DNA of 64,000 nucleotides. Source: an uncultured Gammaproteobacteria bacterium. GTDB lineage: Bacteria > Patescibacteriota > Microgenomatia > CAZETR01 > Amesbacteraceae. Positions 1 to 64,000 of this stretch are shown one piece after another. How positions within the stretch are numbered: position 1 is the stretch's first letter; each line of letters begins with the position of its first letter. The position numbers and the translations under genes were made by a program. The notes under the pieces are model-generated. The model was not told the origin of the DNA and did not search any database. It saw only the letters and a list, made by a program, of their open reading frames with translations. Where the stretch lies: positions 93,352 through 157,351 of the forward strand of contig CAZCXU010000001.1 in assembly GCA_964502885.1 (NCBI GenBank), read 5' to 3'.

Positions 1-636
1 GCTGATGCTATCAACGGGACATTAGTTGCCCCTGGAGAAATTTTTTCGTTTAACAAAACGGTTGGGGAAATTTCAGGTGATACCGGGTATAAACAGGCAT
101 ACATAATTAAGGAGGGAAAAACAATTTTAGGAGACGGAGGTGGAGTATGCCAGGTATCGAGCACTTTATTTCGAGCCGCCTTGAATACCGGACTTCCAAT
201 TGAAGAGCGCACCGCACACGCCTACAGGGTTCACTATTATGAGGAGAAATACCAGCCTGGATTTGATGCAACGGTATTTCAGCCTGCTCCGGATTTCAAA
301 TTTAGAAACGATACGTCGAGACACATTCTTATCCAGACAGTGTTTGATGAAAAAGCAAAATATCTGGCTATTGAAATTTATGGGACAAGCGACGGAAGAA
401 AAGCTGAGGTGTCAAAATCGCGAATTTGGGAAGTTACCCCTCCGCCACCTGACCTATACCAGGACGACCCCACCCTGCCACTAGGAAAGATTGTACAAGT
501 CGAGCATTCGGCATGGGGAGCAAAAGTAGCCTTTGATTGGAAAGTGACCCGCGGAGATGAAGTACTACAACAACGTACGTTTTACTCAAATTACAAAAAT
601 TGGCAGGCTGTGTATCTTCGGGGAACAAAAATATAA
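1..636 (+). CDS. VanW-like domain protein (5'-truncated by window edge)
   Basis: Frame 1 is open from nt 1. Motif GDGGGVCQVSSTLFRAAL is typical of the VanW family. Confidence 0.6.
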   Translation, partial: ADAINGTLVAPGEIFSFNKTVGEISGDTGYKQAYIIKEGKTILGDGGGVCQVSSTLFRAALNTGLPIEERTAHAYRVHYYEEKYQPGFDATVFQPAPDFKFRNDTSRHILIQTVFDEKAKYLAIEIYGTSDGRKAEVSKSRIWEVTPPPPDLYQDDPTLPLGKIVQVEHSAWGAKVAFDWKVTRGDEVLQQRTFYSNYKNWQAVYLRGTKI

Positions 637-641
637 GATCC

Positions 642-1415
642 TTACGGTTGAAAAACTGATTCGGGAAGAATCGTTACATGCTTGACTTCAGGAAACTGCA
701 AGGCGGATTGTTCTAGACGAGTGCGGTGACTCATCTGAAGACAGGAGCCTCCAGAAGTTAAGCCGGGAATTTCTGAAATGACCAGTACCAATTCACCGTT
801 ACGCAAACTGAGCTCTTTGATGGTAAGGCGGGGATCGATTTCGGATAACTGGCGAGAAAGAGTTTCTCTGATCGGAGTTTTTGACAAACCAAGTTGAACA
901 GGACGAGGAGTTACGACATTGCACAGCTCATCTGAGACGTTTTCCTGACGATCAAAAAGATAAGCAGTACCTACCGCTCGCGCGGAAAACTCTACCGGCA
1001 GCTCGTACGATTTCATATTTTCGGCAAGACCACTGGGGTTATCGTTTTGAAACACTAAGAAACCAGACCCGCTAGAGACAGGTAGACCGTAGGATTGAGT
1101 AAACAGAAGCAACTCGTCTTCGCTGGAGGTTGGGGCAGGCACGGGGATACTTCGCGATAGAAGGATCTCCCTGCCTGAACTGAGAACCTGAACCTGAAAT
1201 TGGCCCTCAAATGTCCAGGATTTGGGGACATAGCCCTTTATCATCAGCACTCCGGTCAGAACAGAGGATGGTTTAGGAAGAAGCAACTGAAAAGCGGGCA
1301 TAGTCTCTGATACTGGCGACATGCGCATTCTGGATTCAGGGAGATTGGTGTAAAACAAAAAAGCGATTATTGTACCAACACCAAGCAAAATACCGATTTT
1401 GAGAAGCGCGCTCAT
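642..1415 (-). CDS. hypothetical secreted/membrane-anchored protein (GerMN/Gmad2-like, tentative)
   Basis: 257-aa ORF with an N-terminal hydrophobic anchor. No firm family assignment. Confidence 0.45.
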   Translation of the reverse strand: MSALLKIGILLGVGTIIAFLFYTNLPESRMRMSPVSETMPAFQLLLPKPSSVLTGVLMIKGYVPKSWTFEGQFQVQVLSSGREILLSRSIPVPAPTSSEDELLLFTQSYGLPVSSGSGFLVFQNDNPSGLAENMKSYELPVEFSARAVGTAYLFDRQENVSDELCNVVTPRPVQLGLSKTPIRETLSRQLSEIDPRLTIKELSLRNGELVLVISEIPGLTSGGSCLQMSHRTRLEQSALQFPEVKHVTILPESVFQP

Positions 1416-1429
1416 CGGCTAAAGTATAA

Positions 1430-2485
1430 TTGGCGGGAATGAAACTAGTCAAAGAGACCCAACAGATTATTCCAGAGGCTGTCTCGGTTCTAAATAAAGG
1501 AGGATTGGTAATCTTCCCATGCGAGACGGTGTATGGTGTGGCGGCTGATGCCAGCAACGAGGCGGCAGTGAGAAGACTTAATGCGTACAAACAACGCCCA
1601 ACAGGAAAACCATATGCGATTATGGTTTCGGATATGGCCATGGCGCAACAATATGTAGAAATTAACCAGACTGCCAGAAACTTATATAAAAAGTTTTTAC
1701 CTGGACCGTTAACAATAGTGTCAAAAGGAAAACACAAAGTTGCCTCCGGAGTTGAGTCAGAAAACGGATCCTTGGGAGTGAGAATTCCAGATTACGATTT
1801 TTTACTAAGATTGATTACTTCATTTGGCAAGCCGATAGTCGCAACATCTGCAAACGCCAGTTACAAGAAACGACCTTATAAGCTGGATGATGTTTTTGAA
1901 AATATTTCCCAGGACCAAAAACAACTGATTGATTTGGCTATCGATGCAGGGGAGTTGCCACACAATGAACCGTCTACCGTAGTGGATACGACTTTGGACG
2001 ATGCAACAATACTTCGACAAGGAGAGATCAGATTTTCAGAGGAAAACAGAGTAATAAGCCGAAGCGAAGAGAACACCCAGAATATTGGCAAGGAATTGTG
2101 GCAGAAGTACGAACACTTTTTGCATCAGCGAGCAATCGTATTTGCCCTTTCAGGAGAAATGGGGGCGGGAAAAACGCAACTCACAAAAGGGATAGCCAAA
2201 GCGATGGGAATTACTGACACAGTTGTCTCCCCCACTTTTAGTCTGGAAATCGAATATGACAACTTGGTTCACATAGATGCCTGGAGAATTGAGAACGAGA
2301 AAGAAGTTGAACAAATGGGTTATGTAAAGCGAATTTCGGAAAAGAGCGTCATAGTGATCGAGTGGGCCGAAAAAATCGGAAACTTAATTCGCAGATATGA
2401 TGATGATGCGATTGTGGTTTGGATAAAGATCAAATATGGATTCAGCGAGAATGAACGAATTATCTCCTGGGGGGTTGAGGCTTAA
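1430..2485 (+). CDS. tsaC-tsaE: TsaC/YrdC (threonylcarbamoyl-AMP synthase) fused to TsaE/YjeE ATPase
   Basis: The N-terminal half is YrdC-like. The C-terminal half carries the TsaE P-loop LSGEMGAGKTQLTKGIAKAMG. Confidence 0.7.
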   Translation: MAGMKLVKETQQIIPEAVSVLNKGGLVIFPCETVYGVAADASNEAAVRRLNAYKQRPTGKPYAIMVSDMAMAQQYVEINQTARNLYKKFLPGPLTIVSKGKHKVASGVESENGSLGVRIPDYDFLLRLITSFGKPIVATSANASYKKRPYKLDDVFENISQDQKQLIDLAIDAGELPHNEPSTVVDTTLDDATILRQGEIRFSEENRVISRSEENTQNIGKELWQKYEHFLHQRAIVFALSGEMGAGKTQLTKGIAKAMGITDTVVSPTFSLEIEYDNLVHIDAWRIENEKEVEQMGYVKRISEKSVIVIEWAEKIGNLIRRYDDDAIVVWIKIKYGFSENERIISWGVEA

Positions 2486-2486
2486 G

Positions 2487-3539
2487 ATGAAAACGGCTGA
2501 ACTAATATTGGCTATTGATACATCGTGTGATGAAACAGCTGTATCTGTAACATGTGGCACAAATGTACTTGCAAACATAGTCTGGTCTCAGGCGCAGCAA
2601 CACGCGGAATTTGGCGGAGTGATGCCATCGCTGGCGAAACGGATGCACGCAGAGCGCATCACTGAAGTAACACAAAAAGCTCTGGGCCGGGCAGGTATAG
2701 ACAAAAGAGAAATTGACTGTGTGGCGGTCACTACTGGGCCGGGCCTGGCCATTGCGCTGGAGGTAGGAATTCTGGCCGCAAAAACCATTTCTAATGAACT
2801 CGGAATACCCTTACTGGCGATAAATCACATAGAAGGACATCTATTGAGCAACCTGGCTGTGCCACGCAATAAACCCGCAACCTCTTTTGAATTTCCAGCA
2901 TTAGGACTGGTCATTTCCGGGGGACACACAGAATTAGTACATATTAGGAAATTTGGGCAATATCAAATTCTTGCCCAAACGCAAGATGACGCACTAGGAG
3001 AGGCGCTCGACAAAGCAGCCCGAATGTTGGGATTGGGATATCCGGGTGGAGCTGTTTTGGAAAAGATGGCAAAGTTTGGAGATCCAAAGGCTTATTCCCT
3101 GCCATTACCTATGGCGAGGCAGAGAAATTTTGAGGCGTTTAGTTATTCCGGACTAAAAACAGCTTTTTTCAGGTTAACCAATGAAATCGGAACTAAGAGC
3201 TCAACGAGACAACAAACATACAACCTGGCGGCTACTTTTCAAAATCGCGCCTTTCAGCACCTTGAAAAAGTTTGTAGCGCTCAAATAGAAAGACTTGGCA
3301 ATGAAAAGCCAAAATACTTGTGGGTCGGTGGAGGGGTGGCAGCAAATGCTTTACTGCGCAAAAGACTTAGAAGAATGGCAGAAGACTTTGGACTAAAGAC
3401 CAGATTCCCCTATTCAAAAAAACTGATCGGCGATAATGCGGCAATGATAGGTGTTGCCGCTTATTTACGCCGCACTGCTGGCATTGATGACAATATTATC
3501 CAACCAGACAGACGACCGAGATGGACGATTGGAAGCTAA
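2487..3539 (+). CDS. tsaD: tRNA N6-adenosine threonylcarbamoyltransferase TsaD (Kae1/Gcp family)
   Basis: MKTAELILAIDTSCDETAVSV... The likely start at 2487 sits one nt after the tsaC-tsaE stop. The ORF track starts at 2436 and overlaps the upstream gene. Confidence 0.85.
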   Translation: MKTAELILAIDTSCDETAVSVTCGTNVLANIVWSQAQQHAEFGGVMPSLAKRMHAERITEVTQKALGRAGIDKREIDCVAVTTGPGLAIALEVGILAAKTISNELGIPLLAINHIEGHLLSNLAVPRNKPATSFEFPALGLVISGGHTELVHIRKFGQYQILAQTQDDALGEALDKAARMLGLGYPGGAVLEKMAKFGDPKAYSLPLPMARQRNFEAFSYSGLKTAFFRLTNEIGTKSSTRQQTYNLAATFQNRAFQHLEKVCSAQIERLGNEKPKYLWVGGGVAANALLRKRLRRMAEDFGLKTRFPYSKKLIGDNAAMIGVAAYLRRTAGIDDNIIQPDRRPRWTIGS

Positions 3540-3714
3540 GGCTCTATAATGATGGCAGTATTGACAATTGAGCGGACCAGTCACCCGCGAGTCACGCCGA
3601 AGAACAGGGTCAACAATGTCTCTAAGTAGAACGGCACAACGAGAAGTAAATAAGGTGGTACCACGAGATCCCGCTCGTCCTTATAATGTTGAGGAAGCGG
3701 GTTTTTTGTGAAAT
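3522..3714 (+). promoter_or_regulatory. Putative sigma-70 promoter plus short T-box riboswitch leader of valS
   Basis: Promoter: -35 TGGACG, 17-nt spacer, -10 TATAAT at 3545-3550. T-box motif AAATAAGGTGGTACCACGAG at 3647-3666. The antiterminator has ATAAGG (3649-3654) pairing with CCTTAT (3679-3684) and a UGGUACC bulge. A competing terminator hairpin follows. Confidence 0.55.
3670..3707 (+). terminator. Intrinsic terminator of the T-box leader
   Basis: Stem CCCGCTCGTCC (3670-3680) / GGAAGCGGG (3693-3701) followed by TTTTTT (3702-3707), 8 nt before the valS ATG. Confidence 0.55.
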
Positions 3715-5961
3715 ATGGACAAAGCATACGACCACAAAAAATATGAGGACCAAATCTATGAGATGTGGGAGACTAGTGGGGCATTTAAACCTGCAGCAAC
3801 CGGAACTCCATATACAGTTCTAATGCCCCCACCAAACGCAAATGCATCCCTGCACGCCGGCCATGCGATGTATACCATTGATGACATTGTTACCAGGTGG
3901 AAAAGAATGCAGGGCTACTCGACGGTGTGGATTCCAGGAATGGATCATGCAGGGTTTGAGACGCAGTTTGTTTATGAAAAGAACCTGGCTAAAGAAGGTA
4001 AATCGAGATTGAATTTTGACCGGAAAACCCTATATAACAACATCTTCCAGTTTGTAAAAAACAATTCGGGTTTGATATACAAACAGTTTCGGAAACTAGG
4101 GTTATCCGCTGATTGGGACCGCAGCGTATTTACTCTAGACAGACGTGTAGTCGAACGGGTTTATGAAACTTTTAGACGGATGGAAAGAGAGGGTAAGGTT
4201 TACAGGGACAACTACATGGTGAACTATTGCACACACTGCGGAACTTCCCTGTCTGAACTCGAAGTTGATCACGAGGAAAGAGTGGATCCGCTGTACTACT
4301 TAAGGTACGGCCCTTTTGTGTTGGCCACAGTAAGGCCGGAAACAAAGTTTGGAGATACAGCTGTGGCGGTTCATCCGGGCGACAACAGGTATACAAGTCT
4401 GGTAGGTAAGGAGATTGAAGTGGATGGGTTGATTGGAAAATTCAAGGTGAAAGTGATTGCAGATGAAGCTGTTGATCGGGAGTTTGGAACAGGAGCAGTA
4501 AAAGTAACCCCAGCACATGACCCGACTGATTTTGAGATGGGGAAACGTCACAATCTGGAAATAAAACAGGTAATTGGTCTTGATGGGCGATTAAACGAAA
4601 AGTCTGGTAAATATGCGGGTTTGAAAGTAGCTGAGGCGAGAAAGGCTGTTGTTGCGGATTTGCAGAGTGCTGGCTTACTGGAAAAAGTTGATGAGAATTA
4701 CAAACACGCGGTATCCATTTGCTACAAGTGTAAAAGAACGCTCGAACCCACAATCATCCCTAACTGGTTTGTACGCATAAACGATTTGAAAAAACCAGTT
4801 ATTGAAGCAGTAAATCGTGATGAGGTGAGGTTTTTTCCTAAGAAATTTAAGAGATTAATGTTGGACTGGTTAAAGAGAATGCACGACTGGCCCATCAGCC
4901 GGCAAATTGTCTGGGGAATTCGGATTCCGGTGTGGTATGAGTTGGATTTTCAAAAAGAAAATATTTGGGCGGGATGGCTGGATAAAGAGGGAAAGTTTCA
5001 ACAATCATCTGTTAGTCATGCTCTGAAACAGGGCACTCCCCTATCGGAAATTGTGGACGGGCTGCAATGGATCAGAACCAGCACAGGAGAGTCGGCCCCC
5101 AGATATGTGGTTTCAGAGGAGAAACCCGCGGACGGAAAAATATATTTGCCGGAGACAGACACCTTTGACACCTGGTTTTCCTCCAGCCAATGGCCACTAG
5201 TAACCCTGGATGAACATGAGTTTGCCACAAGATTCCCTTCCGATTTCATGGGCACATTGGAGGATATACTCCCCTTTTGGATTTCACGAATGATTTTGTT
5301 TGGAGAATATGTGAAACAAGGTGTTCCATTTAAACAGGTGTACTTGTGGTCAAAAGTGACTGATAGCAAGGGGCAAAAAATGAGCAAAAGCAAAGGAAAT
5401 GTGGTCAATCCGGTTGATTTTATTGATAAATACGGAGCTGATGCGGTAAGAATGGCTCTTGTTTTTGGTGTCGCTCCAGGGAGCTCAATCCCCTTTTCCG
5501 AAGGCAAAATTAGGGGCATGCGTAATTTTGCTAATAAACTTTGGAATGTGGCACGGTTTGTCTTTACGACTATTCAGGATACTGCTCAAGGAGAAGCAAT
5601 TTCCAACGAAGTACAAGAATCTTTGAATAGCCGTCTGGAGACAATTAGACAAAAGTCGGAGCTGGTTCAAAAAAAGGTCTCATTAAGTTTAGAGCACCTA
5701 CGTTTCAATGATGCTGCAGAATATATCTATGAATACGCCTGGCACGAATTCGCTGACAAAGATTTGGAATTTATAAAGACAAGAATTAATTCTGGAGCAC
5801 GAGTAAATGGCAGGTCAAAAAAGGATCTTACGGCTGCATTAATCAATATTCTGACAAGTGTTCACCCGTTAATGCCGTTTGTTTCAGAGGCAATCTGGCA
5901 GGAGGGTATCAGACAAAATCTATCAGGATTTACAGGAATGCTAATAAGAAAAGTCTGGTAG
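3715..5961 (+). CDS. valS: valyl-tRNA synthetase (short form lacking the C-terminal coiled coil)
   Basis: PPPNANASLHAGHA (HIGH region, ValRS-type PPPN...GSLHMGHA) and KMSKSKGN. 748 aa. Confidence 0.8.
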   Translation: MDKAYDHKKYEDQIYEMWETSGAFKPAATGTPYTVLMPPPNANASLHAGHAMYTIDDIVTRWKRMQGYSTVWIPGMDHAGFETQFVYEKNLAKEGKSRLNFDRKTLYNNIFQFVKNNSGLIYKQFRKLGLSADWDRSVFTLDRRVVERVYETFRRMEREGKVYRDNYMVNYCTHCGTSLSELEVDHEERVDPLYYLRYGPFVLATVRPETKFGDTAVAVHPGDNRYTSLVGKEIEVDGLIGKFKVKVIADEAVDREFGTGAVKVTPAHDPTDFEMGKRHNLEIKQVIGLDGRLNEKSGKYAGLKVAEARKAVVADLQSAGLLEKVDENYKHAVSICYKCKRTLEPTIIPNWFVRINDLKKPVIEAVNRDEVRFFPKKFKRLMLDWLKRMHDWPISRQIVWGIRIPVWYELDFQKENIWAGWLDKEGKFQQSSVSHALKQGTPLSEIVDGLQWIRTSTGESAPRYVVSEEKPADGKIYLPETDTFDTWFSSSQWPLVTLDEHEFATRFPSDFMGTLEDILPFWISRMILFGEYVKQGVPFKQVYLWSKVTDSKGQKMSKSKGNVVNPVDFIDKYGADAVRMALVFGVAPGSSIPFSEGKIRGMRNFANKLWNVARFVFTTIQDTAQGEAISNEVQESLNSRLETIRQKSELVQKKVSLSLEHLRFNDAAEYIYEYAWHEFADKDLEFIKTRINSGARVNGRSKKDLTAALINILTSVHPLMPFVSEAIWQEGIRQNLSGFTGMLIRKVW

Positions 5962-5988
5962 GGAAGAAGGCTGATTTGGAGAGGATTA

Positions 5989-6666
5989 TTATTCCGGTTT
6001 TTCGGCTTCTTTCGTTTGTTCGGTGTTCTTTTCGGGGGCTCCATCTTCGATGGGGGCAACTTCTCCCTCGGCAGGTGTCACGGACGGAACAATCTCTTCT
6101 TTGGCTAAGGCTTCGATCTGCACTATGGTGTTTTCCGGACTTGTCACAATCTTCAAGCGTGTAGTGTCGAGACTGAGGTCTCCTACAGTAATATGAGAGC
6201 CTACCTCAGCAAGACTGGAAACATCGACTTGAATATTCTCAGGCATATCCGCAGGTAAGGCTTCGATCTCTACTTCATGCAGTTGCTGAACCATAATTCC
6301 CAACTTGTCTTTTTCTGCCAAAGACTCCCCCACGAGGACAATCTGAACAGGGGCAGTAACCTTTTGCTTAAGATCTACCTGATGAAATGCAACATGAAGG
6401 ACATCCGAAGTCACAGGGTCTCGTGACACCTGACTTACAAAAACAGGTCTGGGATCTTTTTCGGAATCAATATGCAAATAAGCCAAACTTGACTCCCCCA
6501 CTTTGGCATAAAAAGCGGCAAACTCCTTAGTGTTTACCTGGATGTCCAAGCTGGTTATTTTGTTCCCAAAAACATTAGCTGGAACTGTACCACCTAAACG
6601 AAGACGTTTTACTTTTCGACCGACAAGTTCCCTTTTTTGGCAATTAAGATAGTGTTTTTCGGCCAT
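5989..6666 (-). CDS. rplY: 50S ribosomal protein L25 / general stress protein Ctc
   Basis: N-terminal L25 fold sequence LNCQKRELVGRKVKRLRLGGTVPANVFG, with an acidic C-terminal tail. Confidence 0.7.
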   Translation of the reverse strand: MAEKHYLNCQKRELVGRKVKRLRLGGTVPANVFGNKITSLDIQVNTKEFAAFYAKVGESSLAYLHIDSEKDPRPVFVSQVSRDPVTSDVLHVAFHQVDLKQKVTAPVQIVLVGESLAEKDKLGIMVQQLHEVEIEALPADMPENIQVDVSSLAEVGSHITVGDLSLDTTRLKIVTSPENTIVQIEALAKEEIVPSVTPAEGEVAPIEDGAPEKNTEQTKEAEKPE

Positions 6667-6670
6667 ATAC

Positions 6671-8806
6671 TCAGTTATTCAAGATGAAATCAATGCTAAG
6701 CCTTAGTGGCTTTGAGCTCTGCGTATTATAACTGAGCTCGCCTGCTCTAGCAACTACAGGCGGATAATAGGTTGTCGAGTGCCAACTTGGAGGAAAATTT
6801 ATCGTGGAAGTCAAACGAGAAGTTGATCCTGGCTGATTTAGGAAATGAAGGAGGTAAGTAAATCTGGCAGAAACAGAACTTTTTTCCTCAAATTGAAGTT
6901 GGAACTCTGTGATTGCGTCAAGTTTTGGAATCTTAAACCCAAGCAGACTGATTCCTGACTGAAAATCTGGCTGGGAAACACTAATTGGCCAGGCAACTGA
7001 CCCTGTGAATGATTTTTTAATACTAATATTTTTTGATACTAACACCCAGAAGTACTCATCTCCCAATGCCTTGGACAGGCGGAAGTTGAGGGAGTGGGTA
7101 ATCCCCCCACCGGGCAACAGTACAGTTTCCAAATGATAGTTTGGCGCCATTACTTCAGAAGATGTGGATGTAACTGATGGATAAATTACCGAACTAGCAC
7201 AAGGAAGATGAGAGGTGCAAATTGGCATCGCGACTCCCCCACTCCAATTTATGTGTTGTAAAAGTGTGTCGCTGACGGATTGGTAGGAAATCAGGATGTG
7301 CCGGTTTTCTACCTGTCTGAATAAATAAACCAGGTCTGACATAGTGTCGGGTGTTCCAGTATTTAAATTTGTAAGTTTCTGCCAATCCCCCTCAGACAAA
7401 GAGAATACAAGGTCGGGGGACCAATTTTGAGATTTCTCAACAAACCAGGCGGCATACCTGGCTGAGAGATGAAAATCCGGTGAGTAATTATGATTGGAAA
7501 AATTCCAGATGTTTTTTTCGTAGATATCCTGAAATCCAGCTGGGCTTTGAATCAGGCCATCGATAGACTCAGCTATTTGTTGGGGAGTTTTTTCACTTAT
7601 GACTGAAATGCGGCCAGACATGATTTGCAGTAATTTCAACGACTTTACGATTCCCCCATCTGATGACATGCTGGGGTTTTCTTTTATAAGAGCTAAGACA
7701 TTAATCGGCCGAGATCCGTCAATAATTTGTTGATACGAATTTCCAAGATACACCAACTTACCTATATACGAGAGTATCTCTTTTGTAGTTATTTTGACTG
7801 ACTGCAGACTGGAACTGCTTGAATTGAGCGATGAAACTGTCGAAAGTTTTTCCTGAAAATCTGCAAATGCTGTACGAGCATGTAGTAACTGGCTCATAAG
7901 TGTCTGAGAATTGAATGATTGATTAGTAGCAGCTTGATTGACTTCTCTGATTGACAAATAGGATTGGCTTAATAGGTCAGACAGGTTTTGCGCTAGCGAC
8001 AATGGGAGTGGGTAGTTAAACATCATAGAGAAAAACGGGGAAAGGCCTGACGCTTTTATTAAAGGCCATGATGTTTTTTGGGCCACCGCAGACAACTTGA
8101 GAGCAGATCCAAAATCTGTTTTTGCATAATCGCTCAATGCGAAACCCAAAACAACCTGAAGTGACACTGTGTAGACAAGCAATAGCAATACGAAAACAAC
8201 AAACGACCGAATTATTATTTTTGACCAAGAAATAAATATGTTATGTCTGCGAGGTTTTTCATAAAGTCTTTTTACGAGTACCGGTGATGCCTTAGATGGG
8301 GCAGGAAGTTGTGTCAGGTTGTGCAAATTCTTTTTCAACAATAGCAGCAAAGAGTCCGGAAGTGGATTGTCTGCCGGCACCGGCACCACTTCAAACCGCA
8401 ACGGATACCTGCGGGCAAACTGAGCTACAAACTGAATCGCTGTCTGGACCATATGAGTGGTGGTGCTTTCAACTACCAAAATCAATTTGGCGTTTTGAGA
8501 AACAGCTCCAACGAGTAGGTGATGCAAATATGAAGTGCAGTATATTGACTGATTCAATGAGGGAGGACCAAACCCAACAAAATGATAGATGCACGAGAGG
8601 TGCAGGGGTGTCTGATTTGGAGATGTGCTGCCGATTTCACTGTGAACCTGAATTGTCTGAAGACAGGAAAATTGTACTGCAAGGTTTTTTGAAAGTTGAG
8701 TGACCTCACCAGATATGAGGACTGAATAACGGTTTGTAACTTCATTTGCAACTAATAAATTCTTATGCATTTGTTTATTTATAGCGGGCCATGAAGCGAG
8801 GTGCAA
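6671..8806 (-). CDS. hypothetical membrane-anchored protein with large extracytoplasmic domain (start uncertain)
   Basis: 711-aa ORF with a single TM segment (IFISWSKIIIRSFVVFVLLLLVYTV). The first ~190 aa look non-protein-like, so the true start may be internal. Confidence 0.45.
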   Translation of the reverse strand: MHLASWPAINKQMHKNLLVANEVTNRYSVLISGEVTQLSKNLAVQFSCLQTIQVHSEIGSTSPNQTPLHLSCIYHFVGFGPPSLNQSIYCTSYLHHLLVGAVSQNAKLILVVESTTTHMVQTAIQFVAQFARRYPLRFEVVPVPADNPLPDSLLLLLKKNLHNLTQLPAPSKASPVLVKRLYEKPRRHNIFISWSKIIIRSFVVFVLLLLVYTVSLQVVLGFALSDYAKTDFGSALKLSAVAQKTSWPLIKASGLSPFFSMMFNYPLPLSLAQNLSDLLSQSYLSIREVNQAATNQSFNSQTLMSQLLHARTAFADFQEKLSTVSSLNSSSSSLQSVKITTKEILSYIGKLVYLGNSYQQIIDGSRPINVLALIKENPSMSSDGGIVKSLKLLQIMSGRISVISEKTPQQIAESIDGLIQSPAGFQDIYEKNIWNFSNHNYSPDFHLSARYAAWFVEKSQNWSPDLVFSLSEGDWQKLTNLNTGTPDTMSDLVYLFRQVENRHILISYQSVSDTLLQHINWSGGVAMPICTSHLPCASSVIYPSVTSTSSEVMAPNYHLETVLLPGGGITHSLNFRLSKALGDEYFWVLVSKNISIKKSFTGSVAWPISVSQPDFQSGISLLGFKIPKLDAITEFQLQFEEKSSVSARFTYLLHFLNQPGSTSRLTSTINFPPSWHSTTYYPPVVARAGELSYNTQSSKPLRLSIDFILNN

Positions 8807-8972
8807 CAGATATGCGGGAAAATGCTAGTTAACAATATCTGTGTACTTACACATAATTTATACCTGATACTTACAGTATTTCGAGGCTAAACTTTTCTTG
8901 TTAATGTAAGTACATCAAAAACATGAAAATTCCCGCAAGTTTAATTCGAACTTACCAAATCATTTTGTCAAT

Positions 8973-9404
8973 CTAATTCGCGTCTAAACATCGGTTTACC
9001 AAAGCATCCGGGGCGAAATTCTGTTCACGGGGAATATGGTTAAAACTGACCTGAACATGATGTCTTGTAGAAAGGGAATTCAGCTGGCTTTTGACTTGGG
9101 ACGCTAGTTGCTGCAATGAATGATCTTTGATGCGATAAACCCCATTTAATTGGTTAACTATCAATTGCGAATCCAAATAAATTGAAATGTGTGAAACAGG
9201 ATTTCCCGGTAGAGCAGTGGCCAACCAAGACAGAGCAAGGAGTACGCCGCGATACTCGGCTTGATTGTTGGTAGTTGTACCCAAATATTGATAGTCACTG
9301 AAAATGACTTTTCCGGAGATGTTGGCGGCAACAAAAGCACAGGCTGATGGGCCAGGGTTCCCTCTGGATCCACCATCACAATTTATGGCGATGTGTCCAT
9401 TCAT
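8973..9404 (-). CDS. rnhA: ribonuclease HI
   Basis: MNGHIAINCDGGSRGNPGPSACAFV... matches the RNase H fold motifs. Confidence 0.8.
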   Translation of the reverse strand: MNGHIAINCDGGSRGNPGPSACAFVAANISGKVIFSDYQYLGTTTNNQAEYRGVLLALSWLATALPGNPVSHISIYLDSQLIVNQLNGVYRIKDHSLQQLASQVKSQLNSLSTRHHVQVSFNHIPREQNFAPDALVNRCLDAN

Positions 9405-9508
9405 AGATTTTTCGGCGATCGTACAGTCTCGCTGTGTTTTTTCTGTCGAGATAATATTTTTGATTTTATATTAAAGAGTCAATATATACTGGTCGAAATG
9501 TTATTTTG

Positions 9509-10735
9509 TTATCGGTTAGCTGTTTTAATAGTTTCCTGCTGTTTTGAACCCACGACAGATAAGCCTGTCAGAATCATAATTAAAAGAAAATTTTGATGTG
9601 AGGTTAACCAATAGTGATCAAAAAATCCACTAAAAAGGATGAATGTCCAAGAAAAAAGGTGGTTGACAGATAAATTGTGCATCAGCTTCGCGATGCCCCA
9701 GCATAAAGTGACTATCACCACCAGAAATGGAATAACCCCCAATTCAGTGATTAGCAGTAGATAAGTGTTGTGTATAGGCTGCGAGGACACAGCGTAAATA
9801 TTTGGGAAGGAATTGATTGACACATAGACGTAAGCCCCCAGTCCAGTCCCCCAAACAGGATATTTATTTATCAGGTTTTGCCAAATAGGAAGCTGATTTA
9901 GGCGACCAGATAATGATAGCGGGCGAAGCTGAATCCAAACTTGAACAATAAGACCCAAAACAATCATGCAGACAAAAAGCAATTTGGGACGATGTGTGCA
10001 TGTTAACAAACAAAACGATAATAATGCCGCCACCACCGTACCAAATGACCCAGTCAAAAAAATCGCCAACAGACCCAGCAGAATAACAAAATGAGTAAAC
10101 CCTTTTTTTTGAACCGAATGTGTGTGTTTAGGAAAAAGTAACATCAAGCAGACAGCCAAAAAGCCGGCCAGGGCGTTTGGATGGGGAAATGTGGCGTAAG
10201 ATCGAAGATGTGTACCAAAGTACGGGAGTGTATGTTTGGCGACTGCTGAGGAGGATAATGACAAAGGTCGTTCTCCCAGATAATAGAGAAGTCCACCCAC
10301 TTCACCAGACAAGTAGAACTGAGAGACTGACAATAAAGATAACCAAAGTACTGTAAAGGGCAAGATGCGGAAAAATACTTTTGAAAAATAATCCGCAGAA
10401 AGCACATAGGAATATATAAAGCATAAATACAGGAAAAATATTGTTACCTTGTACAGAGATAACAGAGGCACTCTTGATGTGTTTAATACAAATAGCAGGA
10501 TAGCGATGAACAGTAAAACCACGACTCGAAATCTTTGACGGAAAAAAGTGGGATTACGAGGTAGTCGAATTAAGAGAATTAGCATAACCAAAAGATCGAC
10601 AAAGTAGATAGCAGGCGAGAGATAATCTACCGGAAGGCCGAATGGATGCGAAAAATTTGGCCATAAGTGATAAGCCAACTGAGAAGGAAAAATCAGAACA
10701 AAAAGACCAAACAGAAATCGCTCTAGTTTATACAT
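9509..10735 (-). CDS. polytopic membrane protein, O-antigen ligase/Wzy_C-like (tentative)
   Basis: 408 aa with ~10 hydrophobic segments and a central large loop. Confidence 0.4.
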   Translation of the reverse strand: MYKLERFLFGLFVLIFPSQLAYHLWPNFSHPFGLPVDYLSPAIYFVDLLVMLILLIRLPRNPTFFRQRFRVVVLLFIAILLFVLNTSRVPLLSLYKVTIFFLYLCFIYSYVLSADYFSKVFFRILPFTVLWLSLLSVSQFYLSGEVGGLLYYLGERPLSLSSSAVAKHTLPYFGTHLRSYATFPHPNALAGFLAVCLMLLFPKHTHSVQKKGFTHFVILLGLLAIFLTGSFGTVVAALLSFCLLTCTHRPKLLFVCMIVLGLIVQVWIQLRPLSLSGRLNQLPIWQNLINKYPVWGTGLGAYVYVSINSFPNIYAVSSQPIHNTYLLLITELGVIPFLVVIVTLCWGIAKLMHNLSVNHLFSWTFILFSGFFDHYWLTSHQNFLLIMILTGLSVVGSKQQETIKTANR

Positions 10736-10838
10736 GAATAGGCCGATTATATAGTCATGTCAAAACAGAATGACTACATATCTTACACAAAACGAAAATT
10801 TTGTTTTGTGGTCGCTATAGTCTGAGAGGAAAAAACCA

Positions 10839-11300
10839 CTAAGCCTTGGCTGAAACGATGACACTACGGCTTCGACCAGTACCCTGAGAAGATGTGTCTA
10901 CGCGCGGGTGGTTGGCTAAATACAAATGGACAATGCGGCGCTCAGAAGCGGGCATGGGAGGCAAAGAGTGAGGTTGTCCGGTGGCAATAACCCGAGACAC
11001 TGCAGTATCGGCGAGGGAGTGGAGAGTAAACTGGCGGCGTTCACGATAGTCATTAACATTGACAGAAAGATTAAACCATTGCGAGTATTTGGCATGAAGA
11101 TGTTGGTTGAGAATCAACTGCATCGCACCAAGATTTTCTCCATGATAACCAATAAGAAGAGAAGGATTTTCGGTTTGAAGAAGAATCTGATAGGTGTCTG
11201 TTTCCTTGTCGTAATTCACTGTAGCGGTGACGTCAATAGAAAAGCCAAGATGTGCAAGAAGCTCCTGGGCTTGGGCCAAAACATTCGATGTGTGATCCAT
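10839..11300 (-). CDS. jag: Jag/SpoIIIJ-associated KH-R3H RNA-binding protein
   Basis: Sits immediately downstream of yidC. C-terminal R3H-like GQPHSLPPMPASERRIVHLYLANHPRV. Confidence 0.7.
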   Translation of the reverse strand: MDHTSNVLAQAQELLAHLGFSIDVTATVNYDKETDTYQILLQTENPSLLIGYHGENLGAMQLILNQHLHAKYSQWFNLSVNVNDYRERRQFTLHSLADTAVSRVIATGQPHSLPPMPASERRIVHLYLANHPRVDTSSQGTGRSRSVIVSAKA

Positions 11301-11301
11301 T

Positions 11302-12126
11302 TTAGTCGGCTGATTTTAGCAAATTAAATCGTTTTAGCCAAGGTTTGAGCCCGCCCAATCCCGTGATAGAGTATTGCTGCATTGCTCCGGTCAGGGAAAA
11401 AACAAACCAATAAATTACCAGCCCAGCCTGAAATTGATACCCTACTACGAGGGTCATAAGCGGGAAAAGATAGACCATCTGGCGCTGTGCCTCTACTATT
11501 GCATCGTCGGACGACTCAGGTGTGCCATCGGCAATTTTTTTTGCTTTGGCGACTACAGGGGAAAGCATTAGGGAACTGATCAGTTGAGTGACTGCAGACA
11601 GAAAGAGAAACAGTCCAGGAATCGGGAGGGGGACGCCAGGTATATGAAAGACGTCGGCCCTGGTAAGATCCATATATAAGAAATCAGTAGTAAGCTTAAA
11701 ATCAGAGGGGAGTTGATTGAAGGAATACAACTTATCACCGATTTCTGTCGCAATTTTTGAGGGATCTGCTTTGAGCACGATATTAAATACTGAGAAGAGA
11801 GCAATGAGTATGAGTATCTGAATTATCTGAGGCAAGCAACCTGAAGCTGGATTAAGTCCGTGTTCTTTGAAAAGTTGGGCTTGAGCCAGCATAAGCCCTT
11901 GTTTGTCGTTTTTGTACTTTTCCTTGAGTTTGGTAATTTCGGGGGCCAATTCCTGAGTTTTTTTAGTTACTTTGAGTCCTGGTAAAACTAACGGGGTCAT
12001 CACTATGCGGAGAGCGATTGTAAGCAAAATTATTGCTACACCCAAATTTCCGGTCAGTTGAAGGAAAAAAAATAAGGCGTTGAGCAACGGCTGTGTGAGT
12101 AAAGCGTCCCAAAGAGGTGCAAACAT
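11302..12126 (-). CDS. yidC: membrane protein insertase YidC (short Gram-positive-type form)
   Basis: 274 aa, multi-TM, in conserved rnpA-yidD-yidC-jag synteny. Confidence 0.8.
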   Translation of the reverse strand: MFAPLWDALLTQPLLNALFFFLQLTGNLGVAIILLTIALRIVMTPLVLPGLKVTKKTQELAPEITKLKEKYKNDKQGLMLAQAQLFKEHGLNPASGCLPQIIQILILIALFSVFNIVLKADPSKIATEIGDKLYSFNQLPSDFKLTTDFLYMDLTRADVFHIPGVPLPIPGLFLFLSAVTQLISSLMLSPVVAKAKKIADGTPESSDDAIVEAQRQMVYLFPLMTLVVGYQFQAGLVIYWFVFSLTGAMQQYSITGLGGLKPWLKRFNLLKSAD

Positions 12127-12131
12127 AGTGA

Positions 12132-12338
12132 TTATGGAAGGGGGTCAAATCCGCCAGGGTGCCATGGATGGCAGCGAATAATTCTAAGAACACCCAACCA
12201 AACTCCGTGAAGGATACCATATTTTTCTATGGCTTGATAGGCGTAGCGAGAACAGGTCGGCTGAAATCGACAACCTAACCCTTTATGTGATAGGTATTTC
12301 TGGTAAAAGACTATGGATGAGAGCAGTAATTTGCGCAT
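12132..12338 (-). CDS. yidD: membrane protein insertion efficiency factor YidD
   Basis: [30 protein letters not shown] is the YidD signature. Confidence 0.8.
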
Positions 12339-12624
12339 GGGACAACCTGAGACAGGCTGGTTTGGGATAAATAATAATATCTAAGCCTTGATCTGGAATT
12401 ATTTCTGCAATCTCATGATATAAAATCCGACGAAGGCGATTTCTTTGAACAGCTTTTCTGGCAAGCTTTGCCGAGGTGACAACGCTATAACGATTTTGAT
12501 CTCCTGAATTCAGACCAGTCCTTTTGCTTATCAATAAACTTATCGATGGGAATGAAAGATTTCTCCCTGACGACTTGACCTGCAAAAAACTCTTACGGGA
12601 AAGTCTATAAATTCGAGGAGGCAT
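12283..12624 (-). CDS. rnpA: RNase P protein component
   Basis: 113-aa basic protein in rpmH-rnpA synteny. Overlaps the yidD start. Confidence 0.7.
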
Positions 12625-12633
12625 GCAAAGTCT

Positions 12634-12768
12634 TTAAGCTGTTAGGCGGCGGCGGCCAACTGCGCGACGGCGCTTAAGAACGTTGCGGCCAGTTCGGCTG
12701 CTCATACGACTACGAAATCCGTGCTTTCGGGCACGCTTGATCTTTTTCGGCTGAAAGGTGTGTTTCAT
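12634..12768 (-). CDS. rpmH: 50S ribosomal protein L34
   Basis: Hand translation gives [44 protein letters not shown]. Not in the ORF track because it is under 60 aa. Confidence 0.85.
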
Positions 12769-12886
12769 TGCCATAACGTGGCTATTATATCATTCCAGAA
12801 TCTGGTTATGTCAAAATAGAATAGCCAGATATTTTATATAAAAAATCTGGAATTTGTGTTTGTGCTCGCTATGGTTCTTGACGGAT

Positions 12887-12895
12887 TGTGGATAA
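12887..12895 (-). promoter_or_regulatory. DnaA box (TGTGGATAA = reverse TTATCCACA) upstream of dnaA
   Basis: Perfect consensus 9-mer in the rpmH-dnaA intergenic region. Confidence 0.5.
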
Positions 12896-12916
12896 CTGGT
12901 ATAAGAGTGGCAGTGT

Positions 12917-14275
12917 ATGGATAAGGAAAAAACCTGGACAAGTGTACTCGCGTCCCTAAAAACTGAAGTGTCTGAGGGAATTTTTAACACCTATCTGAAA
13001 AATACTCACATTGTAGACATCCAGGAAAATGATCAACGAACAATTTTTGAAATAGGATGCAACTCCACATTTATAAGAAACACATTAGACCTTCGCTATC
13101 ACGGACAAATTGCTAGGGAATTATCCAGAGTAACAGGCAAAACAGCAGAGGTGGTAATTAAAGTTGCGGAAAAGAAAATTGAACTTGATGAAAAAGGAAC
13201 TCTTTTTGAGACACCCAAGGCCACCGTTTTTTCTGATGCATGGAGAAAGGCCAACCTGAAAGCTGACTTTACCTTTGAAAATTATGCTGTGTCCGGAAGC
13301 AACCAGATGGCGTATGCGGCCGCACAGGCCGTGGCGAAAAAATTGGGAGAAACATACAATCCATTGTTTATATACGGTGGGGTGGGGGTGGGGAAAACAC
13401 ATTTAATGCAAGCGATAGGTCACGAAGCCTTGCGAAATTCAAATGGACAGGTATTGTTTTGTTCCGGAGAGGAATTTACGAATGACCTAGTCGAAGCTAT
13501 TAGATTTAAAACTACGGATAAAGTTAGATCAAAGTATCGCAAAGTAAAACTTCTCATGATTGATGATGTGCAATTTATTGCCGGAAAACCCACAGTGCAG
13601 GAAGAATTTTTCCATACGTTTAACGCTATACAGCGCGACGGGGGTCAGGTCGTTATGACATCAGATAAGCCCCCCGGAGAAATTGCCAAGCTAGAGGAAA
13701 GGCTGAGAAGCCGGTTTGGGGCTGGCTTAATTGTCGACGTAGGGCCGGCAGACTTTGAATTGAGATCTGCAATTGTTCTAATTAAAGCCAAACAAAGAAA
13801 CATGGAAATCTCAATGGAAACAGCTCAAACGATTGCGGCAAATGTTACCGGAGTGCGAGAACTACAGGGGGCATTAATTAAACTGGAAACAGAAGAGCGA
13901 ATTCGGGGAAAAAAATTAGACATGGAGGAAATTTTGAAACTTTTGAATGTTCAAAACGAAGAAGCTATTAAATCCAGATTTATTACTCCAACTGAAGTCA
14001 TAAACCAGATCGGAAATTATTACGGAGTGGGCGTGCAACAACTTAAGGGTGAGAAAAGAACCAAGACGATTGTTTGGCCACGACAAATATTAATGTTTAT
14101 ATTACGCCACGATCTTAAACTACCATTGGAAGAAGTTGGAAGGCTGCTGGGAGGAAGAGACCACACCACAGTATTGCACGCCACAGACAAAGTCCGAGGG
14201 GAATTGGACCAGAACCATAAATTTGCAGCCGAAATGGCGGATGTTAAAAGAAAAATCTTTGGTGGTGGAGCATAA
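12917..14275 (+). CDS. dnaA: chromosomal replication initiator DnaA
   Basis: AAA+ Walker A GGVGVGKTHL, a C-terminal DnaA-box binding domain, and position upstream of dnaN. Confidence 0.9.
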   Translation: MDKEKTWTSVLASLKTEVSEGIFNTYLKNTHIVDIQENDQRTIFEIGCNSTFIRNTLDLRYHGQIARELSRVTGKTAEVVIKVAEKKIELDEKGTLFETPKATVFSDAWRKANLKADFTFENYAVSGSNQMAYAAAQAVAKKLGETYNPLFIYGGVGVGKTHLMQAIGHEALRNSNGQVLFCSGEEFTNDLVEAIRFKTTDKVRSKYRKVKLLMIDDVQFIAGKPTVQEEFFHTFNAIQRDGGQVVMTSDKPPGEIAKLEERLRSRFGAGLIVDVGPADFELRSAIVLIKAKQRNMEISMETAQTIAANVTGVRELQGALIKLETEERIRGKKLDMEEILKLLNVQNEEAIKSRFITPTEVINQIGNYYGVGVQQLKGEKRTKTIVWPRQILMFILRHDLKLPLEEVGRLLGGRDHTTVLHATDKVRGELDQNHKFAAEMADVKRKIFGGGA

Positions 14276-14528
14276 CGACATGAACAATTTGTGGACAAAG
14301 TGTGTGCGGGCAGGGGATGGGAGGAAAAAACTTGTGAATAAACACAATAAGTTGTTCACACCTAGTGGATTTTTTTTAATTTATCCACAATAATGTGCAC
14401 AAGTTTACATAGTAGGTTTTACACAAGAAATTAACCCGAAAGTTGAGTGCGATAATGCAAAATAATCAACTTATCCACAATACCTACTACTGAGACGACT
14501 ATTTTAGATATAAAAATATCGATACCGA
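14276..14528. promoter_or_regulatory. oriC-like dnaA-dnaN intergenic region with DnaA boxes and an AT-rich stretch
   Basis: TTATCCACA at 14381-14389 and 14471-14479. Variant TTGTCCACA (reverse) at 14290-14298. AT-rich TTTTTTTAATTT at 14371-14382. Confidence 0.6.
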
Positions 14529-15647
14529 ATGAAAACAACAGTTTTACAAAGTGATCTGGCAAAATGTTTGGGAACAGTCAGCAGAGTGATACCCAGCAGA
14601 GGGCAGTTGCCTGTGTTGGCAAATGTGCTATTGGAGGCACGCAAAGATGGATTGACCCTAGTAGCAACAAATCTGGAACTTGGAATTCGTGTAATGGTGG
14701 GGGGAAAGATTGAGGAGGAGGGTGACATAACTATTCCGGCGAAAAACTTAACTGAATTTGTATCATCGTTGCCTGCAGGGAGCGTTGATCTATCGACTGA
14801 TGGGGAGAAGATGCTTATTAAGGGCGGAAAGCTATCTGCGACCTTTACAGGGATTTCAGCGATGGAATTTCCGGTGGTACCAAAGATCGAAAGTGTACAA
14901 GGTGGACGAATAGTAAAGATTAAAAGGGCGATGATGGAAAAAGTTGCAAAACAAGTTGCTTTTGCTGCAGCTACAGATGAGAGTAGGCCAGTTTTGACAG
15001 GTGTGGTTTTTATGAGTGAGGGAAATATATTGAAAATTACGGCAAGTGATGGATTTCGATTGAGCAGGAGATTTATTGAGATGGAAAGGGGGTTATGGTT
15101 ATCGGATAAAAGGTTGATTCTTCCGGCAAGAACACTATTGGAGATGTCAAGAATTGCAGCAGAGGGTAAAAAGGAAGAGATTGAGATGGCTGAAATAGCT
15201 GAGAATAACCAGGTTATTATGGCTTACGATGGAATTCAGCTTACATCGCGGATACTGGAGGGTAATTTTCCTGATGTAGAAAAGATTATTCCCGTGGATA
15301 CCAGAACAAAGATTACTCTTGATAGGCAGGAAATGCTGCGGGCGGTTAAGGCAGTGGGGATATTTGCAAGGGACAGTTCGAATATTATCAGGCTTAGAAT
15401 TCAAGATGGCGGGATGATGGTGGAGGCAAGCGCTACTCAGACAGGAGAGAGCACTGTTGAATTGGAAGGGGAGAAGACTGGAGACGATGGACAGATTGCT
15501 TTCAATTACCGGTTTGTGTTGGACTTTTTGAATAGTGTGGATAGTGAGAGAGTTACCTTTGGAATGAATGACAGCCTGGCCTCAGGGTTGTTTGGAATTG
15601 ATGGTGACAATGAATTGCTGCACTTGATAATGCCGGTAAGAGTCTAA
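14529..15647 (+). CDS. dnaN: DNA polymerase III beta sliding clamp
   Basis: 372 aa with the three-domain clamp pattern, directly after dnaA. Confidence 0.9.
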   Translation: MKTTVLQSDLAKCLGTVSRVIPSRGQLPVLANVLLEARKDGLTLVATNLELGIRVMVGGKIEEEGDITIPAKNLTEFVSSLPAGSVDLSTDGEKMLIKGGKLSATFTGISAMEFPVVPKIESVQGGRIVKIKRAMMEKVAKQVAFAAATDESRPVLTGVVFMSEGNILKITASDGFRLSRRFIEMERGLWLSDKRLILPARTLLEMSRIAAEGKKEEIEMAEIAENNQVIMAYDGIQLTSRILEGNFPDVEKIIPVDTRTKITLDRQEMLRAVKAVGIFARDSSNIIRLRIQDGGMMVEASATQTGESTVELEGEKTGDDGQIAFNYRFVLDFLNSVDSERVTFGMNDSLASGLFGIDGDNELLHLIMPVRV

Positions 15648-16150
15648 TGCTCTCTCTCTGAACTATTTATGACGTCCCCTATTGGTGGTGATTGGGCTGG
15701 GGTAAAAGTCATAATAAAAGGTTCCTGAATATTGGGCACACGAAGATTAATCGTGTATTTCTGGTTCAGTTTCCAAGGTTGATTGGGCGTAAAATAAATT
15801 GTCATTCTATTTTTATGAATAATCTTTTTGAATGAAATTCCAGAATTTGAGACGATGATTAATTTGTCTATTTCTGAAAGAGTCAGAGGGCGGTTGAATG
15901 CGTAATATATGGCTGTAGTAGATCCTGCAATGGCGGGTTTGTTGGTTACCGGAGAGGTGTAAGTAAGTTTAAGTGGTATGTTTGGATCGATTGTGGGTGA
16001 AATAGTCGCTTGTGGCGGAGTAACTTGCACATTATTCGGAAGGAGGGAATTGTTGGTGGCAGGCTGAGAATCAGCAAAAAAAGAAGCAATACCAAGAACA
16101 ATGATTATGGTTACTAATGTAGTGATAATTTTTTTGATTTTGGAATTCAT
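15644..16150 (-). CDS. hypothetical secreted protein (T4SS-like locus, distal gene)
   Basis: N-terminal signal/anchor MNSKIKKIITTLVTIIIVLGIASFFA, then a Pro/Thr-rich linker. Confidence 0.45.
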   Translation of the reverse strand: MNSKIKKIITTLVTIIIVLGIASFFADSQPATNNSLLPNNVQVTPPQATISPTIDPNIPLKLTYTSPVTNKPAIAGSTTAIYYAFNRPLTLSEIDKLIIVSNSGISFKKIIHKNRMTIYFTPNQPWKLNQKYTINLRVPNIQEPFIMTFTPAQSPPIGDVINSSEREH

Positions 16151-16161
16151 ATTGTAATATT

Positions 16162-17028
16162 TTAACCACCGCAGAAATAATTTTCAGGACGAACCCAAAC
16201 TCCGTCTATCTGTGCCTCTAGGTGAAGGTGTGTATTGTTTCCCTGATCAAATAGTGCGGTAACAACTGTACCAGATATGGCATCTGTAGCGTAGGAAGAT
16301 GGCACCATAACATGAGTAAGTACTAAGTGGACAGATGTTGTGCCAGACGTTGTGTCGCAGTAGATGGTATTTCCGACTGAACCATTGGCGAATCCGTAAC
16401 GACATGACCAATTTACACTGACACCGTTTACTTGTGGAAGGACCACTCTGGTATCAGAGGAGAATACGTCAGCTGCAAAACCATATTCTGAGCACGAAGC
16501 TCCTCCCCCGGGCTGGTTACAGCGATTTCCATCAGGTGGGGTGGAGGTCCGACAACCGGACCCTTGTGGTATAGAGTAACAACTACCTCCGTATACGTCT
16601 TCCCAGTAATAAGAACTACCGTGTCCTCCCGAGCGATTGTGTTCCTGTGTGGGATTGTAAGAACCAAGAGATATGACTCCTCCAGGGATAGGGCAACTGC
16701 TGGGGTCAGCAAAACCTCCTCCGGGATCAAAAACTCCACCACCTCCAAAGCCGAATCCAAAACGAGAAACCGGAGTTACGAATCCTGAGCTGTTAATTAC
16801 TATTACAGCCATTAGGATGAAGCCAAAAAATATCGCCGTTGCCAACAATGCGATGAAAGCTGTTCCCAGTAGAGTGACTGCGTCGGCAATAAGGTGTTTT
16901 TTGAAATCTGTACCAAATGTTAGAAGTTTGCCGTAAGAAAAGCTTGATATTTTGGTGATATTAATGCTAAAAGCTGATCGAAGGCGACCAATGAGAGGAT
17001 TTATGGGGCCAATAGATAAACTAGCCAT
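16162..17028 (-). CDS. membrane-anchored Gly/Cys-rich protein with C-terminal M23 (LytM)-like peptidase motif
   Basis: TM anchor and a Gly-rich linker. The C-terminus GNNTHLHLEAQIDGVWVRPENYF resembles the M23 G-x-[ST]-G-x-HLHFE...P..Y motif. Confidence 0.45.
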   Translation of the reverse strand: MASLSIGPINPLIGRLRSAFSINITKISSFSYGKLLTFGTDFKKHLIADAVTLLGTAFIALLATAIFFGFILMAVIVINSSGFVTPVSRFGFGFGGGGVFDPGGGFADPSSCPIPGGVISLGSYNPTQEHNRSGGHGSSYYWEDVYGGSCYSIPQGSGCRTSTPPDGNRCNQPGGGASCSEYGFAADVFSSDTRVVLPQVNGVSVNWSCRYGFANGSVGNTIYCDTTSGTTSVHLVLTHVMVPSSYATDAISGTVVTALFDQGNNTHLHLEAQIDGVWVRPENYFCGG

Positions 17029-17033
17029 TATTC

Positions 17034-17321
17034 TTAATGATGATTAATTTCTTCAAGTAATATGAGCGGAAGTTTGAGCAAATGATCCTTTTCTTCCTGA
17101 TAAGGGTCGGAGAAATGTTCATCTGTAGAGTGTGTTTCCACTTCGCGGCGAAGCTCTTCTGTGCTTTTGTGGAGGACCTGCCCAGCCCATTGCCAAAGCG
17201 GGTCAGCGTCTGTTTTGAACTGATCAAAATTATGACAGGAATTACAGATTTCAATTACGGCGTTTTCCAGACTGCTGACGACAGATGGATTTATGTAGTC
17301 AGGGTAGGCAAAAGTGTTCAT
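17034..17321 (-). CDS. small acidic hypothetical protein
   Basis: 95-aa ORF translationally coupled to the upstream VirB4 gene. Confidence 0.35.
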   Translation of the reverse strand: MNTFAYPDYINPSVVSSLENAVIEICNSCHNFDQFKTDADPLWQWAGQVLHKSTEELRREVETHSTDEHFSDPYQEEKDHLLKLPLILLEEINHH

Positions 17322-19183
17322 TTTGATTCAGGAACCAGTATTGGTTTGGTTTGAGTTTCAGCTTGTTTTTGAGCTAATATTTCGGAGGGTTTGGTGGTAA
17401 TTAGCTTGTGTTCGTCCGGGGATGCTACAAAGCGAACAGCTACGTGATTGTTTCCTGCAAAAAACAGACCTTCTCCAACGTTTGCTGACAGGAGAAGGTG
17501 TTTTTCTCCCTCGGAGAGATAGAAGACCTGGGAAATTTTGTCGACTCCCGCTGGTGATTGTTTCATGAGTATTTGTAGGGAAGAACTGGTGACGATGGCT
17601 TTGCCGTAATCAGTGTTCAAAAAGTCTTCTACGTCCTGAGTAATAGTGGTAAGACCGAGAAAATACTTACGAGCGCGTTTGGCGACGCTGTAGAGGAAAC
17701 TGGCTGAGTCGGGATAACGCATGAGATACCAGGCCTCGTCTACCACAAGAATGCGTTTCTTGAGGTCGCGGCGCATTTTTGTCCAGATATAGTCAAGAAT
17801 GAGAAAGATAGCAATGGGCTTGAGAGAATCTTCGAGATCGCGGACAGAAAAAACTGTAAATTGATTTTTTAGTTGAATATTTGATGGCTGATCGACTATT
17901 CCGGTAAAACTTCCCTTTACAAATCGTTCTAGGCGATCAGCAAGAGATAGGGCTATGGGTTCTTCCATGCCAATGAAAGCTTTGTAAAGATCTTCCATTA
18001 GCGGGGGAGTATTTTTTTGTGTAGCGGGATCAGGGGTGATACCTTTCATACGATAAGCGAGATTGAGGGCGCGATCGAGAAGTGCGTCTTCTGTGGGGCT
18101 AAGGTTTCCCATGATGACTTTGAACATGGAATGCAGCGATTGAATTTTGAGATTAAGCTCGTTTTCATCTGAATTTTGGGTAAGAAGGGAAAGATCAAAG
18201 GGGTTGATGCGATTTTGAGAATTGTAGGAGAAATTGATGTAGTCGCCTCCTACGGCATCACAGAGGGCTTTGTATTCGTTTTCAGGATCTATAACGATTA
18301 TTTCTGTACCAAACATCATGGAACGAACCAGTTCAAGTTTAATGGTGTAAGACTTTCCCGCACCGGATTTGGCGAATACTACTGAGTTGGCGTTTTCCAG
18401 AGAGAAGCGATCAAAAATGACCAAACTGCCGTTGTGCTGATTTATTCCATAGAGGATGCCGTCATTGCTGGTGAGCTCTGATGAGGTGAAAGGGAAGGTG
18501 GTGGCCAGAGAGGTGGTGTCCATGTTTCTGGTGACCATAAGATGGTCGATACAGGTGGGGAGGGTGGTTTTGAAACCTTCAGCCTGCTGGAGGAGTGTGG
18601 GTGTAGAGGCCACTAGAAGAGATGAAAGGGAGCTAGTGACCTGTTTACTGGCAGTTTCAAGTTCGGAGGGGGAATCGGCGGGAATGGTGACATAGAGAGA
18701 GAATTGAAAGAAGCGTTCGATGCCTTTGACGAGTTGATCCTGAAGAGCCAGAGCGTCTTCGAGTTTGGCTTGGGTTACAGGATCGACAACGCGGCCGCGT
18801 TGGGCGTCAGTGTTTAGCTCGGCTTCCATTTCGGCAATCTTTCGACGCAGATCGTCGAGCGTGGACTTGCTTTCTACAGGATAGATGAACATGGAAATAT
18901 TTAGTGAATGGTCAAAATTAATGATGGGACTAAGCCAGTTGCTGGAGACGAAGCGGCGGTTTATTGAGGTGAAGTAGGTGCGGAAATATGTGTCGTTGAT
19001 TTTTAATGAATTGAAATCGATGGTAATGTTTTGTGGGGCGATGATATCCTTGACTGTTTTGGCCTGGGATAATTCTTTTTGGGGGAGAGCCATATTTGTG
19101 TCTGGGACGTTACCGGAGACCTGAGTTGCAGGAGTGGCAGTTTTTTTGACGGGGGTAAGGTTAGGGAGTTTTGGTAGCTTCAT
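17318..19183 (-). CDS. VirB4/TraC/PrgJ-family type IV secretion ATPase, C-terminal (ATPase) portion
   Basis: Walker A FAKSGAGKSYT and Walker B LVVDEAWYL. The VirB4 middle-region motif NWLSPIINFDHSLNISMFIYPV is also present. Confidence 0.8.
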   Translation of the reverse strand: MKLPKLPNLTPVKKTATPATQVSGNVPDTNMALPQKELSQAKTVKDIIAPQNITIDFNSLKINDTYFRTYFTSINRRFVSSNWLSPIINFDHSLNISMFIYPVESKSTLDDLRRKIAEMEAELNTDAQRGRVVDPVTQAKLEDALALQDQLVKGIERFFQFSLYVTIPADSPSELETASKQVTSSLSSLLVASTPTLLQQAEGFKTTLPTCIDHLMVTRNMDTTSLATTFPFTSSELTSNDGILYGINQHNGSLVIFDRFSLENANSVVFAKSGAGKSYTIKLELVRSMMFGTEIIVIDPENEYKALCDAVGGDYINFSYNSQNRINPFDLSLLTQNSDENELNLKIQSLHSMFKVIMGNLSPTEDALLDRALNLAYRMKGITPDPATQKNTPPLMEDLYKAFIGMEEPIALSLADRLERFVKGSFTGIVDQPSNIQLKNQFTVFSVRDLEDSLKPIAIFLILDYIWTKMRRDLKKRILVVDEAWYLMRYPDSASFLYSVAKRARKYFLGLTTITQDVEDFLNTDYGKAIVTSSSLQILMKQSPAGVDKISQVFYLSEGEKHLLLSANVGEGLFFAGNNHVAVRFVASPDEHKLITTKPSEILAQKQAETQTKPILVPESK

Positions 19184-19832
19184 TTTTGACTGATGGAACG
19201 GGAACTTTTGGTAAGGTAACGTTTGTTCCCATTACATCCTGATTATAGGAATTAAAAAATAACTGTAATAGTTCATTTGAGGTTATTTGGCGCCCTTTAA
19301 GACCTATGCGAGCGAGAAGTCGCAACAAATGATCTCTTTTGGGAACAAGGTTTGTAATGGCCCGATCAACTATATAGTCTTTGGGGAGAGTGGTATTTGC
19401 TGACTTACCTCCCAGAACTTTCAGCGAAGAACCAACACCTAATTCAAGTGAACTAAATGGCAAAGATATGTAGAATTTTTTATCCAACACATTTCCCTGA
19501 CGAACGATGGCTTTGACGAAGTCGCGATATTTAGTAAGCTGTTCCTTGAGCTTTGATGTGGTGATTTGGGCAAGGTGAGTGTCCAGTTTTTCGATATAAC
19601 TGGAAATATCTTTTCGTTTGCTGATGAGAACGATTTGGATGGAAAAAGTGAGTGAGTTTAGAAGCTGTGCGTAGGCATAAATGGTGGCGTCCTGCTCTCT
19701 TTCTGAAAGAAGACCAAAGTTGACGGCGCTAATTTCCATGACCATACAGGCCGAGCCGTCTTTGAGAATGACGATGTCGTTTTGAATATCTTCAATGTCC
19801 AGATGATCTTGTGTGCGGGGGGGGATAGTCAT
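19161..19832 (-). CDS. VirB4-family N-terminal domain, separate ORF (split gene or frameshift)
   Basis: DIEDIQNDIVILKDGSACMVMEISAVNFGLLSEREQDATIYAYAQLLNSL matches the N-terminal region of Gram-positive VirB4 homologs. The ORF ends 20 nt inside the start of the ATPase ORF. Confidence 0.5.
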   Translation of the reverse strand: MTIPPRTQDHLDIEDIQNDIVILKDGSACMVMEISAVNFGLLSEREQDATIYAYAQLLNSLTFSIQIVLISKRKDISSYIEKLDTHLAQITTSKLKEQLTKYRDFVKAIVRQGNVLDKKFYISLPFSSLELGVGSSLKVLGGKSANTTLPKDYIVDRAITNLVPKRDHLLRLLARIGLKGRQITSNELLQLFFNSYNQDVMGTNVTLPKVPVPSVKNEATKTP

Positions 19833-19839
19833 ACTTTTT

Positions 19840-20931
19840 TTAGGTTTTTCCGTGAATAATAACAGGGCTAATAATACTGCCTTTGGCTTGAATAGAAACC
19901 GGGTCAAAAGTTAAACCTTCCTTTTCGGCGATGACGTTGTAAGTTCCGGCTGGCAAGGGAATGGCAATTTGGAACTGACCGAGACGATTGGTTCTTAGGG
20001 CCCGTGCAGGAATACCTGTCTTGGTATCAATAATCTCTACAGTTGTTTGTGCTAACGGCTGGGAAGCTGCATCTACAACCATGCCGGTGAGAATATTCGG
20101 ACTGGCAGGATTGGGAAGCTGAGTGGTGACTGTAGCAGATGGGGCTGAAGGAATATTTACAGGTTTGGGAAGCGGGGGAGTGTTAGCAACAACAGCTGAA
20201 ACACCAGAGGAGGTGAGAATTGGTGAGGTAGGAGTGGTGGGTGTAGCTAAAACTGTTTGTGGTGACGCTTCGGCGTGGGGTGTGCCTGCCGATGAGAAAG
20301 AGGTTGAGATGGTTGGAGTTGAGGTGGAATTTTTAACTGGAGATGTAAAGACTGGTTGGGCGCGTGCAGGGGAAGTGGGGATAGGTGCAGAAGAAGGGGC
20401 AGATGTAGGGATAATGGGGGGAACAGTTGAATTAGGAGCGGGTGTGGGAACAATGGAGGAAATGGCTGAGTTAGGAGTAGTTGATGGAGGTAGAGTTTTT
20501 GCGGTGGACATCTGCGGTTCAATTTTTATGGCAGCAGGAATTGGTGCCGGAACGGTGGTGACTGGTTGAGGTGTAGGTGGCGACGGTGGAGCGGCTGTTG
20601 CAGTGGGTGTGATTGGTGGGGGTGGGGCAAGGCTCGCAACGATTTCGTCAGAGATCCAGACATACTCAGTGGGAGAATAGATGGCTTTAAAAAAAGCGAC
20701 GAGCCAAGTGGTAAAGGGTCGATTGTTGATAGGGATAAAGGCCATGAGTGCACCCGTGGTGATGGAAATAAAAACCAGCGGGTATTTGATTATGGGGATT
20801 AATTGGAGACGGAAAATGAGCACCCCCACAACAATGCCTCCTGCCAGCTGGAGAAATTGCTTGAGGGTCATATCGCCCACGAGACGGAACTCGTAGGAGG
20901 AAATATTTTGCGGGACAGGGTGGTTATCCAT
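19840..20931 (-). CDS. PrgI/VirB3-like membrane protein fused to a long Pro/Thr/Ser-rich linker and a C-terminal beta-sandwich (CarbopepD_reg-like) domain
   Basis: N-terminus FRLVGDMTLKQFLQLAGGIVVGVLIF...NNRPFTTWLVAFFKAIYSP resembles the PrgI family and sits directly upstream of VirB4. The C-terminus GTYNVIAEKEGLTFDPVSI is beta-sandwich-like. Confidence 0.4.
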   Translation of the reverse strand: MDNHPVPQNISSYEFRLVGDMTLKQFLQLAGGIVVGVLIFRLQLIPIIKYPLVFISITTGALMAFIPINNRPFTTWLVAFFKAIYSPTEYVWISDEIVASLAPPPPITPTATAAPPSPPTPQPVTTVPAPIPAAIKIEPQMSTAKTLPPSTTPNSAISSIVPTPAPNSTVPPIIPTSAPSSAPIPTSPARAQPVFTSPVKNSTSTPTISTSFSSAGTPHAEASPQTVLATPTTPTSPILTSSGVSAVVANTPPLPKPVNIPSAPSATVTTQLPNPASPNILTGMVVDAASQPLAQTTVEIIDTKTGIPARALRTNRLGQFQIAIPLPAGTYNVIAEKEGLTFDPVSIQAKGSIISPVIIHGKT

Positions 20932-21181
20932 AAGCTGGTTTACATTTATCCTACCGCGTGAAAGAGAGTTTGCAAGCTAATGTTTTCACATACTAGAATA
21001 GAGTCATGGTTGAGCAGGGAAACTTCAAAGATAAGGTTGCTTTTGTGTTTGGTGGTGCAATCCTTGGATTGATGGGATTGGTGGCTATAATCTTGAAGAT
21101 TGTGGGGAGGATTTGTGGCTGTTTCTGAATCTATCCTATAGTTGATAATTCGTGGTAAAATGAGAGTGTTATACTAATTTC

Positions 21182-23962
21182 ATGGACGATATGAGCAGCG
21201 AATCTAGACGGTCTGGTAGACTTGATTTTGACTCTGGCTTGGACGCTTCCCAAGTTAACAGAAGTGGGGATGTTGTAGGCCGAAATGTTCAAGAGTGGGG
21301 AGGGCGGGGGAGGCAGGTTGATGCGGAAGATGATAATTTAGAAATTTTCAAAAAAAAGTTGGAAGAAGCGGAGAACTTTTCTAGTATTCAGACTTATGTA
21401 GTGGGATATTTGGAGAGAGCTGAACAGAGAAACATCGTCGAGAGAAACGCAGCTTTGGAATTAATTCTGGAGAGGTCGAGATCATTTAAGGAGGTGGACT
21501 TAGGAATTCAAAGAGCTTTAAAAATCTCTCTAAAGGAGGAAAGGTTTGAAGAGTTGAAACAACTGAAAGACGAACAAGCAGCGTTGATGGTGGTGGCTGA
21601 TTCTTTAGATATGTTTGAAGGGGTAAGGCAGGTGGCTAGAGCAGGCCAGGGGGATTATTTACGAGGGAAGAGAGACGCGGATGAAATCTTTTCTGGAGCT
21701 GTGGGGCCTAATGTGTCAAATATAAGGGGTTCAGAGAAATTGCAAGGAATGGTGGACAGATACCAAGCCACAGCTGTAGGGGTGTGGGAATGGGCAAAAA
21801 GTGTGGCAAAGGGCGCGGATTATGAAGGTCGAACAAAAGAAGGTTTAGAGGCGTTGGGATGGGGAACTATCCCGTTTAGAGAAACATTGAACTTGGCAAG
21901 GGTTATAACGGAAGAAACTGTTTCTCCACCGGAAACTCCCCCCAGAGTTGGTCCATCTGGTGGTGACCCATCTCGAGGACCAGAAAGTGAGATTTTTGCT
22001 GAAAGGGCAAGGAGAGCAGAAGAGTTGTTGATAGCAACGGGATTAAGTAACAATGGTTTGCCAACATCAATTGCTGAGTTGGATGCTATTGAACAAGGGG
22101 CTCCATACATCGAAAAAACAGGCAGACCTTTGTATGGTGGAATTTTGCACAACCTGCTTAATAAATACATGACAGTTTCGGTGACTGAGGGAGAGAAAAG
22201 ATTGGGGTTGGCTAGTAAGGTGGAGGCTAATTTTACTTCTGATGAGTTGCTACTAATTAACGACAGAGATGTGAGGTTTTGGGTTCAAGTGTTTGCCTTT
22301 GGGTTTGGGTTGGGGTCTCGAACGAAAATTAATTCACATTTAAATGAGAATCAGGGTGGTTTTGTGAAGAATGCTTCAGGAGAAGCTCCCATGCAGGGGA
22401 GAAGTGTGGGTGAAATGTTAAATGCAATTGCAGGTAGGGATGTTGAGAATGATGAAAGAATGTGGGGAGAATATCGTATGGAGGCGGGGCGACGGGTGGC
22501 TCCCTCTAAGGATAATACATGGAATAAAGCTTTTGGAAATGTGCAGTATGGTGAATGGGAGGTTTTGCAGGTGGCGATGATGAGAGCAATAGTGTTGCGA
22601 GGGAATCCAGAGATTTCTTCGGATGAACTCGACACAATAATTCGTACTAATAAAAATTTACGTATGGGTTTAGCTGGGGCGAGGATGTATGCAATGGCGA
22701 CACATATGGGAGATCAGTTTGCAGTCGAATCTAAACACTTTTTAGCAACGGCGGCATATTTTGAGTTCCATTTTCAAGCAGCAGCCGTGGATAGATTGGC
22801 AAAATTATCATTACCACACAGGTTTAGGAGTTATATGAATTTAAACTCAGACTTATTTAAGGACTCGCAGGGAAACTGGAGTGATGAAACACTTATGCAT
22901 CGCAGATTATTTGCCCCTGATGTAATGCGATCAGTTATATGTTCTCCTGCTGTGTTTTCGCGAGGAGTACAAGGACCTAATCCGGAAGAATCAAGATATG
23001 AACCACAGGAGACAATCTTAGACTTGGCCATAAGGGGCATAGAAGTTCGACAAGATGCGTTGCAAACAGGGGTAACTCCTACCCGTATTTATAGTTTTGG
23101 AGTAAATGCGGCCGAAAAAATATTTAATTTGGCTTTTGGGGGTGGGACTCCCCCCGAAGGGCCGGATGTAAAGTTTGACAGAGATAAGGGATGGGCGTGG
23201 AATATGGGGCAGGAAATTCTGGCTACAGCGCGGGATTTGGGTTGGATTATGGAATATGAAAATACCATTAAACAAGAAGGGGTGAGTATGACTCCAGCTG
23301 AAGCGTCTCGACGAAGAAGAGCGATAGAACATAATATTCAGAGGTTGGGTATCACTAGGTTTATGGCTGGGTTGGGAATGAGAATAGAAAGAGGCGAAGT
23401 GCACAATTTAACCGATTTGGCGGCTTGGGCGGTGGGGATGGTGCTTGATAGAAGCGCCAAGTTTGTACATCAGATGAATTTGCCGGACGGAAGTGTCAAG
23501 CAGTTGGAGTTTCGCTGGGTATCCAAGGAGGACTCAGAATGGGTTGTAGAACATGGGTTGAATAAAAGAGATGAGAAGTGGGTGGATACGAGAAGCCCTT
23601 GGTCTTATGTTTATGAGTTAGTAACCAGGAGAGCACCTAATCGTAGAGGTGAGTGGGAAACTAAGCAGGGTGGAGAAGATGATTTATTGATTCAGGTATT
23701 GGTAGATAAGGCAGGAGGGGATGCTTCGGAAGCGGCTATGCACAGAAGAGACCAACTGAATCATCGGGTTAGAAAGTGGCGTTGGGGAGTAGGTGACTAC
23801 TTCTTGGGGTGTGGAGGGACTGCTACTAAAGAGGATGTGAGGCTTCGGGAGAGCTTTGAAGAAAAAATTGCGGGTGGTAGGGATATGCCCAAAATAGACA
23901 GGTTAACTCCATATCAAAAGGTGTACAACACATTGGACTTTTCTGATTACGGTAAAAGCTAA
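21182..23962 (+). CDS. large hypothetical cytoplasmic protein (926 aa), no recognisable domain
   Basis: Long ORF with strong purine-rich codon periodicity. No TM segment, signal peptide or P-loop. Divergent from the T4SS operon. Confidence 0.5.
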   Translation: MDDMSSESRRSGRLDFDSGLDASQVNRSGDVVGRNVQEWGGRGRQVDAEDDNLEIFKKKLEEAENFSSIQTYVVGYLERAEQRNIVERNAALELILERSRSFKEVDLGIQRALKISLKEERFEELKQLKDEQAALMVVADSLDMFEGVRQVARAGQGDYLRGKRDADEIFSGAVGPNVSNIRGSEKLQGMVDRYQATAVGVWEWAKSVAKGADYEGRTKEGLEALGWGTIPFRETLNLARVITEETVSPPETPPRVGPSGGDPSRGPESEIFAERARRAEELLIATGLSNNGLPTSIAELDAIEQGAPYIEKTGRPLYGGILHNLLNKYMTVSVTEGEKRLGLASKVEANFTSDELLLINDRDVRFWVQVFAFGFGLGSRTKINSHLNENQGGFVKNASGEAPMQGRSVGEMLNAIAGRDVENDERMWGEYRMEAGRRVAPSKDNTWNKAFGNVQYGEWEVLQVAMMRAIVLRGNPEISSDELDTIIRTNKNLRMGLAGARMYAMATHMGDQFAVESKHFLATAAYFEFHFQAAAVDRLAKLSLPHRFRSYMNLNSDLFKDSQGNWSDETLMHRRLFAPDVMRSVICSPAVFSRGVQGPNPEESRYEPQETILDLAIRGIEVRQDALQTGVTPTRIYSFGVNAAEKIFNLAFGGGTPPEGPDVKFDRDKGWAWNMGQEILATARDLGWIMEYENTIKQEGVSMTPAEASRRRRAIEHNIQRLGITRFMAGLGMRIERGEVHNLTDLAAWAVGMVLDRSAKFVHQMNLPDGSVKQLEFRWVSKEDSEWVVEHGLNKRDEKWVDTRSPWSYVYELVTRRAPNRRGEWETKQGGEDDLLIQVLVDKAGGDASEAAMHRRDQLNHRVRKWRWGVGDYFLGCGGTATKEDVRLRESFEEKIAGGRDMPKIDRLTPYQKVYNTLDFSDYGKS

Positions 23963-24020
23963 TTAAAAAAGTGGTCTGGTGGATGGTTTATTCGGATAAG
24001 TTGTTTATAGAATGCGTAGC

Positions 24021-25751
24021 TTAGGATGTACCACCTGCGGGAGGGACAGGTCTTCGAATGTTGGCTTCTTTGGCTTTGGAGACTTGCTGACCAGCCGAAG
24101 TCAATTGTCCCATGGTGTCTTTGGCCATCTTTTCAACAAAGTCAGAAGGATCTACAGACTTACAGAACATGTTCTTAACCATGGTTGCTATGTTGGGGGC
24201 GAATGACATGGCCCCTACGAAAACTGCATATTGGACGAAAATATTACTGGGCATGTCAAATAAGGGAAAGTTGGCTTGGTTGTTAAAAAAGAAGCCTATG
24301 TCTCCGGCGAATCCTGGGACGGGAGTGCGAGTGTCAAACCCTGCATTAATTAGAATTGCTAAGAGAGCATATGTCACAAAAATTGAGGCATTGCCGATGA
24401 GACAAAGAAGCCATTTTTTAAATCCACCAAAATCAGATTTCTTCGATGGGATAATATCGAAAATAATTATTAGCGGGCCGGCGACAACCAGAAGATTAAA
24501 AGTAATAAAGGCGACCACAAATTGACCAATAATTCTGGCCCAGACGTAAATTGACCAAAGGAAGAAACCAAGAATGAAACCAGCTATGAGAACAACCACT
24601 CCTCCAGAAGCAAGATTAAGCAGTGCAGCTAGAACTATAGTGAGAATTATCAGTACTATGGAAACAACTATCCAAAAGGCAAGGAAATGCCAGACAAAAT
24701 CAAAACCGCCTCCAGCTAAGGTGGACATAGCAAGCGGCAAGTCAGTTATAATTGTCATGCCGATAGCTGTTTGGGCAAAATAAAGCATGCCAATAATTGC
24801 GGAAATGGCTAAGTACATCAGGTCAATTACGAAGCCGGCAATGGCGTATGAAAAGAGAACCAACACAATAGATATGGCAATGCGGGGAATAACCATTTGA
24901 ATTGTTACCGAGACTTGCGGAGATATTTTTGAACGGAACATAACCATAAAACCAGCAATGATGATAATCAGGGTGGTAATTAATAGTGCGATGTTTCGAG
25001 TGGCGATCCAAAATGCTCGGGTAGGAGAGTCTGTCGTTCCGGTACCACCCAAGCCAAGTCTTTCGTAACCACTTCCTTGCGCAAACGTGTCCGAGACAAT
25101 GTTGAGTTTTGAAGCAAGTTGTTTAGTTTCAGACCAGGCTGAGGGGAGGGTGTCAATTTGTGATGAGATATAGTAGGTAAGCTTGAGTACTCCAATATAA
25201 CTTTGACCTATGAATCCATATTTATTAACAAATGCCAGATCAGAAGAAGAAAAATTTTGAGTGACGAGCATGCTGCGGGCAAGATCTATCGCTGTGAGTA
25301 AATCAGTGATGTTTTGCAAAAGGGCTGCTGGATCAGGAGAAGATATAACTGAGGGAAATAACATCGAAGAGAGAGAGTTGAGGATCCAGTTTACTTGAGC
25401 GTAGGTGTAGCGCTCACCAAAAATTTCGTCGGGATTTGTATTGTCGAAAACTTTTTGCTGGAACTCCTGAATTGAAGGATTGTACCAAGGGTGTGGTGTT
25501 ACTTCGGCGAAGAACAAACGGGAGATTTCGTAGATGAGATAGGAGCAACGTGCTGCATCACCGAAAGGGTTGGGGGAAATGGCTTGACAGGCAGCATCTG
25601 CCTGAGCGCACAGCGGCTCGGCGGGATCACAGGTCGGTTGGGCAAGAACCGGTGATGGTGTGATAAATACTGTTAACCCTATGAATAGAAACGAAAGGGT
25701 AAAAAGGTATTTTTTAATCAGCATTGAAAGATGTTTTGTCATGGAAGACAT
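24021..25751 (-). CDS. VirB6/TrbL-like polytopic membrane protein
   Basis: Signal peptide, a ~240-aa extracytoplasmic domain, then at least 6 TM helices. Context with VirB4 and pilins. Confidence 0.5.
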   Translation of the reverse strand: MSSMTKHLSMLIKKYLFTLSFLFIGLTVFITPSPVLAQPTCDPAEPLCAQADAACQAISPNPFGDAARCSYLIYEISRLFFAEVTPHPWYNPSIQEFQQKVFDNTNPDEIFGERYTYAQVNWILNSLSSMLFPSVISSPDPAALLQNITDLLTAIDLARSMLVTQNFSSSDLAFVNKYGFIGQSYIGVLKLTYYISSQIDTLPSAWSETKQLASKLNIVSDTFAQGSGYERLGLGGTGTTDSPTRAFWIATRNIALLITTLIIIIAGFMVMFRSKISPQVSVTIQMVIPRIAISIVLVLFSYAIAGFVIDLMYLAISAIIGMLYFAQTAIGMTIITDLPLAMSTLAGGGFDFVWHFLAFWIVVSIVLIILTIVLAALLNLASGGVVVLIAGFILGFFLWSIYVWARIIGQFVVAFITFNLLVVAGPLIIIFDIIPSKKSDFGGFKKWLLCLIGNASIFVTYALLAILINAGFDTRTPVPGFAGDIGFFFNNQANFPLFDMPSNIFVQYAVFVGAMSFAPNIATMVKNMFCKSVDPSDFVEKMAKDTMGQLTSAGQQVSKAKEANIRRPVPPAGGTS

Positions 25752-25797
25752 TTTTACTTTAGAATAAATAGATCAAACATGCAATAACAGTGGTTGG

Positions 25798-28700
25798 TTA
25801 GGGAAAGGGAAACGGGCAGCTGGGAGCAATCCATTCCCATTTGCCTTGAAGGCCAGGATTTGCGGCGGTACCGTCTCCCAACGCATATAGATCGGATTCG
25901 GCGGTGGGAATGCAGGAGTCACCCACCAGGTATATGGCAGAGAATACCCGTACTCCTCCGTAAGTATTTATTTCAGATGCGCAACGGGATCTGATGGCAT
26001 TTACGGTAAGGAGGTGACCGGTGATTTGCTGATCGAAGTTGTTTGGTGTGTTGTATTGACCGACGTGAACGCCAAAATCTTCTACTGGAGTGTTGGCTTC
26101 GTAATTGCTGGCGTCCGATTCGTTTAACCAAATCAATAGTGAAAGTCCAGGATTTACGCCGGCGGCGTCTGCGCGTGTGACGACGTCGTTGTAGCAAAGT
26201 TCTGCGAAAGTGCCATCCGGAAAATTGGTCCAGCGCCTGGCGATGTCTATGTAGTTAGTGCGATCTACACAGGGTGTGTTGGTTTCGGGAAGATTGGTGT
26301 TGCAGTTTATGCCGCCCGGTGAGTCTATAGGGCTGACTGATCCTACAAAGCCTTTTGGTCGGAGGGCGCGTTGGAGATTGAGGTTTTCACGGGTGGGGAC
26401 ACCAAGAATGTGATCGGCAAGGCTGCCGACCTTGGGAAAATAAAAAGCTCCCCCAGAAGTGCGCAAACCTCCTCCGATACCACCAGAGGCTACATTACGT
26501 CCTGCCGTGACACGGGGATTGATCAAATTTTGCACCTGGCCGTTGTAGGCTGCACTAGTTCCTGCCGGTATGGATACGTCTCTGTTGTTGGTGATGTCGT
26601 AATCGGTTTGTGTGATCTGCCAAATGCAGGAGTAGCCCTGGGATGCCATTGCCTGACAGGCTGTTTCGGTTAATTGGTTAGAACAAATTCCAAGATCTCG
26701 GGGTGAGGTGGTGGTGCAAGCTTCATATGTGCCAGTCAGGGGGAGTTTGGGCATCCAGCGACGAAGGACTGAGTTTGGGCCTGCCACAAGGATGTCATAG
26801 AGCTTTTCGATGTATGGTGTTTTTACAAAAGGATTAACCCGTGCAGCTGATCTCAGGTTGCGGGTTGGCCAGACAGGGCAGTGAGGAGGACGAGGGGCCA
26901 GTGCGGGAGCGGCACGAACAACACGCCACTCACAGTATGGTGACATTCCGGCGGCAGTACACCCAGTTTGGTCCAGGGCCGAACAAACAGAAGCATAACT
27001 ATCGTATCCAGATCTGCTGCGGCAGGCATATTCATCAGTGGGGGCACAACATATTTCGCCAGCATTACCACAATCCAGATCAATTATTTCCCGATTTTCG
27101 CCACATCCGTTTGGACCGGGCGCGCGGCAGTCGTATGTGGAGCTGGCATGGTAGCACTCGCTAATCCAAGGACAGCGTTGTCCGATTTGAATCGTGCAGC
27201 ATTCGCCCCCAGGAAGCTGGTCATTGCATTCATCTCCCTCCAGGGAACAGGGTCTATTGATGCAGTTGCCGGCACCGGCGGGACACGGGTTTGCGTCACA
27301 GCCAATTACGAGTCGGGGTGTGTAGCGGAAGAGCTGACGATATGTAAGATTTCCGTTTAGGACGTTTCCCAGCAGGCGATCTCCGGATGAAGTACGAGTT
27401 TCGGCTTCGTCGCAAGTAAAGTCTGATGGAACATATAACGCAGCGGGCGCAGGTCCGTCAATAATTTCCGTGTTGCGAATGACAGTTCCGCCACCAGAGC
27501 AGCCCCTGAGAATGGAGCCTGCAAAATATCTTTGGCAGAGAACAACTGTTTCGTCGGAGTGTCCTTCGGATGCTCCAAAACCCTGATGGCGGGCAACTCT
27601 TTGGGAAAACATATTGCTATTTTCAGAACTGAACAAGGGAGCGTGTGTGGCGGCAGGGGGTGTTGGCGTTGGAGTAGGTGTGGCCAGAACAACAGTTTGA
27701 CTTGAATAACTGGATCCGGCGAGACGAATACGAATGCTGCCGGGGAGACCGCGACTGACAAACCACTGGCTACTTCCGCCGTAGCGATAATATGAATGAG
27801 GCCATGTAGGTATGATGCCTTCGTAATAGCGTTGCACACTGACACTGGGGTCAACATAGTTACTGAGTGGACCGTAGTCTTGGTTTGTTGTCGGATCAAA
27901 AACATGGAATTGGTTCCAAAGCGCTTCACCCATACCTGGCAAACCGTAATAAACATCTATCAGGTTGTAAGCTGGCAAGTAAAAAGCCCGGAGATAGTCT
28001 GCCGGATTTGTTGATAAAACAGGAGTGGGGATTGGGGGCGGGGGGGGAGGGGCGGTGGGAGGAACAATTACCGGATATGGCTGATGCAAAGCTTGGACGA
28101 GACTTGATAAAGGAACAGCTGATTTCATGTGCGGGAAATAAAGCCGTGAATCAAAGCGGCCTGAAATAAGGGTGGGAAAACTGAGGCCAATAGTGAGAAT
28201 TCGGCCATCGATGTCTACGGGTTGAGCTTCCGGAATAACACTTGCTGTAAACTCACTCACAGTGTCCTCAAGAGTTGAGTAATTGATGTATTTATGTGTC
28301 CAGGTTTCGGTATCGAAATTGCTGGCCACCCAACTAAGGCGGCGACGCAGGGTGCTGCTGACGCAGGGTTCTGCGAGGTCGAGACGTAAAGCTGCAGTGA
28401 TGTTTCCGATGCGACTCAGCAGGTTTCTGCCTAGGGAAAAAAGCATGTTTACATCATCAAGGTTGTTGGCTATCACAGTAAAACCGTAATTTAAAAGTAC
28501 ATTTCTAATTCCGATTGGGTTGAATTGATCGCCCGGAAGTAAGGCAATGTTGACAAGTGCGCCACCAAAATCCTGCATATTATTCATGCCAACTCGACGG
28601 ATGATATCGATCATTCTGACAACATCAAGGAAACTGCCAAATGAGTTTGTAAATATTGCTTCCAGAGCGTCTAAAACATAATCAAAGTCGATGTTCCGCT

Positions 28701-29460
28701 GACAGGAAACCAGATAGTTGTGGTACTGTGACCCTACGTTGTTGCTGGCAACGGTTTCCTTTATGTCATCACGGAAGTCTTTTGGATATAATTTGTTTAT
28801 TGGCCCTGAATAAGAGGTGATGCGTTTAGTGTCGGCCGGATCGAAACCGTTTAAGGGAAGTTTTTCTGACTGGAATACCGTACCATTCAGATACCAATTA
28901 AGATATTGGTTAACTTTGTAATCGTCGGGAATTGCAACTTCGGTCTGGCCGAAAATGGGGAGTTGGGAGTTGGTCGCATTGATAGCGACTGTCCAGCGAA
29001 CTCGTTTGACGTAGCAAATGTCTGTGGATCCTGACTCACAGAGATAGTCGTCAGAACGATCGCCGCCCTCCTGGGTTAGGGGGACACTGATGGGGTTGGC
29101 CGGGAGGACTGAAAGACCACACATGTCAATAACGTCTGAGACCTCATCGTAACCTGAGACATTTAGGGATTTGGCACAATGAAATGAGAGATAGACTTTA
29201 TTGGGATCGTCCGGGGCTTCGGGGACTTTTGCGGGAATGAGGACATCGCAAGGGTTTCCAGGATAGGGTCTTAGCGGATGAAATTCCGGATCGTTTCCGG
29301 TATTTGTGTGGCAAGGATAATTAAATGGAGCCGGCCAGGGGTTACGGGTAAAAAATCCGAGAGTGGGGGTCTGGGCGTGAATAAGATTTAGCCATGGAGT
29401 GATGGCAGAAAAGACTGCTACAACAGAGCTTACTACTAACAACTTAACGGTCGGTTTCAT
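25798..29460 (-). CDS. giant secreted Cys-rich surface protein (1220 aa)
   Basis: Signal peptide MKPTVKLLVVSSVVAVFSAITPWLNLIHAQ. Pro-rich linkers PPTAPPPPPPIPTP and ATPTPTPTPP. The central region is densely Cys-rich (CDANPCPAGAGNCINRPCSLEGDECND...). Confidence 0.6.
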   Translation of the reverse strand: MKPTVKLLVVSSVVAVFSAITPWLNLIHAQTPTLGFFTRNPWPAPFNYPCHTNTGNDPEFHPLRPYPGNPCDVLIPAKVPEAPDDPNKVYLSFHCAKSLNVSGYDEVSDVIDMCGLSVLPANPISVPLTQEGGDRSDDYLCESGSTDICYVKRVRWTVAINATNSQLPIFGQTEVAIPDDYKVNQYLNWYLNGTVFQSEKLPLNGFDPADTKRITSYSGPINKLYPKDFRDDIKETVASNNVGSQYHNYLVSCQRNIDFDYVLDALEAIFTNSFGSFLDVVRMIDIIRRVGMNNMQDFGGALVNIALLPGDQFNPIGIRNVLLNYGFTVIANNLDDVNMLFSLGRNLLSRIGNITAALRLDLAEPCVSSTLRRRLSWVASNFDTETWTHKYINYSTLEDTVSEFTASVIPEAQPVDIDGRILTIGLSFPTLISGRFDSRLYFPHMKSAVPLSSLVQALHQPYPVIVPPTAPPPPPPIPTPVLSTNPADYLRAFYLPAYNLIDVYYGLPGMGEALWNQFHVFDPTTNQDYGPLSNYVDPSVSVQRYYEGIIPTWPHSYYRYGGSSQWFVSRGLPGSIRIRLAGSSYSSQTVVLATPTPTPTPPAATHAPLFSSENSNMFSQRVARHQGFGASEGHSDETVVLCQRYFAGSILRGCSGGGTVIRNTEIIDGPAPAALYVPSDFTCDEAETRTSSGDRLLGNVLNGNLTYRQLFRYTPRLVIGCDANPCPAGAGNCINRPCSLEGDECNDQLPGGECCTIQIGQRCPWISECYHASSTYDCRAPGPNGCGENREIIDLDCGNAGEICCAPTDEYACRSRSGYDSYASVCSALDQTGCTAAGMSPYCEWRVVRAAPALAPRPPHCPVWPTRNLRSAARVNPFVKTPYIEKLYDILVAGPNSVLRRWMPKLPLTGTYEACTTTSPRDLGICSNQLTETACQAMASQGYSCIWQITQTDYDITNNRDVSIPAGTSAAYNGQVQNLINPRVTAGRNVASGGIGGGLRTSGGAFYFPKVGSLADHILGVPTRENLNLQRALRPKGFVGSVSPIDSPGGINCNTNLPETNTPCVDRTNYIDIARRWTNFPDGTFAELCYNDVVTRADAAGVNPGLSLLIWLNESDASNYEANTPVEDFGVHVGQYNTPNNFDQQITGHLLTVNAIRSRCASEINTYGGVRVFSAIYLVGDSCIPTAESDLYALGDGTAANPGLQGKWEWIAPSCPFPFP

Positions 29461-29484
29461 GGGCTACACTATTCTAGCAAATCT

Positions 29485-29880
29485 TTAGGAGCAGCCGATG
29501 CCTCTGGCTATACAGATATCAAATATTCCCAAATTGATACCGAGGAAAGTGCCAATAAGGTTGACTATTACGAATGCTGACAAGGTGATTATTAATCCTG
29601 CAAGAGAAAAGATAATTGTATTTCTTGCTTGTTCGGTTTGGGCTTTGTCTGCTCCTGCAGCTAGATACTTGTATCCACCAATAACCAGAAATCCTAAAGA
29701 AATGAAAACAAAAAGGCTGATGATTGCGGTAATCGCAGCGGCTATTACTCTATTTAGGTTCTGGAGCATTGCGGGCGGAGTAGGGTTTGCAATTGTTGTT
29801 TGAGCTTGAGCGACAGTAGGCCATGCTAATACGAATACAGATGCGGCCAACGTGATCAGTGAGCGAATTGTTGTGTACAT
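29485..29880 (-). CDS. VirB2/TrbC-like pilin paralog 1 of 11
   Basis: Signal peptide ...VAQA, two hydrophobic helices flanking the AAGADKAQTEQARN loop, and a C-terminal Cys pair. Confidence 0.5.
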   Translation of the reverse strand: MYTTIRSLITLAASVFVLAWPTVAQAQTTIANPTPPAMLQNLNRVIAAAITAIISLFVFISLGFLVIGGYKYLAAGADKAQTEQARNTIIFSLAGLIITLSAFVIVNLIGTFLGINLGIFDICIARGIGCS

Positions 29881-29960
29881 CTGTTTTTAATATAGGGCAA
29901 AAAAACAACCCCGGCAAGGGCCCGGGGTTGTTTTGGCCATTTCTGGCCGGTTCCAAAAAC

Positions 29961-30326
29961 TTATGAACCAATCGTTGCGAGATTGAATTCGATAAGGTTG
30001 ACGTTGAAGAGAACACGCAGAATGTACAGTAAGGCGTAAGCAGAGAAGACGATTGCCAAACCGATTAAGGCGGCAGTGATCTTCTTGCGAGCTTTTTCGG
30101 TACCTTCTTTGTCTCCACCAGCGAGAATCCATTGTAAACCACCCCAAAGTAGGATGATAAAGGAAGCTACGCCAGCGATACCCAACATAAGATTCAAGAT
30201 GGTTCTCAAGAAATCTGATGGGGTATAGTTCTTCAAAGTGTCGAAACGTGTATCGACGTTAGCCACGCTACCGACATCCGAGTCTGGAATAGGAAGAGCA
30301 AGTTGTGCAAGTAGTCTCATCATCAA
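29961..30326 (-). CDS. VirB2/TrbC-like pilin paralog 2 of 11
   Basis: Core LLWGGLQWILAGGDKEGTEKARKKITAALIGLAIVFSAYALLYIL. Confidence 0.5.
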   Translation of the reverse strand: MMMRLLAQLALPIPDSDVGSVANVDTRFDTLKNYTPSDFLRTILNLMLGIAGVASFIILLWGGLQWILAGGDKEGTEKARKKITAALIGLAIVFSAYALLYILRVLFNVNLIEFNLATIGS

Positions 30327-30379
30327 ATCTCACCGCCTTTCAGTGGAAAGTATAACATAAAATCAGTGCCGGAGGCTAA

Positions 30380-30754
30380 TTAGAGGGGTGTGATAGTGTA
30401 CTCAATGAGATTGACGTTGAAGAGGGTACGGATGATATACAGAATCGCATAGGATGAAAATACGATAGCCAATCCTATGAGAGCATAGCTGATTTTGCGG
30501 CGAGCTTTCTCGACTGCGTCTTTGTCGGATCCAGCGGTAATCCATTGAAACCCACCTATTAGGAGGAATAAGAATGCGGCAACACCTGACAGGCCCAGGA
30601 GGGCAAGAATCGACGTGCGGATATAGCTGGCGGGCTGAATATTGTAGGTGTTAGCAAAAGGAGAGTTGGGGTCGCGTAGATCTATTAATTGCTGGGCATC
30701 AATAGAAGGAGGAAAGAGAAGCAAGCTTGCCAGGAGAGCGAGAATCAGTTTCAT
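30380..30754 (-). CDS. VirB2/TrbC-like pilin paralog 3 of 11
   Basis: Signal peptide plus core LLIGGFQWITAGSDKDAVEKARRKISYALIGLAIVFSSYAILYII. Confidence 0.5.
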   Translation of the reverse strand: MKLILALLASLLLFPPSIDAQQLIDLRDPNSPFANTYNIQPASYIRTSILALLGLSGVAAFLFLLIGGFQWITAGSDKDAVEKARRKISYALIGLAIVFSSYAILYIIRTLFNVNLIEYTITPL

Positions 30755-30782
30755 GTGAGTTCGAGTTTATAAGAAAGGGTTG

Positions 30783-31454
30783 TCAGTTACAAGGGATGCA
30801 GGTAATCAGGCCACATCCAGTCGTGCCGAGCGGAGTCCAAGAGCCGTTTGATTCGCATCGGAAACATGGACCATTTATGACAGATGTTGATCCTAACGTG
30901 CCTGCCGGAATGCATCTTCCAGTTGCAGATCCGCCACAGGCACACATGCCGGATGGTGGGGTGATGTCGCAGCCGGGATCTGTGGGGTTAGTACAAGGAA
31001 TCCCTGAATCCCAGGGATCACTACCAGGAGCAGGTGGGTTGGGGTCGTTGATCTGAGAGGAAATTTCCCCGATATGTCCGAGGTTGAATTGAATTAAATT
31101 GATGTTAAAGAGGGTGCGGAGAGCAAAAAGGAAACTGTAGGCTGAAAAAACAATTACCAGTCCAATTAAAGCCTGAACAACCTTTCTGCGGGCTTTTTCA
31201 ATTGCGTCTTTATCACCACCAGCCAGTATCCACTGAATACCGCCGATAAGCAGGAATATAAAAGAAAAAACTCCTGCCAGTTGGAGGAGAAGGTTTAGAA
31301 GTGTGGTCAATATCATTGATGGGGTGAGGCTGCGAATTGTCGTAAAATCCGGATCGACGTTTTGTTCTATGCCAATGTAGTCTTGTGCTTTTGCGGTTGC
31401 AGGCATTAAGAACATAGAAATAACTGTGGAGATGTGAACCAGGTGGTTTCGCAT
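30783..31454 (-). CDS. VirB2/TrbC-like pilin paralog 4 of 11 with C-terminal Cys-rich extension
   Basis: Pilin core IQWILAGGDKDAIEKARRKVVQALIGLVIVFSAY, plus a ~100-aa C-terminal tail with 12 Cys. Confidence 0.5.
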   Translation of the reverse strand: MRNHLVHISTVISMFLMPATAKAQDYIGIEQNVDPDFTTIRSLTPSMILTTLLNLLLQLAGVFSFIFLLIGGIQWILAGGDKDAIEKARRKVVQALIGLVIVFSAYSFLFALRTLFNINLIQFNLGHIGEISSQINDPNPPAPGSDPWDSGIPCTNPTDPGCDITPPSGMCACGGSATGRCIPAGTLGSTSVINGPCFRCESNGSWTPLGTTGCGLITCIPCN

Positions 31455-31460
31455 GGGTAA

Positions 31461-31802
31461 TTAGAGGTTTCTTAAGGTGAATCCAATCGGATTTACATTA
31501 AATAGGACACGCAATATATAAAGAATGGCGTAGGAAGAAAAGACGATAACTAAACCTATCAGCGCGTTGATGATTTTACGGCGGGCTTTGTCGATACCAT
31601 CTTTGTCGCCACCGGCAGTAATCCACTGAACTCCACCCCAGAGCAGATAAATAAAGAAGCCAACACCAGCAAGACCCAAGAGAAGACTGATGGCTGTAGC
31701 GACATAAGCGGAGGGTTTGAGGTTTGTAATGTAGTCGTAGTTGCTGTCACCAGAATTGACAGTGATGGGAACAAATTGAGCCAATAGGTGTTGGTTGATC
31801 AT
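31461..31802 (-). CDS. VirB2/TrbC-like pilin paralog 5 of 11
   Basis: Core LLWGGVQWITAGGDKDGIDKARRKIINALIGLVIVFSSYAILYIL. Confidence 0.5.
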   Translation of the reverse strand: MINQHLLAQFVPITVNSGDSNYDYITNLKPSAYVATAISLLLGLAGVGFFIYLLWGGVQWITAGGDKDGIDKARRKIINALIGLVIVFSSYAILYILRVLFNVNPIGFTLRNL

Positions 31803-32131
31803 AGTTCAGGAACGTTGAGGGAGAGAATCGAGACGCCAAATAACACTTCGATTATCCAAATGATTACGAATGAAGAAAGAAGTATGGCAATTCCAATAAG
31901 GGCATTACGAATACGGTGTGTGGCTTTCTGGACGCCTTCCTTATCTCCGCCGGCGGTGATATAGGCAAAACCACCCATTAACAAGTTGACGAAAAAATAA
32001 ATTCCACTTAATCCCATGACGGCATTTAAGACGTTTCTTAGTAGCAACTGGACCATGCTGTCAGCCTCGTTGACGTTGATATTTCCGATTTGACTGTTGA
32101 CCGCAGGGTTGACGATGGTAAACAGATACAT
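31799..32131 (-). CDS. VirB2/TrbC-like pilin paralog 6 of 11
   Basis: Core LLMGGFAYITAGGDKEGVQKATHRIRNALIGIAILLSSFVII. ATGA overlap with paralog 5. Confidence 0.5.
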   Translation of the reverse strand: MYLFTIVNPAVNSQIGNINVNEADSMVQLLLRNVLNAVMGLSGIYFFVNLLMGGFAYITAGGDKEGVQKATHRIRNALIGIAILLSSFVIIWIIEVLFGVSILSLNVPEL

Positions 32132-32134
32132 ATT

Positions 32135-32518
32135 TTAAGGTGAAGCAACAATTAACTGCAATCCGAGACGAAAGATGTCCAATCCCAGGAATCGGCCAAT
32201 GATTCCAATTAGTCCGTATGATCCAACAACTATGAACATACCCAATATGGAAGTGGAAAGACGTTTTTTGCTTACCTCCACGGTATTTTTATCGCCACCG
32301 GCACCAATCCACTGCATTCCGGAAAGGACTATTTGATAGATGAACCAAAGTGACGCGACTATAGTGAGTAAACCGAGGATAGAAGAAACAAATTTTTCCA
32401 ACATATCTCCGGGCCCTCCACCTGTGCCAGTCATAAAAAGTCCTGAATGTCCAAATGTACCCAGAGGTCCGACACCGTCAATGTTTCCCAAGTTGACTTG
32501 AGCTAAAAGGTTTCTCAT
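32135..32518 (-). CDS. VirB2/TrbC-like pilin paralog 7 of 11
   Basis: Core MQWIGAGGDKNTVEVSKKRLSTSILGMFIVVGSYGLIGII. Start set at the internal Met (ATGA overlap with paralog 8); the ORF track extends to 32554. Confidence 0.45.
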   Translation of the reverse strand: MRNLLAQVNLGNIDGVGPLGTFGHSGLFMTGTGGGPGDMLEKFVSSILGLLTIVASLWFIYQIVLSGMQWIGAGGDKNTVEVSKKRLSTSILGMFIVVGSYGLIGIIGRFLGLDIFRLGLQLIVASP

Positions 32519-32874
32519 GGGGTGAATATCCGTGGTGAAATAAGCGTGTTCCATCCATTAATACCATACAGGAAGAGGCCGATGACGCTGGCGATGACTA
32601 ATGATCCGGTGACTATGGCTAGTCCCAGAAAGGATTGCCAAATGCGCTCGTGGGCTTTTTGGACCATTTTGGGGTCGCCATTTGCGCTTAAGTATCCATA
32701 CCCTGCCAAAATTAGATTGATCAATGTGTATATACCAGCCAGGATTATGGAGAGTCGGATGAGGCTGCTAAGAATTAAGATAAGACCTTCGCCCTGAGTG
32801 CCAGCTGCGAGTCTGGGATTGTTGTATCCGGATGTCCCAAATGGATTGTCGATAGTGCCGAATGCTCCTAACAT
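32515..32874 (-). CDS. VirB2/TrbC-like pilin paralog 8 of 11
   Basis: Core LILAGYGYLSANGDPKMVQKAHERIWQSFLGLAIVTGSLVIASVIG. Confidence 0.45.
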   Translation of the reverse strand: MLGAFGTIDNPFGTSGYNNPRLAAGTQGEGLILILSSLIRLSIILAGIYTLINLILAGYGYLSANGDPKMVQKAHERIWQSFLGLAIVTGSLVIASVIGLFLYGINGWNTLISPRIFTP

Positions 32875-32880
32875 AGTTTT

Positions 32881-33231
32881 TTAGACGAATGGCGGGTCAA
32901 TTAAGTTTACACCTGTAATGGTAGATATAATCTGAAGTATAAAATAAGCACTAATGACTAGCAATAAGCCCAGAACTCCATAAGTGACGGAATTTTTTCC
33001 TTGCTGAACACGTTGTGGAGGGTTGATTTGTCCGCCAAAGATAATTAGTAAGTAACCTCCGTGGATGATGAGATAAATGAAATAAAGACTGGCGATTGCC
33101 ATGGCATTGAGGAGTAAGAGAGAGACAATATCGCCCAATTGACCACGGAAAGGGGAGGTGGCCCCAACGTTGGGATGGTTGACGAAAAACTTGTCTTGCA
33201 AGTTTACTGGCGGGTTAAGAAGCTGAAACAT
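32881..33231 (-). CDS. VirB2/TrbC-like pilin paralog 9 of 11 (most divergent)
   Basis: Two hydrophobic helices flank the GGQINPPQRVQQGKNSVTYGVLGLLLVISAYFILQII loop. The C-terminus ILQIISTITGVNLI is shared with paralog 10. Confidence 0.4.
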   Translation of the reverse strand: MFQLLNPPVNLQDKFFVNHPNVGATSPFRGQLGDIVSLLLLNAMAIASLYFIYLIIHGGYLLIIFGGQINPPQRVQQGKNSVTYGVLGLLLVISAYFILQIISTITGVNLIDPPFV

Positions 33232-33234
33232 TTT

Positions 33235-33540
33235 TTAGATTAAGTTGGTGCGGGTAATAGTTTGAATTATTTGCAAAATAAAGAAGGCACTAACTACAGT
33301 AAGGAGGCCAAGAAGCGCGTTGGTGATCTGTCTTTTTATCTGCATGAGTTTGGCTTCGTCGCCCAGGCTTCCCATATATGCGAATCCCGCTGTAATCAGA
33401 TGGTAAAGAAAATAGAGTCCGGCTCCGGCCATGGCAAAGAGAATAGTGCGAGAGGCGATTGTTGAGGGTAGTGTGGCACTGGTCGAGAATCGGCCGGAGG
33501 TGTGGATGAAATCGGGAATCTGAGCTAAATGTGAGTTCAT
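33235..33540 (-). CDS. VirB2/TrbC-like pilin paralog 10 of 11
   Basis: Core FAYMGSLGDEAKLMQIKRQITNALLGLLTVVSAFFILQIIQTITRTNLI. Confidence 0.45.
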   Translation of the reverse strand: MNSHLAQIPDFIHTSGRFSTSATLPSTIASRTILFAMAGAGLYFLYHLITAGFAYMGSLGDEAKLMQIKRQITNALLGLLTVVSAFFILQIIQTITRTNLI

Positions 33541-34055
33541 TAGAGTCGGAAACCAAATAAGGAGAGACCTAAGACGTTAAATCCTAAGAAGTTGAGAACG
33601 ACGATGGCGGAAGTGATAAGAATTAAACCTAGTACTGCCGAGGTGAGTGTGTCTTTGGCGGAATTAATTTTTTTAGGGTCGCCTTCAGCGGTGGCAATAG
33701 TGAAACCCGCATATACGATCAGAAGAAGAGTAGCCAGGCCGGCCAAACCAACTGCCCAAGTAGCAATAATCCAGACTGTATTTTGAGTATCGGAGGTGGG
33801 TATACAACCTAAGGCTGTCCTAATAGCACCAGTGCCTGCACAAAAAGGATTTTGAGCATTACATTCTGCTACAGTGTCGCAACAAAGATGTTCCATAGGG
33901 TTTGCACATTGAGGGCGGGCGACACAGGGACTGTAAGTACCCCATATTGTTCGAGAACGGATTTCACACCAGCTGTAAGTTGGATCTGGGAGGGATAATA
34001 CTGACGTGACAAATAAAAGTGTTGTGATAAGTATTCTAAGTGGTGCAGATTTCAC
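33540..34055 (-). CDS. VirB2/TrbC-like pilin paralog 11 of 11 with N-terminal Cys-rich module
   Basis: Signal peptide, an 8-Cys N-terminal module, then the pilin hairpin GFTIATAEGDPKKINSAKDTLTSAVLGLILITSAIVVLNFLGF. Confidence 0.45.
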   Translation of the reverse strand: MKSAPLRILITTLLFVTSVLSLPDPTYSWCEIRSRTIWGTYSPCVARPQCANPMEHLCCDTVAECNAQNPFCAGTGAIRTALGCIPTSDTQNTVWIIATWAVGLAGLATLLLIVYAGFTIATAEGDPKKINSAKDTLTSAVLGLILITSAIVVLNFLGFNVLGLSLFGFRL

Positions 34056-34080
34056 AGATTAAGTTTAGCATAATTCGGGT

Positions 34081-35868
34081 ATGATAATTGGTATGACGAA
34101 AGTGAGACTTACAATAATATGTTTAATAACGTTTTTATGGATAACCATGACATCTTCGGTGCGGGCAGAGGAGTGTGATAATCCAGGAAGTTTGTCTGAT
34201 CCAGTAACAATAACCAGATGCATAGGCAAATTTAATGGAATATTGGAAGCGATTTCGAAAGCAAATTCTAACAACAAGCAGCAGCTGCAGGGGATGCAGC
34301 AACAGATTGCCAAACTACAAGCGCAAATAAAAGCTTTGGAGATGCAAATCGGGGTGCTACAAAAAGGAATATTTGAAAGAGAAGTACGGGTGGGGGTGAA
34401 ACAGGAACTGTTGTCTGCGAAAGTGAGACGTGACTATGTAGTGAAACGAGATCAGCCAATATTGCAGGTGTTGTTTGCTGCTGATGGGGCAGCGGATTTT
34501 TTTCAAGATATGTTTTTGCGGGAGAAGTTGGCGCGGCTGGACCATGCATTGATTGTGTCTGTGGGGGGGGAGATTAAAAATTTGAATGATCAGGCGCAAA
34601 CTTTATCGTCCCAAAAACAAAAACTGGCGAGTCTTCAGGCGCAAGTAGATAAGCAGGCGGATTTTCTACAGGCGGAAGTCGAAAAAGCCAGTAAATATGA
34701 GTCTGATTTGGGAGGGAAGATCTCAGCATTGACCGCTAGGCAACAGGAATTGCTGGCGGAAAAGACTGGGACTATCGCCACTTCGGTCGGAGATGTACCA
34801 CTAGCTGACGATCCGGCCGCGAGACCGGATTACAATCCAGGTTTTTCACCGGCGTTTGCCATGTTTTCGTTCGGGGCGCCACACTTTAAAGGGATGAGCC
34901 AATATGGGGCTTTGGGTAGGGCCAAGGCAGGCCAGAGTTATGAGACCATTCTTAAGGCTTACTATGGTGATGTGAGGATTGTGGATGTGGGAACGGGTTT
35001 TTCGATAAGGACAAGTGCAGGAACAATGCCAATGGAGGATAGATATATGAAGGGGATAGCGGAGATGCCGACGTCGTGGGCAAATGACGGGGGAATGGAG
35101 GCGTTGAAGGCGCAAGCGATAGCGGCCAGAAGCTATGCGTTGAGTTATGTGGGGTGGCGAATGGGTAAACAATCAGCCGGAGGTTCGATTTGTGTGACGG
35201 AAGCGTGTCAGGTATGGAGATCGTCGAAAGCAAACAGTCCCGGAGCGTGGGGAAGTGCTGTTGATCAGACTAAGGGAAAGATTTTGGTGAGTAACAAAAC
35301 GGGAGAAATTATTAGCGCCTGGTATGCGAGTACGTCGGGAGGTTATCAGGAAAGTTATACCACCTTGGGCCATACTACTCCTGGATTTTGGGACACGACA
35401 TCAAATTGGACGAGGTGGGCAGATGGAGCGTATGAGGTAAAAGCAGGAAGTCCGTGGTTTTATAAAGGCTGGTACAAGACCAGGACAGGAAAAACCTGTG
35501 GCAGGGCACATCCGTGGCTTAACCAGGAGGAGTTCTCAGATATGGTGAATGCTGCCATTGTGGTGGAAAGAGGTGGAGATGTGTCGGGAATTTTTCCTGA
35601 AGATGTGAGGAGTTGTTGGGGTGGAAGTGACAATCCATGGTCAAAAGACCGGTTGGCACAGGAAGCGGACAAGCATGGTGGCCGGGTGACGAGTGTCGGT
35701 AGTGTGAGAGTGGAGCATGGAAACAATGGTATTACAAACAAGGTAATACTTTCGACAAATAGAGGAGAAGTTACGATTACCGGAAGTAATTTCAAACGAG
35801 CATTTAATTTGCGCGCCCCAGGAGCTCTAGCTTTGAAGAGTGGACTTTTTAATATCGAAAAGAAGTGA
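34081..35868 (+). CDS. SpoIID/LytB-domain peptidoglycan hydrolase with N-terminal coiled coil
   Basis: Signal peptide, then a heptad-rich region (QQQIAKLQAQIKALEMQIGVLQ). SpoIID signature EALKAQAIAARSYAL. Confidence 0.6.
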   Translation: MIIGMTKVRLTIICLITFLWITMTSSVRAEECDNPGSLSDPVTITRCIGKFNGILEAISKANSNNKQQLQGMQQQIAKLQAQIKALEMQIGVLQKGIFEREVRVGVKQELLSAKVRRDYVVKRDQPILQVLFAADGAADFFQDMFLREKLARLDHALIVSVGGEIKNLNDQAQTLSSQKQKLASLQAQVDKQADFLQAEVEKASKYESDLGGKISALTARQQELLAEKTGTIATSVGDVPLADDPAARPDYNPGFSPAFAMFSFGAPHFKGMSQYGALGRAKAGQSYETILKAYYGDVRIVDVGTGFSIRTSAGTMPMEDRYMKGIAEMPTSWANDGGMEALKAQAIAARSYALSYVGWRMGKQSAGGSICVTEACQVWRSSKANSPGAWGSAVDQTKGKILVSNKTGEIISAWYASTSGGYQESYTTLGHTTPGFWDTTSNWTRWADGAYEVKAGSPWFYKGWYKTRTGKTCGRAHPWLNQEEFSDMVNAAIVVERGGDVSGIFPEDVRSCWGGSDNPWSKDRLAQEADKHGGRVTSVGSVRVEHGNNGITNKVILSTNRGEVTITGSNFKRAFNLRAPGALALKSGLFNIEKK

Positions 35869-35902
35869 AGAGGTTAGAAGATGTTTGGTGTAAAATCAGG
35901 TT

Positions 35903-36628
35903 GTGACTGATCTATACGTTTCTCAGGATAAACATAAGCAAGCGCATGCACATCCTGCGTCTTCTGCTCATGGGCCGCAAGAGAAGAGCGTGACTGAGGG
36001 TGTGACAGCAGGTCAACATGATCAAGTGAGAACACATATCAATGATGTCTTGAAGCGGGTGGGGGAAAAACCCCGCAAAGAACTAGGAGGAGCCTATACT
36101 GTGTTTCCCGGGGTGAAATTTATCCAAAAACAGCAAGATGAGGAAGTGGTATTGATGTTGCGGGCGCACCCGATCACGAATTTTAAGTGGATTGTTACCG
36201 TGATTTTGGCGTTATTGCTTCCAGAGATTCTCATTGCTTTTGGGGCTTTGGCAGAGATTCCCTTCAGGGTTGTATTTGTAGGGAGACTGGTGTGGTATTT
36301 AATGATGTTGGGCTTTTCATTTGAGAAATTTCTGTCGTGGTATTACTCGGTGTTCATTGTGACAAATGAAAGAGTTATTGATATCGATTTTGTCAATTTG
36401 CTATATAGGGTGGTTTCTTATGCCAATCTGGATCACATTGAAGAGCCGGCGATGGTGGCGGGCGGTTTTATCAGGTCAATTTTTAAATATGGGGACGTGT
36501 CTGTGGCTACGGCTGCTGAAAAGTCGACAATCGAGGCTATGGGAGTGCCGCATCCAGATAAGGTGATACGAATCGTTTCTGAGCTGGCGGAGGATTACGA
36601 AAGAGCTCACGGGAGGAGAGACAAATGA
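35903..36628 (+). CDS. membrane protein with bacterial PH (YdbS/YdbT-like) domain
   Basis: EEVVLMLRAHPITNFKWIVTVILALLL plus two TM helices, the typical bPH_2 architecture. Confidence 0.45.
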   Translation: MTDLYVSQDKHKQAHAHPASSAHGPQEKSVTEGVTAGQHDQVRTHINDVLKRVGEKPRKELGGAYTVFPGVKFIQKQQDEEVVLMLRAHPITNFKWIVTVILALLLPEILIAFGALAEIPFRVVFVGRLVWYLMMLGFSFEKFLSWYYSVFIVTNERVIDIDFVNLLYRVVSYANLDHIEEPAMVAGGFIRSIFKYGDVSVATAAEKSTIEAMGVPHPDKVIRIVSELAEDYERAHGRRDK

Positions 36629-36870
36629 ACGAAACAGCAGGTGTGGCGTGGCTACAGAATTTTTTGGTGAGTGGGCCAGAATTAATTCTTAAGGGGTTTT
36701 TGGTAGTGGGGATGCTAATGTATCTATTTTTTGCGCTGGTGGTAATGAAACAGGTGGCAATTATGACGGAAACCTTTGAATCTGAAGTTAACTCAACAGT
36801 GAAATTGTTTGCATGGGGACATTTTCTGTTGACGGTCGTGATTTTGGCTGTGGTGATAGTGGTACTTTAG
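36625..36870 (+). CDS. small two-TM membrane protein
   Basis: 81 aa, translationally coupled (ATGA) to the upstream gene. Confidence 0.35.
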   Translation: MNETAGVAWLQNFLVSGPELILKGFLVVGMLMYLFFALVVMKQVAIMTETFESEVNSTVKLFAWGHFLLTVVILAVVIVVL

Positions 36871-36913
36871 GAGAGGGCAGAGACTTTTGTTTCTGTGATA
36901 TCCTTTTATTGAT

Positions 36914-38773
36914 ATGGAATTAGCCGTGGGAAAAATTTCCGGTAATATGGGTGACAATTTTTGGGGGCAGGTACTGACTTATGCTCCCAATGAAGAAGAC
37001 TTGAAAAATGTCCGTGGAGAGTTGGTTGTGGTATTGGGTATAGATGGGGAGGGTGGGCAAATAGAAACAATGAAAAAAGGGAGGGAGGTATTGAGTGAGA
37101 TTCAAAATGGGTATTTCTCAGGCAAGAAAGAGTCTAATTTTGAATCTCTGAAGGAAGCGGTGGAAACTGGAGTTTCAGGAGATGCGAGGGTGCAGGTCGG
37201 GTGTGTGGCTTTAGCCAGAGATTGCTGGCAAGTTGTGGTTTGGGGCGGAATGGGTGTATGGGTGCAGAACGGAACTAAAAGTGGGTATGTGGTAAGGCCG
37301 GGGAGGGCTTCGGGAGATTTGATTGCTGTGAGCGGAAAGTTGAGTGTGGGAGGTGTGGTGGTTTTGGGCAATCAAGTTTTTTTTGCGGGAATTTCTGAAA
37401 GCGAACTTCCGAAATTTGTTATCCGTGGGGATGTGGACTTTGCCGCTGAGGCAATGAGGGGGGTTTTACAGAAAGCGAGTGGGGTTGGAGGTGGGTGGGT
37501 GGGGGTTGTTTTGAAACAAAATGCTCATAGGGAGACAAAGAAATTTGAGGTAGTAGATAAACAAAAAGAACTTGTTTCTGAAGGGGCTTTTCGGCCAAGC
37601 TATCCAAGCTATGGACAACGACTGCTTAACAAATTCTTGATGGCGGCATCGAGGATTTATGTCAAAAGGGGAGACAGAGAAGATCAGCGGCGAAAAGTGC
37701 GTTATCTGGGGCTAGGGCTAGTGGCTACACTTTTGATAATGGTGGGGGTGGGACATTTTACCGCGAAGAAAAATGATAATTCAAAAAGCGAATCAGTTTT
37801 TTCGTTTGTCTCGGTTGAAGAAAAAATAAATGAAGCCGCTGAGTTGGCCGATCTGAATCCAGCCAGAACTAAGGAGTTACTGATTGATGTGAAGAGTGCG
37901 ATGAGCAATTTGAAAGGAAATAAGAATGATGTTCAAAAAATAGGGGTATTGGAGACCCGATGGAATGAAATCTGGCAAAGAGCTTCCGGGATAGTAAAGT
38001 TGGAAGTGAAAGAAGTTGTGGATCTGACCTTGGTAAGAGAGGGGATGCAGGGGCGGCGGATGGTGAAAGTAAAAGATAAGTTGTTTGTGTTGGATGGGGA
38101 TTTGGGCAGAGTAGTGGAAGTTACATATGCTAACGGATCGGCTAAGGTGGTCGGTGGAGGAAATCCAATCGCACAGGCGACGTTGATTGCCAATTATCTG
38201 GAACGTGTTTTTGTGATGACCCCCAACGGAATGGTTGAGATCGGAGAATCGGTGGTGAAACTGAAGCCTGGTGAAAGTTGGGGAGCTATTGCTGATATGA
38301 AGTTGTTTGGAGGAAATGTGTATTTGCTGGATAGCGAAAAAGGGGAGGTGTGGAGACATCAGGTAAAAGGAGCTGAGTGGGGAAGCGCTCAAAAGTGGCT
38401 GGCGGATGGGAACGGGGGTGCGGCAATTGTGGGCGCAAAATCTATGTTGATAGACGGCAGTATTTATGTAATAGGAAGAAATGGAATGAGTAAGTTTACT
38501 CGGGGAATAGAAGACAGAGTTGCGGTGGAGGGTTTGGATGAAATGTGGGGCGATGGGGTGGTGGCTTGGACAGGAGAAGATGACGAGAATATATATGTGC
38601 TGGATGGTGACAAAAAGCGGATTGTGGTGATTAGTAAACAGGGGGCGTATAAAAAACAATTTGTAGCAGATGTGTTCGCGGGAGCCAGCGATTTAGCTGT
38701 TGATGAGGATCGAGGCGAGATTTTTGTACTTTCCGGTGGTAAAGTCTGGGCTGCAAAGTATGAAAGTAACTAG
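36914..38773 (+). CDS. hypothetical single-pass membrane protein with C-terminal beta-propeller-like repeats
   Basis: Central TM LGLGLVATLLIMVGVGHF. Repeated motifs IYVLDGDKKRIVV, VYLLDSEKGEVWRH, LFVLDGDLGRVVEV and IFVLSGGKVWAAKY. Confidence 0.45.
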   Translation: MELAVGKISGNMGDNFWGQVLTYAPNEEDLKNVRGELVVVLGIDGEGGQIETMKKGREVLSEIQNGYFSGKKESNFESLKEAVETGVSGDARVQVGCVALARDCWQVVVWGGMGVWVQNGTKSGYVVRPGRASGDLIAVSGKLSVGGVVVLGNQVFFAGISESELPKFVIRGDVDFAAEAMRGVLQKASGVGGGWVGVVLKQNAHRETKKFEVVDKQKELVSEGAFRPSYPSYGQRLLNKFLMAASRIYVKRGDREDQRRKVRYLGLGLVATLLIMVGVGHFTAKKNDNSKSESVFSFVSVEEKINEAAELADLNPARTKELLIDVKSAMSNLKGNKNDVQKIGVLETRWNEIWQRASGIVKLEVKEVVDLTLVREGMQGRRMVKVKDKLFVLDGDLGRVVEVTYANGSAKVVGGGNPIAQATLIANYLERVFVMTPNGMVEIGESVVKLKPGESWGAIADMKLFGGNVYLLDSEKGEVWRHQVKGAEWGSAQKWLADGNGGAAIVGAKSMLIDGSIYVIGRNGMSKFTRGIEDRVAVEGLDEMWGDGVVAWTGEDDENIYVLDGDKKRIVVISKQGAYKKQFVADVFAGASDLAVDEDRGEIFVLSGGKVWAAKYESN

Positions 38774-39203
38774 CAAAAAAGCATATTTTAATTATGAGTT
38801 GGGTGAGCGGATGGAGGCGGGTATTGTGTTGACGGGAGCTGAGGCAAAATCGGCGTTTTTGGGACAAATTGATTTGGATGATGCGTATATTAAAATCCGG
38901 TCGGGGCAGCATAAGGGAATGGAAGCCTGGGTTACCAACATGAAGATATTTCCGTACAAGCATGCGGATAACACCAATTATGATCAGGCGCGGATGCGAA
39001 AACTTTTATTGCATCAAAAAGAGATTCTGGAATTGATGAACAAAATGAAGCAAATGAACAGAATTGTCGTGCCGGTTGCCGCATATACTAAAAGCGGGAG
39101 AATAAAAATTGAGTTGGCGCTGGCTAGAGGCAAAAGAGTTTATGAGAAGAGAGAGAAGATTAAGAAGCGAGATCAGGAAAGGGATGCAGAAAGATTGCAA
39201 TGA
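38760..39203 (+). CDS. smpB: SsrA-binding protein SmpB
   Basis: MKVTSKKAYFNYELGERMEAGIVLTGAEAKS is the SmpB N-terminal signature. Start chosen at the internal ATG (the ORF track begins at 38700). Confidence 0.8.
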   Translation: MKVTSKKAYFNYELGERMEAGIVLTGAEAKSAFLGQIDLDDAYIKIRSGQHKGMEAWVTNMKIFPYKHADNTNYDQARMRKLLLHQKEILELMNKMKQMNRIVVPVAAYTKSGRIKIELALARGKRVYEKREKIKKRDQERDAERLQ

Positions 39204-39841
39204 AAATAGTGGTAGTGCCTGGTTATGGTTTGCCGACTGATATTTTTGCGGATGAAATGTACGAGAAGTATTTTCGGGTAGTAAAGAGAAAGATAAATGA
39301 ATATGGAGATGAAGAGATGCACTTAATTTTTTGTGGAGGAAACACCGATTTGGACCCGCCGTATGTGAGAACTGAAGCGGAAGAAATGAAGAAATTGTGG
39401 GAGCTAAAGTTTGGTAAGCCTAATGTGAAAGTGTGGTTGGAAAAAGAAAGCCTATCGAGTTTAGATAACCAGGTGGGGGCGAAAAAGATAATGGAGACAA
39501 ATGGCTGGAAGGTTTTGCCGCTATTGTTTTGTGAACGAACGCGATTGGAAAGAATTCGGCTGATTGCCAAATGGGTGTATGGGGCTGAAGTGGAAGTGAT
39601 TCCGGTGGATTTATATACTGAAGAGCAATTGAAAGATTTGACGCTGATGACGGCAAAGGAAGAAGCGCAGAAGATGGCAGTACTTTGGGCTATACAAAAT
39701 GAAACGAACTTGAACAAATACAGACAGATGTTTGTGGAGAAATTCAGGATTTTGAGAGAGGCGAAACCGTGGGAGAGGGAAGAAAAATTGAAAGAGATGT
39801 ATGGTGAGATGGCGAGGAATGAACAACCGCAAACCAAATGA
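39200..39841 (+). CDS. DUF218/YdcF-like protein
   Basis: MKIVVVPGYGLPTDIFADEM...IFCGGNTD resembles the YdcF/ElyC fold. Confidence 0.45.
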   Translation: MKIVVVPGYGLPTDIFADEMYEKYFRVVKRKINEYGDEEMHLIFCGGNTDLDPPYVRTEAEEMKKLWELKFGKPNVKVWLEKESLSSLDNQVGAKKIMETNGWKVLPLLFCERTRLERIRLIAKWVYGAEVEVIPVDLYTEEQLKDLTLMTAKEEAQKMAVLWAIQNETNLNKYRQMFVEKFRILREAKPWEREEKLKEMYGEMARNEQPQTK

Positions 39842-39872
39842 GGTGTTTGTTGCGGAAGGCGAAGCCGGAATC

Positions 39873-40166
39873 TTAAATGTCTAGTTTGACGGTGGTATCT
39901 TTTAATGCCTGTTTCATCTGGCTTCTACCAAATCCACTCTTCAGAAATTTTTCCCTTGCTAGAGCGTCCTTTCTGGAAATGAAGTATTCGTAATGAATAA
40001 GTTTTAGTGGTCTTCTAAATTTAGTTGCTGTTACCCGACCTTGTGCGTGGAGAATCAGTCTGTGTTTTAGGTCGGACGTGAACCCAATATACAATCTGTG
40101 GTCTTTTTCACTAAAGAGGATGTAGGTATAAAAACGTTCCTTGGAAACGTCTAACGTTTCACTCAT
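39873..40166 (-). CDS. GIY-YIG nuclease family protein (UPF0213/YhbQ-like)
   Basis: FYTYILFSEKDHRLYIGFTSDLKHRLILH. The ORF track extends to 40202; 40166 is the start inferred from family alignment. Confidence 0.6.
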   Translation of the reverse strand: MSETLDVSKERFYTYILFSEKDHRLYIGFTSDLKHRLILHAQGRVTATKFRRPLKLIHYEYFISRKDALAREKFLKSGFGRSQMKQALKDTTVKLDI

Positions 40167-40240
40167 CAAATATATTATGTGTGTCGCGTCTGACGCGATC
40201 ACCTTGCAAACACGTCTTCTTGCGAAGCCGCGTTTGACGC

Positions 40241-40639
40241 GGTGGAGATGGAGGGAGTTGAACCCTCGTCTGTGTAAGTTTTGAAAACCGGTTTATTACA
40301 AGTTTGTTTGGTATAAAGCTGCCAACAGCTGCTGGTTAGTTGGTCTTTTTTCGATTTAGGATAACCAAAGCCGATCGAAAGCATTCCGATAGGGTTTATC
40401 ACTAAAGAAAAGTTATCGGAAAAACAATTCTTGAGTGTCGGCTTGTCCCTACTTAAGCGTAAAGCATGCGAGGGGCAAACTGAGTGCTGAAGATGGAGTT
40501 GAAAGGATTGACCTTTGCAACAAAACCTTCAACGCGTGCTTTTAAGTTAGCACTTTGTTTTGAATCTGTTTTACGAGTGTGATTCGAACTCGACTTGCCG
40601 ATATTTCAAGGTGCTTATACATCGAAACCCGTCATCCCC
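40241..40639 (-). ncRNA. ssrA: tmRNA (SsrA)
   Basis: Minus-strand 5' end GGGGATGACGGGTTTCGATG and 3' end GAGGGTTCAACTCCCTCCATCTCCACC form the tRNA-Ala-like acceptor with a G3:U wobble, the GGTTCAACTCC T-arm and an encoded CC. An internal short ORF could supply the tag. smpB lies 1 kb away. Confidence 0.7.
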
Positions 40640-40705
40640 GACTAGCCAGGGATTATAGCAATTTGAGGCTGGAAAGTCCAGGCTGCTTGGGTTTATTGTG
40701 AAAGT

Positions 40706-41392
40706 ATGTTGCGGGGGTGGTTGAAAGCACTTTGGGGAGTACTTTTTCCGATCAGGTGTGTGGCCTGTGGTGAGCTGGGGGTTTGGGTGTGCGGGAAGTG
40801 CCAGGTTGGGTTGTGGGAGGAGGAGCAAATTTGCCCAGGGTGCGGACAGGCGAATAAAGGTGGGCTCAGGCACGGGAAGTGTGGCGGACGATCGGACCTT
40901 TTGGGCCTGACAAATATATGGGCGTATGAGGGAATGGCGAAGAAAATAATTACCGTGGCAAAGTATCGAGGTCAGTTCGCGGCCCTGGAGGTATTGTGTG
41001 AATTTGAGATGCAAAGAGATGACTTGGATCGATTCAGAGAGTTTTTGTCCACAAAGCCGATATTAGTGCCTATTCCTTTGTATAAAACCAGGTTTCGGGA
41101 GAGAGGCTTCAACCAGGCGGAAGTGATCGCTGAACTTTTGGCGCAAAAATGGAGTTTGCCTGTAAAGAAGCTGCTAACGCGGGTTCGCGATACTGGGCAT
41201 CAGGCGGGGCGGGAGAGATGGATGAGGATGGTGAGCATCAGGGAAGCATTTCAGGTGAGCGCAAAGGGTACCGTGGCCTCAATAGTGCTGGTAGACGATG
41301 TGTGGACTACGGGAGCTACTATGAATGAGGCGGCCAGAGAGTTGTCGAAAGCGGGTTTTAAACGGATTTGGGGACTTGTACTGGCGCATTGA
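40706..41392 (+). CDS. comF: ComF/GntX-family competence protein (phosphoribosyltransferase domain)
   Basis: N-terminal Cys4 zinc finger CVACGELGVWVCGKC...CPGCG, and a C-terminal PRTase motif VLVDDVWTTGAT. Confidence 0.75.
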   Translation: MLRGWLKALWGVLFPIRCVACGELGVWVCGKCQVGLWEEEQICPGCGQANKGGLRHGKCGGRSDLLGLTNIWAYEGMAKKIITVAKYRGQFAALEVLCEFEMQRDDLDRFREFLSTKPILVPIPLYKTRFRERGFNQAEVIAELLAQKWSLPVKKLLTRVRDTGHQAGRERWMRMVSIREAFQVSAKGTVASIVLVDDVWTTGATMNEAARELSKAGFKRIWGLVLAH

Positions 41393-42560
41393 CGGGTTGG
41401 GTGACAAAAGCCTTGAGGAATGCCAGGGCGAATGGATCTGGCTCCTGAGGGATTGCTCCTTCTGGCAATTGCGGAACAGTGCTTGGTGGTAGCTCGGGAC
41501 GGGGTATGGGGGCTGTCAGTTCCGGAGTGGGGGTAGTGGGGGGTGGTCCGAGCTCGGATGAATTTGATTGAGCAGTTGTAGTGGGGTTGTTTTCGGACTT
41601 GGGATTGTCTGTGGTTGTTGTGGTGGTGGGTTTGGCTTCAGCAGCTGGCGTAGCGGGGGAAGATGCTTCGGATGGTAGAGCCGGAATGTTTGGGATGGTG
41701 ACTTTTAGCCCCAAATCTTCGATGGCTTTCTGGATGCTTTTTGCCCGAAGAATAGTACCAGCTATTTGGGCATATTCTGCACCATTTTGCATTGAGGAAG
41801 CTGAACCTGAGAAGTCTCCTGCAGCGGCGCGGCCTATTGAAGAGATAATTCCAAGTAAAGCAATGAGTAAGAGCATGAGGGCGTAGGCCTCGGCGGATTT
41901 GTAATTTGATTCTGGATCCTTGTTTTTTATGATGTCAGTAAGTGCGCGTACAACCTGATTTTCAGGGGCGGTGCTGTTTTCGGTGATGATGATCACTTGC
42001 TCGGCTACTGCAGGGAGTGCGGCAGCTGCTAATTGGTCCGGGGTGGTTGCTGGGTTATGGTAAATCTCGGTGAGTGAAGAGAGACCGGCGGTAACCGCAT
42101 TGTCCATCTGTGCTTCCGGTATGATGTTAACCACCGACTGGGCCGCAGAATACTCCGCAGGTTTTGGTTTTTTGGCGAGAGAATCATAAGCATTGTTGAT
42201 GATTTTCATGGCCTCTAAAGCTGCTGGGTCGTTATTTGTGTCCGGATGCCAGCGGCGGGCAGCATCGAAAAAGGCTGAGCGTATCTGATCCGTGGTGGCA
42301 TTTTTTGGAAGACCAAGAATCTCATACGGATCTTGGCCATTCAGGTTTATTTCTGGCTTATTGGGTTTTTGAGCTTGTTCCTGGTTGGCGCGAGGTTGAG
42401 ATTCCGGAGTTGGTGCACGTTGTTCTTTTGGTGTAGTTGGATTTTGATTAATAGTGGAAGATTCGATAGGAGGGGTAAGATTTGAAATAGGGGGGGCTTC
42501 AGTGCCGCTGGCAATTTTATTGAGGACATCGGCAATGGCAGGAGGGGGAAACTCACTCAT
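41358..42560 (-). CDS. DnaJ (J-domain) protein with long Pro/Ala/Thr-rich low-complexity regions
   Basis: J-domain DPYEILGLPKNATTDQIRSAFFDAARRWHPDTNND. No zinc-finger or C-terminal DnaJ domains. Confidence 0.55.
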   Translation of the reverse strand: MSEFPPPAIADVLNKIASGTEAPPISNLTPPIESSTINQNPTTPKEQRAPTPESQPRANQEQAQKPNKPEINLNGQDPYEILGLPKNATTDQIRSAFFDAARRWHPDTNNDPAALEAMKIINNAYDSLAKKPKPAEYSAAQSVVNIIPEAQMDNAVTAGLSSLTEIYHNPATTPDQLAAAALPAVAEQVIIITENSTAPENQVVRALTDIIKNKDPESNYKSAEAYALMLLLIALLGIISSIGRAAAGDFSGSASSMQNGAEYAQIAGTILRAKSIQKAIEDLGLKVTIPNIPALPSEASSPATPAAEAKPTTTTTTDNPKSENNPTTTAQSNSSELGPPPTTPTPELTAPIPRPELPPSTVPQLPEGAIPQEPDPFALAFLKAFVTQPVNAPVQVPKSV

Positions 42561-42625
42561 TTATTGATACTAAGTCTAGCATTATTTGGTTTTTGGGGCA
42601 TGATCTGAGAAAATGTGTGGGCTTG

Positions 42626-42709
42626 GAGGATATCCCGAACGGCTGAGGGAATGGTTTGCTAAACCATGAAGGCGCAAGTCTTCGGTGGGTTCGACTCCCA
42701 CATCCTCCG
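42626..42709 (+). tRNA. tRNA-Ser (anticodon GCT)
   Basis: Acceptor GGAGGAT/ATCCTCC, anticodon loop TTGCTAA, long variable arm, T-arm GGTTCGACTCC. Confidence 0.7.
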
Positions 42710-42974
42710 CAAATGAGATTATTAAATAAGAAATCATTATTACTAATATTGCTGGGTGGGATTTTTTACTTGTCATTTTATGTGTTTGGTTTGCTACATC
42801 GTATTGGGTTTCCTATTACACATCCCATTTATGCAGATTGTATTGGACACAAAAGGGTGTTTGAAGATTCAAGGGGTATAAGAAGAGTCGCGTGCTATGG
42901 ATTTATATACAACATCTGGCTTGAGTAAAGGGTTTTTTAGTTGTATTACAATTTGTTGTTTTTGGGGATGTGGG

Positions 42975-43095
42975 CGGAAGGGGCGAATATTGAACTTCGT
43001 TCAAGAATCTCGCAAGACAGCGGAAGGGGCGAGATGGTGTGCGGTGCTTCGCATCCTCCGTTATCTCGCACTCTTTCTTCGCAGCGGAGCTGCTG
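42975..43095 (-). repeat. Two degenerate partial copies of the tRNA-Ser(TGA) 3' end
   Basis: CGGAAGGGGCGA at 42975 and 43011 repeats the tRNA 3' acceptor/T-arm sequence at 43096. The 42975 copy extends to ...ATATTGAACTTCG, against the genuine ...GATTCGAACTCGCG. Confidence 0.5.
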
Positions 43096-43181
43096 CGGAA
43101 GGGGCGAGATTCGAACTCGCGAGGGTGTTGCCACCCTAGAGGTTTTCAAGACCTCCGCACTCGACCACTATGCGACCCTTC
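43096..43181 (-). tRNA. tRNA-Ser (anticodon TGA)
   Basis: Reverse complement GGAAGGGTCGCATAGTGGTCGAGTGCGGAGGTCTTGAAAACCTC...GTTCGAATCTCGCCCCTTCCG, with a long variable arm. Confidence 0.75.
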
Positions 43182-43216
43182 CTAGTGCAAATTAGCCTCC
43201 AAAATTATACCATTCA

Positions 43217-43741
43217 GTGTGCTATATTAGATTTATGGTTGAGGAAAATGTTGTGGAGCAGGAAAAAGTTTTGTTGACTTGGGAGGCAGAGAGTCGACCC
43301 TACAATCCAATTGATGAACAGACGAGGCCGGTAGTGCTCGTGTTGGCGGTGCTAGTAGGAATAGTGCTGCTTTTCACCGGCGAGACTATGATAATGATAG
43401 TGTTGGGATCATTAGCTTTTTTGTATGTGGTCTGGAATAAAAACCCGCCGGAAAAGATGGAGTTTACGATTACAAATAAGGGAATAAGAGCTTTTGATAG
43501 GGTGTATATGTGGTGGGAATTCGGGAGGTGGTGGATTGAAGAGAAGCAGAGCGGCAAAGTTCTGATATTGGAGATGATTTCCGGGTTAGTGGGTAGATTG
43601 TACTTGCCTTTGGAGGAGAGAAAGTCTGAAGATGTTAAAAAAGTAATGTCGAAGTATCTGGTATTTGATCAGCCACAAGATACGGCTGCTGACAAACTAG
43701 CAAGGTGGGTGGGGGAGAAGTTTCCTTTGAGAAATAGTTAG
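43217..43741 (+). CDS. hypothetical membrane protein
   Basis: 174-aa ORF with two TM helices near the N-terminus. Confidence 0.4.
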   Translation: MCYIRFMVEENVVEQEKVLLTWEAESRPYNPIDEQTRPVVLVLAVLVGIVLLFTGETMIMIVLGSLAFLYVVWNKNPPEKMEFTITNKGIRAFDRVYMWWEFGRWWIEEKQSGKVLILEMISGLVGRLYLPLEERKSEDVKKVMSKYLVFDQPQDTAADKLARWVGEKFPLRNS

Positions 43742-43797
43742 TGATCCTAAGTGACAAGGTGGAAGAGGTAGCGCTGATTGTGGGTGTGGGGGTTGTG

Positions 43798-46476
43798 TCA
43801 ATTGACAACAGATGACACATCAACGACGTAAAAGCCTTTCTCGTTTGGTTCAATATTGCCATATAAGGTAATGGGTTGTCCGGAACCATTATTTTTAGTG
43901 GCGGTAATTTTTACTCCAGAGGTTGTTTTTTCTGCTAATAGGTTGTAATTTCTGTCGCCGTTTTTAGAATAGCTGACATATATACTTGATTTGGTCTTGG
44001 TGTTGAAAAAAACGTAAGCATACATTTTGGACACTGCGGGGTTGGAATCGCCAATGATCAGTATTTCTCCTTCTTTCAAAAAGACCGGATAATCCAAACT
44101 TCCCGAGGAGGATGCAATTGGAACATATTGATAGCTTCTATCTCCTTCAAGATATTTGACACCCTTTGTACGGGGGTTGGAGATCAACGGAAGCCAGTTT
44201 CCTTCAGGAAAGTAGACATTCAGACTGTCTGCGTTTTTAACGAATACCGGCCTGACTAACAAAGCCTTGCCAAACATATATTCATTTTTGGGCTGGGAGG
44301 GACTTGTCATTTCACTGTACTGAGCATTAGCTTTGGGATCGTTTGGATAATCAAACACGAGAGGTCTCATTAAGTGAGAGGTTTTCTCTTCGTAGCCCAG
44401 AGAAGCGTAATCAAATGCATAACGTTGGAGGCGCTGTCTCATTTGCATATTCCAAATAACGATATTTTGTAAGTGTGTATCCGGACCAGTGTCGTTTGAC
44501 AGACTGCCAGTTCTAAGCCGCCAGTAGCCAGGGGAAAACATGGTGACGGGAAACCAGGTTGCCAGTTGGTGTTGTCTGACAAAATGGACTTTTTCGTTTT
44601 CGTCATAGTAGTTTGATATCTGGCCGTTGTCATACTTTCCGACAATACCCCAATTTGTTTGCAGGGGAATACCTGATAGGACAGTGTTGATTGCCATGTC
44701 TGTGCAGTACTTGAATTTATAGATATTGGTACTGACGGACGAATAATTCGGATCTGGATAGTGAGGGGCCCAATAGTCTGTCGAGGTGCAAAGATTGTAA
44801 AATGCATCAGTCTGCGAGAACCAGTTGTTTGGAGTAAAGATTAAAAAGTTTGAACCGTATTGTTGATAATAAGTTTCGAATGGGAGTTTGAAAGCGTCAT
44901 CCCTGTCGTTTTTCAGCTTGCTCCTATCAAATATTGGAGTAGGAGTCGGGGTCGGTTTTGCTGAGAGGTGGGCGATATATCCTTTGTTGTCTGAAACGCG
45001 CATATCATCGTATTTAAATCCGCCAAACGTTTTGTTTGGATCTGTCGATCCGTATGCGCTTTTTAGCAGGGACGTCCATTTTGTTACCACGTCCACATCA
45101 AATACGTTTAATTGATAGTGGTATTTTTGCTTGGTCGTCTGGTTGTAGGTGAAGGTATCACCGTTATAGTAAACAGCTGGAGTTTGAGGAGAGTTCGAAA
45201 CGGTCAACAGAGTCTTGTCTATGGGCATACCGAATTTTGAGGAAACCACGGAAATGTTTGAGTTGTTTATGTCTCCCGGTTGTATCTGCGGTCTCATCCC
45301 CAGAATTGGGATTATCCCTTTGCTTCGAATTTTTGAGAATACATCAGCCAGTCCTGATGGGAATCTGGTTGTATTTTGAGCAAAGGCATCTGTTGCGGCT
45401 GTAAGCATTCTTTCGTCTCCACCGAGCCTGCAACCCACTGAAGCGCTATCGCTAATTCCTTTCCACCACCCTGATCCCAAAGTAAGAGTTGAGAGCTTAA
45501 TATTTTTCGAAGAGTAAAGGTTGACTATGCTGTTGCTGGCGTCGATAACAGTGGAGGCTGTTGGAGCGCATCCAAGTTCCTGGAACGTTTCCCAATTGTT
45601 GCCAAACGTCGCGTACTTCGGTTTTACGTTTAAAAAATTATTTCTGTCTAGATAGGCGAAGTATTTTGAGTAGGCATCCGCAAAAGAGGTCCCCTTTATG
45701 ATTACCAGTGGAGCAGATGACCCCTCCGGATAGAGGTGGTGTTTTTTAAATACTAAGCAAGTTTTGCCTTGTGGGCAATTAAACGCCTCACTGGGATTTT
45801 TGTTTACATTGCGTGTCAGCCTTAACATTTTCACTTCTGGTTGGACGTAAAAGATTATGAGAGACGCACTTGGGATGCTAATAATAGGTGTTCGCCCCCT
45901 GATAGCGTCGCCGTTCCATAGTTCCATTGTTTGGGATTGATTGTTGGAAAGACGGTTGGTTATTTCGTGTCCAAAGCCAAAGTTGGTATCAAGGAAGTCG
46001 TCTAGCTCGGCTTTATTTGATTTGAAAGGTGTTACGCCAAGACCAAATATTTTTGCAGTTGTGCCGCTAATGTGGATTTCGTATCTATCCACTTCACATC
46101 CTGTGGAGCCTAACACACAACTGGAGGAGCCGTTTCTGACGATAAAGCTATTGTTTGCTCCCTTTTCTATTGTGGCGGGGGCTTTTAACTCATAGACGCC
46201 GTTATCGATTTTATTAACAATTGTGTTGGGGGGAGGAGTAATGACCGTTTGGGTGTCGAGTTGGGCCTGGTAAATGGTGGAATTACCGGTTATGGCCGCT
46301 TTGGTTTGGGAGTTTGTTTGGTTTTTTATTGAGACAATTGTCGCAACAAATAAAGCACAGAGACCAACCAGCGATACCAGTGAAGCGAACAGAAACTTTT
46401 TCCTGGTTTGTTTGGGGGGAGTTGAGATTGGTTGTGTTTCCTGAAATATTTCTGGTGGGTTTTCGCTTTGATCCAT
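43798..46476 (-). CDS. large membrane-anchored extracellular protein (892 aa), possibly a glycan-active enzyme
   Basis: N-terminal anchor KKFLFASLVSLVGLCALFVATIV. Long Asn/Thr/Ser-rich ectodomain with a PTPTPTP linker. Confidence 0.5.
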   Translation of the reverse strand: MDQSENPPEIFQETQPISTPPKQTRKKFLFASLVSLVGLCALFVATIVSIKNQTNSQTKAAITGNSTIYQAQLDTQTVITPPPNTIVNKIDNGVYELKAPATIEKGANNSFIVRNGSSSCVLGSTGCEVDRYEIHISGTTAKIFGLGVTPFKSNKAELDDFLDTNFGFGHEITNRLSNNQSQTMELWNGDAIRGRTPIISIPSASLIIFYVQPEVKMLRLTRNVNKNPSEAFNCPQGKTCLVFKKHHLYPEGSSAPLVIIKGTSFADAYSKYFAYLDRNNFLNVKPKYATFGNNWETFQELGCAPTASTVIDASNSIVNLYSSKNIKLSTLTLGSGWWKGISDSASVGCRLGGDERMLTAATDAFAQNTTRFPSGLADVFSKIRSKGIIPILGMRPQIQPGDINNSNISVVSSKFGMPIDKTLLTVSNSPQTPAVYYNGDTFTYNQTTKQKYHYQLNVFDVDVVTKWTSLLKSAYGSTDPNKTFGGFKYDDMRVSDNKGYIAHLSAKPTPTPTPIFDRSKLKNDRDDAFKLPFETYYQQYGSNFLIFTPNNWFSQTDAFYNLCTSTDYWAPHYPDPNYSSVSTNIYKFKYCTDMAINTVLSGIPLQTNWGIVGKYDNGQISNYYDENEKVHFVRQHQLATWFPVTMFSPGYWRLRTGSLSNDTGPDTHLQNIVIWNMQMRQRLQRYAFDYASLGYEEKTSHLMRPLVFDYPNDPKANAQYSEMTSPSQPKNEYMFGKALLVRPVFVKNADSLNVYFPEGNWLPLISNPRTKGVKYLEGDRSYQYVPIASSSGSLDYPVFLKEGEILIIGDSNPAVSKMYAYVFFNTKTKSSIYVSYSKNGDRNYNLLAEKTTSGVKITATKNNGSGQPITLYGNIEPNEKGFYVVDVSSVVN

Positions 46477-46587
46477 TTCTTACTTCGGTAAGCTTAGGCG
46501 TTGTTAATTTATATGTCAACCTTCCGCATTATTTGGACAGTAGAGAGTGGCGTATACAATTTGTATTCTAGTTTTGGAGATTGTTTG

Positions 46588-46659
46588 TGCCCTCAGTAGG
46601 AATTGAACCTACATCAACAGTTCCGGAAACTGCTACTCTATCCGTTGAGCTATGAGGGC
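46588..46659 (-). tRNA. tRNA-Arg (anticodon CCG)
   Basis: Reverse complement GCCCTCATAGCTCAACGGATAGAGTAGCAGTTTCCGGAACTGTTGATGTAGGTTCAATTCCTACTGAGGGCA. Confidence 0.7.
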
Positions 46660-46686
46660 CTTTTTGACGGATTACGTTTGATTTTA

Positions 46687-47886
46687 TCAGCATAATCTAT
46701 CGTAAATCTCTTCGAGAGCATCTGTCATGGAGTCAGTGGTATATTTCTGAGCGTCTTTTGCTGCCTGTTGGCCGATGCGTCTTTGTAGTGAGGTGTCGGA
46801 CATGAGTTTTTCAAGAAGGCCGGCAAGGGCTTCGGGGTTTTGTGGATCAACCAGAAATCCGTTGTAGTTGTCTTTGATGTATTCTGTGGGACCTCCGGTG
46901 TTTGAAGAGATTACTACTTTTCCTGTGGCCATCGCTTCCAAATACATGAGGCCGAATGTCTCGTAGAGGGATGGAACACAAACAATGTCGCTGCCAGCGT
47001 AATATTCTGGCATATCGTCGGGATCAATCGTGTCAATAAAACTGACGTTGGATTTGACACCTGTTTTAGAGAGTTGCGTGTCCAGTGAACTTTTTGCGGC
47101 GGCAACCACTTCGTTTCCGTAGACTTCATTGAAAATACTCACAAACTGATAATTGGTGATACCCTTTGTTGCCAAATGTCCGAGGGCATCAAACACTAAT
47201 CGGAGGTTTTTTTGTTTGTTCAGGTTTCCCGTGGTGAGACTGAACAGGCGAGCAGGGCTAAACAGAATGGTTTGATCAGGCAGAGTACGAAATTTTTGCA
47301 TAACGGGTGAAGGAAGAGCCGATGAAAACTTTTTTACATCTATACCGTTATAAACTGTGGAGATCTTTTTCGCATTTGTGCCCAATTTCAACCATTCGTT
47401 TTTTACGAAATTACTGACACAAATCAAGTGATTCCAAGGGAGATCGCGGAGCGGTTTGGTGATTTCAGGATCTTTTAACTGGGCGTTGTGGGCGTGTTCG
47501 ACAATGGGGAGCGAAAACCCTAGTAGATGAGAGAAAATTGTGAGGATATTATCGACACCAATAGATTTGTCTGCAGAGCCGGATGGGTACGAGCCATTGT
47601 GAAAGTGAATCAGGTCCGGTTTAAGCTGGCTGATGATCTTTGAGAGATCGGCACAAGCAGTTGGCTTATCAATGGGATTTCGTGAGTCAATATATTTTCT
47701 ACGAAACACCCTAATGCCAAAAATGTATTTCTCGTTTTCTGCCGCATCGCTAAGGACGGAGGTAAGAACCGAAACATGATGTCCCCGTCTGACCAATTCT
47801 CTGGCTTGGTTAAGAAGAATGGTTTCAGCGCCTCCGACTTTTGGGTAGAACAACCAACCAACAAAAAGGATCCTTTTAGGATTCAT
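46687..47886 (-). CDS. glycosyltransferase family 1/4 (GT-B)
   Basis: 399 aa with an EX7E-type C-terminal motif region (GLMYLEAMATGKVVISSNTGGPTEYI). Confidence 0.7.
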   Translation of the reverse strand: MNPKRILFVGWLFYPKVGGAETILLNQARELVRRGHHVSVLTSVLSDAAENEKYIFGIRVFRRKYIDSRNPIDKPTACADLSKIISQLKPDLIHFHNGSYPSGSADKSIGVDNILTIFSHLLGFSLPIVEHAHNAQLKDPEITKPLRDLPWNHLICVSNFVKNEWLKLGTNAKKISTVYNGIDVKKFSSALPSPVMQKFRTLPDQTILFSPARLFSLTTGNLNKQKNLRLVFDALGHLATKGITNYQFVSIFNEVYGNEVVAAAKSSLDTQLSKTGVKSNVSFIDTIDPDDMPEYYAGSDIVCVPSLYETFGLMYLEAMATGKVVISSNTGGPTEYIKDNYNGFLVDPQNPEALAGLLEKLMSDTSLQRRIGQQAAKDAQKYTTDSMTDALEEIYDRLC

Positions 47887-48450
47887 AATGAAGATCGAGT
47901 TCTATTAAATCATTGTGAGAGAAATCCGGACGCGGCGAATTACCAATTTTTTCGGCTATCAAACGATTAAACATTGCATGACCCACCAATAAAACATTTT
48001 GATTTTTAATTTTTTTCAAAAATTCTTTGAGCTGGTTAATACGACTGATGAGCGTTTGAATATTTTCTCCGCCGGTGAAGCTCCAATCGTCAGAAATCAA
48101 TGATTGGGAGCGGGAATAGTCTTTGGGGAAGGAGTTGGCTGCCGCTGATGGGGTAAGGCCGCTAAGAACTCCAAAATCCACTTCGTTTAGCAAGGAAGTT
48201 TGTTCGATGGGAACACTTTTTTTGTATATTTTTTCCTGCTGGCGCTGAATGATTAATGCGGTGGCCAAACTCCTTTTTAATGTACTGCTGATTATTGTGT
48301 CGAGTTCGATAAACTCGGTAATTTTTTGGGCAAAAACTCTTAAACCCGCGATGCCGGTCGGATGTAATTCGGTATCTAACCTACTACCCGCAAAGACTCC
48401 GTTTAAATTGTGAGTAGATTTTCCATGACGGATCAGGAGAAATGACATTA
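47876..48450 (-). CDS. histidine phosphatase (phosphoglycerate mutase-like) family protein
   Basis: Catalytic RHG motif in MSFLLIRHGKSTHN. The start is taken at the internal Met abutting the upstream stop; the ORF track extends to 48679. Confidence 0.5.
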
Positions 48451-49806
48451 TTCGATTATAGCCAGTAATTCTGCCAGTATTTGGATGGTTTTGTCGGCAG
48501 ATTCTCGAAGTTCCGGCACAGTTGGCCTGTACGCAATACTTAATCCACATCGGGAGAAAATGGGAAGAATTTTGTTGTTTCCTGCTACGAAAATGGTTTC
48601 TGACGCCTTTACTTTTTGTGACTTTATAGCGGTGTCGAAAGCGCTTAGGAAAGATTCCGTGAGATTTCTTTTTAACCACTTTTGCGACTTGCGGCTAATA
48701 GCTCCCGTAAATTTGCCTTGTTTTGTCTCCAATATGACACTGTTCACATAGTGGGCGCCAATCTGTTTGGCAACCGCTTCGGCAATGGGAGAAAAGTTTG
48801 AAGTGATTATGCCGATGCGATATTTGCGTTTGATAAGCGCTCTTGCCACTTCTCTGGCATAACGAATTAGTTGCAGGTCCCTGGTAAGTTCTCTGACTTT
48901 GGAAACCTCGATATCCCTGAACAGGAGCGCGTTTTTTTTCAAGTATTCATCACCAGAGATTTTTTCGGAAATATATAGCTCGTGGTTATTGACAATGTCG
49001 TTGTGAATACCTAACTTGATGAGAAGTTTGCTGAGTGATGGTAGTCTGAGTAGGGTGTTGTCGAGTGTGAAGATAACCAGCTTGTATTTGTGGCGAATGA
49101 GTCCGGCACGGGAAATCATAGTTTCCAAAACTTGTCGACTCATTTCCTTTACTGTCTCGGCTGAATTGGCACGATTTACCAGATGACCAATGTCTACTTC
49201 TACAATGCGTTGCCCGGACTCTATCGCGTCAAAAAGTAGGCCAATGTCAACCCCGTATCGATCTGAGAATTCAGCTGTTTGCAGAAAGCTCTTTTTTGCG
49301 CATATCTGACCACTGATGGGTTGATTGAAATAAATACTTGGAAAAAGTATTTCCATCATGGGTTTGACCGCAAACTCAGTGACCCGACCTCTTTTTCTGC
49401 TAAATGATCCCCGTGACATATCAACTTCGTCTTTGAGAACAGGTTCGACGATTTTGTAGATTTTTTGACTGGTGATGTTGCCAAGATCTGCGTCCAGAAA
49501 AAGAACGACTTCATTTTTTGCTCTTTTTACACCAGCCAGCAAAGCTTTCCCTTTGCCGCGATTTTTTTCCAGTCTGTGGTAGATAAATCTGGGATCGGTC
49601 TGAAACTGCTTTACTGAATTTATTGTATCGTCGGTACTGCCGTCATCAACAAAGATAAGTTCGTCCAGGTAGGGAACTTTTAACAATTCATTGAGAACAT
49701 GGATGAACAGGGGGTTTTCGTTATAGGATGGGACTACCGCAGTAAATTTTGTGTAGATGAGCTGGCTGTCTGTGGTATTTTCTGGTTGGAGCGCTTCATT
49801 TGACAT
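48448..49806 (-). CDS. GT2 glycosyltransferase (DPM1-like) fused to a C-terminal HAD-like phosphatase domain
   Basis: N-terminal GT-A motifs VVPSYNE...FVDDGSTDDT...FLDADL. The C-terminal ~200 aa are HAD-like (KLVIFTLDNTLL). Confidence 0.6.
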   Translation of the reverse strand: MSNEALQPENTTDSQLIYTKFTAVVPSYNENPLFIHVLNELLKVPYLDELIFVDDGSTDDTINSVKQFQTDPRFIYHRLEKNRGKGKALLAGVKRAKNEVVLFLDADLGNITSQKIYKIVEPVLKDEVDMSRGSFSRKRGRVTEFAVKPMMEILFPSIYFNQPISGQICAKKSFLQTAEFSDRYGVDIGLLFDAIESGQRIVEVDIGHLVNRANSAETVKEMSRQVLETMISRAGLIRHKYKLVIFTLDNTLLRLPSLSKLLIKLGIHNDIVNNHELYISEKISGDEYLKKNALLFRDIEVSKVRELTRDLQLIRYAREVARALIKRKYRIGIITSNFSPIAEAVAKQIGAHYVNSVILETKQGKFTGAISRKSQKWLKRNLTESFLSAFDTAIKSQKVKASETIFVAGNNKILPIFSRCGLSIAYRPTVPELRESADKTIQILAELLAIIE

Positions 49807-49949
49807 TGTGGCTAATTATAACAGTGATTTAATTGCATCACTTTTATGGAGTGATGACTAAATGTCTTTTGCTCTATGGGGTGTCCAAGTGCGAAGAATT
49901 TATGATTCTTCAAGTTTTGCGAATGAAGGTTTGTGCTGTGCGGGTACTG

Positions 49950-50037
49950 CGGAGAGGGTGGGATTTGAACCCACGAGGAGGTTTTGCCCCCTACAGCTTT
50001 TCGAGAGCTGCGCCTTCGACCACTCGGCCACCTCTCC
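49950..50037 (-). tRNA. tRNA-Ser (anticodon CGA)
   Basis: Reverse complement GGAGAGGTGGCCGAGTGGTCGAAGGCGCAGCTCTCGAAAAGCTGT...GGTTCAAATCCCACCCTCTCCG. Confidence 0.7.
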
Positions 50038-50099
50038 TGACGTATTGTTCCTTCGACTCCGCTCAGGACTGCGACTTTTTGACTAATCAAAAGTCTTGG

Positions 50100-50171
50100 T
50101 GCACCCGACAGGAATCGAACCTGTATCAACAGTTCCGCAAACTGTCACTCTATCCGTTGAGCTACGGGTGC
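50100..50171 (-). tRNA. tRNA-Arg (anticodon reads GCG; CCA encoded)
   Basis: Reverse complement GCACCCGTAGCTCAACGGATAGAGTGACAGTTTGCGGAACTGTTGATACAGGTTCGATTCCTGTCGGGTGCAcca. Near-identical to the 46588 tRNA-Arg. Confidence 0.6.
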
Positions 50172-50224
50172 AGATTTTGTAACGTAGAGTGAATTTTATC
50201 ATTTCCATAAGTTAAAATTGGCAG

Positions 50225-51724
50225 ATGGGCAAAAAAGTAGTCTTTGGGTTGGGTTTATGGGTGGCGGTGTGGGCAAGCTTTTGGTTTATGGGGTGGAAGC
50301 TAATTGACCCTGATTTTGGCTGGCACTTACAGATTGGAAGAAAGTTTTTAGCGGGAGAAATGGTAAAAACTGATCCTTTTTCATATACCATGCCGAGCTT
50401 TCCGTGGATTGATCATGGGAGGGTAACTGATATGGCGATTGCATTTCTGTACGACGGGTGGGGAATGGGAGTCACGGCGGCGGTGTTTGCAGGGATTGGT
50501 ACGGCTGCGTTGATACTGATTATTCCTGTGGGTTTGTGGGTGTGGAGTGTGGTGCCGCTACTGTTTGGCTGGGGAGTATTGGTGATGCGGTCGGGAGTGC
50601 GGCCGCAGATGGAAGATTGGCTGTTTGTGGCGATTATTTGGCGTGCTGTTGAGGCCGGCAGGTGGAAGTTTTTAAGGTGGTTTTTGCCTGTTCTGTTTGT
50701 CATCTGGGTAAATGTTCACGGGGGCTTTTTGTTGGGGTTAATTATTGTGTGTGCGGGAGTGGCGGGTAAGTGGTGGAAAAAACGAAGAATTGTGATATCT
50801 GATGTGATCGTGTGGATACTTTGTCTGTTGGGGACGGGGATAAATTATTATGGATTCAGAATTTGGGAGGAGATTTGGTTGACGGTTTCGGATACGCATT
50901 TGCGGGGCTCGATTGTGGAGTGGCAACCATTTGTGACTCGGGTAGAACTGGGGTTGTGGTTGCTTGGCGGAATGGTGTTTTTTGCTGGTAAAAAGTTTTT
51001 ACGCAATTTATCTGCGAGCAGGTTATTAATTGTTGCAGCGGTGACGGCTGCCGGTTTATCTTCATTACGGCACGCGCCATTTCTAGTCATGATTCTGGTG
51101 ACTTTGGGGGCAGAAATATTTAAAAATTTTTATGATGAGATTAAGTCTGATAAAGAAAAGGTAAAAAGAGCGAAGGTTTTTTATGGTGTGCTTCTAGGAT
51201 TGGGACTAATAATATTTGCAATGGAGGGGGGGGTGACTTTGTGGAAAGCCGGGCGCGGCAGACTTCTAAATTATCCTGATGGAGCAATTGAATATCTAAG
51301 GAAAAGTGAGATTTCAGGAAGACTTTTTTCCACTTATTCGTGGGGAGGATATTTGATATGGAAGCTGCCGGAGCAGAAAGTGTTTGTGGATGGAAGAATG
51401 CCGAGTTGGAGGTGGAAAGCTCCGGAAGGAGAAAGCGATTGGGCTTTTGTGGACCATGAAAAAATTCAATCAGGGGAAAAAAGAATGGAGTTGTTTGATA
51501 AATATAATATCAAGACCGTGTTGTGGGCGAAGCCGGCAGAGAAAAAGGGGATTACTGCTTGGTGGCAGAAAATGTGGGGAGGGCGATCGCAGGTTGGATT
51601 TGATGAAGCGTTGAAAAGCGAAGGATGGAAAGTGGTGTATGAGGATGCTATATCGGTGGTATTAACCTATCCAGTACCAGTTGACAAAAAAGAGAGAAAC
51701 GAGACAGAGTCCCAGAGCGGATAA
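50225..51724 (+). CDS. polytopic membrane protein, GT-C-like glycosyltransferase (tentative)
   Basis: 499 aa with >10 TM helices and the periplasmic-loop motif IDPDFGWHLQIGRKF. Confidence 0.4.
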   Translation: MGKKVVFGLGLWVAVWASFWFMGWKLIDPDFGWHLQIGRKFLAGEMVKTDPFSYTMPSFPWIDHGRVTDMAIAFLYDGWGMGVTAAVFAGIGTAALILIIPVGLWVWSVVPLLFGWGVLVMRSGVRPQMEDWLFVAIIWRAVEAGRWKFLRWFLPVLFVIWVNVHGGFLLGLIIVCAGVAGKWWKKRRIVISDVIVWILCLLGTGINYYGFRIWEEIWLTVSDTHLRGSIVEWQPFVTRVELGLWLLGGMVFFAGKKFLRNLSASRLLIVAAVTAAGLSSLRHAPFLVMILVTLGAEIFKNFYDEIKSDKEKVKRAKVFYGVLLGLGLIIFAMEGGVTLWKAGRGRLLNYPDGAIEYLRKSEISGRLFSTYSWGGYLIWKLPEQKVFVDGRMPSWRWKAPEGESDWAFVDHEKIQSGEKRMELFDKYNIKTVLWAKPAEKKGITAWWQKMWGGRSQVGFDEALKSEGWKVVYEDAISVVLTYPVPVDKKERNETESQSG

Positions 51725-52852
51725 AATAAAAAGGGGGAGGAAAGTTCGAAGAGAAGAAGTTTTTGTGGCAAGAAATATAAATAAGGGAAAGGAGACGCTT
51801 TGAAAGCGGGTAAATGCGGCCAGATCGCGAACTAACAAGGGGGTAAGAAAGATCGATAAGGATACGCCCCAAAGAACAAGGGGAAGGGTTTTACGGCTAA
51901 GATATAACAAGATGATCACAAAAAAAGCAACGAGGTTGTCAAGCTGGGAAGCGTGAACAGTATGGAAAGGTAGGTCTATTGTTTTCATAAGTAGTATGAG
52001 GTTGAGAATGGGGGCGGGAAGAACCATCGGACTGTACCAAACTGATTGGATGGCGAAGAAATAGATGGGATTATGTGCGGTTAAGTAATTGAATACCATC
52101 CAAACCAACATGGGTAGGCCGATGATTGTCGGATATACAACAGCCGTAAGCGGTTTAATTTTGGTTTCGACTATGGATTTAATCAGAATGAACAGGAAGA
52201 TGAAATTGACCAGAACAACTGTTCCTTTGGTTACATTTATCAGACCCAGCAGGATGGACGCGGGGAGGAACTTCTTTTGTAATAGGAAGTAGCTAAACCA
52301 GACAAGGAACAGCATTAGCAATGATTCCGCGTAATATGAGCGGAAAAAAATGGAAAAAGGGAAGACAAAAAGCAGCCAGGAAGCGCGTATGGCTATTTGT
52401 GGATTGTATAGCCTTGAAATTACAATCATTAAACTGAGAAAATTGCATACAAGAAGGATTTGAGTGAGGATAAAGGCGGCGAGTAACGAGTCTTTGAAAA
52501 TGACTTTGGTGAGCCAGCCTAGTAGTGGAAATGCAGGGAAAAAGGCATACGAAGGATTTTGCATAAGACTTTTGTCGTTGAGTGATTGCTCTGTGGGAGA
52601 AAACGAGTATCCAGAATCAATAATTTTTAAATACCATTGGGCGTCAAACTGGGCCATTCCGTGAAGAAGGTTGAAACCTTTTCCTGTGATGCGGGGATCT
52701 GTGAAGTAGTGGTGGGCATCATTGTGGTATGAAAAGCGGTTGAGGGGGATGAATGTGTGGAAAGTGCCGATAAAAAAGTAAAGAAGTGTATTGAATAGCA
52801 TAAATAACAAAGTGTGGCGAATCAGTATGTGTGGGGTTGGGGGGCCAGCCAT
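51662..52852 (-). CDS. polytopic membrane protein, GT-C/DUF2029-like mannosyltransferase (tentative)
   Basis: 396 aa, multi-TM. The FDAQWYLKIIDSGY motif is typical of GT-C mannosyltransferase loop 1. Confidence 0.4.
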   Translation of the reverse strand: MAGPPTPHILIRHTLLFMLFNTLLYFFIGTFHTFIPLNRFSYHNDAHHYFTDPRITGKGFNLLHGMAQFDAQWYLKIIDSGYSFSPTEQSLNDKSLMQNPSYAFFPAFPLLGWLTKVIFKDSLLAAFILTQILLVCNFLSLMIVISRLYNPQIAIRASWLLFVFPFSIFFRSYYAESLLMLFLVWFSYFLLQKKFLPASILLGLINVTKGTVVLVNFIFLFILIKSIVETKIKPLTAVVYPTIIGLPMLVWMVFNYLTAHNPIYFFAIQSVWYSPMVLPAPILNLILLMKTIDLPFHTVHASQLDNLVAFFVIILLYLSRKTLPLVLWGVSLSIFLTPLLVRDLAAFTRFQSVSFPLFIFLATKTSSLRTFLPLFILSALGLCLVSLFFVNWYWIG

Positions 52853-52885
52853 GATAAAATTCTACAGCAGTGTGGAGTTGGTTTT

Positions 52886-53094
52886 GGAGAGGTCGCATAC
52901 AGGAGCCTCTATCTTCAACCTCGCGGTTGAAGTTTCTCCTGTATTACTTCCTCTCCTCGTTTCACTTGGAGAGGTCGCATATCAAACTTGCAGTTTGATA
53001 TAGCTTGCCGTGCTTTGTCAAAAATTGTAAAAATTTTTGAGTCGCAGGGCGCACTATAGCAAGCTATTTGACCTTATTTGTAATAAAATTTACT
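52886..53094 (+). repeat. Two partial 5' copies of tRNA-Ser(GGA), each followed by a strong hairpin
   Basis: GGAGAGGTCGCATA at 52886, 52968 and 53101 (the gene). Flank GTTTTG is also duplicated at 52880 and 53094. The 52886 copy forms a 71-nt element closed by GGAGAGG...CCTCTCC. The 52968 copy is followed by a perfect hairpin ATATCAAACTTGCAGTTTGATAT. Confidence 0.5.
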
Positions 53095-53100
53095 GGTTTT

Positions 53101-53187
53101 GGAGAGGTCGCATAGTGGTCTAGTGCGCACGCTTGGAAAGCGTGTGTCGCCGAAAGGTGACCGCGAGTTCAAATCTCGCCCTCTCCG
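53101..53187 (+). tRNA. tRNA-Ser (anticodon GGA; CCA encoded at 53188-53190)
   Basis: GGAGAGGTCGCATAGTGGTCTAGTGCGCACGCTTGGAAAGCGTGT...GAGTTCAAATCTCGCCCTCTCCGcca. Confidence 0.75.
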
Positions 53188-53190
53188 CCA

Positions 53191-53465
53191 ATTCGGATTC
53201 GAAAAAAGCTTTTTTAACTCCACTGCTGGTTTGTATTTATGGTGACCGTCGCGTCGAACGCGACTAACGCGCCTCGTCCCGTTAAGCGGGACGCGTGGAA
53301 TCACGAACAAATCTTGCCCTCTTTGGCCAATTCGGATTCGAAAAGAGCTTTTTTAACTCCACTGCTGGTTTGTATTTATGGTGACCGTCGCGTCGAACGC
53401 GACTAACGCGCCTCGTCCCGTTAAGCGGGACGCGTGGAATCACGAACAAATCTTGCCCTCCTTTT
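53191..53465 (+). repeat. 2x tandem direct repeat (~139 bp unit) immediately 3' of tRNA-Ser(GGA); each unit ends in a tRNA-3'-end-like sequence
   Basis: Units 53191-53329 and 53330-~53464 are near-identical. Each contains hairpins GTCGCGTCGAACGCGAC and CGTCCCGTTAAGCGGGACG and ends ...ACAAATCTTGCCCTCTTTGGCCA, against the tRNA 3' end TCAAATCTCGCCCTCTCCGCCA. Confidence 0.6.
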
Positions 53466-53470
53466 AAATC

Positions 53471-53899
53471 ATGTCTGAAGTAAAATTGGAGCATATGCGA
53501 ACAAATGTGAGGGTGGGGGCGATAATTGAGAGGGATGGAAAAATGCTTCTTATTCACCGTTGGAAAAACGGAGATGAATATTGGGTATTGGTTGGTGGTG
53601 GGGTAGAAGAGGGAGAAGATTTGGTTGAGGCGTTGAAACGGGAAGTATTGGAAGAGACCTCTTTGCGGTTGAAGAACTGGGAAGTTGAGATAGAACATGA
53701 AGCAATGGGGATGATGCATAAAATTTTCCGTTGTGTTACTGAAGAAGGGGAGCCTGTATTGGGTGGTCCTGAAAAAGAGGCAGATTCTGATGAAAATAGA
53801 TATGTACTGGAGTGGGTAGATTTTTCTACTATTGCTGAGATTGAGGATATTTACCCGAGAGTCACAAGAGAACTAGCCAGGAAACGCATCGCAAAGTGA
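53471..53899 (+). CDS. NUDIX hydrolase
   Basis: Nudix box GGGVEEGEDLVEALKREVLEETS. Confidence 0.7.
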   Translation: MSEVKLEHMRTNVRVGAIIERDGKMLLIHRWKNGDEYWVLVGGGVEEGEDLVEALKREVLEETSLRLKNWEVEIEHEAMGMMHKIFRCVTEEGEPVLGGPEKEADSDENRYVLEWVDFSTIAEIEDIYPRVTRELARKRIAK

Positions 53900-55194
53900 G
53901 GGGATTGGCCGTAAAATGCATTGAAATGAAGCTACTGACAATTATTGTGCCGGTATTTAATGAGGTTTCCACTCTAGGTGAAGTGAGGAGAAGATTGAAT
54001 GATTTGGTATTGCCTTTTAGTGTAAAAAAACAGATTGTTTGGGTGGATGATAAATCAGCTGATGGAAGCAGGGAAATGCTTTTGAAATGGAAGAAGGAAA
54101 AAAACCGGAAAGAATCTTTTGTGTTTCATCGGAAGAATTCAGGTAAGGGAGCTGCTGTGCAGAGCGGGCTTTTGGAGGCGGTCGGGGATTATGTGGTGAT
54201 ACAGGATGCTGATTTGGAATATCATCCACTTGATATAAAAAAACTGGTAAGTTTAGCAATCAGGAAGAATCTGCTGGCGGTGTATGGGAGCAGGGATAGG
54301 GAGATTAAGAACAAGTATCTCTATCCACATTACTATTGGGGATCACGTTTTTTGTGTTTTTTGATGCGAGTTTTCCATGGCCAGAAACTGACGGATCCGG
54401 AGACTTGCTACAAGCTGATTCATAAAGATGTGCTTAAGTTTATCGGGGTCGAAGAGAAGGGTTTTGGAATGGAGATTGAAATTTCGGCAAAATTGGCCAG
54501 ACTGCGATTGGATATTGGTGAGGTGGGCATTGGATATACACCAAGAAGTTTTTCTCAGGGTAAAAAAATTCGGGCAAAAGACGGGTTGATTGCTATGGGG
54601 CTGATACTGAAGTACTGGCTGTCGGATTTGCATTATGGGTGGTTTGACAGGATTTTGCGAAAATGGCGCAGGGATGCGATTTTTAACGAGTTGAATATTG
54701 ACGAAACTGATGTGGTGATGGATGTGGGCTGTGGAAGGCAGGCTGACTTGGGTTGGAAAATGAGTGGGCAAATAAAACAATATGTGGGAGTGGATATGTC
54801 GGTACCGGAAGTTCGGATCGGCAACATATCTTTACTGAAACGGAATTTAGAAATGGCATTTGTTGTGCCGGATAAAATGCGACCCACGAAGCTGGTTGGG
54901 ATGGCAATTTTGGAGCACCTGAAACATCCGGAAAGTTTCTTAAAAAACTGCCACAAATTATTAAAGCCCGGGGGAATTTTGGCTCTAACCACTCCAGCGC
55001 CACCATTGGCCGATTTAGTTTTGAGAATACTTTCGTGGGTGAAGCTAATTGATGGAGGAGAGATAGACGATCATAAAAAATATTTCGGAATGAGAGAATT
55101 GGAAGAGAAGTTGAAAAGTGCCGGTTTTGAACTGATCAGAAAGAAAAAATTCATAGTGATTTTTAACAACATGGTAATGGCTAGGAAAATATGA
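53896..55194 (+). CDS. GT2 glycosyltransferase fused to a C-terminal class I SAM-dependent methyltransferase
   Basis: N-terminal GT-A motifs (IIVPVFNE, VDDKSADGS, IQDADLEYHP). C-terminal MTase motif I VMDVGCGRQADLG. Confidence 0.6.
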   Translation: MRGLAVKCIEMKLLTIIVPVFNEVSTLGEVRRRLNDLVLPFSVKKQIVWVDDKSADGSREMLLKWKKEKNRKESFVFHRKNSGKGAAVQSGLLEAVGDYVVIQDADLEYHPLDIKKLVSLAIRKNLLAVYGSRDREIKNKYLYPHYYWGSRFLCFLMRVFHGQKLTDPETCYKLIHKDVLKFIGVEEKGFGMEIEISAKLARLRLDIGEVGIGYTPRSFSQGKKIRAKDGLIAMGLILKYWLSDLHYGWFDRILRKWRRDAIFNELNIDETDVVMDVGCGRQADLGWKMSGQIKQYVGVDMSVPEVRIGNISLLKRNLEMAFVVPDKMRPTKLVGMAILEHLKHPESFLKNCHKLLKPGGILALTTPAPPLADLVLRILSWVKLIDGGEIDDHKKYFGMRELEEKLKSAGFELIRKKKFIVIFNNMVMARKI

Positions 55195-56297
55195 AGATGC
55201 TTGTATTGGTGGCGGTGGTGATATGGTCCTTGGTGTTTGTGTATTTTGGTTATTCGGGGATGGTAACGCAGCCGAATGAGGGAGATAGTCTGGCATATCA
55301 TTTGCCGATTGCGCAGATGATTGGTGCGGGTAGCTGGATGGATAGGAGCAACTTTTTGAAACCATTTTATTTTTATCCTGCCATGGGGGAGACGTTTCTT
55401 TCGGGAATAATGAAAGTTGGGTTGCCGGCGAATTGGTTTAACTGGTTGGGGTGGATAATGTGGTCGGGAATTGTCTATGGATTGTTGAGGATGGCCGGAT
55501 TGGGACGGTCTGAAAGTGTGATAGGAGCTGTGGGGGTGGTGATGTGGCCATCTGTGGTGCGACTTATTCCCAATCAGACTGTGGATATATGGATGGGGGT
55601 GTGGTGGGCTGCTGCTGCAAGACAATTGCTTTTACGGGGTAGAAGCTCGCTTTGGGCTGGGATTTTTTTGGGGATTTTGAGCGGGACGAAAGTTTCCGGG
55701 TTGCTGTTTTCTGTTGTGTTGTGGCTTGTGCTCAGCAGGAGCTGTGATAGAAAATTATGGGCAGCTTGGGTGGTAGTGGGAGGTTTCTGGTATATACGCA
55801 ATCTATTACTAACCGGCAATCCGATTTATCCTGCTAGTGTGTTTGGGTTTGTCGGTGATCCCAATTTTCATCTAATGGATTGGTCAGTGGCAAAGACACT
55901 GAGCAGTTTTGCGGGATGGCGATTGTGGAGTAGTGCGTTGATGTCAGAATATCTGGGATGGATGGGTTTGCTTGTGCTGCCCCTGTGGTTGCGGAACAAG
56001 TGGACGCTACTTGGACTTTTGAATTTGGGTGTTTATTTGTTGCTGCCATCGTGGCCGCAAAACATTGTGTCGGATTTGCGATACGCATTTGTGGTGTTTC
56101 TACCGCTGACCGTGGCAATGTGGAAAGAGGTAAAGAAAAGGCGATTAGAAGTGTGGATGGGGCTAATGACGATTTGTATGGCAGTGATGGAATTGACTCA
56201 GCTGGATTTCCGGCCGAAGTTGTTTGTGGTTGGTCTGGCAATTTCGGGATGGGTGCTTTACCGAAGGAGGGTAGATGTGGAAAAGTTTTTGGCATAA
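55191..56297 (+). CDS. polytopic membrane protein (GT-C-like, tentative)
   Basis: 368 aa, ~10 TM helices, ATGA-coupled to the upstream GT2-MTase. Confidence 0.4.
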   Translation: MKMLVLVAVVIWSLVFVYFGYSGMVTQPNEGDSLAYHLPIAQMIGAGSWMDRSNFLKPFYFYPAMGETFLSGIMKVGLPANWFNWLGWIMWSGIVYGLLRMAGLGRSESVIGAVGVVMWPSVVRLIPNQTVDIWMGVWWAAAARQLLLRGRSSLWAGIFLGILSGTKVSGLLFSVVLWLVLSRSCDRKLWAAWVVVGGFWYIRNLLLTGNPIYPASVFGFVGDPNFHLMDWSVAKTLSSFAGWRLWSSALMSEYLGWMGLLVLPLWLRNKWTLLGLLNLGVYLLLPSWPQNIVSDLRYAFVVFLPLTVAMWKEVKKRRLEVWMGLMTICMAVMELTQLDFRPKLFVVGLAISGWVLYRRRVDVEKFLA

Positions 56298-57816
56298 TTG
56301 TGGGCCGATGCTACTGGTGGTGGTGTGTGCTTTGTGGAGCGTGAGGGCCTTCCTGAATTGCCTGGACTGTTTTGCAAACTTTGGCCAGGACGGGTACCTG
56401 ATTGGGTGGATTTTGGACCAGGCAGGTAAAAATCTCTACGGGTTACATTTGGGTGGGTGGCAGCAAATATTTGGGGGTAACATATTTTATCCGGAAACCC
56501 AGGTTTTGCTCTATTCAGACTTATTTATTGTAACTAGTTTGTTGACGTATTACTGGGGTCGATTGGTGAACAATCCGATGATTTTGACAGGACTGGCGAT
56601 TGTGGGGGGGCAAGTATTGGTGATGGGGATATCGTATATATGGTGGAAAAAAATGTGTGGTAAAAAATGGATTGCGGCGTTGGCTGCAATAGCTTTCGGA
56701 CTGTCACAGGTTCGAATGCATTACCAAGTGCATTTGCAAATGTGGAATATGCAGTATTGGTTGCTGGGATGTTATTTGATATGGATGTGGGGACAGAACA
56801 AGCATCGAAATATGTGGTTGATAGCGGGTTTGAGTCTAATTGGTCTTCAAGCATGGGAGAGTGTATTGCCGGTATATTTTGCGATGTTGATGGTCGGGGT
56901 AATGTTGTGGAGTGGAGAAGTGAGAAAACATTGGAAAACTGTTTTTGTCGGTATTGTTGTGATGGGGGTTATCGCGATGATTCCGCTGTTTGGATATTGG
57001 CAGGTGAGCAATACTTATAATTTCCAAAGAACAATAAGAGATGCCGCTGCGGGGGGAATGTCGATTGATGATTTATGGGGAAAGTTTTTTAGTCCTGGGT
57101 TACTTATACTGGCTTTGATTACTGGTGTTTCCGGATGGAAAATGAGAGGAACTATTGGGAAGCTAAAGGAAATGAAATGGTTGGTGGTGGTGAGTGCGAT
57201 AAGTTTATTGTTGGCGATGGGGCCGGTGTTGAAGTGGGGCGGAAAGACGGTGAAGTTTAATGGGTGGGCGATTCCTCTACCGTATGCTGCCACATATTAT
57301 GTGGTACCGGGGATGGAAGCGTTTCGAACCCCTTCGCGCTGGATTTGGGTCGCCGTCTGGAGCGGGACGGCATTGGGGACGATAATTTTGGCAAATGTAA
57401 AAAATAAGCGATATATTTATTTGCTTATGTTGTTATCCTTATTTTTAGGTTCGAGTATTAATAGTGTTCGACGGTTTCCAATGAGAAAGGACGTTCCGGA
57501 AGTGTATAAATGGTTAACGGGCCAACCTGATGGTGTCGTGGTGAATTATCCGATGATAGTAGGAGAAGATGCGGCTGTGGAGATGAGCTACAGTATTTAT
57601 CACAAAAAGACATTGGTGGAAGGTTTCTCGGGGTTTGCGCCCCCACAGATTTTGTTGATTAGGAATGAAGTGAATGAGGCTTCTGACAGCGGGAAACTAT
57701 TGGAGATTTCAAAAAGGGTTGGGGCAACATATCTGATTACAAACAAACGGGAAATAAATAACGATGTAAATAAGATAGTCTATGAAGATGATATGAACAG
57801 AGTTTATAAGCTGTAG
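56275..57816 (+). CDS. polytopic membrane protein (tentative glycosyltransferase/YfhO-like)
   Basis: 513 aa, multi-TM, overlaps the upstream gene by 23 nt. Confidence 0.4.
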   Translation: MWKSFWHNCGPMLLVVVCALWSVRAFLNCLDCFANFGQDGYLIGWILDQAGKNLYGLHLGGWQQIFGGNIFYPETQVLLYSDLFIVTSLLTYYWGRLVNNPMILTGLAIVGGQVLVMGISYIWWKKMCGKKWIAALAAIAFGLSQVRMHYQVHLQMWNMQYWLLGCYLIWMWGQNKHRNMWLIAGLSLIGLQAWESVLPVYFAMLMVGVMLWSGEVRKHWKTVFVGIVVMGVIAMIPLFGYWQVSNTYNFQRTIRDAAAGGMSIDDLWGKFFSPGLLILALITGVSGWKMRGTIGKLKEMKWLVVVSAISLLLAMGPVLKWGGKTVKFNGWAIPLPYAATYYVVPGMEAFRTPSRWIWVAVWSGTALGTIILANVKNKRYIYLLMLLSLFLGSSINSVRRFPMRKDVPEVYKWLTGQPDGVVVNYPMIVGEDAAVEMSYSIYHKKTLVEGFSGFAPPQILLIRNEVNEASDSGKLLEISKRVGATYLITNKREINNDVNKIVYEDDMNRVYKL

Positions 57817-57845
57817 TCGTCGCAAATACGCTATACAATAATTGT

Positions 57846-59279
57846 ATGAAGCAAACAGTAAAACTGTGGTTTGTGTGGATGGTTGGGGCGGTCATGGTCT
57901 TTGCGGTAACAATGGGCGGGTGCGGATTGGTCGGATACCGATTAATGAGGGCGATATATGACGATCGGCGAGATTCGTTCGCAAAGTATTACCAGGGAAC
58001 CGCCTGGTGCGGAAAAGGGCTGCCATTTTTTGAGCATCTTAAAAAAATATTTGATGGAAAGTATGTAGTATTGCTGCAAAACAATTATGAATTGAGGCCT
58101 ACCGGGGGATTTATGGGAAGCTTTGCAAAAGTGGAATTTCGTGAGGGGGGATTGAAAAATATTTCGGTACAAGATATTTATGAGTTGGATGGAAAACTGC
58201 CCGGACATGTGGAACCTCCGTATCCGGTTCAGGAGGCGTTTGGGCAGGGATGGTGGAAGCTTCGTGATGCCAATTGGGACACTGATTTTGCGACAACGGC
58301 GGCGACTGTGTCCTGGTTTATGGAGCAGGGGGGCGAGAAAGAGATTGACGGAGTAATAGGGATAAATTTGTTTTTGCTAGAAAGGATATTGGCAGCTGTG
58401 GGGGGAGTGGAGGTTACGAGTTATGGTGAGAGGGTTACTGACAAAAACTTATATTCGTTGGCGCAAAAATATGCTGAGACACGCACGCAAGGGAACAAGA
58501 CTGACAAGCGGGGGTTTTTGGGGGCATTGGGGACAGCTCTTTTGGAGAAGCTGAGAGCAGTAGGACTACGAGAGTGGTTGTCTGTGGGGTCTGTGTTGTG
58601 GGGGGAACTGAATCAGCGACAAGTGTTGGTGTGGATGAAAGATGCGGCAATACAAAAAGATGTAGAAAGAATGAGGTGGAGCGGTGGTTTGTCTGAGGGG
58701 TGGGGAGGGGCAGGAGATTATGTATATATAGTAGACAGTAATTTGGGGGCAAATAAATCGGATTGCTGCATCAAAAGAAAACTTATACAGGAGGTGGATA
58801 AGAATGGTGATGGTGTAACAGTGAAGCTGAAACTGGAATGGAAAAATGAAAATGATTTTGAGGTTCCCAAACCGCCAATTTTCTGGGGAGGTAATTACTT
58901 GTCATATACGCGAATAGTGCTACCTAAAGAAGCGGTGAAATTGGTGGATGTCACTGTCGGAGCTGAGAAATTGCGACGAGGAGACGAGAAAGATTTTTTG
59001 GTGAAAACATCATTGCGTAGAGGAATTTCCAAGGAGATATATAAAGTTTCTGAGAGACAGGGTTTTGTGGAAGTCGGTTTTTGGGTAATGGTAAAGGCAC
59101 AACAATTGCAGACTGCCGAAGTGGTATTTGAAAGTGGTAGAAGTCCACGGAGACAATATGAAACGTTTGTGAGAAGACAGCCGGGAATAACTGGTTTTGA
59201 CTATTTGTTGAAGATGGGGGAGAAGGTGCGGGTGGTCACGTATATAGACAAAGATAGTCAATTTAAGGTATTGTGGTAG
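57846..59279 (+). CDS. hypothetical membrane-anchored extracytoplasmic protein
   Basis: 477 aa with a single N-terminal TM helix (LWFVWMVGAVMVFAVTMGG). Confidence 0.45.
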   Translation: MKQTVKLWFVWMVGAVMVFAVTMGGCGLVGYRLMRAIYDDRRDSFAKYYQGTAWCGKGLPFFEHLKKIFDGKYVVLLQNNYELRPTGGFMGSFAKVEFREGGLKNISVQDIYELDGKLPGHVEPPYPVQEAFGQGWWKLRDANWDTDFATTAATVSWFMEQGGEKEIDGVIGINLFLLERILAAVGGVEVTSYGERVTDKNLYSLAQKYAETRTQGNKTDKRGFLGALGTALLEKLRAVGLREWLSVGSVLWGELNQRQVLVWMKDAAIQKDVERMRWSGGLSEGWGGAGDYVYIVDSNLGANKSDCCIKRKLIQEVDKNGDGVTVKLKLEWKNENDFEVPKPPIFWGGNYLSYTRIVLPKEAVKLVDVTVGAEKLRRGDEKDFLVKTSLRRGISKEIYKVSERQGFVEVGFWVMVKAQQLQTAEVVFESGRSPRRQYETFVRRQPGITGFDYLLKMGEKVRVVTYIDKDSQFKVLW

Positions 59280-60130
59280 TAATGAAGCAATTGTTTAAGC
59301 TGCTTACCGCCAGTTTTTGGACGTTTGCGACGACGCTTCTGGTAGTGATGGTGTTTTTTGCAGGTTTCAGGACGGTGGCTGCAGGAGAAGTGGCGGTGGT
59401 GACCAGATTTGGTGAAGTAACAGGTAGGGTGCTTTCTCCGGGAGCAAATTTCATAGTGCCATTTTTTGAATCGACTTTGTATTACAACACTAAAAAGATT
59501 AACTATGAAACTGCTCCGGCAGAAAAGTCACTGAGTTCAAATGCTGACTATCGGGATATTCCCGTAGATACAAACACCAAGGATGGACAGCCTGTGGATA
59601 TCAGCTATACAGTCAGATTTTCTGTTGATCCCACAAAAGCAACTTGGGTGGCACAAAACATAGGCAGCGAACAAGCTTTGATTGAAAAAATTGTAAAAAC
59701 GGAGTCACGTATCTGGACGAGAAATGTCCCGAGAGGATTTTCTGCCGAAGATTTGTATACGGGAGAAGGGTCTTTGCAGGTGCAGCAGGCGATATTTGAA
59801 AAACTGCGGCCGGTATTTGAGTCAAATGGTTTGATATTGGATACGGTGGGGGTCCGGGAAATAACTTTTGACAGGTCTTATGTAGAGGCGATTAAAGCAA
59901 AACAAGTAGAACTGGTGAAAATTGAAGTGGAGAAGAATAAAGCTGCGCAGGAAGAATTTAAAAAGGAACAGAGGATTACCGCTGCAGAGGGACAAGCTAG
60001 AGAACAGGAATTGCAGAGAAGCACAATTTCTGAGGCACTGCTTCGCAAGATTTGGATAGAGAAGTGGGACGGGAAACTGCCCAACTATGTGGGTGGATCT
60101 GATGCCAGTACACTATTACAGATTCCTTAG
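59273..60130 (+). CDS. SPFH/band-7 (prohibitin/HflC-like) domain protein
   Basis: N-terminal TM, then the SPFH core AAGEVAVVTRFGEVTGRVLSPGANFIVPFFES and a C-terminal coiled coil. Confidence 0.7.
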   Translation: MVVMKQLFKLLTASFWTFATTLLVVMVFFAGFRTVAAGEVAVVTRFGEVTGRVLSPGANFIVPFFESTLYYNTKKINYETAPAEKSLSSNADYRDIPVDTNTKDGQPVDISYTVRFSVDPTKATWVAQNIGSEQALIEKIVKTESRIWTRNVPRGFSAEDLYTGEGSLQVQQAIFEKLRPVFESNGLILDTVGVREITFDRSYVEAIKAKQVELVKIEVEKNKAAQEEFKKEQRITAAEGQAREQELQRSTISEALLRKIWIEKWDGKLPNYVGGSDASTLLQIP

Positions 60131-60134
60131 AATT

Positions 60135-60488
60135 ATGGCCAAAGGTAGGTATCATGTGGATGAAATGGAAAGAAAGTGGCTATTGATATGCATAATGATG
60201 GGGGTGGCTTTGTTTTTGGGATTGGTGGCGTGGCAGATGCGGGTGGATAAAATCAACATGTGGTATGACTCCTTGATTGAGAGGGGGAAAACAGCGGAGG
60301 CCACGGAATCAGCAAAACCCAAAGTGGTCGATTTTTTTGCTTGTGGAGACAATTGCCCGGGGCCGGAAAGTAAGTATACGGTGAAAGTGTATGAGGGGGT
60401 GACTTCGAGTGAAGAATGTGCAAAGTGGGGAGGAAGGTGGAAGTCGTTTGTGGGGTGGGGAACAACATACTACTGTCAGGCGCGGTAG
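60135..60488 (+). CDS. small membrane-anchored protein downstream of the SPFH gene (possible NfeD-like partner)
   Basis: Start taken at the internal Met after the SPFH stop. One TM (LLICIMMGVALFLGLVAW). Cys-containing C-terminus. Confidence 0.3.
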   Translation: MAKGRYHVDEMERKWLLICIMMGVALFLGLVAWQMRVDKINMWYDSLIERGKTAEATESAKPKVVDFFACGDNCPGPESKYTVKVYEGVTSSEECAKWGGRWKSFVGWGTTYYCQAR

Positions 60489-60520
60489 CCACAATTTAGT
60501 GTGATATTATCGGGGGGAAT

Positions 60521-62269
60521 ATGGATCAGGTTGAAGACGTAAAAAGTAAAGTAGACATGGTGCAGTTGGTGGGGGAATACGTGAAACTTAATAAAGCGGG
60601 GAGAAACTATAAGGGATTGTGCCCATTTCATGGGGAAAAAACACCATCATTTATGGTGAATCCGGAATTGCAAATATATAAGTGTTTCGGATGCGGCGAA
60701 GGGGGAGATGCATACCAATTTATACAAAAGATGGAGGGAGTGGAATTTGGCGAGGCATTGAAAATGCTTGCCAAGAGGGTGGGGGTGACTTTGCAAAGCT
60801 ATACGCCCACTAAAGGAGAAGAGCAGCGGGAGAGGTGGTATGGAATAAACCAGATAACAGCTGATTATTATCACTATTTGTTGACCAAGCATGAGGTGGG
60901 TAAACTCGCTCTGGAGTATTTAACAAAACGGGGTATCAGCGAACAATCGATAACCAGTTATCGATTGGGATATGCGCCGGATGGCTGGGACTTTCTGATT
61001 AAGTATCTGGTTTCAAAAAAAGGCTACAAAGTTGAAGATTTAGAGAAAGCCGGATTGGTAGTGCCAAGTCAAAAAGGGGGGTATGACCGGTTTAGGAATC
61101 GGGTAATGTTTCCACTAACCAATCATCGCGGACAGGTGGTTGGGTTTGCCGGCAGAGTGATGCCGGGAGCTGATGAGAAAGCAGGTGGGAAGTATGTTAA
61201 TACACCGGAAACAGAGATCTACCACAAGGGAGATTTGCTTTACGGGTTGGATCAAAATAAAGTGGAAATTAAAAATGCGGGATGGGTGGTGATAGTGGAG
61301 GGGGAGGTGGATTCGATAGCAAGCGTACAGGCGGGAATTAAAAATGTAGTGGCCATTAAGGGATCGGCTTTGACAGCAAGGCAAGTGGAGATATTGAAGA
61401 GATATACAGACACTTTGGTGCTGGCATTGGATGCAGATTTGGCTGGTGATGCTGCGGCGCGGCGGGGAATTGAGATTGCGCAAAAGGCGGGAATGATTAT
61501 CAAAGTTGTCGAATCAGGGTCTTTGGCGGTGAACCCAAATAAATATAAAGATCCAGGAGAATGGGCGATGGCTGACGCGCTTGGTTGGGGTGCGGCTGTT
61601 GCGGCAGCGGTACCAATCTATGACTTTTATATCGAATCGGCGATTGAGAGATATGGATTGGATGTAGTGGGTAAAATGCGGGTAAGTAAAGAAATTTTGC
61701 CGTTGCTTTTTCGTATAGATGATGAGATTACGAAAGGGCATTATATTAAGAAGCTGGCAAAAGTTTTGGATGCTGCGGAGGATGATGTGCGAAAACAGAT
61801 GGGGAAGTTGTCATTTGGCAAAAGTGAAGAGGTGTTGGATGGGCAAGGCGGAGCAAAAACCGGACCGAAGACACGAAGAGAAGTCAAAGAAGAATATGTG
61901 GTGGGGCTGGCGCTGCGGTCTGATTTGACTGAAAAGCTGCTGGCGCCGGAAGTGGTAAATTTGTTTGAAAGTGGAATCTGGAAGCGAATAGTCGATGAAG
62001 TGGGAAAGCATTACCAGCCGGGTATGAAAGTGCGGGATTTGATAGATAGGTTTCCTGCGGAAATACGACAAAAGGCGGAGGAGATAGTGCTGGCGGTCGG
62101 AGAGAGTATCAAAGAGGGGGATTTGGAAAAAGAGTGGGAAACGGCAGTCAGGCTACTTGAAGAGGCGGTCTTGAGGGAAAAGATAGCCAATCTCAGGGGC
62201 AGGGAAGGTAAGGAGGCTGAGGTGGCCAAGCTGGTGGTGCGATTAAACGAGTTGACGCGAGTCGATTAG
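60521..62269 (+). CDS. dnaG: DNA primase
   Basis: Zinc-binding CPFHGEKTPSFMVNPELQIYKCFGCGEGGD, and a TOPRIM region (EGEVDSIA...DADLAGD). Confidence 0.85.
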   Translation: MDQVEDVKSKVDMVQLVGEYVKLNKAGRNYKGLCPFHGEKTPSFMVNPELQIYKCFGCGEGGDAYQFIQKMEGVEFGEALKMLAKRVGVTLQSYTPTKGEEQRERWYGINQITADYYHYLLTKHEVGKLALEYLTKRGISEQSITSYRLGYAPDGWDFLIKYLVSKKGYKVEDLEKAGLVVPSQKGGYDRFRNRVMFPLTNHRGQVVGFAGRVMPGADEKAGGKYVNTPETEIYHKGDLLYGLDQNKVEIKNAGWVVIVEGEVDSIASVQAGIKNVVAIKGSALTARQVEILKRYTDTLVLALDADLAGDAAARRGIEIAQKAGMIIKVVESGSLAVNPNKYKDPGEWAMADALGWGAAVAAAVPIYDFYIESAIERYGLDVVGKMRVSKEILPLLFRIDDEITKGHYIKKLAKVLDAAEDDVRKQMGKLSFGKSEEVLDGQGGAKTGPKTRREVKEEYVVGLALRSDLTEKLLAPEVVNLFESGIWKRIVDEVGKHYQPGMKVRDLIDRFPAEIRQKAEEIVLAVGESIKEGDLEKEWETAVRLLEEAVLREKIANLRGREGKEAEVAKLVVRLNELTRVD

Positions 62270-62307
62270 CAGTGTATATTCTAGGATGTTTCGACCATGA
62301 CGCTTGT

Positions 62308-62336
62308 GGTTGTCCCAATTTTAGATTCGGACAACC
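62308..62336. promoter_or_regulatory. perfect 8-bp inverted repeat GGTTGTCC-N13-GGACAACC between dnaG and rpoD
   Basis: Seen directly. Sits just upstream of a TTGACA hexamer (62342-62347). Confidence 0.25.
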
Positions 62337-62360
62337 CTCGTTGACACAGGCCGTTTTTAT

Positions 62361-63470
62361 ATGGGAAACCAAGATAAAGAAAAAGATAAAGGTGCGCAGG
62401 CTGTGGCGAATCTGATCGCAAAGGGAAAGCATCAGGGGTACCTGACCTTGGATGAAATTTTGGAAGCTTTTCCAGATGCTGAGGATAGAATCGAAGAGCT
62501 GGACGCGATGTTTGCCAAGCTGATTACGGCAAGTGTGGATGTCTTTGAAACGGTTACTGAGAGGGAAGAGGAAGATGAGGAGCGTTCAGTTGCTGATCTG
62601 GAGAAAGAGATTGAGGCATTGACCAAGGTTGAGGGAGTGGTGACTACTGATCCGGTAAGAATGTATTTGCGAGAAATAGGAAAGATCCCACTTTTGAAGC
62701 CAGTGGAAGAAATTTCTTTGGCACAAAAGATTGAAAAAGGTGATAGGAAAGCAAAAAAGAAGCTTACTGAGAGTAATTTGAGGTTGGTGGTGTCAATTGC
62801 AAAAAAATATGTGATGAGAGGTTTGTCGCTGTTGGATTTGATCCAAGAGGGAAATCAGGGGTTGATTCGGGCTGTGGAGAAATATGATTGGCGCAAGGGA
62901 TATAAGTTCTCAACATATGCGACTTGGTGGATCCGCCAGGCTATTACCCGGGCAATTGCTGATCAGGCGAGAACAATTCGTATTCCTGTACATATGGTGG
63001 AGACCATAAATAAGTTGATCAGGACTCAGAGACAACTGATGCAGAGTTTGGGTCGTGAGCCAACAGCGGAAGAAATTGCGACCACTATGGGTGAAATGAC
63101 GGCACATCGCGTGAGAGAGATTCTTAAAATAGCTCAGGATACAACCTCACTGGAAACACCAGTCGGAGATGAAGAAGACTCGATGCTTGGTGATTTCATC
63201 GCGGACACATCGCAACCGTCTCCTATAGAAGCTGCGTCGCGTGAACTTTTGAAAGAAAACATTGAGGAGGTGTTGTCATCTTTGACAGATAGAGAGGCCA
63301 AAGTTTTGCGGATGCGATTTGGTTTGGATGGCAAGAATCCGATGACTTTGGAAGAGGTGGGTCGAGAATTTGGAGTGACACGGGAAAGAATTCGTCAGAT
63401 AGAAGCTAAAGCTTTGCGAAAACTGAAACACCCGTCACGCAGGAAGAAGCTGCAAGACTATCTGGAGTAA
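62361..63470 (+). CDS. rpoD: RNA polymerase primary sigma factor (sigma-70 family)
   Basis: Region 2 [24 protein letters not shown] and region 4 [25 protein letters not shown]. Adjacent to dnaG. Confidence 0.85.
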
Positions 63471-64000
63471 CCGTTGGGGTGAGTACTGTGCCACCTGTAG
63501 GCGTGAGAGATGATGGTAGCAATATCAGAACTGGTGGGTGTCCAATTAAGCCGTTTTTGAAGTTTGGTGGAATCGGCTACTAACTCCGCAGGGTCACCTT
63601 CGCGGCGAGGCCCAAAGTTGATGGGAAATTCTGTGTGGGTAACATCCTTTACGGTATTGGCGATTTGAAGATTGGAGGTACCTTTTCCGGTACCGACGTT
63701 GAAAACATCTGTCTGGTGACCATTTTTCAGCGCGTCGAGGGCAAGTGAGTGGGCGGAACAAAGGTCGTCAATGTGAATGTAGTCACGAATACAAGTGCCA
63801 TCGGGAGTGGGGAAGTCGTTGCCAAAAATGGTGAATTGTTTATTTTGCATGGCCATCTTGATGGCGATGGGGATGATGTGCCCTTCCGGCTGATGATCTT
63901 CTCCGTAATTTCCATCGGGACTGGCGCCACAGGCATTGAAGTAACGCAAGGAGATAGATTTGATGCCAAATTGGCGGTCATAGTAAGAGAGAAGCTGTTC
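63458..64000 (-). CDS. galE: UDP-glucose 4-epimerase (N-terminus lies beyond the window end)
   Basis: [13 protein letters not shown]...[12 protein letters not shown]. The frame stays open upstream to nt 64000; the ORF track picked an internal TTG start. Confidence 0.7.

Follow-up and report, generated by a model that had tools for sequence, protein, structure and literature searches.

Folded inserts headed by copies of the tRNA 5′ end recur at tRNA gene starts in Patescibacteria, some of them next to small GIY-YIG nuclease genes

Why is a tRNA gene preceded by repeated copies of its own 5′ end? The question is raised by an intact tRNA-Ser(GGA) gene in a 64,000-nt stretch of DNA from an uncultured member of the Patescibacteria (CPR), here called the window. 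The initial annotation, made from the letters alone, had noticed partial 5′ copies with duplicated flank ahead of this gene, and exact repeats of both kinds are present. A 21-nt repeat, TGGTTTTGGAGAGGTCGCATA, occurs at 52879–52899 and at 53094–53114, and a third copy of 16 nt, TTGGAGAGGTCGCATA, lies at 52966–52981. The upstream copies consist of tRNA nucleotides 1–14 plus 2–7 nt of 5′ flank, with exact 14-nt copies of the tRNA 5′ end starting at 52886 and 52968. A 19-mer that had been listed as repeated is also real, although its true starts, 52881 and 53096, are 1–2 nt away from those first given. With up to two mismatches allowed, the 14-mer has four matches in the window (0.33 expected; none of 100 shuffles reached four), and the fourth of these is the 5′ end of a tRNA-Ser(TGA) gene. 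Neither ARAGORN nor Rfam RF00005, at E-values of up to 10, called a tRNA or tRNA pseudogene within 52886–53100. The region is composed as follows:

52879–52899, plus strand: direct repeat 1, in which TGGTTTT (7 nt of flank) precedes tRNA nucleotides 1–14; 100% identical to 53094–53114
52886–52956, plus strand: unit 1, a 71-nt rod-like hairpin headed by an orphan copy of tRNA nucleotides 1–14 (from folding)
52957–52967, plus strand: linker joining the two units, TCGTTTCACTT (from sequence)
52968–53075, plus strand: unit 2, headed by the second orphan copy of tRNA nucleotides 1–14 (from folding)
53101–53190, plus strand: intact tRNA-Ser(GGA) gene (ARAGORN; Rfam RF00005, 57.6 bits)

Both units are predicted to fold strongly. 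The 71-nt element with a GGAGAGG/CCTCTCC closure and inner palindromes that had been proposed from the letters folds as claimed (−34.5 kcal/mol, z = −6.9), and comprises the 7-bp closure, a 9-bp helix formed by ATACAGGAG and CTCCTGTAT, and an inner 8-bp hairpin formed by CTTCAACC and GGTTGAAG. The 9-bp helix starts at GCAT and is 100% paired with three compensatory pairs, in a comparison of only three sequences: the window and the two nearest relatives of unit 1, loci L154 and L049 (Amesbacteria). A terminator scan picked out the hairpin at 52913–52932 in unit 1, which is followed by TTTCTCCT; this is one site where 1.2 are expected by chance. The linker after unit 1 has near-identical counterparts after the CTCC strand at three other loci (TTCGTTTCACTAC in L147, TCGTTGCACTC in L134 and TCGTTAGCACTC in L126). 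Unit 2 contains a 10–12-bp hairpin at 52979–53001, in which the 10-bp hairpin ATATCAAACT-TGC-AGTTTGATAT described earlier is found, and a long AT-rich hairpin at 53002–53065, and is closed by a GAGGTCG/TTGACCT helix (52971–52977 with 53069–53075). The segment 52968–53100 folds at −40.4 kcal/mol (z = −4.3). The start of unit 2, GCATATCAA, and the word GCAAGCTAT resemble units at L143 and L150. Rfam searches of the window region and eight related loci, at gathering and at E-value thresholds, assigned the units to no family, and repeat and blastn searches for dispersed copies, of the kind expected of MITEs, turned up the unit interiors nowhere else in the window or among about 180 loci.

The arrangement recurs in other genomes. 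We scanned one genome per species with the first 28 nt of the tRNA and obtained 120 loci from several phyla. In this set, exact copies of a tRNA's own 5′ end within 1 kb upstream of it occur only in Patescibacteria or in unclassified MAGs, and copies of tRNA 3′ ends downstream are common in many phyla. Ahead of tRNA-Ser(GGA) itself, locus L049 of Amesbacteria has one copy with a boundary at nucleotide 13/14, at −79, and locus L102 of Daviesbacteria has two, at −146 and −62. When metagenomes were scanned for pairs of 13-mers spaced 45–75 nt apart, 52 stretches were returned, most of them with units of 58–85 nt lying 8–12 nt upstream of tRNA-Ser genes with the anticodons GGA, TGA, GCT and CGA. 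These units come in arrays of one to three tandem copies, and the contigs that carry them have the tRNA-Ser/Arg cluster of the window. The boundary of the copy always falls within the D arm, mostly after nucleotide 13. A 5′ copy with a hairpin also precedes tRNA-Arg(GCG) at L140, L132 and L022 and tRNA-Val at L046, where the boundaries lie at nucleotides 14–21, again without exception in the D arm. Orphan copies vary with the tRNA that they precede: the tRNA-Ser(GCT) of L126 starts with GGAGGAG, as does its unit, and in L147 a GGAAGGG unit stands before a GGAAGGG-type tRNA, with a matching CCTTCC strand in the tail of the preceding unit, whose 5′ end is cut off by the start of the contig. Across genomes that share the order of the tRNA cluster, the distribution of units among isoacceptors is patchy.

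The window units are thus members of a recurring class of folded inserts at tRNA gene starts in Patescibacteria, a class that is apparently undescribed. The suggestion in the initial annotation that these tRNA-Ser genes are hotspots for duplication or insertion gains support, since the same 5′ copy and hairpin are present in independent CPR assemblies. It had also allowed that the copies might be neutral debris should they neither recur nor keep a conserved structure; they recur, and their helices carry compensatory changes. We left out the duplicate loci of L168, whose identity extends over at least 671 nt upstream and which probably reflect a large duplication or an assembly effect. No clean pair of filled and empty orthologous sites was found. 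Look-ups of three homologues of neighbouring genes gave one useful synteny relative (L174/L175), which is without tRNA-Ser(GGA). Homologues of the flanking membrane glycosyltransferase occur in Woesebacteria, Gottesmanbacteria and Levybacteria, the best non-self match having 50% identity, and for the flanking NUDIX gene the sole match is a 1.4-kb contig from this organism itself. The glycosyltransferase matches place the window in a Microgenomates-type CPR bacterium that has no close sequenced relative.

The helices of the units have been maintained through sequence change. Units of the commonest subgroup read GGAGAGG-TC-GCATAAG-AAC-[hairpin]-AAC-CTTGAGC-TA-CTCTCC-linker. In an alignment of 24 units, 80.8% of helix cells are paired, compared with at most 43% when the 3′ partner is slid, and 29 cells show changes on both sides of a pair, compared with 10.3 in shuffles, none of 500 of which reached 29. 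These pairs were counted in the 24 sequences on a structure that we specified, because RNAalifold on a MAFFT alignment, in which the loops were misaligned, gave none. The AAC/AAC internal loop is kept while the helices around it vary, and the paralogous units of L102 differ from each other by compensatory changes at the hairpin tip. Over 53 units the mean folding z is −3.2. Pairing within the orphan 13-mer does not separate units from shuffles (8.1 versus 8.0 paired nucleotides). A covariance model of the AAC/AAC subgroup, R1, matched strongly at 29 sites, each of them immediately upstream of a tRNA-Ser gene. The two window units score only 18 bits (unit 1) and 13 bits (unit 2) with this model, mostly from the 13-mer itself, and are therefore architectural rather than close sequence relatives of the subgroup.

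The position at which the copies end has a counterpart in small genes for GIY-YIG nucleases. At L068, the 300 nt between an orphan 13-mer and the tRNA are taken up by an ORF of 90 amino acids that encodes a GIY-YIG protein (Pfam E = 9e-16). The last codons of this ORF, GGA GAG GTC GCA, are also the beginning of the tRNA gene, and its stop codon is formed by tRNA nucleotides 13–15. Proteins of this kind end in GEVA, encoded by GGAGAGGTCGCA, so that the overlap with tRNA-Ser amounts to 12 nt plus the stop codon. Judged from the sequences, the 13-nt orphan copy coincides with this overlap of ORF and tRNA. GIY-YIG ORFs that read into the 13-mer were found at eight loci (L030, L068, L112, L132, L137, L144, L147 and L183). 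In four of these (L132, L144, L147 and L183) the ORF stops in the first 13-mer of an array, giving the order ORF, unit, linker, tRNA, and at L142 units and a frameshifted cassette stand together in one array. Among the related loci there are 18 GIY-YIG matches, of which 14 are no more than 151 nt away from a tRNA or tmRNA gene and in every case on its strand. In a profile search against 5.8 billion proteins, 58 of the best 120 homologues have the C-terminus G-x-V/I-A (34 with GEVA, 10 with GGVA, 5 with GRVA, and others), which corresponds to the first 12 nt of the tRNA-Ser gene; the profile itself contained GEVA, and the ranking of homologues is somewhat biased. The two bases that follow the 13-mer complete an in-frame stop codon in 24 of 49 units, where 19% would be expected (p = 1.6e-6, with units that are not independent of each other). 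Proteins of the overlap class have about 80–95 amino acids and consist of a bare nuclease domain, without a recognisable DNA-binding domain. The link to GIY-YIG genes, which was absent from the initial annotation, gives the 13/14-nt boundary a concrete meaning.

The window has a single member of this nuclease family:

39873–40166, minus strand: ORF of 97 amino acids for a GIY-YIG nuclease (Pfam PF01541, E = 3e-14; tblastn)

This ORF lies 75 nt downstream of the tmRNA gene (40241–40639), on the same strand, and short GC hairpins stand ahead of it, one example being at 40228–40242. It belongs to a subfamily other than the class that ends in GEVA. Around tRNA-Ser(GGA), no GIY-YIG ORF or remnant was found at 52780–53115, and the family HMM scored near 0 on six-frame translations of the flanks. 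The sequence DKILQQCGVGFGEVA, immediately ahead of unit 1, had been a candidate remnant when read in the GEVA frame and was rejected, as the HMM gave it no support. In blastn searches the window units have no sequence relatives among the units fused to ORFs, so their membership rests on architecture and on two distant relatives.

In the explanation that we favour, a nuclease-linked system in Patescibacteria targets the D arm of tRNA genes, and the window units are insertion modules of this system that lack an ORF; the explanation could prove right or wrong with about equal probability. Under this explanation, module DNA would be placed after tRNA nucleotide 13/14 and would end in its own copy of nucleotides 1–13(14). 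This spare 5′ end would rebuild the tRNA gene downstream, and the original 5′ end would stay behind as an orphan beside the promoter, locked in a hairpin by complementary sequence in the module interior. Orphan, module and linker would be transcribed as a long 5′ leader, which a cut by RNase P at the true +1 would discard. The GIY-YIG nuclease could cut unoccupied tRNA genes near nucleotide 13/14, and repair from an occupied copy could spread the module, as in homing. Modules may outlast the loss of their ORF, being harmless and having destroyed the target site, which would make the gene immune to renewed cutting.

Several lines of sequence evidence point to modules: recurrence with the same boundary, constrained structure, an orphan that tracks its own tRNA, placement, and the physical link to GIY-YIG ORFs. 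The enrichment of stop codons at the junction, the patchy distribution among isoacceptors and GC hairpins like those at cassette ends may be read in the same way. Against modules stand the lack of an ORF remnant at tRNA-Ser(GGA) and the fact that the sole nuclease of the window lies at the tmRNA gene and belongs to a different subfamily. The bare nuclease domain, without a DNA-binding domain, also counts against them, and makes sequence-specific cutting of tRNA genes no more than putative. So do the lack of sequence kinship between the window units and the ORF-fused ones, the search for filled and empty orthologous sites that gave no clean pair, and the conserved AAC/AAC loop with its long-kept helices. 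In addition, the −10-like hexamer in unit 2 and the terminator-like hairpin in unit 1 mean that the window units are perhaps not co-transcribed with the tRNA.

The position of the units relative to promoter-like motifs bears on this point and on a second explanation. Two such motifs are present in the window:

52852–52860, plus strand: extended −10-like motif TGATAAAAT, 25 nt upstream of unit 1 (read from sequence)
53084–53089, plus strand: −10-like hexamer TAAAAT in the tail of unit 2, 11 nt before the tRNA (read from sequence)

The first is a possible promoter of a transcript comprising leader and tRNA, although a consensus promoter scan made no call at the site. The second, whose spacing to the tRNA is the same as at other loci, is a possible second promoter. 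Of 30 distinct arrays, about 15 have a −10 motif, TA..AT, whose end lies 8–14 nt upstream of the first unit, and in 11 of those the motif has the extended form TGnTAnAAT. The linker between unit and tRNA is usually just 8–12 nt. Such short linkers offer no room for a promoter, and we therefore infer that the units are part of the primary transcript at most loci. In the window, the TAAAAT hexamer and the 25-nt gap after TGATAAAAT make co-transcription less certain. The units lie between the tRNA and a promoter-like −10, which speaks for leader sequence in cis.

Such a leader could be a functional RNA in its own right, that is, a selected part of the tRNA-Ser precursor that mimics the acceptor and D stems and might protect the 5′ end, time RNase P cleavage or bind a protein, with the GIY-YIG genes as mere neighbours. 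Helices kept by compensatory change, an AAC/AAC loop preserved amid them, units that open tRNA operons directly behind promoter-like motifs, and a 5′ copy and closing strand that track the cognate tRNA would all be expected, and the loop and long-kept helices are no less compatible with a functional RNA than with a parasite that is tolerated. We nevertheless consider this reading unlikely. Differing isoacceptors carry units despite the same cluster order, many genomes have none, copy number ranges from one to three, and the interiors are very diverse, those in the window included. A leader function does not predict a boundary at the ORF overlap or an enrichment of stop codons at the junction, and no Rfam family is matched.

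The 3′ side of the tRNA genes shows repeats of another kind, which the initial annotation had added to its picture of hotspots:

53170 to about 53460, plus strand: tandem repeat of 139 bp, 2.1 copies (repeat search)
43095–43182, minus strand: tRNA-Ser(TGA) gene
43020–43035 and 42974–42986, minus strand: two partial 3′-end copies of tRNA-Ser(TGA), downstream of that gene

Both the tandem repeat, with a period of 139 bp and 2.1 copies, and the repeats at tRNA-Ser(TGA), which prove to be two partial 3′-end copies, are borne out. The 139-bp unit begins right after the CCA of the tRNA and ends with a copy of the tRNA 3′ part from T loop to acceptor, so that CAAATCTYGCCCTCY is found at 53170, 53308 and 53447. 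The tandem copies are 99% identical, and a Logan contig of the same organism (SRR12404947) has just one 139-bp unit. Each unit has two perfect GC-rich hairpins (53248–53264 and 53276–53292; 53387–53403 and 53415–53431). Perfect GC-rich 6-bp hairpins are rare, with six in the 64 kb; four of the six lie in the 139-bp units (including GTCCCGttaaGCGGGAC) and one at the junction of the tmRNA gene and the GIY-YIG ORF. The other four tRNA genes of the window and the tmRNA gene have no partial copies. The synteny relative L174/L175 has no 3′ copies of tRNA-Ser(TGA), and there tRNA-Ser(GCT) comes after tRNA-Ser(TGA) on the same strand.

Elsewhere, the subfamily of the tmRNA-side GIY-YIG ORF is found 3′ of tRNAs. 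In Amesbacteria (L179), for example, tRNA-His is followed by a hairpin, GTCCCGtttgaCGGGAC, a GIY-YIG ORF and then a diverged copy of the tRNA 3′ end. In type, the GC hairpins within the 139-bp units agree with those at GIY-YIG cassette ends. Together, this suggests that each 139-bp unit is related to a 3′-side cassette but has no ORF, as a counterpart to the modules upstream. A direct likeness between the 139-bp unit and the tmRNA-side cassette was set aside, as the 24-nt match scores 23 and the shuffle maximum is 22.

Tandem repeats of this sort are also what would be expected of neutral debris that a structured and highly transcribed gene accumulates through replication slippage, template switching or unequal crossing-over, with any folding owed to tRNA ancestry. 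The 139-bp repeat is a plain tandem duplication, given its 99% identity and the single copy in the second assembly of the organism, L150 has two identical units, L165 has a partial tandem duplication of tRNA nucleotides 1–50, and the window is without an ORF remnant. For the upstream units, however, this origin is improbable. Identity ends sharply at nucleotide 13/14 in most units of many lineages, with no decay, and the sequence between the copies is unrelated to the tRNA. The units also fold far more strongly than composition-matched shuffles and their helices covary. Debris is disfavoured in view of this recurrence and covariation.

The copies might alternatively be att duplicates, the remains of integrative elements that had the tRNA gene as their attB and were later deleted. 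In many phyla, tRNA-Ser genes are commonly followed by partial 3′-end copies that start at the T loop; such copies are present here at 53308, at 53447 and near 43000, and match what Williams, in 2002, is said to have given as a classical sublocation of tRNA att sites. For the upstream units we consider this origin very improbable. A Pfam scan of the genes around the tRNA cluster found no integrase, and the segments between repeats measure 66–139 nt (66 and 112 nt upstream) and are not kb-sized. Classical duplicates copy the 3′ part of the tRNA, an identity found here only in the separate downstream copies at 53308 and 53447, whereas the upstream copies are of nucleotides 1–14. In IMG/VR neither the 21-mer nor the tandem pattern had any match, and distant blastn of 52853–53470 against phage and plasmid records had none.

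It is similarly hard to believe that the units give rise to trans-acting tRNA-derived small RNAs or decoys that titrate SerRS, a tRNase toxin or RNase P, as the initial annotation had suggested in part: unit 1 is tRNA-sized and keeps the full acceptor helix of tRNA-Ser, and RNase P cuts at both +1 positions would free the units, but the sequence after the closing strand of unit 1 has neither a 3′ CCA nor a discriminator G, many members lack the acceptor closure (for example L049, L154, L131 and L159), and nothing points to, or demands, a role in trans.

The insertion-module explanation can be compared with known systems. In classical att duplications, a tyrosine integrase places kb-sized elements and the 3′ part of the tRNA is duplicated. 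The units resemble these in that direct repeats of a tRNA end bracket the insert and the copy borne by the insert restores the gene. They differ in that nucleotides 1–14 of the 5′ end are duplicated, the inserts measure 66–119 nt and no integrase was found. Group I introns also occur in bacterial tRNA genes, and in the homing cycle loss of the ORF leaves insertions that are ORF-less and immune. Here, too, there would be a selfish insert in an essential RNA gene, removal at the RNA level and persistence of ORF-less derivatives. Unlike group I introns, the units would need no splicing and be removed by 5′-leader processing; a ribozyme fold was not found, and insertion is into the D arm, not the anticodon loop. 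On the 3′ side, the tyrT locus of E. coli reportedly has 178-bp repeats that contain the last 19 nt of tRNA-Tyr and is the source of rtT RNA, as described by Rossi and colleagues in 1981. The 139-bp units are likewise immediately 3′ of a tRNA, each with a copy of its 3′ end, although they share no similarity in sequence or to the Rfam RtT family, and tyrT is not known to have a counterpart on the 5′ side or a link to a nuclease.

The nearest parallel for the nuclease is found in phage T4, where a tRNA gene cluster contains the gene of SegB, a free-standing homing endonuclease of the GIY-YIG type (PMC2330249) that is reported to drive segmental (local) amplification (PMC13096335). As with SegB, small GIY-YIG genes lie among or against tRNA genes. 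SegB cuts the tRNA region of a competitor, and repair then copies the gene with its flanks; the corresponding cleavage in CPR bacteria is what we infer. The genes described here differ in being chromosomal, with none found in viral contigs (IMG/VR), in consisting of ORFs of about 80–95 amino acids without an extra DNA-binding domain that overlap the tRNA by exactly 12 nt and a stop codon, and in being accompanied by ORF-less folded units that duplicate the tRNA 5′ end. In none of these precedents does duplication of the 5′ end come together with a folded orphan unit and with an ORF that a tRNA gene completes. A literature search yielded no description of GIY-YIG/tRNA overlaps or of leaders with tRNA 5′ copies in CPR bacteria.

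More tentatively, the inserts may represent an undescribed type of selfish insertion into the tRNA D arm in Patescibacteria, one that would bring a spare 5′ end, be removed by RNase P without splicing, and be spread by a minimal GIY-YIG nuclease whose reading frame is completed by the tRNA, with the window units as non-autonomous derivatives that destroy the target. In full, this claim is rather doubtful. Selfish elements are known to live in essential RNA genes in two ways, as self-splicing introns and as integrase elements that restore the 3′ end. If the claim holds, restoring the 5′ end and leaving RNase P to discard the rest would be a third. The units are a candidate structured RNA motif for Rfam, and they would explain an annotation trap in CPR genomes, where ORFs overlap tRNA genes and tRNA-like fragments lie upstream of the real ones. 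There would also be a large family of minimal GIY-YIG nucleases with specificity for tRNA genes, which could be tested as natural site-specific enzymes.

A large set of small GIY-YIG nucleases in public databases, found among the best 120 homologues from our profile search (P0121-P0240), have the C-terminus GEVA, GGVA, GRVA or GEIA. Translating nucleotides 1-12 of a tRNA-Ser gene gives these endings, and tRNA nucleotides 13-15 supply the stop codon. Such overlaps occur at the following related loci:

L030, L068, L112, L132, L137, L144, L147 and L183: GIY-YIG ORF overlapping the tRNA gene

In proteins P0242 and P0243, the reading frame continues through the tRNA (…GEMLEWLKRASC). This overlap between a GIY-YIG gene and a tRNA does not seem to have been described.

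The window also carries a GIY-YIG ORF, located next to the tmRNA gene:

40241-40639, minus strand: tmRNA gene
39873-40166, minus strand: GIY-YIG nuclease ORF of 97 aa, on the same strand as the tmRNA gene and 75 nt past its 3' end

Short GC hairpins precede this ORF (e.g. 40228-40242). A sequence that weakly resembles the 3' end of the tmRNA occurs at 39802-39817 (CCTCGCCATCTCACCA versus CTCCCTCCATCTCCACC), about 60-70 nt past the ORF stop and within the 3' end of a DUF218 gene on the opposite strand. The tag peptide predicted for the tmRNA by ARAGORN, ARVEGFVAKVNPFNSIFSTQFAPRMLYA, is unusually long (28 aa). GC skew is positive in all 2-kb bins of the window (1-64000) and cumulative skew climbs monotonically; no skew switch, and therefore no origin or terminus, occurs in this interval.

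The number of 139-bp tandem units 3' of tRNA-Ser(GGA) differs between assemblies, with two in the MAG (53170-53461) versus one in the Logan contig of the same organism (L001 1-214), which begins within the tRNA. This difference reflects either copy-number polymorphism or assembler collapse.

A different conserved element lies upstream of tRNA-Ser(GGA) in three Uhrbacteria-type loci (L086, L106 and L121). In it, tRNA nucleotides 1-23 come first, then roughly 80 nt of inserted sequence that CCCCGCC...GGCGGGA closes, and then TGCGCTTG...CAAGCGC, which is similar to the continuation into the D-stem and anticodon stem. The element resembles a tRNA copy that carries an insertion in the D-loop and breaks off after the anticodon arm. 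Two metagenome contigs, WBZM01000095.1 (L122) and WBZM01000011.1 (L130), contain tandem arrays of 57-58-nt and 82-nt repeats, each starting with GGAGAGGTCGCAT and preceded by GACCTC (palindrome CGACCTC/GAGGTCG). No recognisable tRNA adjoins these arrays.

Ser-type tRNAs with a long variable arm and unusual anticodons were found in other loci, and are possibly pseudogenes or recoding tRNAs:

L154, 94-181: anticodon ACT (ARAGORN)
L184, 1145-1234: anticodon CTG, read as Gln (ARAGORN)
L143, near 3040: anticodon loop possibly ACT or CTA (by eye)

L168 has two loci, at oriented positions 672 and 8879 (8.2 kb between them), that are identical over at least 671 nt of upstream sequence and a 66-nt unit, up to tRNA nucleotide 29, beyond which lie two different tRNA-Ser genes. 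Either recombination has left a junction in the conserved 5' part of the tRNA, or the pattern is an artefact of assembly.

In the window, tRNA-Ser(TGA) and tRNA-Ser(GCT) are convergent and separated by a 384-nt spacer (42711-43094) that contains both partial 3' copies, whereas in the relative GCA_023379775.1 (L174/L175) tRNA-Ser(TGA) is followed by tRNA-Ser(GCT) on the same strand, about 48 nt away. These arrangements point to tRNA ends as the site of an inversion or rearrangement.

Follow-up and report, generated by a model that had tools for sequence, protein, structure and literature searches.

In the window, by which we mean the whole stretch of 64,000 nucleotides that was analysed, a functional tRNA-Ser(GGA) gene with an encoded CCA is called by both ARAGORN and Rfam and is followed directly by a tandem array, beyond which lies a NUDIX gene (Table 1). 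Tandem Repeats Finder delimits the array to 53170-53460, with a period of 139 nucleotides, 2.1 copies, 96% matches and a score of 545, and a repeat search aligns 53187-53324 with 53326-53463 at 99% identity, which bears out the tandem repeat of about 139 bp and the two near-identical units described in the earlier note. Each unit is composed of a non-coding insert X of about 117-124 nt and a copy of the terminal part of the tRNA gene, and the X of unit 2 departs from that of unit 1 by a single A/G difference. The block running from the T-loop towards the 3' end, CAAATCTYGCCCTCY, occurs three times at the locus, against 0.21 matches in the window by chance. In the form CAAATCTCGCCCTCT it starts in the T-loop at 53170 without mismatch and recurs at 53308 with one and at 53447 with two mismatches; its sole match in the window outside the locus lies within tRNA-Ser(CGA). 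Shuffled windows held 0.21 matches of this form, and at least four matches were reached in none of 100 shuffles. The triplication of the tRNA 3' segment is therefore beyond chance, and its excess over shuffles argues against the chance similarity that the earlier note had named as part of what would undo its claim.

Both units carry the terminal block, as had been claimed. Since unit 2 is devoid of a CCA, however, the CCA-bearing terminal copy is confined to unit 1: the latter closes with ...CTCTTTGGCCA, whereas the end of unit 2, CAAATCTTGCCCTCC, passes through TTTTAAATC into an ATG at 53471. A simple fusion of A with A' would not give the junction block A'' (TTTGGCCA): two to three extra changes would be needed in it, while the rest of the units differs by one base. 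The two units are distinguished by a SNP as well as by a unique junction, and outside this array the 139-nt unit is absent from the 64-kb window.

Table 1. Coordinates of the repeat features in the window, counted from its first letter.
Feature	Position	Strand	Description
Two 3'-end copies of tRNA-Ser(TGA)	42974..43035	-	gene at 43095-43182 (-); 3 matches, 0.08 expected
B1	52879..52899	+	leader TGGTTTT (7 nt) and tRNA nt 1-14; repeat search, L161 comparison
Upstream unit 1 (with Y1)	52886..52956	+	rod-like hairpin with acceptor-like closing stem GGAGAGG/CCTCTCC; -35.7 kcal/mol, z = -8.0
B2	52966..52981	+	second upstream copy of the tRNA 5' end (TTGGAGAGGTCGCATA); repeat search
Upstream unit 2 filler (Y2)	52982..53093	+	AT-rich (34% GC), structured, fold z = -3.9; 3' end repeats ATAAAATT-TAC from the B1 flank
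tRNA-Ser(GGA)	53101..53190	+	encoded CCA, functional; holds B3 (53094-53114 with leader) and block A (53170-53190, T-loop to CCA)
Unit 1	53191..53329	+	insert X (53191-53307) and block A'' (53308-53329, CAAATCTTGCCCTCTTTGGCCA)
Two GC-rich 7-bp hairpins of unit 1	53248..53293	+	GTCGCGT/ACGCGAC (53248-53264) and CGTCCCG/CGGGACG (53275-53293); repeated in unit 2 at 53387-53432 (53387-53403 and 53414-53432)
Unit 2	53330..53464	+	X (53330-53446) and block A' (53447-53461, CAAATCTTGCCCTCC), without CCA
Synteny breakpoint	53493..53494	.	L159 identity starts at 53494

The two strong hairpins that had been noticed in each unit are real and were located in both. In addition, the termini of the unit pair together (53192-53200 with 53297-53307), and the ends of X form imperfect terminal inverted repeats (TTCGGATTC and GGAATCaCGAA). 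The fold of the whole unit, on the other hand, gains only modestly over shuffles, with z = -2.4 on the + strand and -1.6 on the - strand. A 55-codon ORF spans the units without a ribosome-binding site or further support, so the verdict that the unit is too small to encode anything holds in practice. Neither inside the downstream units nor between tRNA-Ser(GGA) and the NUDIX gene was a promoter or terminator match found, and ARAGORN and Rfam make no call inside the units. Searching 52700-53600 against Rfam at gathering and at permissive thresholds (E-value up to 10) returned nothing but the tRNA itself; the unit belongs to none of the Rfam families by this search.

Pfam analysis of 35 window ORFs yielded housekeeping and cell-envelope genes (dnaA, dnaN, smpB, sigma-70, glycosyltransferases, T4SS pilins). 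The dnaA-dnaN pair at 12917-15647 marks a likely replication-origin region. Small genes with T4SS-pilin domains run from 29485 to 34055 and a PrgI-family gene occupies 19840-20931, a combination that we presume to be typical of CPR genomes. A tmRNA at 40240-40639 (-) with an unusually long predicted tag (ARVEGFVAKVNPFNSIFSTQFAPRMLYA) adjoins smpB (38700-39203), and four tRNA-Ser and two tRNA-Arg genes lie within 11 kb (42.6-53.2 kb).

The earlier note overlooked that the 5' end of the same tRNA is triplicated as well, in a mirror image upstream of the gene. The tRNA 5' end GGAGAGGTCGCATA stands at 52886, 52968 and 53101, where 0.05 matches are expected, and the copies starting at 52879 and 53094 share 21 identical nucleotides, comprising 7 nt of leader and the first 14 nt of the tRNA. 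The flank of B1, but not that of B3, aligns to the flank of the tRNA in the distant relative L161 (CATGRTAAAATTCTA), and because B1 adjoins this conserved flank it is probably the ancestral 5' end. A shortened copy of the flank, ATAAAATT-TAC, is also found just before B3, and the 5' duplication therefore took in local leader sequence. In upstream unit 1, the 3' arm is mostly the reverse complement of the 5' arm, the first 7 nt of the tRNA included, and a terminator-like inner hairpin sits at 52913-52932. Global folding of 52879-53475 gave many alternative pairings among the end copies and no clean nested design. The locus as a whole has the architecture B1-Y1-B2-Y2-[tRNA]-X-A''-X-A'.

Comparison was possible with two close strains (L001, L159) and one distant relative (L161), the L-numbers being labels of the compared loci and contigs. 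The first of these, a contig of the Logan assembly of SRR12404947, shows 99.7% identity across 1225 nt downstream; it comprises the tRNA, a single unit (A-X-A') and the NUDIX gene. Given one unit in so close a strain, the two-unit state is a very recent tandem duplication of the A-X-A' allele. The second strain (L159, SRR22184562) is 98.5% identical from 53494 onward, with unrelated coding sequence upstream, and since identity begins only at that position the breakpoint in Table 1 was placed there. The annotated start of the NUDIX gene, ATG 53471, is probably wrong; the true start is probably ATG 53494, because homology with L159 and with the 134-aa cluster P0121 begins there. In L161 (GCA_964441445.1) the gene order is kept, with a 396-aa gene (42% identity), tRNA-Ser(GGA) (94%) and NUDIX (58%), and the tRNA shows the variable arm and GGTTTT leader of the window. 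There, the tRNA lies 38 nt from the upstream gene, a 182-aa gene stands between tRNA and NUDIX, and no copy of either tRNA end is present in 8.4 kb. On these alignments, the units are gains specific to the lineage, made at a locus that differs in content among relatives. The unit that was to be sought elsewhere thus turned up as one copy at the tRNA of L001, but at no second locus in the window, viral, metagenome or fetched loci. Metagenome contigs held no match to the lineage-specific 3' half of the tRNA, and look-up of the 396-aa and 432-aa neighbour proteins gave no exact record. Among homologues of the downstream glycosyltransferase, the nearest reaches an identity of only 54%, and L035 lacks synteny on the upstream side.

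The first 44 nt of tRNA-Ser(GGA) match 33 MAG loci, mostly labelled Patescibacteria/CPR. This segment is identical in MAGs (L002-L034) of Saccharibacteria, Gracilibacteria, Peregrinibacteria, Parcubacteria and others, which differ in variable arm and T-arm. Recurrence at other tRNAs was defined as a copy of the first or last 12 nt of a tRNA, with at most one mismatch, within 450 nt and outside other tRNAs. By this definition, short-range end copies accompany 10 of 51 tRNAs in the CPR loci versus 4 of 254 in a rough control of viral and proviral contig loci, as opposed to matched genomes (about 20% versus 1.6%; Fisher p = 4.5e-6). Repeats of the 3' end measure 13-26 nt; they begin within the T-loop or the 3' strand of the T-stem, 13-22 nt ahead of the discriminator, and reach 0-4 nt beyond the latter. 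Repeats of the 5' end begin 0-7 nt ahead of +1 and stop in the D-loop, at nt 13-18. The inserts measure 33-162 nt in all cases seen. Within the window, tRNA-Ser(TGA), which itself lacks an encoded CCA, is a second instance: its final 13-16 nt are copied twice, at distances of 75 and 121 nt downstream from the original block. At L025, a 5' copy is joined to a hairpin and CTCTCC in the manner of upstream unit 1 (fold z = -6.2). In L015, tRNA-Pro is followed by a 92-nt insert, a 26-nt repeat and tRNA-Glu, where the relatives L030 and L004 have a 7-nt spacer; L015 and these relatives make up a clean filled/empty pair. Trailer tandem repeats occur at the tRNA-Ser(GGA) genes of L021 (42 nt x 2.5) and L022 (62 nt x 2.1). 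The inserts of different loci are mutually unrelated and single-copy, with no shared family; the exceptions are a 19-nt hairpin common to two L008 insertions and a 50-nt match between the related MAGs L018 and L028. Short insertion together with duplication of a tRNA terminal block happens repeatedly and independently in these lineages.

Several further peculiarities were encountered around these tRNA genes. The second copy of the tRNA-Ser(TGA) end is preceded by GCGAG and a small hairpin, resembling a T-arm with an expanded loop. In L021, a decayed near-full-length tRNA copy with a 27-nt hairpin insertion in its D-arm lies upstream of tRNA-Ser(GGA) (1100-1480), and the downstream 42-nt units (2.5 copies) contain GCCGCCA. 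A pseudo-tRNA-Val in L008 (390-900, - strand) stands directly upstream of an intact tRNA-Val, and its D-loop, anticodon region and T-loop are separately interrupted by insertions; the T-loop insertion ends in the 19-nt hairpin CCAGGTTGRATAACCTGGC, and so does the insert that follows the neighbouring tRNA-Pro(GGG). The insert downstream of tRNA-Arg(GCG) in L018 (4223-4356, - strand) features a ribosome-binding-site-like motif and a 7-codon ORF, MTTIVIT; the corresponding stretch of L028 (5463-5512) is 82% similar to this insert region, and the insert resembles an attenuator leader peptide. Directly behind the tRNA in the CPR loci L005, L007, L014 and L021, the trailer folds back on the GCCA end (e.g. 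GCCAGGAAC...GTTCCTGGC), perhaps a structure conserved among tRNA-Ser(GGA) trailers.

The comparison with attL/attR duplications left by site-specific integration, drawn in the earlier note, was pursued further. In form it is apt: each block begins within the T-loop and extends to the tRNA 3' end or slightly beyond, and Williams in 2002 reportedly distinguished a T-loop sublocation class of tRNA integration sites. In IMG/VR contigs, the T-loop-to-CCA 23-mer of common tRNA-Ser genes turns up frequently; among the matches listed, 44 of 122 are stand-alone fragments, some starting as far back as the anticodon loop, others no further back than the T-arm. Since the ORFs neighbouring such fragments proved to be PF00589 integrases in all ten cases tested, the repeat in the window has the classical att form. 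On the viral contig L051 (2955-3163), two stand-alone tRNA-Ser 3' fragments, one starting in the anticodon loop and one in the T-loop, stand 186 nt apart, as if att remnants of two classes were stacked. Strain variation agrees with the comparison as well: L161 is bare (syntenic, tRNA 94% identical), L015 is filled where L030 and L004 are empty, L001 keeps one unit, and L159 departs entirely from the window ahead of 53494.

The search for an element proved less favourable. A profile built from those PF00589 integrases matches no window ORF, and Pfam detects no recombinase or transposase among the 35 window ORFs; the recombinase search advised in the earlier note thus found none within the window. 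Over 33-35 CPR loci the profile has a single match, a 301-aa protein of L006 with the domains PF13495 and PF02899, whose size and N-terminal domains we take to be those of an Xer-type recombinase; as a sign of an integrated element it was discarded, no matching repeat lying within 4.7 kb of it. Neither viral nor JGI metagenome contigs contain the unit core, viral contigs also lack the attP-type junctions of the L019 and L016 inserts, the 5' half of the CPR tRNA-Ser(GGA) was not found in IMG/VR contigs, and no collection searched contained a donor of X. In spite of its imperfect inverted ends, X likewise has no second locus in the 64 kb or the collections, as a MITE or other multi-copy repeat would. 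Moreover, we know of no tRNA-targeting integrase that yields mirror-image 5' duplications with local leader. The finding itself is real and its att-like form was rightly recognised, but with no recombinase in the window, no cognate element, inserts of 33-162 nt only and mirrored 5' duplications, the reading as an integrative element is only partly supported; "serial tRNA-tail duplication", also proposed, is correct as a description.

Among known systems, the tyrT/tyrV locus of E. coli K-12 (NC_000913.3, L158) is closest. There, 3.1 copies of a 178-nt unit lie downstream of tyrV, each ending in AATCCTTCCCCCACCACCA, the T-loop-to-CCA block of tRNA-Tyr, and the repeats carry the RttR small RNA and the tpr ORF. 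In both loci, the tandem units begin where a tRNA gene stops and close with its T-loop-to-CCA block (19 nt in E. coli; 15-22 nt here), the array finishes with a partial copy (3.1 in E. coli versus 2.1 here), and the units bear GC-rich hairpins. They differ in that sequence or Rfam homology is lacking, the period here is 139 as opposed to 178, there is no convincing Tpr-like ORF and the host gene is a tRNA-Ser in a probable CPR bacterium; unlike the window locus, the E. coli tyrT stretch examined also has no tandem array of 5'-end copies upstream. The rtT family, presumably Rfam accession RF00391, had no match at an E-value up to 10 in 52700-53600. Even for rtT, the function is poorly defined (bioRxiv 10.1101/2024.07.17.603846). 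Partial tRNAs, serial ones included, occur as integration scars (PMC9897764; bioRxiv 10.1101/2020.12.28.424599). With the attL/attR sites of tyrosine integrases, the locus shares direct repeats made of the tRNA 3' part from the T-loop, serial copies and strain-variable gene content beside the tRNA. It differs from them in the lack of integrase, cargo or cognate attP, in inserts of only 33-162 nt, in the untypical 5'-end duplications and inclusion of local leader or trailer, and in having no T-stem-like inverted repeat upstream of the displaced blocks. Bacterial rRNA intervening sequences (IVS) lie within a functional gene and are excised by RNase III; they resemble the inserts described here in length (about 100-150 nt), in ends that pair in a long stem, in loop positions and in sporadic occurrence among strains, whereas here the tRNA is left intact, with the inserts outside it and duplicated ends of the gene on their borders. 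MITEs and palindromic repeat elements are likewise short, non-coding and hairpin-forming, and X has imperfect terminal inverted repeats; on the contrary, the inserts are single-copy in all data searched and their flanking duplications of 13-26 nt far exceed usual target-site duplications.

Taken together, the 139-nt units are best read as neither a gene nor an autonomous element, and we see an even chance that they are non-coding scars of short insertions which duplicated the tRNA end, followed by one recent tandem duplication. To judge from anatomy and comparison, a short hairpin-rich X would have been inserted at the 3' end of tRNA-Ser(GGA), duplicating the terminal block of the gene from the T-loop onwards and yielding tRNA(A)-X-A', in the form of attL/attR or of a long target duplication. 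On the 5' side, like events would have duplicated the leader together with tRNA nt 1-14, ending in the D-loop. In a second step, which the strain comparison demonstrates, A-X-A' became A-X-A''-X-A' as the flanking repeats recombined unequally or slipped. Since no promoter or terminator match lies between tRNA and NUDIX, the units probably ride passively in the tRNA trailer, which is at the same time the NUDIX leader.

How the insertion came about may be envisaged in two ways. Recombination of the tyrosine-integrase type at the T-loop, with subsequent loss of nearly all of the element, is a serious candidate that falls somewhat short of an even chance; it would fit the 3' blocks and the variable gene content, but would not fit the tiny inserts, the missing integrase and the 5' duplications with leader. 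Capture of filler DNA during break repair or template switching, with duplication of local sequence, is a tentative proposal with perhaps a third of our confidence. A staggered break, or a template switch at the D-arm and T-arm hairpins, would account for both sides and for the palindromic modules, and suits the 5' copies better than the integrase route. Off-target spacer capture of the Cas1 type and casposon-like target duplication were set aside, as most inserts far exceed spacers and are without matching inverted ends.

Against reading the units as scars stands the strong self-complementarity of all modules (z = -8.0, -3.9, -2.4), and their placement, with a 5' mimic starting the upstream modules and a 3' mimic ending the downstream ones, would also fit selection for processing during tRNA maturation. 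The extra changes in junction A'', the lack of a recombinase in the window and of a donor of X in the collections searched, the small set of two close strains and one distant relative, and the control made up of viral and proviral contigs count against the scar reading as well. A processed small-RNA cassette akin to rtT, co-transcribed with the tRNA and released as structured RNAs with a regulatory or decoy role, is suggested by the layout of tyrT/rttR, where a 171-nt ncRNA is annotated on the repeats, by units bounded by tRNA-end mimics with stable hairpins and a closing stem, by the acceptor-like closed rods of upstream unit 1 and its L025 analogue (z = -8.0 and -6.2), by the missing terminator between tRNA and units and by trailer tandem repeats in other CPR lineages. 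We nevertheless consider it unlikely: X is missing from the syntenic L161, copy number varies between near-identical strains, the inserts of different lineages are unrelated and single-copy, Rfam gives no match, rtT included, the whole-unit z is only -2.4, and the 3' mimic is predicted to be single-stranded, forming no minihelix. It is the absence of conservation that weakens a functional-RNA reading. Still less probable, though not negligible, is a miniature non-autonomous element (CIME- or MITE-like) mobilised in trans, of which unit 2 would be a second integration by tandem accretion. The T-loop-to-CCA direct repeats of classical att form, of a kind that adjoins PF00589 integrases on viral contigs (10/10 tested), the imperfect terminal inverted repeats of X and the copy number of one versus two would all agree with such an element, but X occurs at no other locus (window, viral and JGI metagenome contigs), the 64 kb hold no integrase, the only nearby CPR recombinase (L006) looks Xer-type, the CPR tRNA-Ser(GGA) is not in IMG/VR and the 5' duplications include local leader.

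That the locus descends from tandem copies of the whole tRNA gene, an array of tRNA and spacer eroded to one copy, seems very improbable. Near-full-length pseudo-tRNAs with insertions do adjoin intact genes in L021 and L008, and an 8-nt match, GGTGACCG, is colinear within X; as a sign that X is a decayed tRNA, however, this 8-mer is not significant (longest common substring p = 0.13). Residual tRNA similarity amounts to z = 1.4 (p about 0.1) for X, 0.2 for Y1, 0.2 for Y2 and about 0 for nine analogue inserts, and the junctions are therefore sharp and not those of eroded gene copies. X and Y are thus without significant tRNA similarity although the end blocks are 87-100% identical, the repeat boundaries are non-random, with T-loop or D-loop on one side and the gene end on the other, and the empty site of L030/L004 has a 7-nt spacer only. 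Least credible of all, to the point of being almost dismissed, is chance similarity or an artefact of assembly: the window does come from a metagenome-assembled contig, in which tandem repeats can be mis-assembled, but the shuffle statistics speak against chance, an independent Logan assembly holds tRNA-X-A', and the units are marked by a SNP between them and a unique junction.

Taken alone, the window locus is a scar that varies among strains, and E. coli tyrT/rttR offers a classical counterpart to it. Its wider relevance is possible because end duplications look much commoner in CPR than in control loci and are mirrored at both gene ends, with D-loop and T-loop boundaries, a pattern that tRNA-targeting integrases are not known to leave. 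In CPR genomes, pieces of 30-160 nt that form hairpins might often be captured where the D-loop or T-loop of a tRNA gene lies, by a process as yet undescribed, with the terminal block duplicated so that a gene becomes wrapped in nested shells of its own termini; alternatively, selection might have kept the shells as modules of leader and trailer for excision by the enzymes of tRNA maturation. This generalisation is doubtful at present, and under the nested-shell reading the window locus, with two shells per side, would be the most elaborate example seen. Insertions have been reported in CPR rRNA genes, to which a process at tRNAs might relate. For practical purposes, tRNA-end fragments can mislead tRNA annotation as well as att-based island finders. 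It is the wider CPR pattern, more than the single locus, that is worth following up: if the CPR excess is confirmed, it would suggest either that structured RNA genes in these reduced genomes are subject to a separate mutational or insertional process, or that pre-tRNA processing modules have gone unrecognised.
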